From: Squalus acanthias
Taxonomy: Eukaryota
Direction: 5' to 3'
DNA length: 64,000 nucleotides
NCBI GenBank assembly: GCA_030390025.1
Contig: CM059431.1
Coordinates: forward strand, 148,244,001 to 148,308,000
The notes beneath the pieces were generated by a model, which saw nothing but the letters and a program-made list of their open reading frames with translations, was not told the origin of the DNA and searched no databases. A program made the position numbers and the translations under genes. Below, piece after piece: positions 1-64,000 of the stretch (positions within the stretch are counted from its first letter, which is position 1; each line of letters opens with the position of its first letter).

Positions 1-200
1 GGTAGTGGAAATTTGCAAGTTTCGCCCCCTAAAAAGTTGTTGAAGCTGGGGCTCAATTGAAAATGTCAAAACTTAGATTGTTAGATTTATGTTCGGCATG
101 TTATTAAGGGTTATAGAGTTAATATACAGATCAGCCATGATGTAATTGAATTGGGAACTGTCTGGAGGGGCTGAATGGCCTTCTCCTGTTTCTGTAAATG
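1..200 (+). mobile_element. CR1-type LINE 3' end fragment
   Basis: Degenerate end of ORF2 and 3' UTR (cagccatgat...gctgaatggccttctcctgtttc) resembling the other CR1 3' ends in the window. Confidence 0.75.
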
Positions 201-809
201 TAGACAACTACTTAACATCAGAGGAGGAAGGCAAACAATCCCATCACTGCGCATCACCCACACACCATCTTCTCTGGGTGGTATCCACATGGAAACCTCT
301 TATTGTATTCAAGCACATCAAGTGATTGCAACCTCAGTGAAGCCCAAGGGTTTTGCCAAACACTGTTTCATCAAAGTGAGGCCCCTTTAAGGGAACGGGT
401 CAAACCGTGAGTTCAAAGAGCAAGCCTCACCGTCACACTGCGCATCACAGTGAGATCAGACGTCACAATCAGGTTGTAAACTGGGCAGTTTGAGGCAGGA
501 GGCTGCACAACCAGTTTAAGTGAAGGGAAGGGAACGGCACTAACTGTGACTAACTGGCTGATCTATCTAGGAGTGATTGTGGTCAGTTGAATATCGAAAC
601 CGGTTTACTTTGTGAAGGGTCTGTTAACAATGGAAATATCGCTAGCCAGCTGGCACTCAGAAGGTTGTTGCTGTAGCAGGTTTGTTTCGACCTGTAGTTC
701 CAGCGACATCATTCCCTGTGGAGGATCAGAGTGATTAACTTTAAATCCGCTGTAGTGACCGTGCAGATATAATGGCATAAGACCTGGAAACTTAACTGAC
801 GAGGGTCAG

Positions 810-3698
810 AGCATGTGTGGGCAGGGTGTGGGAGAGTGGGAGGAGCTGAGTGTGGGGAAAAAGTGGGTGGGGCTGGGTGGGGGAGAGTGGGAGGGGCGGG
901 GAGCGTGGGAGGGGATGATGGGCTTTGAGTGGAAGGGGCAGGTTGGTGTTAAGTGGGAGGGTCTAGGTGAGGGAGAGTGGGAGAGCCTGGGTGGGGAGAT
1001 TGGGGGAGTTTGGGTAGGGTTAGACTGGGGGGGCTGGGTGGGGGCAGAGTGGGATGGGTTAGGTGTAGGGAGAGTGTGACGGGCGAGGTGGATTAGAGTG
1101 GGAGGGACTTTGTGGGGAAGAGTGGGAGGGTTTGTGTGTGGTGGGAGGTCCTGGTTTGGGGAAGATTGGGAGGGGCTGTTTGGGGAAGAGTGGGAGCGGC
1201 TGGGTGGGGAAGCGTGGGAGAGGATGGGTGGGGTTAGAGTGGAAGGGCCTGCTGGTGCAGAATTGGGAGGGGCTGCGTGGGGTTAGATTGGAAGGTATTG
1301 TGTGGGGATGGAGTGGGAGGGGCTGGGTGGGGGTGAAGTGGGGGGCTGCGTGTGGGAGAGTGGGAAGGGCTGGGTGGTGAGAGTGGGAGGGGCTGGGTGT
1401 GGGGAGAGTGGGAAGGGCTGGGTGCTGAGAGTGGGAGTGGCTGGGTTTGGGGTTAAATTACGAGGGGCTGGGTATGGGGAGAGTGAGAGAGGCTAGTTGG
1501 TGTTAGAGTGGTATGTGATCGGTGGGGTAGAGTGGGAGGTGCTGTGTGGGAGGAGAGTGTTGTTGGATGGGTGGGGGCAGAATTGGAGGGGCAGGGTAAG
1601 TTCAGAATCGGAGGGGCTGGGTGGTGTTAGAGTGGTATAGGATGAGTGGGGGAGAGTGGGAGGTGCTGCGTGGGGGAGAGTGGGATGGGATGTGTGGGGG
1701 AGAGTGGAAGGGTCTGGGTCAAGGGAGAGTGGGAGGGGCTGGTTGGGGTAGAGTCTGAGGGTTGGGTGCGGGGAGTGTACGAAGAGCTGGGTGGGATTGA
1801 GTGGGAGGGGCTGGGTTTGGTTATGGTAGGAGGGATGGGTGGGATTAGAGTGAGAGCGGCAGCGTGTGGTTAGAGAGGGAGGTGCTGGGTGGGCTAGGAG
1901 TGGGAGGTCCTGGGTGGAGTTAGAGTGGGAGGGGCAACGTGTGTTTCTAGTGATAGGTTCTGTGCGGGTTTGGTGCGAGAGAGGCTGTTTGGTGTTGCAG
2001 TGGGTGGGGTTGGGTGAGGTTGGAGTTTGAGTGGCTGGGTAGGAAGGGTGGGGGCGCTGGGTTGGGTAGAGTGGTAGGGACTGGGTGAGGTAGGAGTGCG
2101 TGGGGCTGTGTGGGGTTGGAGTGGGTGGGTACTGTTGGGGTTAGAGTAGAAGGGGCTGAGTGATGTTGGAGTTGAAGGGGATGGTTGAGAAAGAGTGTGA
2201 GGGGCTGGATAGGGTTAGATTTGCAGGGTCTGTGTGGGTTTGGAGTGGGAGGGGCTTGGTGGGGTTAGAGTGGCAGGGGCTGGGTGTAGGAGAGTGGGTA
2301 GGACAGGATGTGTGAGGCTGGGAGGGTTTGCGTGTGTTTGGAGTGGGAGGGAATGGTTGAGAAAGAGTGGGAGGGGCAGGGTTGGGTTATATTGGCAGGG
2401 TCTGTGTGTGGTTGGAGTGGGAGGGGCTGGGTGTGGTTAGAGTGGCAGTGGCTGGGTGTAGTAGAGTGGGTAGGACAGAATGTTTGAGGCTGGGAGTGTT
2501 TGGTTGGGGTTGCAGTAAGCGGGACTGGGTGGATTTAGAGTGGCAGGTGTTAGGTGGGGGCGATTGGGAGGCGCTGGTCGTGTTAGAATGGGAGGGGCTG
2601 GTGGATTTAGACTGCAAGGGGCTTGGTGGGGAGCGTGGGAGAGGTTTGCTAGGGAAGAATGGGAGTGTTGGGTGGGGGAGAGTTGGGGGGCTGGGTGGTG
2701 TTAGAGTGGCAGGTGCTTTGTGGTAGATAGCGTGTGGGACAGGACGGGGAGGTTGGGAGGGTTGGGTGGGTTTGGAGTGGGAGGGGCTTGGTGGGGGAGA
2801 GTGGGAGGGGTTGGGTGAGGGAAGTGAGGGAGTGTCTGGGTGGGGGAAATTGGGAGGGGCAGTGTAGAGGAGAGTGGGATGTGCTGGGGTGAGATTGGAA
2901 GGGGCTGGGTGGGGTTGGAGTAGGAGGGGCTGGGTGGAGTTAGATTAGATGGGTTGGGTGGGAAAGAGTGGGATGGTTTGGATAAGTAGAGTGGGTTGGG
3001 CAAGGATGGGTTTTAATGGGTATGACTGGGCGTGGTTGAAGTGGGCTGATTGGTGTTAGAGTGGGAAGGGCTGGTTGGAATAGATTGTGAGGGTCTGCGT
3101 CGTGTTGGAGTGGGAGGGGCTATGAGGGGGAAAGAGTGAGGGGCTAGGTGGGGGAGAGTGGTCGGAGCTGGCTGGGGGAACAATGTGAGGTGTTGGGTTT
3201 GAGTAGAGTGGGAGGGACTTGGTGGGGGAAGAGTTGGAGAGGCTGGGTGAAAGGAGAGTGGGAGTGTTTTTGTGGGGGAGAGTGGGAGGGGCTGTGAGGG
3301 GCTGAGCGATAGGTTCTGGGTGGGTTTAGAGTGGCAGGGGCTTGATGGGGGAGAGTGGGAGTGATTGGATGGGGCAGAGTGGGAGGGACAGGGTGGGGGA
3401 GAGTGGGAGTTACTGGGTGGGGGAGCGTGGGAGGGTCTAGCTGGGGGAAGAGTGGGTGAGGCTGGGTGGGGTTGGAGTGGGATGGGCTGGTTGGGTTTAT
3501 AGTGGGTGGTGCTGGGCAGAGAAGTGTGGGAGATGCTGGGTGAAGGAGAGTGGCAGGGGTTGGCTAGGAGCTGGTGAGTGTGGAGGGCAGGGTGGGGGAG
3601 GGTGGGCGTGGCAGGGAGGGAGGAGATTCCGAGGATTTGGATGGGGAGATGGGAGGGGCAGGGTGAGGGACTGGGATGGGGCTAGAATGGGAGGGGTT
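810..3698. repeat. G-rich degenerate minisatellite, ~25-bp unit GGGGTTAGAGTGGGAGGGGCTGGGT
   Basis: Recurrent agagtgggaggggctgggtgggg; inverted counterpart at 43258-44420. Confidence 0.9.
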
Positions 3699-6600
3699 GC
3701 AGTGGTGACTAATCTGAGTCACAAACAGTATAAATACAGGGGCCTGTGAGTGCAGCCAGCACTGAGTGCAGCCAGCACTGAGTGCAGCCAGCACTGAGTG
3801 CAGCAGCACAGAGTGAACAACTGCGAGTTTGGAAAGTGTGGGAGCTTTAAGGGTGATTCTCTTTTAAAATCTAATGTTAATTGCTACTAGCTGTTGAGTA
3901 AGATAAACTGTCTAATTTAAAATTTAAACTTTATTTTTTAAGTTTCTTCAGGCTTAAGCAGAGATTAAAAAAAAGCAAGATCTCCTGCTGGAGAGCTGCT
4001 GTAGTCAGTTAATTAATGGGACTAAAAGTCAATAAATCCCAAGGACCGGACAACCTACATCCTTGGGTTTTGAAAGAGGTGGCTATTGGAATGGTGGACG
4101 CATTGATTGTCATCTTCCAGAATTCTATAGATTCTGGAACTGTTCCTGCAGATTGGAGGATAGCAAATGTAACCGCGCTATTTAAGAAAGGAGGGAGAGA
4201 GAAAACGGGGATCGACAGACCTGTTAGCCTCACATCAGTAGTTGCGAAAATGCTGGAATCTATTAGAAACGATGCAATAACTGGGCACTTAGAAACTAAT
4301 AGTAAGATTGGCAGAGTCAACACGGATTTATGAAAGGGAAATCCTGTTTGACAAACCTATTGGAGTTCTTTGAAGATGTAACTTGTGGAGTAGACAAAGA
4401 GGTACAGGTAGATGTGGTGTCTCTGGATTTTCAGAAGGCCTTCGATAAGTTCCCAAAGAAAAGGTTGGTGAACAAAATTAGGGCATATGGAATTGGGGGT
4501 AATATACTAGCATGGATTGAGAATTGAATAACAGACAGAAACAAAAAGTAGGGTTAAATCGATCTTTTTCTGGATGGCAGGCTATGACTAGTGGGCTACC
4601 GCAAGGATCGGTGCTTGGGTCCCAGCTATTCACAATCTATATCAATGATTTGGATGAGGGGACTAAATGCAACATTTCCAAATTTGCTGATGATACAAAG
4701 CGAGGTGGCAGTGTCAGATGCGAAGAGGATGTGAAGAAGCTTCAAGGGGAATCTCGACAGGCTCAGTGAGAGGGCGAGAACATGGCAGATGGAATATAAT
4801 GTGGATAAATGTGAAGTTATCCACTTTGGTAGAAAAAGCAGAAAGGCAGAGTATTTCCTAAATGGTGAAAGATTAGGGAATGCAGATGCTCAAAGGGTCT
4901 TGGGTGCCCTTGTACATGAATCACTGAAAGTGAATGTGCAGGTGCAGCAAGCCATTAGGAAGGCAAATGGTATGCTGGCCTTCATTACAAGAGGATTTGA
5001 GTTCAAGTGTAAAGAAGTCTTACTTCAATTATAGAGGGCCTTGGTGGGACCACACCTGGAGTAATTGTACAATTTTGTTCTCCTTACCTAACGAAGGATA
5101 TACTTGCCTTAGATGGAGTTCAATAAAGGTTAACGAGGTTGATTCCTGGGATGGTGGGACTGTCGTATGCGAAGAAATTATGTGAACTAGGCCTGTATTT
5201 TCTTGAATTCCGAAGAATGAGAGGGGTTCTCATTGAAGCATACAAAATTAGTACAGGGCTTGATAGCATGGGTGCTGGGAGAATGTTTCCCTTAACTGGG
5301 GAGCCTAGAACCAGGGGCCACAGCATCAAGATTAAAGATAGGCCATTCAGGACTGAGATGAGAAGAAATTTCTTCCCACAGAGGGTGGTGAATCTTTGGA
5401 ATTCTCTTCCCCAGAGGGCTGTGGAGGCTCATTTATTGGGTATATTCAAAACAGAAGTCGATAGATTTCTGACTAGTAAGGGCATCCAGGGAGATGGCGA
5501 TAGGGCCAGTCAATGGAGTTGGGGCTGAAGATCAGTCATGATCTCATTGAATGGCGGAACAGGCTCGAAGCGCCGAATGGCCGACTCCTGCTCCTGTTTC
5601 TTATGTTCTTATGTTAATTAGCTAACTGGAATAAACTGTTTCCTGAAACAGCAGCAGATCAGTGGTGACGCATCTGAGTCACAATCAGTATAAATATAGG
5701 GGCCTGTGAGTGCAGCTAACACTGAGTGCAGCAGCACAGAGTGAGCAACTGTGAATTTGGTAAGTGTGGGAGTTTTAAGGATTCGTCTCTTTTAAAATCT
5801 AATGTTGATAGCTAATAGCTCTTAAGTAAGATCAACTGTCTGAGTTAAAATTTAAGCTTTAACTTTTTTAAGTTTCTTCAGGCTTAAGCAGAGACAAACA
5901 AGCAAGATCTCCTGCTGGAGAGCTGCTGTAGTTAGTTAATTAGCTACCTGGATTAAATTGGTTCCTGAAGCAGTAGCAGAGCAGTGGTGACTCATCTGAG
6001 TCACAAACAGTTTAAATACAGGGGCCTGTGAGTGCAGCCAGCCCTGAGTGAACAAGTGGGAGTTTAGTAAGTGTGGGAGTTCGGTGCAGTGGGGGAAGGA
6101 GGCTCATGCTTTTCTCAAATTTTCCTGCAGAGCGGTGGCGGACCTGAGAAGGAGCACACCGAGGCCCAAGTGCGGGGATAAAAGCAGCAACAGACCAGCA
6201 TCAACAAGAGAAAATGGCAGTGTGACGTTACAGGTAAGGCAGGTAAGCAATTGGTCGTGACTGTGTGCTAAGTTTTAAGTTAACATATAACATATAACAA
6301 CATTTTAAAAACTAAGCATAATTTAATTAATTTCATAAACTAAACGTGGTTATTAATGTGATGAATATTAAACTAATTAATTGAACAAATAAAATAACGG
6401 GAGAACAGGAGATGTGTTGCTGCTGCAATATGTGGGAGTTTGTGGACATTTTTGTCCAGGGCGACTACATCTCCGGTAAGTGTCTGCGGTTCGAGGAACT
6501 TCGGCTCCGAGTTGAGGAGCTGGAGTCCGAGCTGCAGACACTGCGAGATATCAGGGAGTTAGAAAGTTAACTGGACCTTTTTCTGCAGGAGGCAGCTACA

Positions 6601-8577
6601 CCCTTTAGATTACATACTTTAGAATTGACACGTGGTTAGGACCGGAGGGTGTGACTGTGAGTGAGGCAGGTACGGGGATCCAGGAGGTAGTATTGCAGGA
6701 GCCTCAGTCCCTACACTTGTCCAATATTTTGAGGTTCTTGCAACCCTTGTGGAGCAGTGTGGCGACTGTGGGGAGGACAAGCAAACTGACCACGGCACCG
6801 TGGAACAGGAAGACGTTCAAGTGGGGGGAGGGAAAAGGAAGGTGGTTGTAGTAGGTGACAAAATAGTTAGGGGGATAGACACTGTTCTCTGCAGCCAGGA
6901 GCGTGAGTCCCGAAGGCTGTGTTGCCTACCCGGTGCCAGGGTAAAGGACATCTCCTCTGGGCTGGAGAAGAACTTGGAATGGGACGGGGAGGATCCAGTT
7001 GTCGTGGTCCACGTAGGTACCAACTATATAGGTAGGACAAACAAAGTGCTTCTGCTGAGAGACTTTGAGAAGCTAGAGATAAATTAAAAAGCAGAACCAC
7101 AAAAGGCATAATCTCTGGATTATTACCGGAGCCACGAGTAAATTGGTATAAGGTCAATAGGATCAGGGAGATAAATGCGTGGCTCAAAGATTGGTGTGGG
7201 AGAAGTAGGTTTCGATTCATGGGGCACTGGCACCAGTACCGGGGAAAGAAAGAGCTGTTCCATTGGGACGGACTACACCTGAACCATGCTGGGACCAGAG
7301 ATCTAGCGAATCGAATAACTAGGGAGGTAGATAGGGCTTTAAACTAAATAAGGGGTGGGGGGAGGGTCCCGGTGGAGAGAAATCTAGAATGCTAAAGAGA
7401 AAAGACAAGGAAGCAGTGCAGGAAAGTGATTAGCGTAAGGGTATCCATGTTGTGTCAGGAAGGGACAGAGCGTACAAACAAAGGAAATCACTAACAAATA
7501 GGGTCCGGGTAAGAAAAAATGGTAATAAGACAAATAGGGCCAGAGTACAAAAAATGTTAAGATGTCTAAAAATGTTAAAAGACAAATCTAAAGGCACTGT
7601 ATCTGAATGCACGAAGCATTCGTAATAAGGTAAACGAATTAACAGCACAAAGAGATGTAAACGGACACGATATAATTGCGATTATGGAGACATGGCTGCA
7701 GGGTAACCAAGGCTGGGAGCTGAATATCCAAAGATATTCGATATTTAGGAAGGACAGGCAAAAAGGAAAAGGAGATGGGATGGCCTTGTTAGTAAAGGAT
7801 GAAATCAGAGCAATAGTGAGAAAGGATGTTGGCTCAGAAAATGAAGATGTAGAATCAGTCTTGGTGGAGGATAGAACACCAAGGGGCAGAAAACGTTGGT
7901 GGGAGATGTCTATAGGACTCCAAACAGTAGTGGTAATGTAGGGGATGGCAACAAACAGGAAATTAGAGATGCATGTAACAAGGGTAACTTTATTCTACAT
8001 ATTGACTGGCCAAACCTAATTAGCAATAATATTGTGGAGGATTAATTCCTGGAGTTGGTACGAGATTTTTTTAGACCAGTATGTTGAGGAGCCAACTAAG
8101 GAGCAGGCTATCCTAGATTGGGTATTGTGCAATAAGAAGGGGTTAATGAATAATCTTGTTGTGCGGGGTCCTTTAGGGAAGAGTGACCATAACATGATAG
8201 AATTCTTCATTAAAATTGAAACAGAAGAAGTCCAATTCGAAACTTGGGTCCTAAATCTAAACAAAGGAAACTACGAAGGTATGAGGAGTGAGTTGGCTTT
8301 GATAGATTGTGGAGCTTCATTAAAATGCATGATGGTATATAGGAAATGGCTAACATTTAAGGAACAAATGCATGAATTGCAACAGTTATACATTCCTTTC
8401 TGGCACAAAAACACAAAAGGAAAATCGGCCCAACAATGGCTGACAAAATAAATTAAGGATAGTATTTGATCAAAAGAGGATTCATATAAAATTGTGAGAA
8501 AAGTAGCAAGCATGGGAATTGGGAGCAGTTTGGAGCTCCGCAAAAAAGGTCCAAGAGATTGATTAAGAGGGGAAACT
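3699..8577 (+). mobile_element. Degenerate CR1 LINE: 5' UTR with ~322-bp monomers, ORF1 (Cys finger plus SGNH esterase, ~6410-7347), ORF2 endonuclease part, 3' truncated
   Basis: ORF1 motifs CCNMWE, CCLPGARVKDI, VVHVGTN, ending RALN*; ORF2 motifs ETWL and SDHNM; many stops and frameshifts. Confidence 0.88.
4016..5612 (+). mobile_element. 5'-truncated CR1 LINE (RT to 3' tail) inserted in the 5' UTR monomer of the 3699-8577 element
   Basis: QGSVLG and FADDTK motifs, (TTCTTATG)n tail, flanking direct repeat GTTAATTA at 4008-4015 and 5613-5620. Confidence 0.92.
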
Positions 8578-9692
8578 GGGATCGGGTCCCAGTGGATTAC
8601 ATTCATGGGGTCGGATCCCAATGGATTAAAGGAATGGGATCCGATCCCAGTGAGTTAACGGAATAGGATCTGCTCCAAGAGAATTTAAAGGAATAGGATG
8701 AGGTCCGAGTGAATTAAAGGAATTGGATAATATCCCAGTGAATTAAATTATTGAATCGGATCCCAGTGAATTAAAGTAATTGGTCGAATTCCAGTGAATG
8801 AGAGGAATGGGATCGGATCACAGTTAATTGAAGGATAGGGATCGGATCCCTGTGATTTAAAGGAATTGAATCGGATCCCAATGATTTTAAGGAATGTGGT
8901 CGGATCCCAGTGAATTCAAGAATTGAATAAAATAACAGCGAATTAATGGAATGCGGTCAGAACCCAGAGGATTAAAGGACTGGAGTCGGACCAAAGGGAT
9001 TAAAGGAATGGGTTCGGATTCCAATGAATTAAAGGAATGGTATCGGATCCTGTAGAATTACAAGAATATGGTCGGATCTCAGTGAGTTAAAGGAATGGGA
9101 TCGATCTCAGTTAATTATAGGAATGGGATCAGATCCCAGTTAACTAAAGGAATGCAATCAGATCCCAGTGAATTAAAGGAATGGAATCATATCCCAGTGA
9201 ATTAAACGAATGGGATCAGATCCCAGTGAATTAAAGGTGTGATGGGATCCGGAGAATTAAAGGAATGTGATCATTTCCCAGTGGATTAAAGGAAGGGGAT
9301 CGTATCCCAGAGAATTAAAGGATTGGCATCGGATCCTAGAGGATTAAAGGAATTGGATCGGATCCCAAGGATTAAAGGAATGGGTTCGGATCCCAGTACA
9401 TTAAAGGAATTGCAGCGAATCCCTGAAAATTAAAGGAATGTGATCGGATCCCAGTGGATTAAATTCATAGGGTTGGATCCCAATGGATTGAAGGAATGGG
9501 ATGGGATCGCAGTGAATTTAAACGAATGGGATGAGGTCCCAGTGAATAAAAGGAATTGGATATCATCCCAGTGAATTAATGTAATGAGATCAGATCCCAA
9601 TGTATTAAAGAAATTGGATCGAATCACAGTGAATTAAAGGATAAGGGCCGTTCACAGTGAATTAAAACAATTGGATCGAATCGCAGTGAATT
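8578..9692. repeat. ~29-bp minisatellite (GGATCGGATCCCAGTGAATTAAAGGAATG)
   Basis: Dozens of diverged tandem units. Confidence 0.92.
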
Positions 9693-9757
9693 GCTGTACC
9701 CTGGATTATGAGTACAATAACATGACCCCTACACTATGCAGGAAACAGTAACACATA

Positions 9758-9960
9758 TGACCAGATCATCTATTTCTTTTAGTGATGTTGATTGCGGGAG
9801 ACATATTGAGCCCAATGACACCGGGAAGAACTTCCCTGCTCCTCTTGCAATAGTGGCCGTCGGATTTTATGTCTAAGTAAGAGGGCACAGAGGGGCCTCG
9901 GTTTAACATCTCAGCTGAAAGACAGCCCCTCCGACATTGCAGCGCCCCCTCAATACTGCC
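9758..9960 (-). mobile_element. Deu-domain SINE fragment (DeuSINE/SacSINE1-like)
   Basis: Reverse complement resembles the Deu core as I recall it (gtcttt...gatgttaaaccgaggcc...gttcttcccggtgtc...caacatcactaaa...atctggtc). Confidence 0.65.
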
Positions 9961-10330
9961 CCTCTGACGGTGCGGCGCTCCCTCAGTACTGCCCCTCCGG
10001 CAGTGCTACGCACCCTCAGTACTGCCCCTCCGATTGTGCAGCGCTCCCTCATTACTGCCCCTCTGACAGGGCTGCGCTCCTTCAGTTCTGACCCTCCGAC
10101 AGTGCAGCACTACATCAGTACTCCCCCTCCGACAGAGCAGCGCTCCTTCAGTACTGCCCCTCTGAGAGTTCATTGTGCCCTCAGTACTTCCTTTCTGACA
10201 GTGGAGCGCTCCCTCAGTACTGCACCTTCGAAAGTGCAGCACTCCCTCTGTACTGCCCCTCCAACATTGCAGCGCTCCCTCAGTACTGACCCTCCGACAG
10301 TGCAGCGCTCCCTCAGTACCGCCCCTACGG
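9926..10330. repeat. 33-bp tandem repeat (CCCCTCCGACAGTGCAGCGCTCCCTCAGTACTG) expanded from the SINE
   Basis: About 12 units; 11-aa periodicity in ORF 9937-10341. Confidence 0.9.
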
Positions 10331-10457
10331 GAAGCGAATGAGGGAAAAGGCCAATTTCAGAAGTGAAACGTGGTTGATGGGGAAACGAGGAGTTTTGTTT
10401 TTTTGTTGATGTCTGTATTTCTCAAACTCGGCAAGTTCTCCCCTCTGACCCCCGCAG

Positions 10458-10558
10458 TTATTGGGAATGATTTCACATGCGGACTCTCGGGAGGGGAGCG
10501 AAAGAGAGCCAATATCGCCTGTGAATTTCTGTCAGACCCTGCGGTGTTGCTGCTGGAC
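10458..10558 (+). pseudogene. ABCG half-transporter exon (ABC signature and Walker B)
   Basis: cccgcag acceptor and gtaagt donor; IGNDFTCGLSGGERKRANIACEFLSDPAVLLLD. Confidence 0.92.
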
Positions 10559-10569
10559 GTAAGTCAGTC

Positions 10570-11450
10570 ACCTCCCCCTGTCCCTCCTCGACCTCTCTCC
10601 TCCCCACTCCCTGCTCCTGCTGTCCCTCCCCCGGCCCCTGTCCCTCCTCTACCTCTCTCCTCCCCACTCCCTGCTCCTGCTGTCCCTCCCCCGGCCCCTG
10701 TCCCTCCTCTACCTCTCTCCTCCCCACTCCCTGCTCCTGCTAACCCTCCCCCTCACCCTGTCCCTCCTCGATCTCTCTCCTCCCCACTCCCTGCTCCTGC
10801 TGTCCCTCCCCCTCCCCCTGTACGTTCCTGATCCCCCTTCACCGTCCCCACTCCCGCTCCCCGTCCCCACTCCCCCTCCCCGCCTCCACTAACCCTCGCC
10901 CATCCCTCTCCCCCCGTCCCCACTCCCCCTCCCCCGACTCCACTCCCCTTCACCCCTCCCCCTCCCCCTCCCCTGTCATGGGTCCCCCTACCCCGTCCCC
11001 CTCCCTCTCTCCCTCCCCCCTCCCTCGCCCCTCCCCCTCTCCCCATCCCCTCTCCCCTCCTCCTCTCTCCTCCCCCTCCTCCTCCACCGTCCCCCTCCCG
11101 CTCTCCCCCACCCCAACCCCCTCCCTCTCTCCCCACCCACTCCCCCTCCCTCTCTCCTACACCCGAGTTCTCTGTCCCCACTCCCCCCCCACCGTCCCCC
11201 TACCTCTCTCCCCTCCCCTTCCCCTTCACTCTCCCCTCCCCCTCCCTCGCCCCTCCCCCTCTCCCCATCCCCTCTCCCCTCCTCGTCTCTCCTCCCCCTC
11301 CCCTTCACCGTCCCCCTCCCTCTCTCCCCACCCCCTCCCCTCCCTCTCTCCTACACCCCCGTTCACTGTTAACATCCCCCCCCTCCCATTGCTCCCCCTC
11401 CCTCTCTCCCCTCCCCCTCCCTCCCCCTGCTCCCCCTCTCCCTGCCTATC
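10570..11450. repeat. 60-bp tandem repeat (10575-10820) followed by C-rich low complexity, intronic
   Basis: cccctgtccctcctctacctctctcctccccactccctgctcctgc recurs every 60 bp. Confidence 0.85.
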
Positions 11451-11484
11451 CAGTGGGTGACGGTTTTGATATTTTGTTCCCCAG

Positions 11485-11645
11485 GAGCCGACCTCTGGGT
11501 TGGATTCGAGCACAGCCTACAGCCTGTGCCTTATGTTGAAACACTACGTGGAAAAGCATGGTAAGACTGTCGTAACCTCGATCACCAGCCCTCACCGCAC
11601 ATCTTCCTCATGTTCGACAAACTGTTGCTGATGAGCGACGGAGAG
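11485..11645 (+). pseudogene. ABCG exon (D-loop and H-loop) with a 1-bp deletion
   Basis: ccccag acceptor and gtacgt donor; EPTSGLDSSTAYSLCLMLKHYVEKHGKTVVTSI/(H)QPSPHIFLMFDKLLLMSDGE; 161 bp where 162 is needed, with a C missing near 11583. Confidence 0.9.
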
Positions 11646-11689
11646 GTACGTGTGTCCCATCCCCACTGCCAGCCCTTACACTGTCAACA

Positions 11690-12000
11690 CCTTCACACCC
11701 AGTGTCAGCATCGAGCGCTCACTTTATACCCAGTGTCGGCATTGAATGTTTACTTTATACCCAGTGTCAGCATCGAGTGCTCCCATGGCAGGGCAGGGCA
11801 GGTACAGCACGGGTTAGATACAGTGTAGAGCTCTCTCTACATTACCCTAACTGTGTGTCCCCACTTTATACCCAGTGTCAGCATCGAGCGCTCCCAGGGC
11901 AGGTCAGGTACAGCACGGGTTAGATACAGTGTAGAGCTCCCTCTACATTACCCTGACAGTGAGTCCCCCACTTTATACCCAGTGTCAGCATCGAGCGCTA
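11690..12000. repeat. Intronic tandem repeat (ctttatacccagtgtcagcatcgagcgctc...cagcacgggttagatacagtgtagagctc)
   Basis: Repeated units visible directly. Confidence 0.8.
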
Positions 12001-12008
12001 CCATGACC

Positions 12009-12460
12009 TAAGAACAGAAGAAATAGGAGCAGGAGTAGGCCTTTCAGCCCCTCAATCCTGCTCCGCCATTGAATAGGATCATGGTTGAACTTTTACTTCA
12101 AATCCACTTTCCGTCCTATCCCCTCATTCCTCGATTCGCTTAGTATCCAACAATCTATCGCTCTCAGTCTTGAATATACTCAACGACTGAGCCTCCACAG
12201 CCCTCTGGGGTAGAGAATTCCAAAGGTTTACAACCCTCTGAGTGAAGAAATTCCTCCTCTTCTCAGTCCTAAATGGCCGACCCCTTATCCTGGGTCGGTG
12301 ACCCCTAGTTCTAAACTCTCCAGCCAGGGGGGAATCAGCCTCTCAGCATCTACCCTGTCAAGCCCTCTCAGAATTGTACACGTTTCAATGAGATTTTTCT
12401 CAACTCCAGAGAATATACGCCAATTCTAAACAATCTCTCCTCATAGGACAACCCTCTCAG
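12009..12460 (-). mobile_element. CR1 LINE 3' fragment
   Basis: Reverse complement of the CR1 ORF2 C-terminus and 3' UTR. Confidence 0.85.
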
Positions 12461-12534
12461 TCTCGGGCACTGGTTAGATACAGTGAGGGTTCCAGTGGAA
12501 TTCCCAGTAATTTCTGAATCACTTTATTTTGTCG

Positions 12535-12628
12535 ATCGTGTACTATGGAGCCGCATCCAAAACCCTGGAATTTTTTGCTACTATCGGCCTCCATTGTGCC
12601 TCTCACTACAATCCTGCTGACTTTATCT
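12535..12628 (+). pseudogene. ABCG exon (NPADF motif) with non-canonical acceptor
   Basis: IVYYGAASKTLEFFATIGLHCASHYNPADFI; gtgagt donor; preceded by ttttgtCG instead of AG. Confidence 0.9.
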
Positions 12629-12764
12629 GTGAGTATCTCAATGTTCTAACTAGCCCTGAGATTGTACTAGATGCCCCGAGATCGAGTTGTACCTTCAACC
12701 TTCTCTACTTGACATCGAACGTTGTCCCTGGAATATCGAAGGTTAAGAGGTTGGTTTGATCAAT

Positions 12765-14258
12765 ATAGGAACATAGGAACAGGAGGAGGCCATTCAGCCC
12801 ATCGAGTCTGTTCCCACATTTCATTGAGATCATGGCTGATCTGTGACCTAATTCCATCCACCTGCCTTTGCCCCCATGTCCTTTAATACTTTTGCTTTAC
12901 AAAAATCTACCAATCTCAGATTTAAAATTAATCATTGACCCAGCATAAACTGCTGTTTGTGGAAGAGAGTTCCAAACTTCTACCACCCTTTGTGTGTAGA
13001 AGTGTTTCCTAACTTCACTCCTTGAAGATCTGGCTCTAAACTTTAGGCTATGTCCCCTAGTCCTAGACTCCCCACAACCAGCAGACATAGTTTCTCTCTA
13101 CCTACCCTATCAGTTCCCCATAAGATCTTGAACACTTCATCAAATCACGCCTTAAGCTTCGAAGTTCCAGGGACTACAACCCTAGTTGATGTAATCTCTC
13201 CTCATTATTGAACCCTTGGAGTCCAGGTATCATTCTGGTAAATCTACGCTGCACATCTTTCCTAAAGTGTGATCCCCAAAACTGCTCACAGTACTCCAGG
13301 TGTGGTCTAACCAAGGTTCTGTATAGTTGTTCTGTAACTTCTATCTCCTTGTATCTCGTCCTCTAGATATAAAGGCCAGCATTCCATTAGCCTTTGATTA
13401 TTTTCCGTATCCGTCCATGACATTTTAATGATCTATGTACATGGACCCCGAAGTCTCTTTTGACCTCCACTGCTTGTAGCTTTTCTCCATTTATAAAATA
13501 CTTTGATCTGTCCTTTGTATGTCCAAAGTGGATGAGCAATTCTTTAGATTTTTTAAGGATTTTGAAAGGAATTGATGGAGTTCGATAGAGAGAAACTATT
13601 TATTGCTGGTGGGGGGAGTTTAGGACAAGGGGACCTAGCCTTAAAATCAGAGCCAGGCCATTCAGGAGAGATGCTAGGAAACACTTCTTCACCCAAAGGA
13701 TGATAGAAGTGTGGCACTCTCTCCCACAAAAGACAGTCGATGGAAGCTCAATTAATCATTTTACATAGGAGCAGGACGAGGGCAATTGACCCCTCGAGCC
13801 TGCTCCGCCATTCAATAAGATCATGGCTGATCTGATCTTGGCCTCAACTCTACTTCCCTACCCGCTCCCCATAACCCTTGACTCCCTTACCTTTCAAAAC
13901 TCTGTCTATATCCATCTTAAATATATTCAATACCCAGCCTCCCCTGCTCTCTGGGGAAGATAATTCCAAAGATTCACGACCCTCTGAGAGAAGAAATTCC
14001 GCCTTATTTCTGATTTAAAAGGGTTTCCCGTTATTCTGAAATCATGCCCTCTGATTATATCAGAGAGCGATAGATTTTCGCTGGACAAGGGTATAAAAGG
14101 ATCTGAAGCCAAGGCAGGAGGATGGAGTTGGGATATAAATCAGCGATGATCTTAGTGAATGGTGGGAAGGCTCGAGAGGCTGAATGGCCTCCTCCTGCTC
14201 CGATGTAACAAGCCCAAGGGGCAGAATAGCCTCTCCCTGTTCCTATGTTCCTATGTTC
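12765..14258. mobile_element. Cluster of CR1 3' fragments in alternating orientation (12765-13475 -, 13480-13760 +, 13765-14050 -, 14060-14258 +)
   Basis: RTRGHSLK, FFSQRVVNLWN and CR1 3' tails. Confidence 0.8.
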
Positions 14259-14259
14259 A

Positions 14260-17200
14260 AGCAGTTTGGATTTAAGGAGCGTCCCTAAGGAGGAGAGAGA
14301 GGCGGAGAGTTTAGGGAGAGCATTCCAGAGCTTAGGGGCCTTGGCAGCTGAAGGCACGGCCGTCAATGGTGGAGCGATGGAAATCGGGGGATGAGGCACA
14401 AGAGGCCAAAATTGGAGGAGCGCAGAGATCACGGAGGGCTGTAGGGGTTGGAGGAGCTTAGAGATAGTGAGGGTTGTAGGGCTGGAGGAGGTTACAGAGA
14501 TAGGGAAGGTTTTATGGACTGCAGGAGGTTAAATAGATAGGAAGGGTTGTAGGGGCTGGAGGAGGATACGGAGATAGGGGGGTTGTAGGGGCTGGAGGAG
14601 GTTACAGAGATAGGGTGAGTTGTAGGGGCTGGAGGAGGTTACAGAGATAGGGAGGGTTGTAGGCGCTGGAGGAGTTTACAGAGATAGGGAGGGTTGTAGG
14701 GGCTGGAGGAGGTTACAGAGATAGGCAACCAGGGGTGGGAACTGAATATTCCAGGGTATTTGATAATTCGGAAGGAGAGAAAGAAACGAAAGGGAGGTGG
14801 GGTGGCTTTGTTTGTAAAAGATGGGATCAGTGCAGTGGTGAGAAGTGATATTGGCTCAGAAGATCAAGATATAAAATCGGTTTGGGTGGAGATAAAAAAT
14901 AATAAGGGGAAAAAGTCGCTGGTGGGGGTAGTCTGCAGGCCCCCGAACGGTAGCAATGCTGTTGGACAGAGTATAAATCAACAAATAATGGAGGCCTGTA
15001 AAAAATGTACGGTAATAATCATGGATGATTTTAATCTCCATATTGATTGGACAAATCAAATTGGCCATGGTAGCCTGGAGGAGGACTTCAAAGAGTGTAT
15101 CCGGGATGGTTTCCTAGAACAGTATGTAATGGAACCAAACATGGAGCAGGCTATCTTAGATCTGGTACTATGTAATGAGACAGAATTAATAAATGATCTC
15201 ATAGTAAAAGATCCTCTAGGAAAGAGTGATCATAGCATGGTTGAATTTCAAATTCAGTTGGAGGGTGAGAAATTTGTATCCCAAACTAGTGTCCTGATCT
15301 TAAACAAAGGCAATTATAATGGCATGAGGGCAGAACTGGCTAAAGTAGACCGGAAAAATAAATTAAAGGGTAAGAAAGTTGAAATGCAGTAGCGGACATT
15401 TAAGGAGGTATTTCATAACTCTCAAGAAAAATATATTCCAGTGAGAAAGAATGATTTTAAGAGAAGGGAGCACCATCCGTGGCTAACTAAGGAAGTAAAG
15501 GATGGTATCAAATAGATAACGAAGGCACACAATGTTGCCAAGATTGGTGGGAGACCAGAGGATTGGGAAATTTTTAAAAAGCAGCAAAGGATGACTAAAA
15601 AAATAATAAAGAGAGGGAAGTGGAATTATGAGAGTAAGCTGGCAAGAAACATTAAAACAGATAGTAAGAGCTTCTGCAGGTATATAAAAAGGAAGAGGGT
15701 AGCTAAAATAAACGTTGGTCCCTTAGAGGATGAGATTGGGGAATTAATAATGGGGAACGGGGAAATGGCAGAGAAGCTGAACAAATATTTTGCATCTGTC
15801 TTCACTGTAGAAGACACTAACAACATTCCAATAATGGATAATCAAGGGGCCACAGGGAGTGGGAAACTAAAGAAAATCACTATCACACTCAGTAAAATAA
15901 TGGGATTAAAGACGACAAGTCCCCTGGACAAGATGGCCTGCATCCCAGGGTCTTAACAGAAGTGGCTGCAGAGATAGTGGATGCATTGGTTGCAATATAT
16001 CAAAATTCCCTGGACTCTGGAGAGGTCCCAGCGGATTGGAAAACCGATAATGTAACACCCCTATTTAAGAAAGGAGGGAGACAGAAAGCAGGGAACTATA
16101 GAGCAGTTAGCCTAACATCTGTCTTTGGGAAAATGCTGGAGTCCTTCATTAAGGAAGCACTAGCAAGGCATTTAGAAAAACATACTGCAGTCAAACAGAG
16201 TCAGCATGGTTTGAGGAAAGGGAAATCATGTTTAACCAATTTGCTGGATTTCTTTGAGGATGTAACAAGTAGGGTGAGCCAGTGGATGTGGTGTATTTGG
16301 ATTTCTAGAAGGCATTCGATAAGGTGCCACATAAAAGTTTACTGCATATGATAAGAGCTCACGGAGTTGGGGGTAATATATTAGCATGGATAGAGAATTG
16401 GCTAACTAACAGAAAGCAGAGAGTCGGGATAAATGGGTCATTTTTCTGGTTGGCAAATGGTAACTAGTGGGGTGCCACAAGGATCGGTGCTGGGCCGCAA
16501 CTATTTAAAATCTACATTAATGACTTGGATGAAGTGTACGAGTGCAACGTAGCCAAATTTGCGGATGATACAAAGATGGGTGGGAAAGCAAGTTGTGCAG
16601 AGGACTCAAAGAATCTGCAAAGGGATATAGACAGGCTGGGTGAGTGGGCAAACATTTGGCAGATGGAGTATAATGTGGGAAAGTGCGAGGTTATCCATTT
16701 TGGCAGGAAAAATAAAAAAGCAAATTATTATTTAAATGGTGAGAGATTACAAAATGCTACAGTTCAGAGGGACCTGGGGGTCCTTGTGCATGAAACACAA
16801 AAAGTTAGCATGCAGGTACAGCAAGTAATCAAAAAGGCAAATGGAATGTTGGCCTTTATTCCAAGGGGGTTGGAGTATAAAAACAAGGAAGTCCTGCTAC
16901 AACTGTACAGGGTATTGGTGAGACCACACCTTGAGGACTGCGTACAGTTTTGGTCTCCTTATTTAAGGAGGGATATACTTGCATTGGAGGCAATTCAGGG
17001 ACGATTCACTCGGTTAATTCCAGAGATGAGGTGTTTGACTTATGAGGAAAGGTTGAGCAGGTTGGGCCTATACTCATTGGAATTTAGAAGAATGAGATAT
17101 GATCTTATCGAAACATGTAAGATACTGAGGGGGCTCGACAGGGTAGATGCAGAGAGGATGTTTCCCCTCGTCGGGAAAACTAGAACTCGGGGGCACAGTC

Positions 17201-18600
17201 TCAGAATAAAGGGTCGCCCTTTTAGAACTGAGATGAGGAGGAATTTCTTCTCTCAGACGGTCCTAAATGTGTGGAATTCTCTGCCCCAGAGAGCCGTGGA
17301 GGCTGGGTCATTAAGTACATTTGAAATGGAGATAGACAAATTTTTGCAAGATAAGGGAGTGAAGGGTTATGGGGAACGGGCAGGGAAGTGGCTTTGAGCC
17401 CAAGATCAGCCATGATCTTATTGAATGGTGGAGCAGTCTCGAGGGGCCAAGTGGTCCATTCCTGCTCCTATTTCCGATGTTCTTATGTAGGGTCTGGAGG
17501 AGGTTACAGAGATAGGGAGGGTTGTAGGGCTGGAGGAGTTTACAGTGATAGGGAGGGTTGTAGGGGCTGGAGGAGGTTACAGAGATAGGGAGGGTTGTAG
17601 GGGCTGGAGGAGGTTACAGACATAGGGAGGGTTGTAGGGCTGGAGGAGGTTACAGAGATAGTGAGGGTTGTAGGGCTGGAGGAGGTTACAGAGATAGTGA
17701 GGGTTGTAGGGCTGGAGGAGGTTACAGAGATAGTGAGGGTTGTAGGGCTGGAGGAGGTTACAGAGATAGTGACGGTTGTAGGGCTGGAGGAGGTTACAGA
17801 CATAGGGAGGGTTGTAGGGCTGGAGGAGGTTACAGAGATAGTGAGGGTTGTAGGGCTGGAGGAGGTTACAGAGATAGGGAGGGTAGTAGTGGCTGGAGGA
17901 GGTTACAGAGATAGGGAAGGTTGTAGGGCTGGAGGAGTTTACAGAGATAGGGAGGGTTGTAGGGGCTGGAGGAGGTTACAGAGATAGGGAGGGTTGTAGG
18001 GGCTGGAGGAGGTTACAGAGATAGGGAGGGTTGTAGGGGCTGGAGGAGGTTACAGACATAGGGAGGGTTGTAGAGGCTGGAGGAGGTTACAGAGATAGGC
18101 AGTGTTGTAGGGGCTGGAGGAGGTTACAGAGATAGGGAGGGTTGTAGGACTGGAGGAGGTTACAGAGATAGGGAGGGTTGTAGGGCTGGAGGAGGTTACA
18201 GAGATAGGGAGGGTTGTAGTGACTGGAGGAGGTTACAGTGATAGGGTTGTAGGGCTGGAGGAGGTTACAGAGATAGGGAGGGTTCTAGGGACTGGAGGAG
18301 GTTACAGAGATAGGGAGGGGTGTCAGGCTGGAGGAGGTTACAGAGATAGGGAGGGTGGGGCGAGGCTATGCAGGGATTTCAACACGAGGATAGGGAATTT
18401 TAAAATAAAAGCTTTGCTGAACCAGTTAGTGAACACAGGGGCTGTGATGAGTTGGGATACGGGGCGGGCAGGAATTTCGGATGAGCTGAAAGTTACGGAG
18501 GGTGGAAGCTGGGAGGCCGGTCAGGAGAACGTTGCAATCGGCGAGTCTGGAGTCCAGGAGAGCGGGAAAATGAGCGAAAGCGAGATACAGAGCAGAATGG
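14260..18600 (-). mobile_element. L2-like LINE remnant with an internal 36-37-bp minisatellite (14430-14725 and 17488-18355)
   Basis: APKLWNALP...LKSKL C-terminus; tandem unit GGGTTGTAGGGGCTGGAGGAGGTTACAGAGATAGGGA. Confidence 0.65.
14726..17487 (+). mobile_element. 5'-truncated CR1 LINE ORF2 (EN and RT) inserted in the 37-bp array
   Basis: EN motifs GGGVALFVK and SDH; RT motif FADDTK; 3' tail. Confidence 0.93.
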
Positions 18601-18689
18601 AGCACAATATTGACGGTGTCCCCACACATTCTCCAGACTGCAGTTTGAGCGAAAGGGTTTCCACACTAACCTGTCTCTCCTTTCTTTAG

Positions 18690-18753
18690 TGGATAAAGTC
18701 AAACAATCTCCCGAGGTGAGACAGAGGATAGTGGCAGCGGCGAATGCGTTACG
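18690..18753 (+). pseudogene. ABCG exon following NPADF
   Basis: tttctttag acceptor and gtaaga donor; phase 1 matches the previous exon, giving (L)DKVKQSPEVRQRIVAAANALR. Confidence 0.75.
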
Positions 18754-18829
18754 GTAAGAGACCGGCATCTTAACTTACACCACACCTCACACATTCAGCC
18801 GCTCGTTCTAGATCTGAAAAACCCAGTGA

Positions 18830-19785
18830 CCTCTTTTAATGAGATAGTCTCTCCATCAGGGACCCCTTTTAAAGAGGGAGTCTCTCCATCAGGGACCCCT
18901 TTTAAAGAGGGAGTCTCTCCCTTAAGAAGCTCAACACCATCCAGTACAAAGCAGCCCGCTTGATTGGCACCCCATCCACCACCTTAAACATTCACTCCCT
19001 CCACCACTGGCGCACAGTGGCTGCAGTGTGTACCATCTACAAGATGCACTGCAGCAACTCGCCAAGGCTTCTTCGGCAGCACTTCCCAAACCCGCGACCT
19101 CTTCCACCGAGAAGGACAAGGGAAGCAGGCGCATGGGAACACCACCACCTCCAAGTTCCCCTCCAAGTCACACACCATCCTGACTTAGAAATATATCGCC
19201 GATCCTTCATCGTCGCTGGGTCAACATCCTGGAACTCCCCTACCTAACAGCACTGTGGGAGTACCATCACCACACGGACTGCAGCGGTTCAAGTAGGCGG
19301 CTCACCACCACCTTCTCAAGGGCAACTAGGAATGGGCAATAAATGTTGGCATTGCCAGCGATGCCCTGATCTCATAAATGAATAAAAAAAAATCAGGGGC
19401 CCCTTTTAAAGAGGGAGTCTTTCTATCAGCAACCCTTTTAAAGAGGGAGTCTCTCCGTCAGGGACCCTGCTTAAAGAGGGAGTCTCTCCATCAGGGACCC
19501 TTTTTAAAGAGGGAGTCTCTCCCTCAGGGAGCCCTTTTAAAGAGGAAGTCTCTCCATCAGGGATCCCTTTTAAAGAGTGAGTCTCTCCATCAGCACCCCT
19601 TTTAAAGAGGGAGTCTCTCAGTCAGGGACCCTGCTTAAAGAGGTAGTTCCTCCATCTGGGACCCCTTTTAAAGAGGGAGTCTCTCCATCAGGGAACCCTT
19701 TTAAAGAGGGAGTCTTTCCTCCAGGGCCCCCTTTTAAAGAGGGAGTCTCTCCGCCAGAGACCCCTTTTAAAGAGGGAGTCTCTCT
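18830..19785. repeat. 33-bp tandem repeat (TTTTAAAGAGGGAGTCTCTCCATCAGGGACCCC), split by a LINE fragment
   Basis: Units at 18830-18920 and 19393-19785. Confidence 0.9.
18921..19392 (+). mobile_element. 3' fragment of the second LINE family (CR1 group, Zenon-like) with A-rich tail
   Basis: LNIHSLHHWRTVAAVCTIYKMHC; ends aatgaataaaaaaaaa; same family as 28620-30722. Confidence 0.8.
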
Positions 19786-19874
19786 TAGAAACATAGAATC
19801 TAGGAGCAGGAGTAGGCCATTCGGCCCATCGAGCCTGCTCCACCATTCAATACGATCATGGCTGATCCTCCAAT

Positions 19875-22827
19875 TCAGTATCCCGTCCCCGCCTTCTCTC
19901 CGTAACCCTTAACCCCTTTTGCCTGTAGAAATATATCTAATTCCCTCTTAAATATATTTAATGAGCTGGCGTACACTGCCCTCTGTGGCAATGAGTTCCA
20001 CAGGTTCACCACCCTCTGAGTGAAGAAATTCCCCCTCATTTCTGTCCTAAATGGTTTAGCCCTTATCCTTAAATTATGTCCTCTAGTTCTGTTCTCACCC
20101 GCCAAGGGAAACATTCCTTCTGCATCTAGTCTGTCTAGACCTGTCAGAATTTTATACACTTCTATGAGGTCCCCTCTCAATCTTCTAAACTCCAGTGTGT
20201 ACATCCCTAAACTACATAGTCTCTCCTCATAGGTCAATCCCGCCATTCCTGGTATCAGCCTGGTGAATCGCCGCTGCACCGCCTCCATGGCAAGAACATC
20301 TTTCCTCAGATGAGGCGACCAAAACTGTACACAGTACTCGAGGTGTGGTCTCACCAGTGCCCTGTACAGCTGCAGCAAGGTATCCCTGTTCCTGTATTCC
20401 AACCCTTTTGCTATGAAGGCCAGCATACCGTTTGCCTTCTTGACCGCCTGTTGCACCTGCATGCTCGCCTTCAGTGACTGGTGTACAAGAACACCCAGGT
20501 CTCTCTGTACTTCCCCCTCTCCCAATTTATTGCCATTTAAATAATAATTTGCCCTCCCGTTCCTGCACCCAAGGTGGATAACTTCGCACTTGTCCACATT
20601 ATAGTGCATCTGCCATTTATCCGCCCAATCACCCAGTCTGTCCAAATCGCTCTGGAGCTTCCTGGTCTCCTCCTCTGAGCCCACCCCCCCCTCCTAGTTT
20701 AGTGTCGTCTGCAAATTTGGAAATGCTGCATCCGACTCCCTGATCCAGGTCATTAATGTAAATTGTGAACAGCTGGGGACCCAGGACAGATCCCTGTGGT
20801 ACCCCACTTGTTACTGCCTGCCATTCAGAAAATGAGCCGTTTATTCCAACTCTCTGTTTTCTATCTGACAGCCAGTTCTCTATCCACGTCAATACTTTCC
20901 CCTTTATCCCATGAGCTTCAATTTTCCATGCTAATCTTTTATGTGGGACCTTGTCGAAGGCCTTTTGGAAGTCCAGGTACACCACATCTACTGGCTCTCC
21001 CCCATCTATTTTACAAGTTACTCCCTCAAAAAATTCCAATAGATTAGTCAAGCACGATTTACCCTTTGCAAATCCATGTTGACTCTATCCTATCCTGTCC
21101 CCATTTGCTAAGTGCTCCGCTATTTCATCCTTAATGATGGACTCCAGCATTTTGCCCACAACTGATGTAAGGCTTACAGGTCTGTAATTACCTGCTTTTT
21201 CCCTACCCCCCTTTTTGAATAGTGGGGTAACGTTAGCTACCCTCCAATCCATGGGCACTGTTCCCGAGTCTAATGAATTCTGAAAAATCATACTTAGTGC
21301 ATCCGCTATCTCTAGGGCCACCTCCTTCAGTACCCTAGGATGCATGTTATCAGGCCCTGGGGATTTGTCCGCCTTCAATCCCTTTAGCTTCCTTAACACC
21401 ATATCCTTCGAGATATTGATTTGCGTCAGTTCCTCCTTTGCCAATGTCCCTATTTTTCCCGATATCCCAGTGAGGTTTTTTGTGTCTTCCTTCGTAAAGA
21501 CGGACCCAAAGTATGCATTTAGTTGGTCTGCCATTACCTTATTTCCCGTTATATATTCCCCCGTATCTGACTGCAATGGACCAACTTTGGTTTTCACCAG
21601 TCTTTTCCTCTTGATATACTTATAAAAGCTTTTGCAGTTAGTTTTTATATTTTCCGCCAGCTTGCTTTCGTAAGCTATTTTGCCCCTCTTGATTAAGCCC
21701 TTTGTCCTCCTTTTCTCCATCTTAAACTGTTCCCAATCTTCCGCTCTGGCGCTTTTTTTGGCTATTTTATACGCCCTATCTTTGGATTTTATGCTGTCTC
21801 TAATTTCCCCTGTTATCCACGGTTGAGTCACCTTTTTAGATTTCCTTTTATGCCAGATTGGTAGAAACAATTTTTGCAATTTTGTCATTCTATCTTTAAA
21901 TACTTGCCATTGTTTATCTACCTCCAGTCCTCCCAGGAACGTTGTCCAATCAGACCTACTCAGTTCCCGTCTAATGGCATCATAATTCCCCTTGTTTAAA
22001 TTCAGGACCTTAGTCTCTGAGTCAATTTCTTCGCTCTCCATTTCGATTGAGAAATCGATCATGTTATGATCGCTCTGACCCAAGGGTCCCCGTACAACAA
22101 GATTACTAATTAGTCCCTTCTCATTGCACAGTACCCAGTCCAATATAGCCTGTTCCCGAGTTGGTTCCTCGACATATTGATCCAGAAAACCATCCCTTAA
22201 ACACTCAAGGAATTCCTCCTCCTCATTATTTTTACTGATTAGGCTAGTCCAATCTATATGTAAGTTAAAGTCACCTATGATGACAGCTGTGCTCTTATTG
22301 CACGCTTCTCTAATTACCCTCGTGATGCCCTCCCCAACCTCTATTTTACTATTTGGAGGCCTATATACCACTCCTATTAATGTTTTTCGCCCCTCGCTAT
22401 TTCTTAGCTCCACCCATATAGATTCTGTATTAACTGAGTTAATATCCTTCCTTTCAATTGCATTTATCCCCTCTTTTACCAGCAATGCTACCCCTCCTCC
22501 CTTTCTTTTTTGTCGATCCTTCCTAAATACTGAATACCCCTGTATGTTAAGCTCCCAGCCCTGCTCACCCTGCAACCATGTTTCCGTAATCCCAATTAGA
22601 TCATAATTATTAACCTCTATTTCCACAGCTAATTCATCTACCTTGTTCCTGATGCTTCTCGCATTAAGGTATAAAACCCTCAGGCTATTTTTATGCTCAC
22701 ATTTTTTATGAATTAGTTTGGCCCTTTGTTTTTTGTTCCTCACCCTTTTACCATTTATTGCTGTCTGCCTTTCACTTTCCTCTATTTCACTACATAGGTT
22801 TCTAGCCCCCTGCCATACTAGTTTAAA
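19875..22827 (-). pseudogene. CR1 ORF2 (APE endonuclease plus reverse transcriptase), one in-frame TAG (21085-21087) and one extra G in a homopolymer (~20684-20691)
   Basis: YLNARS, ITETW, GDFN, SDH, QGSVLGP, FADDTK; frame is open from the ORF1 overlap. Confidence 0.9.
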
Positions 22828-23765
22828 TGCTCCCGAACTGCTTTATCAAAAATTACCCCGAGAACATCAGTTCCATCTTTGCACAGGTGTAGACCGTCCC
22901 TTTTGTATAGGTCACACCTACCACAAAACTGGTTCCAATGCCTCAAAAATTTAAAACCCTCCCTCTTACACCACTGCTCAAGCCACGTATTTAGCCTAAC
23001 TATCCTGTTCTCTGTACTCTTACTAGCACGTGGTACTGGTAGTAATCCAGAGATTACTACCTTCGAGGTCCTACTTTTTAGCTTGGCTCCTAACTCCCTA
23101 AATTCTACTTGTAGGACCTTTTCCCTTTTTTTAGCTACGTCGTTGGTACCAACATGTATCACAACAACTGGCTGTTCCCCCTCCCCCTCCAGAATGTTCT
23201 GCACCCGCGCCGAGACATCCTTGACCCTTGCACCAGGGAGGCAACATACCATCCTGGAGTCTCGGTCGCGACCACAGAAAACCCTATCTATTCCCCTTAC
23301 AATCGAATCCCCTATTACTATAGCCCTGCCACTCTTTTTCCCTCCCTTCTTTGCAACAGAGCCAGTCATGGTGCCATGAGCCTGGCTGCTGGTGCCTTCC
23401 CCCGATGAGTCGTCCCCCCCGACAACAGCACCTAAGGCGGTGAACCTGTTGCTAAGGGAGACAACCCCAGGGGATTTCTGCACTACCTTCCTGCCCTTGC
23501 TCTGCCTTTTGGTCACCCATGTACTATCTACGCTGGCCTTAACCTGCGGTGTGACCAACTCACTAAATGTGCTATCCACAACCCTCTCAGAATCGTGGAT
23601 GCTCCAAAGTGAGTCCATCCGCAGCTCAAGGGCCGTCATGCGGTCCCACATGAGCTGCAGCTGGACACACTTCCCGCACACATGGTTGTCAGGGACACAG
23701 GAAGCGTCCCTGATTTCCCACATGTTACAGGAGGAGCATAACACAGGTCCGAGCTCTACTGCCAT
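22818..23765 (-). CDS. CR1 ORF1 protein (CxxC...CxxC finger, coiled region, SGNH/GDSL esterase), 315 aa
   Basis: CSSCNMWE...CGKC, IGDSIVRG, HVGTND, DGLHL. Confidence 0.92.
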   Translation of the reverse strand: MAVELGPVLCSSCNMWEIRDASCVPDNHVCGKCVQLQLMWDRMTALELRMDSLWSIHDSERVVDSTFSELVTPQVKASVDSTWVTKRQSKGRKVVQKSPGVVSLSNRFTALGAVVGGDDSSGEGTSSQAHGTMTGSVAKKGGKKSGRAIVIGDSIVRGIDRVFCGRDRDSRMVCCLPGARVKDVSARVQNILEGEGEQPVVVIHVGTNDVAKKREKVLQVEFRELGAKLKSRTSKVVISGLLPVPRASKSTENRIVRLNTWLEQWCKREGFKFLRHWNQFCGRCDLYKRDGLHLCKDGTDVLGVIFDKAVREHLN

Positions 23766-24051
23766 GACTTAACCCTTATATTACTTTTTAATTTTCTAGT
23801 TTTAGTTTATTTATTGACTTTTGTTTTCCCGAAGCTTACTTAGACCAATGTATACTGTACTCCTCTTATTCCTTTTTAAACTAACCAAATCCCACTAGTT
23901 TTAGTTTTACTTTCTAGGAAGGTTTGAGGAAAGTACTTACCAGTTAGTCTTACCTCCCTGGTCTTTCGCTGACTTCCCGGTCTTGTGTCCCCTTGGTCCT
24001 ACGCCGACTTCCCGCTCCTCGCGGTAACCGTCCTGCCCTGCTGAAAAGAAA

Positions 24052-24578
24052 CTCCGGTCTCGTCGCTCCCGACAACAGCCTGTGAAGAAAAGCCCGCGAA
24101 AGTGAGTTCAAATACTCACAGCACCTCACAGCACCTCCGGTCTCGTTGCTCCCGACAACAGCCTGTGAAGAAAAGCCCGCGAAAGTGAGTTCAAATACTC
24201 AGCGCACCTCACAGCACCTCCGCTCTTGTCGCTCCCGACAACAGCCTGTGAAGAAAAGACCGCGAAAGTGAGTTCAAATACTCACAGCACCTCACAGCAC
24301 CTCCGGTCTCGTCGCTCCCGACAACAGCCTGTGAAGAAAAGCCCGCGAAAGTGAGTTCAAATACTCACAGCACCTCACAGCACCTCCGGTCTCGTCGCTC
24401 CCGACAACAGCCTGTGAAGAAAAGCCCGCGAATGTGAGTTCAAATACTCACAGCTCCTCACAGCACCTCCGGTCTCGTCGCTCCCGACAACAGCCTGTGA
24501 AGAAAAGCCCGCGAAAGTGAGTTCAAATACTCACAGCACCTCACAGCACCTCCGGTCTCGTCGCTCCCGACAACAGCC
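24052..24578 (-). repeat. 83-bp tandem monomers (6 full plus 1 partial) at the LINE 5' end
   Basis: Near-identical units starting at 24052, 24135, 24218, 24301, 24384, 24467, 24550. Confidence 0.95.
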
Positions 24579-24839
24579 GAATAGGCTGATGTGGAATTGC
24601 AGAATCCCGATCATTGGCCAGAACAATTCCTTCGTTTTATATAGTTCAGACTCTCAATACTGATGTATTATTGGAACACAAAAAAGGGACTTCCTTCACT
24701 GTAACACTCTGATATAACCCACAACAATCACTGTAGCACTCTGATATCCCCTACACTTCTCACTGTAACACTCTGACATTTCCCACATCCAAAATGTAAC
24801 ACTCTGATATACCACACACCCAAACTGTAACACGGATAA

Positions 24840-27000
24840 AACCCATTCTCTCAATATCTCCTGCCACTTTCAGGCACCTATGCTCATTAACTCTCAGGTC
24901 CCTCTTTACCTGCACACTCATTAAAAATATGCCATTATGTGAATATTGCCTCTCCCTGTTCCCTCTGCCAAAATGCATCACCTCACACTTCTCTGTATTA
25001 AACTCTATCTGCCACTTGTCTGCCCATTCTGCTAGCCTTTCTATGTCCTGTTGCAATCGTTTGGTAATATCCTCACTATTTGCCAAGTTTGGTGTCATCA
25101 GCAAATTTAGAAATCATACTCTTTATTCCAATATCCAATTAATTTATATATATCAAAAAAGCAGTGGCCCCAGCACTGACCCTTGGGGGACACCACTGTC
25201 TATCATCCTCCATTCTGAAAAACAGCCATTTACCACAACTCGCTGTTTTCTGTCCTTAAGCCAATTCCTTATCCAATCTGCCACTGGCCCACCTATTCCA
25301 TGAGCCTCAAATTTGTTAACCAGCCTTCTATGTGGTACTTTGTCAAACGCCTTCCTAAAATCCATGTAGACAACATCCATTTTATTCCCTTCATCATTCC
25401 TCCCTGTTACTTCATCAAGAAATTCAATTGGATTCGTCAAACACGAACTGTCTTTTACAAATCCGTGTTGGCTCTCCTTAATTAGTTTAAACGTAGCCAA
25501 CTGCCCGTTACTTTTTTCCTTGATTATTGTCTCTATAACATTACCCACCACTGATGTTAAACTGACCGGCCTGTAGTTACTTGGATTGTCCTTACACCCT
25601 TTCTTGAACAATAGTGTCACATTTGCCACTTTCCAATGCTCAGGCACCTCCCCCGCATCTCGGGAAGATTGCAAAATTATGTCAAGCTCCTCCCCCCATT
25701 CCCTCAGTAACCTGGGATGCAAGCCATCTAAACCAGGCGACTTAGAAACTCTAAGCATACCCAGCCATTCTGGTACATCCTATCTATCAATTTTCAGCCT
25801 TTCCATTGCTTCTAACTTTTCCACTTCTACCGATATTTTGTCAGCATCCACTACATTAGTAAACACCGATACAAAGTACTCATTGTGTATTCTAGCCTTG
25901 CCCTTCAGCTCCAAGCATATATCACCTTCTGTGTCCCTAATAGGCCCCACCACGCCTCTTACTAACGCTTACTGTTTACATGCCAGTAGAAGATTTTTGA
26001 CTTCCCTTTTATGTTAACCGCCCATCTACTCTCATATTCTCTCTTTGCCAATCTTATTTCCATCGTCACTTATTGGCACAGAAATTTCGGGTCTCCACGT
26101 GTGAGTACGCGCTGTGTACACACCGGTAAGGCCGATAAAAGTGCCGGTTTTGCGCATGCACTGCGTATACGCGGGAAACCAGAACTTCCATTCGCTTGAA
26201 GGAAGGGGTTCACAGTTCAAACATGTACCCTGGAGAGGCAGCGCGTACGCATCGAACTTCGTCCTTTTTTACAGGTTTCTCCGTGCGGGTACGTCCCTAG
26301 CAGCTGTGCGTGGAAAAAGCAGGCGCAAGGCTTGCTTTTAACAAGGTAAGAGGTGAATTAATTAAAATTTAAAATTTCTTTCCACAGGTTTATCATTTTT
26401 AAATACTTTAAAGAAAGGTAAGTTTATTTTTAGCCCCGTTAAAAATTTTAATAATTTTTTTCAAAAATTAAAATTTTCGTTTAAAGTAGTTAATCTATTT
26501 AATTTATAGTTATTTTAACAATGTGATTTTTTTTATTTATTTGAAGTTTTACTTAGGTTTTGGGGCCGATCTCTATTCATAGATTTGACAGGTCTTCCTG
26601 TCAAATCTATGAATGGCGATTCCCTGCTGCGATTGGCTCCCCATGGCCCACGTGATCCCAGGAGACGCTGCGAACGAGCAACGCCACTGGGATACGCGAA
26701 CACTGCACACCGGCAGCTGGAGGAGGCCCAGGATCGGAATCCCACACGGGCCCACAGCACAACGGCAGGCGCACTATGTAATTGCACCCGCTATGCTTGC
26801 ACCCGCGGGAAGCCTCCGACAAGAAGTTCTGGGCCATTGTATTTATATCATCTTCTCAACTTATTGTAATTGAAATGGTTCTCCTTGGAAGAATTCACCT
26901 GACATGCATCATTTTTTGTTTCATCATCTTCTCTATCTCCCTCGTCATCCAAGGAGCCCTTGCTTTGGTTCTCTTACCCTTCCCTCTTGTTGGAATCTAC
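24840..27000 (-). mobile_element. Old CR1 ORF2 fragment interrupted by a MITE
   Basis: NYRPVSLTSVVG, QGSVLGP. Confidence 0.85.
26075..26835. mobile_element. MITE family 1 (PIF/Harbinger-like)
   Basis: TIRs GGCACAGAAATT / AAGTTCTGGGCC, TSD ATT; homologous to 34111-34856 and 53668-54350. Confidence 0.85.
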
Positions 27001-27725
27001 CACGCATCCGTCACTATAACACTGATATACCGGACACCCCTCGCTGTTACACTCAGATATAACACACACCCTCAATGTAACGCTATGATATAATCCACAC
27101 CTCTCACTGTAACAATCTGATTTATTCCGCTCCCCTCACTATAAACCTCTGTTATAGCACACACACCCTTCACTTTAACAGACCGCTATACCCGATAGCC
27201 CTCACTCTAACACCCTGATATACCCCTTACTGTAGCACTCTGATATACCCCACACACCTCACTGAAATACTCTGATATACCCCAAGCCCCTCAATGTAAC
27301 ACTCTGATTTACCCCACACTACTCGCTATAACACTCTGATATAACCCACACCCTCACTGTAACACTATGATATAACCCACACCTCTCACTGTTTCACTTT
27401 GTTATATTCCACTCCCCTGACTATAACACTCTGTTATAGCACACCCACCCTTAAATTTACCAGAACCGCTATACCCGACCGCCCTCACTGTAATACCCTG
27501 ATATACCCCTTACTGTAGCACTCTGATAGACCCCACTCCCTCACTGAAATACTCTGATATACCCAAGCCACTCAATGTAACACTCTGATATACCCCACAC
27601 TACTCAATGTAACACTCTGATATACCCCACACACTCCACTCTAACACTCTGATACATGCCTCACTCTACTGTTACTCCCCACACCACTCACTGTAATACT
27701 GATATACCCCACACCACTCACTGTT
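27000..27725. repeat. ~32-bp minisatellite (CACTGTAACACTCTGATATACCCCACAC...); also at 24690-24840
   Basis: Tandem units; inverted copy at 63510-64000. Confidence 0.9.
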
Positions 27726-28162
27726 GCCACTGCCACTTTAATCCCTTGGGCTTCAATTTTGGTAATATGTGATACTTTATCAAACTTCTTTTGAAAGGAT
27801 GGGGACATTGGCAAAGTGTGAGTAGTATCAATCATGAAACCATAAAATTGGTGAGACAAGTTGTGTTGACAATTTGTTTGGCGGACCACGATGCGCACTG
27901 ATCACAGGTCTTGCCTGGTTTCAATTATTGAATTTCAAAATCAGTGATTTTAATCCCATTTTATTTTTTATATTTATTTGTTCTCAGGATATGGGTGACG
28001 CTGTCAAGACCGGAATTACATTCCCATCCCTAGTTACCCATGAGCAAATGGTGGGCCTTCATCTTGAGCAGCTGCAGTCCTTGTGGTGAAGGTTATTACT
28101 GTTACGGAAGGAATTTCATGCTTTACACCCAGTCCCGATGAAGGTACGGCGATATATTTGAA

Positions 28163-28572
28163 GGCTACAGTAGCATAGTGGTTATGTTGCTGAACAAGTA
28201 AATAAGATGCCGGGACGAATAATCCTGAGTTCAAATCCCACATGCTGGGGAATTTAAATACAATTCATCAAACAAATCTGGAAAAAAGATTGCGTCAGTA
28301 ATGGTAACCATGAAACTACCGGATTGTCGTAAAAACACATCTGCTTCACTATTGTCCTTTGGGAAGGAAATCGGCCGTCCTTATCCATTGAGTCCAAAAT
28401 GTGACTCCAGACCCACAGCAATGTCGTTGTCTCTTCGTTGCCCTCTGAAATGGCCGAGCAAACCACTCAGTTGTATAAGGTGGCTCACCACCACCTTCTC
28501 CAGGACAATTATGGATGGACAATAAATTGTTGCCTTGCCAGCGACCTCCACATCCCAGGAATGAATAAAAAA
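28163..28572 (+). mobile_element. tRNA-derived SINE with a 3' tail shared with the Zenon-like LINE
   Basis: Box A-like tagcatagtgg, box B-like gagttcaaatc; tail ggctcaccaccaccttctc...aatgaataaaaaa. Confidence 0.7.
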
Positions 28573-28619
28573 TGATTCATGAATGGTCATAATGATTTAT
28601 AAAGGGTTATAATGTATTA

Positions 28620-29530
28620 TTTTATTTTATTCGTTTATGGAATGTGGGTGCCGCTGGCAAGGCCAGCGTTTGTTGCCAATCCCTAGTTGCCCTTGAGAAG
28701 GTGTTGGCCAGTCGCCTTCTTAAACCGCTGGAGTCCCGTGTGGTGAAGGTACTCTCACAGTGCTGTTAGGGAGAGAGTTGCAGGATTTTGACCAAGCGAT
28801 GATGAAGGATCGGTGATATAATTCTAAGTCAGGATGGTGTGTGACTTGGAGGGGAACTTGGTGGTGGTGGTGGTGTTCCCATGCGCCTGCTGCCCTTGTC
28901 CTTCTAGGTGGAAGAGGTTGCGGGTGTGAGGCGCTGCCGAAGAAGCCTTGGCGAGTTGCTGCAGTGCATCTTGTAGATGGTACACTCTGCAGCCACGGTA
29001 CGCTGGTGAAGGAGGGAGTGAATGTTTAAGGTGTTAGGTGGGGTGCCAATCAAGCGGGCTGCTTTGTCCTGGATGGTGTCACAGTATTCAAGTGGCTAGA
29101 CCAGATACGTTTCTGGTCAATGGTGACCCGCAGAAATTTGATGGTGGGGTACTTGGCGATGGTAATCCCATTAAATGTCAAGGGGCGTTGGTTAGAGTCT
29201 CGCTTGTTGGAGATAGTCATTGCCTGGCAATTGTGCGGTGCAAATGTTAACTTCCACTTATCAGACCAAGCCGAAACGTCGTCCAGGTCCCGTTGCATGC
29301 GGGCATGGACTGCTTCATCATCTGAGGAGATGTGAATGGCACTGAACACTGTACTGTCATCAGCAAACATCCCCATTTCTGACCTTATGTTGGAAGGAAG
29401 GTGATTGATGAAGCAGCTGAAGATGGTTGGGCCTAGGACACTGCCCTGAGGAACTCCTGCAGCGATGTCCTGGGTCTGTGATGATTGACCTTCAACCACC
29501 ACAACCATCTTGCTTTGTGGTAGGTATGAC
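28620..29530 (-). mobile_element. Zenon-like/CR1-group LINE fragment (RT to tail, internally deleted)
   Basis: [23 protein letters not shown]. Confidence 0.85.
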
Positions 29531-29667
29531 TAAGGGTTATGATGTTTTATTAATGGTCATAATGATTTATAAATGGTTATGATGTTTTATTAATGGTCAT
29601 AATGATTTATAAGATGTTATGAAGTTTTGTTAATGATCATAGTGATTTATAAAGGGTTATAAGTATA

Positions 29668-30722
29668 TTTTTATTCGATTATGGGATGTGGGTGTCGCTT
29701 GCAAGGCCAGCATTTGTTGCCAATCGCTAACTGCCCTTGAGCAGGTGCTGGTGAGATACCTTCTTGAAACGATGCAGTCCTGTGTGTTGAAGATACTCCC
29801 ACAGTGCTGTTCGGATGGGAGTGCCAAGATTTTGACCCAGCGATGATGAAGGATCGGTAATATAATTATAAGTCAGGATGGTGTGTGACTTGGAGGGTAA
29901 CTTGGAGGTGGTGGTATTCCCATGCGCCTGCTACCCTTGTTCTTCTAGGTGGAAAAGTTTACAAGACTGGGAGGTGCTGCCGAAGAAACTTTGCCGAGTT
30001 GCTGCAGTAGATGGTACACACAGCAGCCACGGTACGCTGGTGGTGGAGGGAGTGAATGTTTAAGATGGTGGATGGGGTGCCAATCAAACGAGTTGATTTG
30101 TCCTGGATGGTGTTGAGCTTCTTGAGTGTTGATGGAGTTGCACTCATCCAGGCAAGTGGAGAATATACCCTCACACTCCTTACTTGTGCATTATGGATGG
30201 TAGAAAGGCTTTGGGGATTCAGGAAGTGAGATACTCGCCGCAGAATATCTAGCTTCTGACCTGCTCTTGTTGCCACAGTATTCATGTGGCTCGTCCAGTT
30301 AAGTTTCTGTTCAATGGTGAGCCCCAGGGTGTTGATTGTGGGGGATTCGCCGATGGTAATGCCATTGAACGTCAAGGAGCGGTGGTTAGACTCTCGTTTG
30401 TTGAAGTTAGGCTATGCCTGACACTTCTGTGGGGCGAATGTTACCTGACACTTAACAGCTCAAGACTGAACGTCGTCCAGATCTTGTTGCATGCGGGCAT
30501 GGACTGCTTTATTATCTGAGGAGTTGTGAAGAGCACTCAACACTTTGCAGTATTCAGCAAGCATCCGCATTTCTGACCTTATGTTGGAGGGAAGATCAAT
30601 GATGAAGCAGCTGAAGATCGTTGTGCCTAGTACACTGCCCCGAGGAACTCCTACAGCGATGTCCTGGGGTTCTGATGATTTACCTTCAACCACCACAACC
30701 ATCTTCCTTTGTGCTAGGAATG
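29668..30722 (-). mobile_element. Zenon-like/CR1-group LINE fragment (RT to tail)
   Basis: GVPRGSVLGTTIFSCF, AQVRSVRVYSPLAW. Confidence 0.85.
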
Positions 30723-30732
30723 AAGAAGGGTT

Positions 30733-33700
30733 ATAAGAACATAAGAACATAAGAAATAGCAGCAGGAATAGGCCACTTGACCTCTCGAGCCTGCTCCGAC
30801 ATTCAACAGGATCAGGGCTGATCTTGGGCTCAAAGCCACTTCCCAGCCCGCTCCCGATAACCGTTCACTCCCTTATCTTGCAAAAATCTGTCTATCTCCA
30901 CTTTAAATGTATTTAATGACTCAGCCTCCACAGCTCCCTGGGGCAGAGAATTCCACAGATTTACGACCCTCTGAGAGAATAAATTCCTCCTCATCTCAAT
31001 TCTAAAAGGGCGACCCTTTATTCGGAAACTGCGCCCCCGAATTCTAGATTTTCCATGAGGGGAAACATTCTCTCTGCATCTAACCTATCGAGCACCCTCA
31101 GAATCTCAAATGTTTCGATAAGATCACCTCTCATTCTTCTGAATTCCAATGAGTATATGCCCAGCCTGTTCAACCTTTCCTCATAAGTCAAACCCCTCAT
31201 CTCTGGAATTAACCTAGTGAATCGTCCCTGAACTGCCTCCAATGCAACTATATCCCTCCTTAAAAAAGGAGAACAAAACTGTACACAGTTCTCAATGTGT
31301 GGTCTCACCAATACTTTGTACAGTTGTAGCAGGACTTACCTGCATTTATACTCCAACCCCTCTTGAAATAAAGGCCAAAATTCAACTTGCCTTTTTGATT
31401 ACTTGCTGTACCTGCATACTAACTTTTTATGTTTCATGCACAAGGTCCCACAAGTCCTTCTGAACTGCAGAATTTTGTAATCTATCTCCTTTTAAATAAT
31501 TGATTGTTTTTTTATTTTTCCTGCCAAAGTGGATAACCTCGCACTTTCCCAACTTAAACTCCATCTGCCAAATGTTTGCCCACTCAGCTAGCCTGTTTAT
31601 ATCTCTCTGCAGATTCTATGAGTCCTCTGCACAACTTGCTTTCCCACCCATCTTTGTATCATCTGCAAATTTGGCAACATTACACTCGATCCCTTCATCC
31701 AAGTCATTAATGTAGATTGTAAATAGTTGGGGCCGCAGCACCCATCCTTGTGGCACCCCACTAGTTGTCGTTTGCCAACGAGAAAATGACCCATTTATCC
31801 CCACTCTCTGCTTTCTGTTTGTTAGCCAATTCTCTATCCATGCTAATATATTACCCCCAACTCCGTCACCTCTTATCTGATGCAGTAACCTTTTATGTGA
31901 CACCTTATCGAATGACTTCTGGAAATCCAAATACATCACATCCACTGGCTCATCCTTGTCCACCCTGCTTGTTACATGCTCAAAGAACTCCAGCAAATTT
32001 GTTAAAATTGATTTACTTTTCCTAAAACCATGCTGACTCTGTTTGACTGCAGTATGTTTTTCTAATGCCCTGCTAATGCTTCCTTCATGAAGGACTCCAG
32101 CATTTTCCCAACGACAGATGTTAGGCTAACTGATCTATAGTTTCCTGCTTTCTGTCTCCCTCCTTTCTTAAATAGGGGTGTTACGTTAGCGGTTTTCCAA
32201 TCCGCTGGGACCTCTCCAGAGTCCAAGGACTTTTGGTATATTCCAACCAATGCATCCAGTATCTCTGCAGCCACTTGTTTTAAGACCCTGGTGCAGGCCA
32301 TCTGGTCCACGGGACTTGTCGTCTTTTAGTCCCATTATTTTACTGAGTGTGATAGTGATGTTCTTCAGTTTCCCACTCCCTGTGGCCCCTTGATTATCCA
32401 TTATTGGGATGTTGTTGGTGTATTCTACAGTGAAGGCAGATGCAATATATTTGTTCAGAGTCTCTGCCATTTCACCGTTCCCCATTATTAATTCCCCAGT
32501 CTCATCCTCTAAGGGACCAACATTTATTTTAGCTACTCTCTTCCTTTTTATATACATGTAGAAGCTCTTACTAACTGGTTAAATGATTCTTGCCTGCTTA
32601 CTCTCATAATTCATCTTCTCTCTCTTTATTATTTTTTAAGTCATCCTTTGCTGGTTTTTAAAAATGTCCCAATCCTGTGCTCTCCCACCAATCTTGGCAA
32701 CATTGTATGCCTTCATTTTGAATTTGATACCATCCTTTACTTCCTTAGTTAGCTGCTGATGGTGGTCCCTTCTCTTAAAATCTTTCTTTCTCCCTGGAAT
32801 ATATTTTTCTTTAGAGTTATGAAATATCACCTTAAATGTCCGCCACTGCATTTCAACTTTCTTACCCTGTAATTTGTTTTTCCAGTCCACTTTAGCCAGT
32901 TCTGCCCTCATGCCATTATAATTGACTTTGTTTAAGATCAGGACATTTGTTTGGGATACAACTTTCTCACCCTGCAACTGAATTTGAAATTCATCCATGC
33001 TGTGATCACTCTTTCCTAGATGATCCTTTACTATGAGATCATTTATAAATTCTCTCTCATTACATAGTACCAGATCCAAGATAGCCTGCTCCCTGGTTGG
33101 TTCCATTACATACTGTTCTAGGAAAACATCCCGGATGCACTCTATTAACTCCTCCTCCAGGCTACCATGGCCAATTTGATGTGTCCAATCAATATGGAGA
33201 TTAAAATCACCCATGAATGTTGCCGTACCACTTTTTTACAGGCCTCCATTATTTGTTGATTTATACTCTGTCCAACAGCATTACTACTGTTCGGGGGCCT
33301 TCAGACTACGACCACCCCAGAGACTTTTTCCCCTTGTTATGTTTTACATCCATCCAAACCGATTCTACATCTTGGTCTTCTGAGCCAATATCACTTCTCA
33401 CCACTGCACTGATCCCATCTTTTACCAACAATACCACCCCACCTCGCTTTCCTTTCTTCCTATCCTTCCGAATTATCATATACCCTGGAATATTCAGTTC
33501 CAAGCCCTGGTGGTCCTGCAACCATGTCTGTGTAATGGCGATCAGATCATACCCATGTGTATCTATTTGTGCCGTCAACTCATTTATCTTGTTACGAATG
33601 CTGCGTGCATTCAGATATAGAGCTTTTATCTTTGTCATTTTACCATTTTTCCTTGTTTTGGCCTTTTTTTCTGTTACACTCTTATTCTTAATCATTCAGT

Positions 33701-34975
33701 CCCTTCCTGTCATATTCTGGTTATTATTTCACCCGTCTCCAGCCTGCTCTATTGCTTTCTCATTTCTCATTGACTTTTAATTTTCCTTCTCATCTGTATC
33801 CTCCCCAGTCCGGCCTCCACTATGTATTTTAAAGCTCTCTCTACAGCCTTAGTTATTCGATTTGCCAGGACTCTAGCCCCAGCATAAAGCCAGTGAAGCC
33901 CGTCCAAACGGAATAGCTCCCTCTTATCCCAGTACTGGTGCCAGCGCCCCACAAATCGAAACCCATTTCTCCCACACCAGTCTTTGAGCCACTCGTTCAT
34001 TTATCTGATCGTATTTACCCGATGCAAATTCGCTCGAGGCTCAGGTAGTAATCCAGAGATTATTACCTTTGTGGTTCTGCTTTTTAATTTAACACCTCGC
34101 TACTCATACTGTCCCAAAAATTAGTGCCGCTACGCGAGAGTACGCTCTGTGTTCTCTCGCGTATTCTGTCTCCAATTGCCGATTTTCTGCATGCACTGCG
34201 CATGCGCTGAAAACCGGCACTTGGTGAATTCAAAAGGGGGCGGTTCCTTGGTGAACCGCGTGCGCGCTACAGGCTGCGCGCACGCAGTGCACTTAGAGCT
34301 TTGGACGCGCAGGTAAGCATGGAAGGTTTTAGACACAATTAAAGGAGGTTTAAGACCCTCTTTTAACAAGGTAAGTACTTAATTACGTATTATTCTGATT
34401 TTTTTTTAACAGGTATATCTTTTAGAGACTTTAAAGACAGGTAAGTTTATTTTTATAACTTTTTAATAGATTTTAAATTTTTTCAAAAATTTAATTTTTT
34501 CTTTAAAATGGTTAATTTATTTAACTATACTTATTTTATTCATGTGATGGGATTTTTTTTTAATTTAATTGAGGTTTAGCTGTTCTTTTGCGGGGGGGGG
34601 GTATAGTATTCATAGCTTTCACCGCCTGCTGTGAAAGCTATGAATGAAAGATGGTGTGCTGCCATTGGCTCTAACAGAGTCACGTGATCCCACAGCTCGC
34701 ACGAATTAACTACGCCTGTGGGATACGAAAGCCCTGCACAGCTGCTGTCCAGAACATCACGTTCGTGCGCGCTCGGACTGAAAAAGCCAGCGCGCAGTGA
34801 GAGATCGCGGGAAGGCCTTACCCTCGCACGAAGGCTCACTGACTAATTTTTGGGCCACTATCTCAGCAGAACCTCTTTCTTTGTCCTACCTATGTCATTG
34901 GTACCTCCGTGGACCATGAAAACTGGATCTTCCCCCTCCCACTCCAAGTTTCTCTCCAGCCCAGAGGAGATGTCA
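30733..34975 (-). mobile_element. Degenerate CR1 LINE (ORF1 esterase half, ORF2, tail), interrupted by a MITE
   Basis: DGLH, YLNARSIRNK, GDFN, FADDTK, (TTCTTATG)n tail. Confidence 0.92.
34111..34856. mobile_element. MITE family 1 (divergent member)
   Basis: TIRs GTCCCAAAAATTAGT / ACTAATTTTTGGGCC (14/15), TSD ACT, empty site at 55768-55770. Confidence 0.92.
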
Positions 34976-34984
34976 TCACCTTGC

Positions 34985-35210
34985 TTATGATGTTTTATGA
35001 ATGGTCATAATGATTTATAAAGGGTTATGATGTTTTATTAATGGACATAATGATTTATAAAGGGTTGTAATGATTTATTAGCGGTCATTATGAGTTAGAA
35101 AGGTTTATAATGTTTACTTAATGGTCTTAATCATTTACAAAAGGTTAATGTGGTTAGTTAATAGCCATAATGATTTATAAAGTGTTATGATGTTTTGTTA
35201 ATGGTCATTA
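34985..35210. repeat. 40-bp AT-rich tandem repeat (TTATAAAGGGTTATGATGTTTTATTAATGGTCATAATGAT); also 28573-28620, 29531-29665, 55443-55650, 60805-60940
   Basis: Units visible directly. Confidence 0.88.
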
Positions 35211-35211
35211 A

Positions 35212-35590
35212 TGCTCGCCCTCGCTGCCCGCCCGTTCTCAGGGTAACCAGGCCTCCCGCTGCTGCCCCCACTCCGCGGCCTCGCTTCTGGGAGAGGGGAG
35301 ACCTCAATGGTGGCAATCGACCCAGGGGGAAGCCCCCGATAGAGAGAGAGAGAGAGAGAGCGACAGACGCCATCTTTGTGCGGGGCGCCATTGCCGCCAT
35401 CTTTGAACGGGGCCGGTCCCGCTTTTTTGCTCCTTGAGCGGCGCCGCCATCTTTGTATAGGGCAGGGTTGCCGCCATCTTAGTGCGGGCGGGAGTTCCGC
35501 TGCTTTAGGTTGCGCGTTTGGGGTCGGCCATCTTTGTCTAGGGCACTGCTGCCTTTCCAGAGGGGCCTGACAGATGGCCGCGCCCAACGA
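35212..35590. promoter_or_regulatory. CpG-rich island with clustered YY1-type motifs (GCCGCCATCTT)
   Basis: Motifs at 35368, 35393, 35443, 35470, 35525; GC boxes. Confidence 0.5.
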
Positions 35591-35954
35591 TCACTGCCTC
35601 CCCTCTCTCAGTGATGTCCCTCCCTGGGATGCTCAGCTCCAGGCTCTCTGTTGGATCATTGTCGAGATATCAATTCCTGCTTCTGTCGTCCCAGTGTATT
35701 TAAATTAATCCACTTTCTTCCTGCAACAACTCTACTGTCCTTCCAACAATGGCTTTTGTTTGGCTGGCAACATCGCAGCTCTGTGCTGTTAGTGGAGATA
35801 AAAAAATCTGGGATCACACTTAGTAATAAAGCACATTCTGTCAAATGATCAGCCACAGCTCAAAGGGACCACAGCACACAGAATTTTACAGAACTAAGAG
35901 GGAAACACATCTCCCTCTGTCTATAATCTGTTTTTCACTCCGTGTTTGTCTGCT

Positions 35955-36400
35955 ATCATCGATCTCTCCTCTGTCTCTGTCACACCCTCTCTCTCCCTGT
36001 CTATATCTAATAATATCACATCGCTCTCTCTCCATCGATCTCTCCTCTATGTCTGTCACCCCCTCTCTGTCCCTGTCTATATCTAATAATATCTCATCGC
36101 TGTCTCTCCATCGATCTCTCCTCTATGTCTGTCACACCCTCTCTCTCCCTGTCTATATCTAATAATATCACATCGCTCTATCTCCATCGATCTCCCCTCT
36201 GTCTCTGTCACACCCTCTCTCTCCCTGTCTATATCTAATAATATCACATCGCTCTCTCTCCATCGATCTCTCATCTATGTCTGTCACCCCCTTTCTCTCT
36301 CCCATCTATATCTAATAATATCACATCGCTCTCTCTCCATCGATCTCTCATCTATGTCTGTCACCCCCTCTCTCTCCCATCTATATCTCATAAGCTCCTC
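35955..36400. repeat. 76-bp tandem repeat
   Basis: atcgatctctc recurs at 35958, 36034, 36110 and onward. Confidence 0.9.
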
Positions 36401-36499
36401 TCTATCTCCAACGTTCTCATCTCTATCTCCGTCACCACTCTCTCCCGATCGATATGTAAAAATCTCTCCTCTGGCTATCTCAATCTATCTCTCCTCTCT

Positions 36500-39400
36500 A
36501 TTTCTGTGTCTCAGTCTCGACCTCGATCTCGGATTTGTCTCAATCACTCTCTCTCAGTCTCTCACAGTCTCTCTGTGTCACTCTCTGTCATTTTCTGTCT
36601 CTTTGAAACTCTCTGTCTCACTCTATCTCCGCCTCTCTCAATCACTCTCTGCCATTCTCAATCACTCTTTGTCTCACTCACTCTATCTCCGTCTTTCTCA
36701 CTCTCTCTCTGCCATTCTTACTCACTCTCTGTCTCTCTCACTAACTCTATATGTCTCTCACTCAGGCTCTGTCACTCTCACTCACTCTCTGTCTCTATCA
36801 CTCACTCTCTTTCTCTCTGATTCACACTCTGTCCCAGTCACACTCTGCCTCTCTCACTCACTCTTTTCCTCTCTAACTCACTCACTGCCTATCTCACTCA
36901 CGAACTCTATATGTCTCTCACTCACTCTCTGTCTCTCTCACTCACTCTCTGTATCTCTCACTCACTCTCTGTCTCTATTACTCACTCTCTGCCTCTCTCA
37001 TTCACTCTCTGTCCCACTCACTCTCTGCCTCTCTCACTCAATGTCTGTCTCTCTCACTCACTGTCTCTCTCACCCACTCTCTGTTCTCTCACTCACTGTC
37101 TCTATTACTCACTCTCTGCCTCTCTCATTCACTCTCTGTCCCACTCACTCTCTGCCTCTCTCACTAACTCTCTGCCTCTCTCACTCACTCTCTGTCTCTC
37201 TCAATCGCTCTCTACCTCTCTTACTCAATCTCTGTCTCGCTCAGTCTCAGCCTATTTCACTCACTCTCTGCCTCTCTCACACACTGTCATTCTCTTTCAC
37301 TCACTCTCTGTCTCGCTCACGCACTCTCGGTCGCTTTCAAGCACTCTCTTTCACTATCACTCACTCTCTGTTTCTCTCACTCACTCTCTACCACTCTCAC
37401 TCTCTGTTTCTCACACACTCTGTCTCTCTCACACACTCTCCGTCACTCTCACTCTCTCTCTGCCATTCTCATTCACTCTCTATCTCCCTCACAAACTCCA
37501 TATCTTGCTCGCTCAAGCTCTGTCTCTCTCACTCACACTCTCTCTCTCTCTCTCTCACTCTCTGTCTCTGTCACACACAGTCGTTCTCTTTCACTCACTC
37601 TCTCTCACGCTCACGCACTCTCGGTCTCTCTCACTCAATCTCTGCCTATCTCCCTCACTCTCTGTCTCTGTCACTCACTCTCTGTCTCTCTCTGTGTCTC
37701 TGTTGGTATGTTTCACAGCCCAAAGTCTCTGTTTATCGCACTGTCTATCTATTTAATTGTCTCTGCCTCTCAGTCTTTCCCTTTTGTCTCACTCTCTCTG
37801 TCTCTCTCTCTCTCTCTCTCGCTGTCTCTCTCTCTCTCACTGTCTCTCTTTCTCACTGTCTCTCATTCTCACTGTCTCTCTCTGTATCTCTCTCTCTGTC
37901 TCTCTTGCAGCCTGCCTCTCTGTGCCTCTCTTACTCTCTCTTTGCCTCTCTCACTCACTCTCTGCCTCTCTCACTGAATCTCTGTCTCACTCACTCTCTG
38001 CCTGTCTCACTCAATCTCTGTCTCTCTCAATCAATCTCCGTCTCTCTCACTCTTTCTAGCTCTCTCACTCACTCTCTGTCTCTCTCACTCTCTCTCTGTC
38101 TCTCTCAATCAATTTCTGTCTCTCTCACTCAATCTCTGTCTCTCTCTCACTCACTCTCCGTCTCTCAAACTCAAACTCTGTCTCTCTCAATCACTCTCCG
38201 TCTCTCTCACTCAGTCTCTGTCTCTCTCATTCAGTCTCTGTCTCTCTCACTCACTCTCTACCACTCTCAATCACACACATACTCTCACAAACCCTCTGTC
38301 TCTCTCACTCACTCTATTTCTATCTCACTCACTCTCTGCCTCTCTCACTCACTCTCTATCTCACTCACACACTGTCGTTCTCTTTCACTCACTCTCTGTC
38401 TCGCTCACGCACTCTCGGTATGTTTCATGCACTCTCTTTCATTATCACACACTCTCTGTCTCTTTCAAGCAATCTCTGTCTCACTCACTTACTTTCTGTC
38501 TCTCTCACTCACTCTCTACCTTCTCACTCACTCTCTGCCTCTCTCACACAATGTCGTACTCTTTCACTCACTCTCTTTCTCGCTCACGCACTTTCGGTCT
38601 CTCTCACTCACTCTCTGACTCTGTTACTCACTCTCTGCCTCTCTCACTCGCACTCTACCTCTCTCACTCAATCTCTATCTCGCTCAGTCTCTGCCTCTCT
38701 CACTCAATCTCTGTCTCTCTCACTCACACTCTGTCTCTCTTACTCACTCACTCTCTCCCTCAATCTTTCTCTCTCACTCAATCTCTGTCTCTCACTCAAT
38801 CTCTGTGTCTCTCACTAATTCTCTGCCTCTCACACTCACTCTCTGTCTCTCTCACTCACTCTCTGTCTCTCTCACGCACTCTCTGTCTATCTCACTCACT
38901 CTAATTCTCTCTCAATCACTCTCTGTCTCTCTCACTCACTCTCTGTCACTCTCAGTCACTCTCTAACACTCTCACTCACTCTCTGTCTCTCACACTCTCT
39001 GTCTCTCTCACTCACTCTCCGTCTCTCTGACTGACTCTCTGCATTCTGACTCACACTCTGTCTCCCTCACTAACTCCATATCTTGCTCACTCAGGATATG
39101 TCTCTCTCACTCACTCACAGTCTCTATCACTCACTCTCTTTCTCTCTCGTTCACTGTCTGTCCCACTCACTGTCTGCCTTTATCACGCACTCTCTGTCTA
39201 TCTCAATCACTCTCTGTATCTCTCACTCACTCTCTACCACTCTCACTCACACTCATACACTCACACACTCTCTGTCTCTCTCACTCACTCTCTTTCTCTC
39301 TCATTCACCATCTGTCCCTCTCACTCTCTGCCTCTCTCACTCACTCTCTGACTCCCTCACTCACTCTCTGACTCTCTCACTCATTATTTTCCTCTCTAAG

Positions 39401-42400
39401 TAACTCACTGCCTATCTCACTCACTCTCTGCCTCTCTCACTCGCTCTTTGCCTCTCTCACTCACTCTCTGTTTCTCTCAATCACTCTCTGTTTCTCTCAT
39501 CACTCGCTGTCTCTCTCACCCAATCTCTGTCTCCCTCACTCTCTGCCTGTCCCACTTAATCTCTGTCTCTCTCACTCAATCTCTGTCTCTCTCTCACTCA
39601 CTCTCTGTCTCTCTCACTCCCTCTCTGTCTCTCTCACTCAATCTCTGTCTCGCTCACTCTCAGCCTGTCTCAGTTAATCTCTGTCTCTCTCACTCAGTCT
39701 CTGTCTCTCTCACACAGTACCTTACTTTCTCAATCAATTTCTGTCTCTCTCACTCATTTTAGCTCTCTCACTCACTCGCTGTCTCTCTGACTCAATCTCT
39801 GTCTCGCTCACTCTCTGCCTGTCTCACTTAATCTCTGTCTCTCTCACTTAATCTCTGTCTCTCTCACGCACTCTCTTACTCTCTCAATCAATCTCTGTCT
39901 CTCTCACTCATTCTTGCTCTCTCACTCACTCTCTGTCTCTCTTACTCAATCTCTGTCTCGCTCACTCTCTGCCTGTCTCACTTAATCTCTGTCTCTCTCA
40001 CTTAATCTCTGTCTCTCTCATGCGCTCTCTTACTCTCTCAATCAATCTCTGTCTCTCTCACTCATTCTTGCTCTCTCACTCACTCTCTGTCTATCTCACT
40101 CACCCTCAGTCTCTCTCACTCACTCTCTGTCTCTCTCACTCACTCTCGGTCTCTCTCAATCACTCTCTGCCACTCTCACTCTCTCTCTCTCTGTCTCTCA
40201 CACTCTCTGTCTCTCACACTCACTCTCCGTCTCTCTCACTGACTGTCTGCCATTCTGAGTCACTCTCTGTCTCCCTCACTAACTCCATATCTTACTCACT
40301 CACGCTCTGTCTCTCTCACTCACTCACTGTCTCTATCACTCACTCTCTTTCTCTCTCATTCACGGTCTGTCCCACTCACTGTCTGCCTTTCTCACGCACT
40401 CTCTGTCTATCTCAATCACTCTCTGTCTCTCTCACTCACTCTCTACCACTCTCACTCACACTCATAAGCTCACACACTCTCTGTCTCTCTCACTCACTCT
40501 CTTTCTCTCTCATTCACCATCTGTCCCACTCACTATCTACCTCTCTCACTCACTCTCTGACTCTCTCACTCACTCTCTGACTCTCTCACTCATTCTTTTT
40601 CTCTCTAACTAACTCACTGCCTATCTCACTCACTCTCTGACTCTCTCACTCGCTCTTTGCCTCTCTCACTCAATCTCTGTCTCTCTCAATCACTCTCTGT
40701 TTCTCTCATCACTCGCTGTCTCTCTCACCCAATCTCTGTCTCCCTCACTCTCTGCCTGTCTCACTTAATCTCTGTCTCTCTCACTCAATCTCTGTCTCTC
40801 TCACGCACTCTCTTACTCTCTCAATCAATCTCTGACTCTCTCACTCATTCTAGCTCTCTCACTCACTTCCTGTCTCTCTCACTCAATCTCTGTCTCTCTC
40901 TCACTCACTCTCTGTCTCTCTCACTCCCTCTCTGTCTCTCTCACTCAATCTCTGTCTCGCTCACTCTCAGCCTGTCTCAGTTAATCTCTGTCTCTCTCAC
41001 TCAGTCTCTGTCTCTCTCACACAGTACCTTACTCTCTCAATCAATCTCTGTCTCTCTCACTCATTTTAGCTCTCTCACTCACTCGCTGTCTCTCTGACTC
41101 AATCTCTGTCTCGCTCACTCTCTGCCTGTCTCACTTAATCTCTGTCTCTCTCACTTAATCTCTGTCTCTCTCACGCACTCTCTTACTCTCTCAATCAATC
41201 TCTGTCTCTCTCACTCATTCTTGCTCTCTCACTCACTCTCTGTCTCTCTTACTCAATCTCTGTCTCGCTCACTCTCTGCCTGTCTCACTTAATCTCTGTC
41301 TCTCTCACTTAATCTCTGTCTCTCTCATGCGCTCTCTTACTCTCTCAATCAATCTCTGTCTCTCTCACTCATTCTTGCTCTCTCACTCACTCTCTGTCTA
41401 TCTCACTCACCCTCAGTCTCTCTCACTCACTCTCTGTCTCTCTCACTCACTCTCTGTCTCTCTCACTCACTCTCTGCCACTCTCACTCTCTCTCTCTGTC
41501 TCTCACACTCTCTGTCTCTCACACTCACTCTCCGTCTCTCTCACTGACTGTCTGCCATTCTGACTCACTCTCTGTCTCCCTCACTAACTCCATATCTTAC
41601 TCACTCACGCTCTGTCTCTCTCACTCACTCACTGTCTCTATCACTCACTCTCTTTCTCTCTCATTCACTGTCTGTCCCACTCACTGTCTGCCTTTCTCAC
41701 GCACTCTCTGTCTATCTCAATCACTCTCTGTCTCTCTCACTCACTCTCTACCACTCTCACTCACACTCATAAGCTCACACACTCTCTGTCTCTCTCACTC
41801 ACTCTCTTTCTTTCTCATTCACCATCTGTCCCACTCACTATCTACCTCTCTCACTCACTCTCTGACTCTCTCACTCACTCTCTGACTCTCTCACTCATTC
41901 TTTTTCTCTCTAACTAACTCACTGCCTATCTCACTCACTCTCTGACTCTCTCACTCAATCTCTGTCTCGCTCACACTCTGCCTGTCTCACTTAATCTCTG
42001 TCTCTCTCACTCAATCTCTGTCTGTCTCACGCACTCTCTTACTCTCTCAATCAATCTCTGTCTTTCTCACTCATTCAAGCTCTCTCACTCACTTTCTGCT
42101 CTCTCACTCAATCTCTGTCTCTCTCTCACTCACTCTCTGTCTCTCTCACCACACTCTGTCTCTCTCACTCCCTGTCTGTCTCTCTCACTCAATCTCTGTC
42201 TCGCTCAGTCTCTGCCTGTCTCACTTAATCTCTGTCTTTCTCACTCAATCTCTGTCTCTCTCACGCACTATTTTACTCTCTCAATCAATCTCTGTCTCTC
42301 TCACTCATTTTAGTTCTCTCACTCACTCTCTGTCTCTCTCACTCAATCTCTGTCTCGCTCACTCTCTGCCTGTCTCACTTAATCTCTGTCTCTCTCACTC

Positions 42401-43257
42401 AATCTCTGTCTCTCTCACGCACTCTCTTACTCTGTCAATCAATCTCTGTCTCTCTCACTCATTCTAGCTCACTCACTCACTCTTGTCTCTCTCACTCAAT
42501 CTCTGTCTCGCTCAAACTCTGCCTGTCTCACTTAATCTCTGTCTCTCTCAGTCAATCTCTGTCTCTCACTCACACTGTGTCTCTCTCACTCACTCTCTGT
42601 CTCACTCAATCTCAGTCTCGCTCACTCTCTGCCTGTATCACTTAATCTCTGTCTCTCTCACTCAACCTCCGTCTCTCTCACGCACTCTCTTACTCTGTCA
42701 ATCAAACTCTGTCTCTCTCACTCATTCTAGCTCTCTCACTCACTCTCTGTCTCTCTCACTCACTCTCTGTCTCTCTCACTCACTCTCCACCACTCACACT
42801 CACTGTCTGTCGCTCTCACACACAGATGTTTTCTTCCACTCACTCTCTGTCTCGCTCTCGCACTCTCGGTCTCTCTCCGTGCCTCTCTCACTCTCTCTTT
42901 GCCACTGTCACGCACTCTCTGTCTCTCACACTCACTCTCTGTCTCTCTCACCCACTCTCTGCCTCTCTCACCCACTCTCGGTCTCTGTCACAAACGGTCA
43001 TTCTCTTTCACTCACTCTGTCTCTCTATCTCTCTCACGCACTCTGTCTCTCTCAAGGAATCACTGCCTCTCTCACTCAATCTCTGCCTCTCTCACTCACT
43101 CTCAGTCTCCCTTATTCACTCTCTGCCTCTTTCACTCACTGTCAGTCTCTCTTACTCAATCTCTGCCTCTCTAACTCAATCTCTGTCTCTCTCACTCATT
43201 CTGTCTCTCTAATTCACTCTCTGACTCTCTCACGCACTCTCAGTCTCTCTCACTCAC
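36500..43257. repeat. ~6.7-kb pyrimidine-rich (TCTC/TCAC) satellite with higher-order duplication
   Basis: tctctcactcactctctg units; matching blocks 1307 bp apart (40020 vs 41327). Confidence 0.93.
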
Positions 43258-44420
43258 AGCCCCACCCTCTCTAACCCCACCCAATCACTTCCACTCTAAC
43301 CCCACCCAGCCCACCCACTATAACCCCGCCCAGCCACTCCCACTCTAACCTCAACCAGTCCCTTCCTCTCTAATCCCTCCCAGCCCCTTCCACTCTAACC
43401 CCACTCAGCCCCTCCCACTATAACTCTACCCAGTCCCTTCCTCTCTAATCCCTCCCAGTCCCTTTCACTCTAACCCCACCCAGCCCCTCCCACTCTAACA
43501 CACCCAGCCCCTTCCACTCGAAACCCACCCAGCCCCTCCCACTTTAACCCCACCCAGCCTCTTCCAATCTAACCCACCCAGCCCCTTCCACTCGAACCCC
43601 ACCCAGGCCCTTCCACTCTAACACACCCAGCCCCTTCCACTCTAACCCCATCCAGCTCCTCCCACTCTAACCCACCCAGCCCCTCCCACTCTTACTAACG
43701 CAGCCCCTCCCAGTCTAACCCCACCCAGCCCCTTCCACTCTAACCCCGACCAGCCACTTCCACTCTAACCCTGCCCAGCCCCTTTCCGCTCTAACCCCAC
43801 CCAGCCCATTCCACTATAACCCCGCCCAGCCCCTCCCACTCTAACCCCACCCAGCCCCTTCCACTCTAACCCCGACCAGCCACTTCCACTCTAACCCCGC
43901 CCAGCCCCTTTCCTCTCTAACCCAACCCAGCCCATTCCACCATAACCCCGACCAGCCACTTCCACTCTAACCCCGCCCAGCCCCTTTCTGCTCTAACCCC
44001 ACCCAGCCCATTCCACTATAAACCCGCCCAGCCCCACCCACTCTAACCCCACCCAGCCCCTTTCCGTTATAACCCCACCCAGCCCATTCCACTATAACCC
44101 CGCCCAGCCCCCCCACTCTAACCCTGCCCAGCCCCTTCCACTTTATCCCCATTCAGCCACTCCCACTCTAACACTATGCAAACCCTCCCAATTTCCCCAA
44201 CCAGCCCCTCCCACTCTCCCCCACACAGCCCCTCCCACTTAACACCACCTAGCCCTTCTCCCCACACCCTGTCCCTCCCACTCTACCCCAACCCTGCCCC
44301 TCGTACTATCACACCACCAAGGCCCTCCCACTCTGCCCCGCCCCTCCCACTCTCCCCCTCTCAGCCCCACCCACTTTTTCCCCACACTCAGCTCCTCCCA
44401 CTCTCCCACACCCTGCCCAC
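43258..44420. repeat. C-rich 25-bp minisatellite (CCACTCTAACCCCACCCAGCCCCTT), inverse of 810-3698
   Basis: Reverse complement of the G-rich array. Confidence 0.92.
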
Positions 44421-45029
44421 ACATGCTCTGACTTTCGAAAGTTAACTTTCCAGGTCTTGAGCCATTATATCTGCACGGTCACTACAACGGATTTAAATTT
44501 ACACTCTGTGATCCAACACAGGGAATGATTTCGCTGGAACTACAGGTCTAAACAAACCTTCTACAGCAACAACCTTCTGAGTGTCAGCTGGCTAGCGATA
44601 TTTCCATTGTTAACACTCATTCACAAAGTAAACCGGTTCCGATATTCTAGATGACCACAATCACTCCTAGATAGATCAGCCAGTTAGTCACAGTCAGAGC
44701 CGTTCCCTGCCTTAAAATGGTTGTGCAGCCCCCTGCCTCAAACTGCCCAGTTTACAATCTGATTGTGATATCTGATCTCACTGTGATGCGCAGTGTGAGG
44801 GTGAGGAAGGCTCTTTGATTTCTCGGTTTGACCCGTCCAGCTAAAGTGGCCTCACTTTCATAAAACAGTGTTTGGCAAAACCCTTGGGCTTCACTGAGGT
44901 TGCATATCCTTGATGTGCTAGAATACAACAAGAGGTTTCCATATGGCTACGACCCAGAAAAGAGGGTGTGTGGGTGATGTGCAGTGATGGGATTGTTTGC
45001 CTTCTTCCACTGATGTTAAGTAGTTGTCT

Positions 45030-45885
45030 ACATTTACAGAAACAGGAGGAGGCCATTCAGCCCCTCCAGCCCGTTCCCAATTGAATTACATCATGACTGA
45101 TCTGTATCTTAACTCTGTATCCCTTAATAACCTGCCGAACATAAATCTATCACTCTAAGTTTTGAAATTTTCAATTAAGCCCCAGCTTCAACAGCATTTT
45201 AGGGGGAGACGGTTGCAAATTTCCACGACCCTTTGTGTAAAGAAGTACTGCTTGGCATTACCCTTGAATTGCCGAGCTCTTTATTTAAGTTTATGTCCCC
45301 TTGTTCTGGACTCCCTCACCAGAGGAGATAGTTTCTCTATCTGACATATCAACTCCTTCAATTATCTTAAAAACCTCCATTAGATCACCCTTTATTCCCC
45401 CTCTATATTCGAGATGATACAAGCCTAGTCCGTGCAATCTGTCCTCATCATTTAACCCACTAAGCCCCGGTATCATTCTGCCAAATCTACGCTGCACCCG
45501 CTCCGAGATCCATATATTCTTGCTGAGGTGAAGTGTCCAGAATGGAACGCAATGCTCCAGATGGGGAGTAATCAGAGACCAAAGAACTGTAAGGTAACTG
45601 CCAAACCTTTGTATTCCAGTCCCCTTGAAGTGAAGGCGAACATTTCATTCACTTTTTAAATTATTTTCTTATACCTCATCTCCTCTTTCCTGCACTATCC
45701 CCATATCCCTTTGATTCCCTTAATATTCAAAAATCTATCGATCTCTGTCTTGAATATACTCAACGACTGAGCCTACACAGCCCTCTGGGGTAGATAATTC
45801 CAAAGATTCACCACCCTCTGAGTGAAGAAATTTCTCCTCATCTCAGTCCTAAATGGCCGATCCCTTATTCTGAGACGGTGACTCC
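45030..45885 (-). mobile_element. Two CR1 3' fragments
   Basis: QRRFGRMIPGL, FRTEMRRNFFTQRVVNLWN. Confidence 0.85.
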
Positions 45886-45889
45886 CAAG

Positions 45890-47253
45890 TCTGTCTCTTT
45901 CTGTGTCTCCTGCTTTTGTCTCTCTCTCTCTTTCTCTGTCTACCCCGCCTGTCGCCCCCACCTTTATCCCCGTCTCTCTCCCCATCCGTCGCCGAGCTGT
46001 CAGTCTCCCTGTCAGTCGGTCTCTCTCTTTGTCGCCCCATCTGTCTCTCCTTCTCTGTGTCTCCCCATTAGTCTCCCAGTCTGAATCACCCTGTCTGTCT
46101 TTTTATCTGTCTCTCGCGCTTGCCTCTTTCCCTCTCTCCGTCTTCCCCGTCTGTCTCCCCTTCTCCCCGTCTGTCTCGCTCTCTGTCTGTCCCGCTGGTG
46201 TAAGCCCATCTATCTTCATCAATGTCTCTCCTAACGTCCTTCAACCATACCGGGTCTGTCTCACGCTCTTTCTGTCTCTCCCTCTGTGTCGTCTCCCCGT
46301 CTGTTCTCTATCTGTCTCTCCACTGTCTGTCTGCCCCATCTGTCTCTCTCTGTCTCACCCCGTCTGTCTCCCCCTCATCAGTCTACCCTGCTGGTCTGTC
46401 TTTCCTTCTCCCCCCCGCCCCCCGCACGGGTTTCCCCGACTGTATATCTCTATCGGTCTCAACATGATCTGATCTCTTTCTTTCTCCCCGTCTGTCCCTC
46501 CTATCTCTCACGCTTTGTCTCCCTACCGGCTGTCTTCCCTTCTGCCTCCTCCTGTCTGTCTCCCCCATCTGTCTCTCTCTGTTTCACACACATCTGTCTC
46601 CTCCCCATCTCTCTCCCCCTCTCTCTCTCTTACTCTCTGACTCCCTCACCGGTCCTCCTCGTCTCCCTCCACCCCGTCAGTTTCCCGTGGTCTCTCTCTC
46701 TATCTCCACAGTCTGTCTCTCTCTCTCTCTCTCTCTCTGTCTTCACATTCTGTCACTTTTCCTCAGTCTTCACAATCTGTCTCTCCACCAGCTGTCACTC
46801 AAAGTCTCCCCCATTCTGTGTACTCCCTTTATCTCCATCAATCTCTCTCCCCTTCCTTATCCTGCCCCGGGTTCTGTCTCCCGCTCTCTCTGCCTCTCCA
46901 GCGTCGGTCTCCCCCATCAGGCTCCCCCGCTGGTCTGTCTCTCCTTCTGTCGCCCCACCGTCAGTCTCCCCCGTCTCTATTCCCGTCTGTCTATCTTTGC
47001 TGTATCAAACCCGTCTGATCTCTTTCCTTCTACTTTAATGTCTCTCCTCTCACTCTCCCTTCCGTCTGTCTCAATCTCTGTCTCCACCCCGTCTGTCGTT
47101 TTATGTGTCTCCCTGCATCTGTATCCCCGGTTTCTCACCACCGTCTGTATCCCCCTACCACCGTCCATCTCGCGCTCTCTGTCTCATTCCGTCTCTCTCA
47201 ACACCATCTGTCTGCTCACTTTGTTTCCGCATCATCTGCCCGTCTGTTTCCTC

Positions 47254-47296
<43 letters not shown>

Positions 47297-48075
47297 ACTC
47301 ACTGTCTCCCTTCCCCGGTTGTCTCTCCATCTGTCTCACTTCTTTTCTCCTCCTGTCTCACCCACCGTCTGTCTCCTCCGTCTGTCTCTCTCTCTCTGTC
47401 CAACTCCTATCGGTCTTTCTATATGTCTTCTTTTCTTCTTAGGCAGTCCCTTGAAACCGAGGATGACTTGCTTCCACGTTAAAAATGAGTTTTCAGGTGA
47501 CTGATGAGTCCAATGCGGGACCTACAGTCTCTGTCACAGGTGGGGCAGACGGTGGTTGAAGGGGCGGGTGGGTGGGGCGCTTGGGTTGAGGTGCGCTCCT
47601 TGAGTTGGCTGCGCATGACTTCCGCTTGGTCCTGGAGAAGGAACTCGAGGTGTTCGTAGCATTCCCGGATGTGTCTCCTCCACTTTGAGCCGTCTTGGGC
47701 CAGGGATTCCCAGGTGTCAGTGGGGATGTTGCACTTTTTCAAGGAGGCTTTCAGGGTGTCTATATGTCATCCAGTGTCTGACTCCCCGCCGCTCCTCCGG
47801 CACCCCACTCCCCGCCGCCGGTCTGTCGCTCTCTCTCTCTCTGTCTCCCCGCCATCTGTCTCGCTCTCTCTCTCTGTCCAACACCTGTCGGTCTTTCTAT
47901 ATGTCATCCAGCGCCGCTCCTCCTGCACCCCACTCCCCACAACCGGTCTGTCGCTTCCTCTCTCTGTCACCACACCCAGCATCTGTCTCGCTCTCTCTCT
48001 ATTTCTCCCGGTCTGTCACCAACAGTCTCTCCCCTGTCCTTCTCCCGCTCCCGCTCTGTCTCTCGTGCTTCTCCG
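45890..48075. repeat. CT-rich low-complexity tract
   Basis: Pyrimidine-rich simple sequence. Confidence 0.85.
47425..47760 (-). mobile_element. RTE (BovB-like) LINE 3' end
   Basis: WESLAQDGSKWRRHI and C-terminal CPTCDRDCRSRIGLISHLKTH finger. Confidence 0.8.
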
Positions 48076-48684
48076 CTGTGTAGTTTTAAACAACCTTCTG
48101 TTGTCCACTTGAGCAGTACCGAATTAAGTCTTCTGGTTATATCATTTTATTCTTCAACTTCACATAAAAAGCAATTTCCAAGCAGAGTATAGTCACAGAT
48201 AGAGCACACGAACGTAGGCATGTATCCCTTCTCATGCTGCTTGAACAAAGAAAACAGCTTCTATTGATACACTATTCCCTTTATCAAACTGGAAGCAGCC
48301 TTGCCTTATCTGGTAGTCTCCGGTCAAAAGCACCATCCTTCAGCCGATGCACACAAGTTTACAATTCTAGTACAACAACATTCGATGTTTACATTCAATG
48401 TACCATCCTTCAAACGGCTTCTACTTCAACAACCTCTCGCAAAAATTGCAATGATGTGTGGTGGGGTATTTTCAGTCTGGCAATACTATAAACATCCCAA
48501 GACCCGACTGCAATCTTCAACACTGGCTGTTGCTGAGTGAAGTCTGTATCTCTCTCTCTCTCTCCCTCTCTCTTTTTCTCTCCAATGATGTCAACTACAT
48601 TTTCCCATATTGAATGAACTAAACATGAACAACTTTCGGAATCTGAATTAATCGAGGACCACATGCCAACTGATAGCTCTTTCA

Positions 48685-48970
48685 AAGCGCCGGCACAGGT
48701 TCGATGGGCCGAATGGCCTCCTTCTGTGCTCTATCATTCTTTGATTCTATGATCCCCCGAGCATCTACTCTGTCAAGCCCTGTAAGAATTTTAAACGTTT
48801 CAGTGAGATCTCCTCTCATTCTTCAAAATTCCAGGGAATATAGGCCGAGTCTACTCAATCTCTCCTCAAAGGACAATCAACCCCATTCCCGGAACCAATC
48901 TAGTGAACCTTCGCTGCACTCTTCGAAGGCAAGTATGTCTTTCCTTAGGTACAGAGACCAAAATTGTGTT
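48685..48970. mobile_element. HE1/HER1-type 3' tail (+, 48685-48752) abutting a CR1 fragment (-, 48753-48970)
   Basis: gatgggccgaatggcctccttctgtgct...gattctatga; reverse-complement CR1 ORF2 C-terminus. Confidence 0.7.
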
Positions 48971-49724
48971 CAGGGGAGGAGATTCCCTTTATGTTAGGGG
49001 CTCGGAAACGGTTCCTTAGACTCCCAGCTAAGGTACAGTGCAACTGAGATCTCTCTGTAGCGTACCTGACTCCTCACCGGGTGAATTTCGTCCATTCCCA
49101 GGTACGAGACATGGTGAAAGACCACCTCCCGTGAAAGAGACTCCCACTGAAGCTGAAAGATGAAAATGGCCAACAAGATAGAAAGAAAGAAATAGACACA
49201 ACCGGAAGATCAGGGCTTGTCAAGGGTGGTGTGGAGTGCAGTGGGTTGGGGGTAGGGTTGTAGTGGGTGGGGAAGTAGGTGCATTGGGTGGGGTGTAGGG
49301 GGTGCCGCGTGTGGGGAATGGGTGGGGATCACTGGAATGGAGGTGTAGTGGGAGGGGTGGAGTGGGGTGTGGGCTGTGCTGTCAAAATGCTAACTTACAA
49401 ACAACGGACAGCTAATCCTGGGAGGCAAGGTCATGCTGTGTGTCCCTATGTGGGATGTTATGCATCCTCTAATCTGACTAACTAAAAACGCTGTCTCAAA
49501 CTCTAATACAAATTTGCGAGGAAATTGAAACTTGCGCAGTTCCAGTAAGACACAACCTATACATTAAACCCTTACATTTCTGCAGTAAAAACATACAATC
49601 ATTTAAACACAGTATTATTCCTGTCACAGCTTCATTCGCATAACCATAAATCTTTTAGGCACCCTTAGATTCTACCAGCACAATAACATTGCTAGACGAT
49701 TTCACTGTCCAACTCTGGCTTTGG

Positions 49725-51370
49725 AACTTCCTGCTCTGTGTGTGTATGTGGGGCTCAGTACCACACTGGGTGGTGGATCAGGCTAACTCAGCAAAGGCCA
49801 TGGATGGAGCCTAGCCCTTTCCTGCACTGTGTGTGAGGGTCACAGTACCACACTGGATGACATCAGGCTAACACAGCTCAGGCCGGGGATGGAGCCTGGG
49901 CATTTCCTGCTCTGTGGTTGGGGCTCATTCCACAAAGTTTGTGAGAATAGATTCACGCAGCACAGACCGGGGATAGAGCCTGGGCCTTTCCTGTTCTCTG
50001 TGTGTGTGTGGGGCTCAGTACCATACCGTGTATGAGATTAGATTCCTTCAGCACAGGCCGGGGATGAAGTCTGGGCCTTTACTGCTGTTTATGCATTTGA
50101 GTCCCAGTGCCATACCGGGTGTGAGATCAGCTCATTCAGCACAGGCCGTGGTTGGAGCTTGGCCTTTCTTGCTCTGTGTGTGTTTGTGTGGGGGTGCTCA
50201 GTATCACACCGGGTGTGAGATCACGCTAACACAGCACAGGCCGAGGTTGTAGCCTGGGCATTTCCTTCGCTGTGTTTGTGTGTGGAGGGGGCGGGGGGAG
50301 CATTACCACACCAGGTGAGATCAGACTCATTCGGCACAGGCCGAGTTTGGAGCCTTGGCCTTTCATACTCTATGGGGTAGAAATTAGGTCACGCCCCATT
50401 TGGGGCGCAAATATCGTCCGGACACAAATATTAGCGCCTGGCGCTAATTATCGGCACTGACGGGAAACTTCACTTTTACCGCCCCGGGAGGTGAGTGGAG
50501 CGCTAAAGCAGGCGCTGCACACCTCTCTTAAGGCGCAAAGGCCGAGCAGTGAGGCGCTAACTCGGAGCGCTGGCGAAGCTCATGTAATGTCAGTCAGCAA
50601 TGGAACACACACACAATGACACGGGCCAGTTCTTAAAGGGGATGGTTAATCTTGCTTTCCATCCACATCCTGTTCATTGCTGCCTTGAATCTCGGCCTGG
50701 AGAGACTTGCACATCAAATGTGCTGGAAAGAACAATGGAGAGCACCAGGCAAAGAGCTCAGAGTGCAGCTCCCACGGTCTCTGCTAAATCGATACAAGGA
50801 ATGGCAAATCAAAATGAACCTGCAAAGTGCTGCTCAGTACCTAAAACTCCTTCACACAACGTTGAATCTCTCCAGAAGTCTCTCCCTCTCTCTCTCAGAA
50901 TGCGTAGTTCAAAAATGCCACCAACAATAAAAGACAGGAAGAGGCCCCCTTTAAATAGCGCCCCCCCCAGCCCCACAGCGATTGATAGCGTTCCAGTCTT
51001 CTGGTCGTTGGAAGCGCCAGGCGGTAAGGCAGGGGGCGCCACTCAATTTCCGCTACGGGGCGCCCCAAGGGCGTTGCACCAAGGAATGACGTCACAATCT
51101 GCGCGCGCAGGTGGTCGCAGCGGTAAGTTTTAGCGCCGCCGCACAATCTCAAATTAAGTACTCGAGCGGCGCAAACATCGCTGCGCCCGGGCGTTAGCGG
51201 CTTTGCGCCCCATTAGCGCCCTCTTAAGGCGCTAACGGGTGGCGGAACCTAAGTGAATTTTTACCCCAAAGTGTGTTTGTGTGTGTGGGCTCAATACCAC
51301 ACCAGGTGAGATCAGACTCACTCGGCACAGGCCGAGGTTGGAGACTTGGCCTTTCCTGCTCCGTGTGGCT
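49725..51370. repeat. ~85-90-bp tandem repeat (cagtaccacaccgggtgtgagatca...cagcacaggccg...ggcctttcctgctctgtg), split by a MITE
   Basis: Units on both sides of 50374-51267. Confidence 0.8.
50374..51267. mobile_element. MITE family 2 (Harbinger-like)
   Basis: TIRs GGGGTAGAAATT / AATTTTTACCCC (11/12); GC-rich subterminal ggcgct motifs; TSD not conserved (TAT/AAA). Confidence 0.75.
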
Positions 51371-51683
51371 CAGCGACTCACTGGATACTCAACCTGAGCC
51401 CGAATGGAATTAAATCTATTTCTACCAATGTATAAAATTCTATTCAGAGAAGATGAAAACTCAGCTACTTCAGATTGTGTTGCAGTGAAGTGTTGTGGTG
51501 ACAATGGTTCAATGAGTCTGTTTGTTCAGTGACTGTAATTAATGTCAGTTACAGTTTGGCCTAATTATGTCACTCGGGGATTTCTCTCTGCTTTAAATAA
51601 GGAGATCCCTTCGCTGTTTGACCTCACACAATCAGCGCGCTGCCTCCCGCACAAAGACCACCAGCCTCTTAGAGAGGGAAGCC

Positions 51684-51795
51684 ATGGGTTCCAGCAGCGC
51701 TTTAGAAAGTTATCTTGAACTGATGCGGATGCTGGGAATAGTTAATGATATACAACAGATTTTCTATCCGCTCCTCGCTGCTGTTGGTGTTCCCA
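51684..51795 (+). CDS. GPR139/GPR142-like class A GPCR, coding exon 1
   Basis: gccATGG start; MGSSSALESYLELMRMLGIVNDIQQIFYPLLAAVGVP; phase-1 gtaaga donor; TTTAAATAA about 90 bp upstream. Confidence 0.85.
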
Positions 51796-52339
51796 GTAAG
51801 AATCTATGCCCAGTTATTAATTCTATAAACCATGTTACGCTGTGATATTATTATTGCTGTTTACCGTGGCAAATTCATTATTAATTGTATTCTGTGTTTC
51901 ATGTTGTTGCATCTTTGTTAAAGCAAGAGTTGTTTAAAAAGACAGTCGCATTCTCGCTGCTATTGATGTACCTTGTAAGTCTCTGTATCCAACTATTAAT
52001 TCTGTAAATCATGTTTAACTGTATTACTGTTCTTGTCAATTACTCATCCGCGCCTCACTGCTGTTGGTGTTCCTGGTAAGTCCCAGTATCCAGCTATTAA
52101 TTCCATAAATCATGTTTTGCTGTATTTCTCTGCTTGTCATTCTCCAGCCCATCCGCGCTGCTCTCGGCTATTGATTCTGAAGATGATACAGTTTTACCGA
52201 GATTCAATATTTCTACATTCAACTCAAGAAACGATATTGGACGATACTCTTTATTTAACGAATTTCGTTCTGTTCTCTACACTGAACATTTGTAACAGAT
52301 CAGAAGAATGTTGTCTTGTTTGAGGAGACTTTTCACCAA

Positions 52340-52470
52340 ATGGCGAAAGATCATCGACCTGAAACGTTAACTCTCTCTCTCTCTGTCCATAGATGCTGCC
52401 TGACCTGCTGAGTATTGAAAACATTTTCTGTTCTTATTTCAGATTTCCAGCATCCGCAGTAGTTTGCTTT
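52340..52470 (+). mobile_element. Penelope-like element terminal-repeat fragment
   Basis: gatcatcgacctgaaacgttaactct...agatgctgcctgacctgctgag...cagatttccagcatccgcag, a repeat I recall from shark genomes. Confidence 0.55.
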
Positions 52471-53667
52471 TGTTTTCACAGAATGGTCGGTATGGTTACT
52501 GCCACAGAGTCATAGGAACAAATCCAGGCAGATCACACCCACATCTTTAAATGTCTGAAATATCTGCTAATCATTCTCTTCCAGTCAGTGTCTCGTTTCC
52601 CACCATCTCCAGCTCTGCATCAGTGGCACTGCTTCTGATAGTTAGAAAAGGATTACTAGGATAATTTACATTCTCAAAAACGTTCACTCAGACATATTTC
52701 AATGAGTTTATTTCCAATTTTTCTTTGAATTTATAATTGGAAACCCATGCCCACCTGTCACAGTTCAGCGGATCTCTCAGTGACACCCAGAGTGATTCTC
52801 TATTGCCTCCTGCTTTACTGCAGGATAAACAATCTCAGCTGATTGTAACTGAAGTACTGAGGATAAGAAAATCCTTTCATAGTTTCTCGACTGATATTTT
52901 CTGCACAAGTTGGAAACCAACAGGTGAAAAAGTACAAGTATAAATCTCTTCCATTTGTGTTCAGATACTTTACAAATACATTCGGAGGCACTTTGCCTGT
53001 TGAATAAGTCGCGTGATTATGATGCTAATAAAGGCATTTAGTCGGATATTACATGGTCCATGATAACGATATATTTTAATTCAGAGTCCACTATTTATGT
53101 TATTTGGAAAATCTTCCTTTCAATGAGCTAGAATGTGTGTATTTTAACATAAATGTAGAAAACTCAATCTTCTAAACACTTCTTACAGCCCAGTTATCTT
53201 TATAACTGCAGTGCACTTGTATTTATTATCTTAGCATTTGCATATTACAGCCGTACATTTTAAATACAATTGCTTGGAATTATTGCACGCCAACATTTGC
53301 AGTTTCTGCATTTTGCTGTTCCATTCATTTTCAGTCCTAAATATGAAGGATATTCGAACCAGGAGCATGAGTCCAAGTGGGATTTCGTCCTCCCTAACAT
53401 AACGGGCACTGAAGCGAATTGCACATCTCCGAATGCTGACTGATCCCGGGACATGATGGCTTCCTGAGAGGTTCTGGTCCTTTGAGTCCCTGATACCTCG
53501 GGCGGGGCTTTTGTCTGCTGGGATAAAGGCAGATATATCATTTAATCTCTCATTGATCAAACAACTGTTACATTCCTGTTGTATTTATCACCGTTTCATT
53601 TATTGATTCAACAATTGATTCCCGATTATTCTTACAATAAACCCTGTGTTCAGCTCCACAGGTAATG

Positions 53668-54350
53668 GGGCCAGAAATTCGGCACTTGCTGGGTGAGTAC
53701 GCGCTGTGTCCTCATCCGTTAGGCCAACCGGAAGTGCCGGTTTCCTGCATGCACTGCACATGCGCGGGAAACCGGAACTTCCGTTCCCCTGAAGGGAGGG
53801 GTTCAGATGTGAACCGCGTGCGCGGGAGAGGCTGCGTGCACGCAGTGAACTTTGTTTTTTTTCAGGTTTCCACGGGAAGGTAAGTATGGAAGAAGCTCCG
53901 CTTTTAAAAAGGAGGCGCAAGACCCGTTTTTAACAAAGTAAGTGGTTAATTAATTACAATTTAAAACGTTTTTCAACAGGTTTATCTTTGTTAGATACTT
54001 TAAAAAAAGGTAAGTTTATGTTTAGCACTTTTAAAAAGTATTCCAATTTTTTCAAAAATTAAAATTTTATTTAAAGTCATTAATTTATTGAACTTATAGT
54101 TATTTTAAAAATGTGATGTTTTTTGTTATTTATTTGTAGTTTTAGGGAGGTTTTGGGGCCGATTAGTATTCATAGATTTGACAGGTCTTCCTGTCAAATC
54201 GATGAATGAAAGATGGTCTACTGTCGTTGGCTCTCCATGGCCCACGTGATTCCAGGGGACGCATCACACTCACTACGCCCCTGGGACACGCAAGCACTGC
54301 GCGCCGGCAGCTTGCACCCGCGGGAAGCCAGGGAGCCTAATTTCTGGGCC
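53668..54350. mobile_element. MITE family 1 in the GPCR intron
   Basis: TIRs GGGCCAGAAATT / AATTTCTGGGCC; colinear with 26075-26835; TSD not preserved. Confidence 0.85.
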
Positions 54351-54405
54351 TGCTCTTGCTCCCAGCCTGATGTATAATTTCCCTGTTTATTTCTCTTCCT
54401 CACAG

Positions 54406-55307
54406 TGAACTTAGTGACGATTGTGATCCTGTCTCGGGAAAAGTGCGGTCTCTCCAAATGTGTCACTCGCTACCTCGAGGCCATGGCAGCGGCGGATCTA
54501 CTGGTCGTTATCATCGACCTGATATTGAGGCAGATTCCGATTGTTTATTGGAGACAGTTTATTTTCCTGCGTTCCATCCGCGTGTGTAATATCCACGCTG
54601 TCCTGCTTTATGCAGCCACAGACTCTTCTGTCTGGTTCACCGTCACTTTCACCTTTGATCGATTTGTAGCCATTTGTTTCCAGAAGCTGAAAACGAAATA
54701 TTGCACCGAGAAAACGGCGGCTGTGGTTCTGGGCACAGTGACTGTGCTGAGTGGTGTAAAGAACATTTTCTGGTATTTTTCGTTGACAGATCGGTATCGG
54801 CTTCAGAACACCCCCTGGTTTTGTTACATAACATACACTGCTTTGATTTCACGGGTCTGGGGAGCAATCGAGCTCGTTCATTATCTTCTCACCCCGGGGG
54901 TACAATTTGTTGTGATTCTGCTGCTCAATGCTCTCACCGTCAGGCACATTTTAGTGGCCAGCAGAGCCCGCAGGAGACTCCGGGGTCCCAGCAGTGGGGA
55001 GAGTCCCAGAGACCCAGAGATGGAGAGCCGCAGGAAATCCATCATTTTACTGCTTGTTATCTCCGGCAATTTCATCCTGTTATGGGCAATGTTCATGGTG
55101 ATGTATATATGGAACCGGTTGTGGTATTCGGAGTATCATTCTGTATCTCTACCTCTTTATGTACAGAAAATAGCATTGATACCGCAGCTGCTGAGTTGCT
55201 GCACAAACACTGGGATTTATGCCGTGACCCAGACTAAGTTCAGAGAGCAGTTGAAGAATGGTGGGAAATATCCCTTTAATCTGATTGTAAAATTCATTAA
55301 AGGATGA
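54406..55307 (+). CDS. GPR139/GPR142-like class A GPCR, coding exon 2 (TM1 to C-terminus); spliced product 337 aa
   Basis: ttcctcacag acceptor; NLVTIVIL, LEAMAAADLL, SVWFTVTFTFDRFVAIC, NFILLW, SCCTNTGIY; seven hydrophobic segments, open frame. Confidence 0.92.
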
Positions 55308-55651
55308 GAAGAAGTGGAGACTTAGCCGTCTGAGAGTTCCCTGGGCCTGATATTTTGAGTGAGCCGCCAGTTATCTGGGGAGGTTAACACGCTCACTCAC
55401 ACACTGTCTACACTGAGCTCCCTGTCAGGGGCGGCGAGGGGGAACATCATAACTCTTTATAAATCATTATGGCTATTAACTAAACATCATAACCCTTTGT
55501 AAATCATTAAGTCCATAAAGAAAACATTATAACTCTTTCTAACTAATAATGACCACTAATAAAGCATAATAAACCTTTATAAATTATTATGATCATTAAT
55601 AAATCATTATAACCCTTTATAAATCATTATGACCACTAATAAAACATCTTA

Positions 55652-58600
55652 TGATATCTCCTCTTTGCTGGAGAAAAACTTTGAGTGGGAGGGGGAAGAT
55701 CGAGTTGTCATGGTCCACGGAGGTACCAATGACACAGGTAGGACAAAGAAAGAGATTCTGCTGAGAGAGTACGAGCAGCGAGCGGTTAAATTAAAAAGCA
55801 GAACCACAAAGGTAATAATCTGTGGATTACTACCTGAGCCACGAGCGAATTTGCATAGGGTAAATAAGATCATAGAAATGAACTAGTGGCTCAAAGACTG
55901 GTGTGGGAGAAATGGGTTTCGAGGTGTGGGGCACTGGCACCAGTACTGGTATAAGAGGGAGCTGTTCCGTTTGGACGGGCTTCATTTGCATCATGCTGGG
56001 GCTAGATTCCTGACAAATCGAATAACTAAGGCTGTACAGAGGGATTCAAACTAAATAGCTGGGGGGGAGGATCCAGATGAGCGGGAAAATAAAAAGTCAA
56101 TAAGAAATGAGAAAGCAATAGAGCAGGCTGGAGATGGGGGAAATAATAACCAGAGTATGACAGGAAGGGACAGAATGATTAAAAATAAGAGTGTAACGGA
56201 AAAAAAGGCCAAAACATGGAAAATTGGTAAAAAGACAAAGTTAAAAGCTGTATGGAAGAACATAAGAACATAAGAAATAGGAGCAGGAGTAGACCAATCG
56301 GCCCCTCGAGCCTGCTCCACCACTCAATGAGATCATGGCTGATCTAATCCAACCTCAACTCTAAAGAACACAAGAAGCAGGAGAAGGACGAGGCCACTCG
56401 GTCCCTGGGCCCGCTCCGCCACCCACAGGGCCTTGACCGATCCGAACTCAAACTCATGTCCAATTTCCAGCCCGCTCCCCATAACCCCTGATTCCCTTTA
56501 CTTCTAGGAAACGGTCTATTTCTGTTTTAAATTTATTTAATGAAGTAGCTTCCACAGCTTCCTGGGGTAGCAAATTCCACAGACCCACTACCCTCTGAGT
56601 GATAAAGTTTCTCCTCATCTCAGTTTTGAAAGAGGAGCCCCTTATTCTAAGATTATGTCCCCTAGTTCTAGTTTCACCCATCATTGGGAACATCCTCACC
56701 GCGTCCACCCGATCAAGCCCCTTCACAATCTTACATGTTTCAATAAGATCGCCTCTCATTCTTCTGAACTCCAATGAGTAGAGTCCCAATCTACTCAAAC
56801 TCTCCTCGTATGTCCACTCCCTCATCCCCATATCTGAAAGCACGCAGCATTCATAACAAGATAAATGCATTGACGGCACAAAAAGATACAAATGGATATG
56901 ATCTTATCGCCATTACAGAGACGTGGTTGCAAGGCGTACAGGGCTGGGAACTGAATATTCCAGGGTATATGATAATTCAGAAGGATAGAAAGAAAGGAGT
57001 GGGGGGTGGGGTGGCTTTGTTGGTTAAAGATGGGATCAGTGCAGTGGTGATAAGTGATATTGGCTCAGAAGTTCAAGATGTAGAATCGGTTTGGTTGGAG
57101 AAAAAAAATAATAAGGGGTAAAAGTCTCTGGGGTCGCGGGGGGGGCGCGTAGTCTACAGGCCCCCGAAGAGTAGCAATGCTGTTGGACAGAGTATAAATC
57201 AACAAATAATGGAGGTCTGTAAAAAAGTGGTACGGTAATAATCATGGGTGATTTTAATCTCCACATTGATTGGACAAATTAAATTGGCCATGGTAGCCTG
57301 GAGGAGGAGTTCATAGAGTGCATCCGGGATGGTTTCCTAGAAGAGTATGTAATGGAACCAACCAGGGAGCAGGCTATCTTGGATCTGGTACGATGTAATG
57401 AGACAGAATTTATAAATGATCTCATAGTAAAGGATCAACTAGGAAAGAGTGATCATAGAATGGTTGAATTTCAAATTCAGCTGGAAGGTGAGAAAGTTGT
57501 ATCCCAAACCAGTGTCCTGATCTTAAACAAAGGCAATTATAACGGCATGAGGGCAGAACTGGCTAAGGTGGACTGGAAAAACAAATTACAGGGTAAGAAA
57601 GTTGAAATGCAGTGGTGGACATTTAAGGTGATATCTCATAACTCTCAAGAAAAATATATTCCAGGTTGAAAGAAAGATTTTAAGAGAAGGGAGCAGCATC
57701 CGTGGCTAACTAAGGAAGTAAAGGATGGTATTAAATTGAAAACGAAGGCATACAATGTTGCCAAGACTGGTGGGAGACCAGAGGATTGGGACATTTTTAA
57801 AAACCAGCAAAGGATGACTGAAAAAATAATAAAGAGAGAGAACTGAATTATGAGAGTAAGTTGGCAAGAAACATTAAAACAGATAGTAAGAGCTTCTACA
57901 GGTAAATAAAAAGGAAGAGGGTAGCTGAAGTAAATGTTGGTCGCTTAGAGGATGAGACTGGGGAATTAATAATGGGGAACGGAAAAATGGCAAGACTTTG
58001 AACAAATATTTTGCATCTGCCTTCACTGTAGAAGACACTAACATCATCCCAATAATGGACAAACAAGGGGCTATAGGGAGGGGGCAACTAAAGACATTCA
58101 CTATCACTAAGGAAATAGTACTTGGTAAAATAATGGGACTAAAAGACGACAAGTTCCCTGGACCAGATGGCCTGCATCCCAGGGTCTTAAAAGAAGTTGC
58201 TGCAGAGATAGTGGATGCATTGGTTGCAATATACCAAAATTCCTTGGACTCTGGAGAGGTCCCAGCGGAATGGAAAACCGCTAATGTAACACCCCTATTT
58301 AAGAAAGGAGGGAGACAGAAAGCAGGAAACTATAGACTAGTTAGCCTAAAATCTGTCTTTGGGAAAATGCTGGAGTCCTTCATTAAGGAAGCAGTAGCCG
58401 GGCATTTAGAAAAACATACTGCAGTCAAACAGAGTCAGCATGGTTTTAGGATAAGGGAATCAAGTTTAACAGATTTCCTGGAGTTCTTTGTGGATGTAAC
58501 AAGCAGGGTGGACAAGGGTGAGCCAGTGGATGTGGTGTATTTGGATTTCCAGAAGGCATTCGATAAGGTGTCACATAAAAGGTTACTGCATCAGAGAAGA

Positions 58601-59727
58601 GGTCACGGAGTTGTGGGTAATATATTAGCATGGAGAGAATTGGCTAACTAACAGAAAGCAGAGAGTGGGGATAAATGGGTCATTTTCTGGTTGGCAAACG
58701 GTAACTAGTGGGATGCCACAAGGATGGGTGCTGCAGCCCCAACTATTTACAATCTAGATTAATGACTTGGATGAAGGGTAATGTAGCCAAATTTGCAGAT
58801 GATACCAAGATGGGTGTGAAAGCAAGTTGTGCAGAGGACTCAAAGTATCTGCAAAGATATATAAACAGACTAGGTCAGTGGGCAAACATTTCACAGATGG
58901 AGTATAATGTGGGAAAGCGCGGGGTTATCCACTTTGGCAGGAAAAATAAAAAAGGAAACTATTATTTAAATGGAGAGAGATTACAAAATGCTACAGTTCC
59001 GAAGGACTTGGGGGTCCTTGTGCATGAAACACAAAAAGATAGTATGCAGGTACAGCAAGTAATCAAAAAGGCAAATGGAATGTTGGCCTTTATTTCAAGG
59101 GAATTGGAGTATAAAAGCAGGGAAGTCCTGCTACAACTGTACAAGGTAATGGTGAGACCACACATTGAGAACTGCGTACAGTTTTGGTCTCCTTATTTAA
59201 GGAAGGATATATTTGCATTGGAGGCAATTCAGGGACGATTCACTAGGTTAATTCCAGAGATGAGGGGTTTGACATATGAGGCAAGGTTGAGCAGGCTGGG
59301 CCTATAATCATTGGAATTTATAAGAATGAGAGGTGATCTTATCGAAACATTTGAGATTCTGAGGGTGCTCGACAGGTAGATGCAGAGAGGATGTTTCCCC
59401 TCATCGGAATATCTAGAATTCGGGGGCAGAGTCTCAGAATAAAGGGTCGCCCTTTTAGAGCTGAGATGAGGAGGAACTTCTTCTCTCTGACGGTCGTAAA
59501 TTTGTGGAATTCTCTGCCCCAGACAGCTGCGGAGGCTGCGTCATTAAACACATTTAAAGTGGAGATAGACACATTTCTGCAAGATAAGGGAGTGAAGGGT
59601 TTTCGGGAGCGGGCTGGGAAGTGGCTTTGAGCCCGAGATTAGCCATGATCTTACTGAATATCGGAGGAGGCTCGAGGTGCCAAGTGGCCTATTCCTGCTC
59701 CTATTTCTTATGTTCTTATGTTCTTCT
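55652..59727 (+). mobile_element. Degenerate CR1 LINE, inverted paralogue of 30733-34975
   Basis: Same 5' truncation in ORF1 and same flanks. Confidence 0.92.
56254..56830 (-). mobile_element. Younger CR1 3' fragment inserted in the start of ORF2 of the 55652-59727 element
   Basis: Splits aaagctgta/tatctgaaagcacg; uninterrupted site near 33611-33625. Confidence 0.88.
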
Positions 59728-59734
59728 ACCCCTA

Positions 59735-61848
59735 GTCATACCTAGCACAAACTAAGATGGTTGTGGTGGTTGAAGGTCAATCATCACAACCCCAGGGCAT
59801 CGCTGTAGGAGTTCCTCAGGGCAGTATCTTAGGCACAACCATCTTCAGCTGCTTCATCAATGACCTTCCCTCCAACATAAGGTCAGAGATGGGAATGTTC
59901 GCTTTATACTGCAAAGTGTTCAGTGCTCTTCACAACTCCTCAGATAATAAAGCAGTCCATGCCCTCATGCAACAAGATCTGGACGACGTTCAGTCTTGAG
60001 CTGATAATTGACAGGTAACATTCGACCCACAGAAGTGTCAGGCATAGACTAACTCCAACAAGCGAGAGTCTACCACCGCTCCTTGACATTCAATGGCATT
60101 ACCATCGGCGAATCCCACACCATCAACATGCTGGGGCTCACCATTGACCAGAAACTTAACTGGACCAGCCACCTGAATACTGTGGCAACAAGAGCAGGTC
60201 AGAGGCTGGGTATTCTGCGGCGAGTGTCTCACTTCCTGAATCCCCAAAGCATTTCTGCCATCCACAAGGCACAAGTAAGGAGTTTGAGGGAATACTATCC
60301 ACTTGCCTGGATGAGTGCAACTCCAGCAACACTCAAGAAGCTCGACACCATTCAGGACAAAGCATCCCGCTTGATTGGCACCCCATCTACAACCTTAAAC
60401 ATTCATTCCCTCCACCACCGGCGCACCGTGGCTGCAGTGTGTACCTTCTGCAAGAAGCACTGCAGCAACTCGCCAAGGTTTCTTCGACAGCACCTCCCAA
60501 ACCCGCGACCTCTTCCACGTCGAAGGACAAGGACAGCAGGCTCATGGGAATTCCACCACCTGCAAGTTCCCCTCCAAGTCACAAACCATCCTGATTTAGA
60601 ATTATATCACCGATCTTTCATCATCGCCGGGTCAAAATCCTGGAACTCCCATCCTAACTGCACAGAGAGATTACCTTCACCACACAGGACTGCAGCGGTT
60701 CAAGAAGGCGGATCACCACCACCTTCTCAAAGGCTGTTACGGATGGGCAACAAATGCTGGCCTTGCCAGCGACACCCACATTCCATAAAGGAATAAAAGA
60801 AAGTACATTATAACCCTTTATATATCACTATGACCACTAACAAAACTTCATAACAATTTATAAATCATTATGACTATTAATAAAACATTATAACCCTTTA
60901 TAAATCATTATGACCATTAATAAAATATCATAACCCTTAGTCATACCTAGCACAAAGCAAGGTGGTTGTGGTGTTTGAAGGTCAATCATCACAGCCCCAG
61001 GACATCGCTGCAGGAGTTCCTCAGTGCAGTGTCCTAGGCCAAATCATCTTCAGCTGCTTCATCAATGAACTTTCCTCCAACATAAGGTCAGAAATGGGGA
61101 TGTTCGCTGATGACTGCACAGTGTTCAGTGCCATTCACAACTCCTCAGATAATAAAGCAGTCCATGCCCGCATGCAACGGGAACTGGACGTCGTTCAGGC
61201 TTGGGCCGATAAGTGGCAGTTAACATTTGCGCCACACAATTTCCAGGCAATGACTATCTCCAACAAGCGAAAATCTAACCACCGACCCTTGACAGTCAGT
61301 GGTATTACCATCGCAGAATACCCACCATCAACATTCTGCGGGTCACCATTGACCAGAAACGTAACTGATCCAGCCACTTGCATACTGTGACACCATCCAG
61401 GCCAAAGCAGCCCGCTTGATTGGCATCCCACCTACGATTTTAAACATTCACTCCCTCCACCACCAGCGTACCCTGGCTGCAGAGTGTACCATCTACAAGA
61501 TGCACTGCAGCAACTCACCAAGGCTTCTTCGGCAGCGCCTCCCACCCGCAACCTCTTCCACCTAGAAGGACAAGGGCAGCAGGCGCATGGGAACACCACC
61601 ACCTCCAAGTTCCCCTCCAAGTCACACACCATCCTGTCTTAGAATTATATCACCGGACCTTCATCATCGCTTGGTCAAAACCCTGGAACTCCCTCCCTAA
61701 CAGCACTGTGAGAGTACGTTCACCACACCGGACTGCAGCGGTTTAAGAAGGCGACTCGCCACCACCTTCTCAAGGGCAATTAGGGATGGGCAACAAATGC
61801 TGGCCTTCCCAGCGACACCCATATTCCATAAACGAATAAAATAAAATA
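59735..61848 (+). mobile_element. Two Zenon-like LINE fragments (59735-60800, 60940-61848), paralogues of 28620-30722
   Basis: MVVVVEGQSSQPQ..GVPQGS, FADDCT. Confidence 0.85.
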
Positions 61849-61892
61849 ATGTATTATAACCCTTTAAAAATCATTATCACCATTAATAAATC

Positions 61893-63066
61893 ATTTTTTT
61901 ATTCATTCTTTGGATGTGGATGTCGTTGGCAATGCCACCATTTATTGTCCATCCATAATTGTCCTGGAGAAGGTGGTGGTGAGCCACCTTATACAACTGA
62001 GTGGCTTGCTAGGCCATTACAGAGGGCAGCGAAGAGACAACGACATTGCTGTGGGTCTGGAGTCACATTATGGACACAATGGGCTGGATTTTGATACTGG
62101 GGCGGATTGGGGTCGTGTCATCCGCATTTCGTGTTATCCAACCGACTGCAATTGGATGTGGGAGATTGATGCAATTTTCACCTATTTGGGCATTTGCGTT
62201 CCAGCATGTGGGAACCCATGAAGCAATTAGTGTTTTCAGTCTGAAAGTCGCCTCTGATGATGTCATCATTGCTGCTGCATTGAAGGTCAGAGACTGCCTG
62301 GCCTTTGCTGTGAGAGGACTTGGATGCACAATGAGCAGGAGAGAGCGAGAGAGAGAGAGAGAGAGAGATTGAGATTTTTTGCATCCAGGTCCTCTCACAG
62401 CAAAGGCCAGGCAGCCTCCAAAGACCTTCAATGCAGCAGCATCAGAGGCAACTATCAGACCTAATACTACGACTACCTTCATCACATCTCCGTTGTAATA
62501 GTGGACCTGTCGCTCATAGTCAGCTATCCAAATGTGCTCCCGCCAGTTTTCACAATCGTGGTTCAGAACAGGCATGCGTCACGCAGATCAAGGGTTGAAA
62601 TCAGAAAGGCCTTTCAAAATGGCATTCTAGAGCCAATTTAGTGCTTGTTAAGGGCCTTAACAGCCTGTCCCATCTCTTAAAGGCGGGACGGAGTCGGGAC
62701 CAGCAGACACGATTTAATGAAAATTGCATGGAGGCGGGATGGAGGCGGACTTGTGCCCGCCCGCCCGCCAGTTTTCGCAATTTTAACCCCCCACACGCCT
62801 CCAAACCCGCCTCCACGGGTCAATGAAAATCCAGCCCAATATATAAGGACGGCAGATTTCCTTCCCTAAAAGACAATAGTGAACCAGATGTGTTTTTACG
62901 ACAATCCGGTAGTTTCATGGTTACCATTACTGACGCAATCTTTTTTCAAGAATTGTTTGATGAAATGAATTTAACTTCCCCAGCTGGTGGGATTTGAACT
63001 CAGGATTAATCGTCCCGGCATCTTATTTACTTGTCGAGCAACATAACCACTATGTAACTGTAGCCT
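61893..63066 (-). mobile_element. tRNA-derived SINE (paralogue of 28163-28572) interrupted by a MITE
   Basis: Reverse-complement match on both sides of 62081-62837. Confidence 0.75.
62081..62837. mobile_element. MITE family 3 (PIF/Harbinger-like)
   Basis: Perfect 12-bp TIR GGGCTGGATTTT / AAAATCCAGCCC, TSD AAT, empty site at 28387-28389. Confidence 0.93.
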
Positions 63067-63509
63067 TCAAATATATCGCTGTTCATTCATCGGCACTTGG
63101 TCAAAAGCCTGAAATTCCTTCTATAACTGTAACACCTTCAGCACACGGACTGCAGCGGCTCAAGATGAAGGCCCAGCATTTGCTCATGGGTAACTCGGGA
63201 TGGGAATGTAATTCCGGTCTTGACAGCGTCACCCATATCCTGAGAACAAATAAATATAAATATTAAAATGGGATTAAAAAAACTGATTTTGAAATTCACT
63301 GATTGAAACCAGGCGAGGCCTGTGATCAGAGCGGGTCGTCATGGTCCGCCAAACAAATTGTCAACACAACTTGTCTCAACAATTCTATGGTTTTATGAAT
63401 GATACTGCTCACACTTTTCCAATTTCCCTATCCTTTCAAAAGGTGCTTGACAAAGTACCACCTATTACCAAAGTTGAAGCCCTTGGGATTAAAGTGGCAG
63501 TGGCAACAG

Positions 63510-64000
63510 TGCGAGGTATATCAGTATTACAGTGAGTGGTGTGGAGAGTAACAGTCCAGGGTATGGCATTTATCAGAGTGTTAGAGTGAGGGATGTGGGG
63601 TATATCAGTGTGTTCGAGTGATGGGTGTGGGGTATATCAGAGTGTTAGAGTGAGGGGTGTGGGGTATATCAGAGTGTTACATTGAGTAGCGTGGGGTATA
63701 TCAGAGTGTTACATTGAGGGGCTTGGGGTATATCAGAAGATTTCAGTGAGGGGTGTGGGGTATATCAGAGTGTTACATTGAGTAGTGTGGGGTATATCAG
63801 AGTGTTAGAGTGAGGGGTGTGGGGTATATCAGAGTGTTACATTGAGTAGTGTGGGGTATATCAGAGTGTTACATTGAGGGGCTTGGGGTATTTCAGAGTA
63901 TTTCAGTGAGGGGTGTGGGGTATATCGGAGTGCTACAGTAAGGGGTATATCAGGGTGTTACAGTGAGGGCTGTCGGGTATTGCGGTCTCGTAAAGTGAAG
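63510..64000. repeat. ~32-bp minisatellite, inverse of 27000-27725
   Basis: gtgtggggtatatcagagtgttac units. Confidence 0.9.

Follow-up and report, generated by a model that had tools for sequence, protein, structure and literature searches.

In CR1 LINEs whose first open reading frame (ORF1) encodes an esterase, a conserved slippery heptamer immediately precedes the ORF1 stop codon. We consider it likely, with a probability that we put at roughly 0.87 from sequence comparison, that programmed -1 ribosomal frameshifting at this site yields the endonuclease and reverse transcriptase (RT) of these elements, in the form of a predicted ORF1-ORF2 fusion. We came to this reading from one element in a 64,000-nucleotide stretch of the Squalus acanthias genome (GenBank assembly GCA_030390025.1, contig CM059431.1, positions 148,244,001 to 148,308,000), referred to below as the window, and from its comparison across ten lineages, made up of six subfamilies from the same genome and four elements from metagenomes. 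The heptamer, its register, the adjoining stop and the open -1 frame are all present and are conserved at the nucleotide level. On this basis, the recoding signal is real, deeply conserved and probably functional.

A young CR1 element with an esterase ORF1

The element lies on the minus strand of the window (Table 1), and it belongs to a young family, with near-identical copies at 99 to 100% in the 3.7-Gb genome. Its 5' edge was placed at ~24600, where the match to a sister copy (L002) starts, and its 3' tail stops at ~19784. The ORF1 product combines a zinc finger with an SGNH esterase, and ORF2 combines an APE endonuclease with an RT, which is the arrangement described for vertebrate canonical CR1 elements with a type IV esterase ORF1 (PMC4120745, PMC13343379). 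By eye, ORF1 also contains a coiled-coil-like stretch; the profile of its family matched PDB entry 4c1b (E = 7e-46), and the closest named ORF1 proteins are those of a shark (66 to 69%). ORF2 is broken in this copy by a premature stop at 21087-21085 and a frame change near 20690.

Several other features were seen in or near the element. The tandem array in its 5' UTR is possibly a tandem internal promoter. At the opposite end, a minisatellite (19392-19784, 12 copies of a 33-nt unit) abuts the CR1 3' end, and the 3' UTR contains a stem (19800-19850, minus strand) whose two arms change together in subfamily B and which we take to be the likely RT recognition hairpin. A probable ABC transporter exon is found at 10367-10561 on the plus strand (PF00005, E = 6e-5, narrowly short of the cut-off).

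Table 1. Positions of CR1 features in the window
Feature	Position	Strand	Remarks
CR1 LINE copy, full length, young, ORF2 defective	~24600..19784	-	99-100% copies; tail end
5' UTR tandem array, 83-nt unit, 6.3 copies, CpG-rich, 96% match	24052..24578	-	
ORF1, 315 aa, Cys-pair zinc finger and SGNH esterase	22818..23765	-	PF13472, E = 1.2e-10; conserved cysteines
Slippery heptamer T_TTA_AAC, predicted -1 shift site	22821..22827	-	
ORF1 stop codon, immediately 3' of the heptamer	22818..22820	-	TAA or TAG in 10/10 lineages
Linker from shift site to endonuclease, stop-free in the -1 frame	22669..22820	-	
G-rich tract, candidate 3' stimulator	22801..22814	-	Conserved distance from the heptamer
ORF2 part 1, APE endonuclease and start of RT region	21085..22827	-	PF14529, PF03372
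ORF2 remainder, reverse transcriptase and C terminus, in two frames here	19875..21084	-	PF00078, E = 6.6e-19
Identical heptamer and stop in a second, older CR1 copy from another subfamily	7338..7347	+	

The ORF1-ORF2 junction in the window copy

When the junction was re-read, it agreed with the sequence-only reading that had drawn attention to it. ORF1 ends in CAT TTA AAC TAG, with the heptamer in the X_XXY_YYZ register before the stop, and ORF2 occupies the -1 frame, which is free of stops from 22842 to 21085 on the minus strand. A G-rich tract begins 6 nt past the heptamer. The GTG at 22743 is present, and the first in-frame AUG, at 22062, comes only past the SDH motif (22074), with the other endonuclease motifs checked (22668-22146) likewise 5' of it. 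The claim that the endonuclease has no preceding AUG therefore stands for the window copy, but it fails as a general rule, being true in only 5 of the 10 lineages, and the argument from the missing AUG is weaker than first claimed because it is not general across lineages.

The heptamer, stop, and -1 frame are retained among genomic copies

The own-genome set consisted of 145 loci, of which 135 had both anchors, the ORF1 catalytic motif and the endonuclease start, and were scored, while the other 10 were dropped. Two of the searches behind this set were queried with junction-containing DNA, which favors copies that keep the junction, and the other three used proteins; with this composition, the exact heptamer followed by TAA or TAG was found in 132 of the 135 scorable loci, across six subfamilies (A to F) that align at ORF1 DNA scores of 54 to 84%. 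The remaining three loci have point changes within the heptamer. The endonuclease lies in the -1 frame in 109 of the 132 heptamer-bearing copies, and many of the 23 that are out of frame belong to subfamily D, an old group with a long G run of variable length; in the main cluster of this subfamily, 14 of 26 copies are out of frame. Typical distances from the stop to the endonuclease in the six subfamilies are 137, 179, 179, 242/245, 116, and 116 nt, all of which are 2 mod 3. Starting from the heptamer, the -1 frame is open for 997 codons in one copy (L173) and 975 in another (L177); upstream of the heptamer it is open for merely 1 to 37 codons, and for a single codon in subfamily D. Two copies, L158 and L167, have an extra G in the run before the heptamer, which places ORF1 in frame with ORF2 and gives reading frames of 1290 and 729 aa, respectively.

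Distant elements carry the same or another heptamer of the slippery type

Seven further loci came from metagenomes, and four of these could be scored. L111 stops short of the junction, and in the degenerate loci L115 and L116 the site is altered. The metagenome ORF2s are 39 to 42% identical to one subfamily C ORF2. The heptamer is G_GGA_AAC in L110, T_TTA_AAC in L112 and L113, and G_TTA_AAC in L114, and in all four elements it is followed by a stop and then by a -1 frame that is open into the endonuclease, at stop-to-endonuclease distances of 191, 107, 101, and 125 nt, again all 2 mod 3. The ORF1 of L113 has a premature stop six codons before the heptamer. In the published description of slippery sites, the consensus is X_XXY_YYZ with GUU as a listed exception, and both G_GGA_AAC and G_TTA_AAC fit the consensus or this exception (PMC3542737). 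We regard the switch of heptamer class as the strongest sign that selection has acted on slipperiness rather than on the encoded peptide.

The seven metagenome loci (L110 to L116) and a number of unnamed esterase ORF1 proteins fall into clades separate from the named vertebrate ORF1s; the type IV esterase ORF1 has been reported from vertebrate subgroups only (PMC4120745). No relative was found in the viral contigs scanned, and in prokaryotic genome contigs the only matches, to bacterial esterases at 22 to 29%, were set aside.

Nucleotide conservation at the end of ORF1 exceeds coding need

For a codon-level comparison, the last 165 ORF1 codons of the ten lineages were aligned, on a DNA base of one vertebrate genome and four metagenome contigs, with other vertebrates represented as protein only. 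A single residue occupies 29 columns in at least 9 of the 10 lineages, and 27 of these columns use two to four codons; the only ones written with one codon are the final Leu (TTA in 9/9) and the final Asn (AAC in 10/10). Elsewhere in the alignment, TTA accounts for 24 of 150 Leu codons and AAC for 30 of 64 Asn codons. The pre-stop site is a canonical heptamer in 9 of the 10 lineages and of the GUU type in the tenth, compared with in-register canonical heptamers at 6 of 1,610 other ORF1 codon positions. In the linkers of the ten lineage representatives (that of subfamily D was picked because it is in frame), stops were found at 0 of 572 codons in the -1 frame and numbered 26 and 87 in the other frames. 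The site has a heptamer in zero-frame register, an overlapping open -1 ORF, and more constraint on its nucleotides than the encoded protein requires. Synonymous changes are absent from the final Leu and Asn codons, one slippery class of heptamer is exchanged for another between lineages, and eight different linker lengths all preserve the -1 frame; this comparison supports the gag-pol-like ORF1-ORF2 fusion proposed in the sequence-only reading, which we continue to infer from sequence.

The protein record extends these observations. From 227 ORF1 proteins, 161 reach the catalytic motif and 102 were left after near-duplicates were removed, and 39 of the 102 end in Leu-Asn, with named sources that include sharks, rays, frogs, sturgeon, lizards, a snake, turtles, and a swallow. 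Codons for Glu, Lys, Gln, Met, and Trp cannot end in T, and the residue preceding the terminal Leu-Asn is one of these five in 0 of 39 proteins, versus 50 of 273 nearby positions (P = 9e-4, an optimistic value because the lineages are related and the protein rows are not independent). Among the 63 tails that end otherwise, 9 end in Gly-Asn, and in one clade Lys-Asn occupies a comparable position, followed by a tail that varies. QGN, SGN, xKN, GF, FL, or FF is found at the end of distant ORF1s or within them, as would be encoded by other heptamers. A heptamer-compatible tripeptide occurs in 42 of these 63 tails (56/631 positions versus 296/8,629 upstream, for a tail interval chosen post hoc), and the other 21 have none, some of them being inside the Gly-Asn clade, with EN, SN, SG, or RG ends.

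A sister clade of 11 rows (support, 99; one Astyanax member) has neither a Leu-Asn nor a Gly-Asn end and is a natural negative control; the grouping comes from a quick esterase tree used for this purpose only. Its members have a DGLHP motif in common with 4c1b, presumably the zebrafish L2 element ZfL2-1, and the clade looks like L2. Some database entries also deserve mention. The gene models of P0037 (stingray), P0074, and P0119 run from the esterase into Phe-Lys-Leu, which is the -1 reading of the heptamer. Long fused ORF1-ORF2 proteins were not found among 8,000 candidates, which is weak evidence. Entry P0008 is a CR1 ORF1 (58% identity) that the database assigns, from a contig of 4 kb, to Pseudomonas aeruginosa as a hydrolase; it is most likely host contamination.

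A G-tract, and no shared local stem, follows the heptamer

Counting from the heptamer, G is found in 8 to 10 of the 10 lineages at +8, at +11 to +14, and at +18, and a G-tract spanning +8 to +20 is present in all ten despite differing -1 frame peptides. We sought a stimulatory stem-loop 5 to 9 nt downstream and found no lineage-shared fold that beats shuffled sequences: 60-nt segments past the site gave fold z-scores of -0.99 to +1.58 in the ten lineages, no better than shuffles, and among 100-nt segments one of ten fell below -2 (z = -2.1), with no stem common to the lineages. Because a structured stimulator was sought and not found, we do not class the heptamer site as a canonical -1 signal. 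The local folds were computed both with G-quadruplex terms and without them; a G-quadruplex entered the best fold in 3 of the 10 lineages only (C, D, and F, and not in that of the window's own element) and is not claimed. Long-range partners fared no better, as a duplex scan of the available element parts gave nothing clearly above G-rich controls, and recurring matches to the RT region and 3' UTR were likewise no better than those controls. One 3' UTR stretch that had been considered as such a partner was rejected, having a local partner of its own that covaries with it in subfamily B. A minority of known 3' stimulators start 12 to 15 nt from the shift site and may be linear, and those that have been characterized act with trans-acting factors (PMC5009743).

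Other explanations for the junction

It is possible in principle that ORF2 is made separately, by termination-reinitiation or from a non-AUG start in the style of SART1 and human L1, and that the heptamer serves some other role. ORF1-dependent unconventional initiation has been described for both of those elements (PMC2881922, PMC3708506, PMC5009743), an AUG lies 1 nt past the ORF1 stop in subfamilies A and B and in some C copies, and an in-frame AUG falls within the linker or where the endonuclease begins in D, G, I, J, and most B copies, which makes 5 of the 10 lineages. However, ORF2 is in a different frame from the AUG beside the stop, so that the in-frame AUG of a SART1-type junction is missing there, the positions of the in-frame AUGs vary among lineages, and the GTG at 22743, conserved in subfamily B, is absent at that place in C. 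Reinitiation requires no fixed -1 frame, no single codons, and no switch of slippery class, and it explains neither the codon fixation nor the switches, so we consider separate synthesis of ORF2 unlikely.

We give even less credence to RNA processing, in which splicing or polymerase slippage would bring ORF2 into frame. Two splice-donor-like sites were noted by eye in the 5' UTR before ORF1 (about 23955-23930, minus strand), and the TAG after the heptamer could act as an acceptor in subfamily A, but the stop is TAA in five of the six own-genome subfamilies, which therefore keep no AG acceptor, and the sequence 3' of the junction is purine-rich. In three probable RNA runs, no joint at the junction or at the 5' UTR donors was seen among the matches listed, which is weak evidence since only contigs were available and their RNA status is a guess; no piece among these matches spans the junction by 31 letters on each side, and run X12 barely covers the stretch. 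As for slippage by a polymerase, the rare genomic copies with one extra G before the heptamer (L158 and L167) are in-frame fusions, but the runs of identical bases at the site are only three or four long. Marginally less probable again is that Leu-Asn-stop is kept for protein function and that its slippery look is a by-product. In favor of this, all 24 aligned ORF1s have the Asn, but protein selection does not fix codons, and the final Leu and Asn are the only 2 of the 29 conserved columns with one codon. In addition, the base preceding these two codons obeys the heptamer rule, Leu-Asn is replaced by Gly-Asn or Lys-Asn in other clades, and the solved relative 4c1b does without it.

A model for ORF2 expression and its precedents

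Under programmed -1 frameshifting, most ribosomes would stop at the end of ORF1 and release ORF1p, and a minority would slip one base back on the Leu and Asn codons, bypass the stop, and continue through the linker into ORF2, so that slippage would set a low ratio of ORF2p to ORF1p, as in gag-pol. The fusion product would be ~1,290 aa, and the natural copy with an extra G, L158, has an open frame of that length. The weakest and most speculative step concerns the pause, which may be due not to a pseudoknot but to the adjoining stop together with a G-tract that is single-stranded where it meets the mRNA entry channel; the G-tract would then be protein-bound or quadruplex-forming. In its broadest form, the proposal is that esterase CR1 elements across animals make the fusion by a new, previously undescribed type of -1 signal, consisting of the heptamer, the adjoining stop, and a G-tract that lacks structure and works by way of a bound protein or a quadruplex, and that this signal has been kept in jawed vertebrates and distant relatives. 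We offer this wider proposal tentatively, at slightly less than even odds.

U_UUA_AAC is the coronavirus frameshift site, and in some retroviruses the heptamer is immediately followed by a stop. With the viral -1 sites (coronavirus 1a/1b, retroviral gag-pol and pro-pol, and the arterivirus GUU variant), CR1 shares an in-register X_XXY_YYZ heptamer (PMC3542737), as well as overlapping ORFs, a polymerase gene in the -1 frame, and a conserved element just 3' of the site. It differs from them in that its host is a non-LTR retrotransposon, in having a G-tract instead of a predicted stem-loop or pseudoknot, and in that the stop directly adjoins the heptamer in all ten lineages.

Among LINEs, the ORF2s of Dictyostelium TRE5-A and TRE3-A need a -1 frameshift according to a legend in a review (PMC5911963); these are L1-type non-LTR elements that differ from CR1 in clade and in ORF1. 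Human L1 and silkworm SART1 resemble CR1 in having a bicistronic LINE RNA, and their ORF2 depends on ORF1 translation, but they produce a separate ORF2p by reinitiation or unconventional initiation and no fusion. In Drosophila HeT-A, a frameshift occurs in gag (PMC5009743), so that it too is a non-LTR element with recoding; unlike in CR1, the shift is within gag, and no reverse transcriptase is encoded. The word "frameshift" is absent from the main text of three CR1-focused papers (PMC4120745, PMC13343379, and PMC11303007), and in the portion of the literature covered we found no report of CR1 frameshifting; an overlap or frameshift may already be noted in Repbase or in the early work on CR1 from chicken and turtle. 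What appears to be new here is the -1 frameshift reading for CR1, its LINE precedent being the review statement on TRE5-A and TRE3-A.

Significance

A recent survey names the CR1 group as the dominant retrotransposon of most vertebrates at the species level (PMC13343379), and the translation of ORF2 in two-ORF LINEs was called unclear in 2013 (PMC3708506). A conserved -1 frameshift would be a precise and cheaply testable answer to how CR1 makes ORF2p. The recoding field would also take an interest in a cellular frameshift signal that is widespread and has no evident RNA structure. If the reading is correct, annotations that begin ORF2 at an internal AUG or GTG are wrong, ORF2p carries the zinc finger and esterase of ORF1p, and the fusion could bring ORF2p into the ORF1p particle in the way that Gag-Pol enters a virion.
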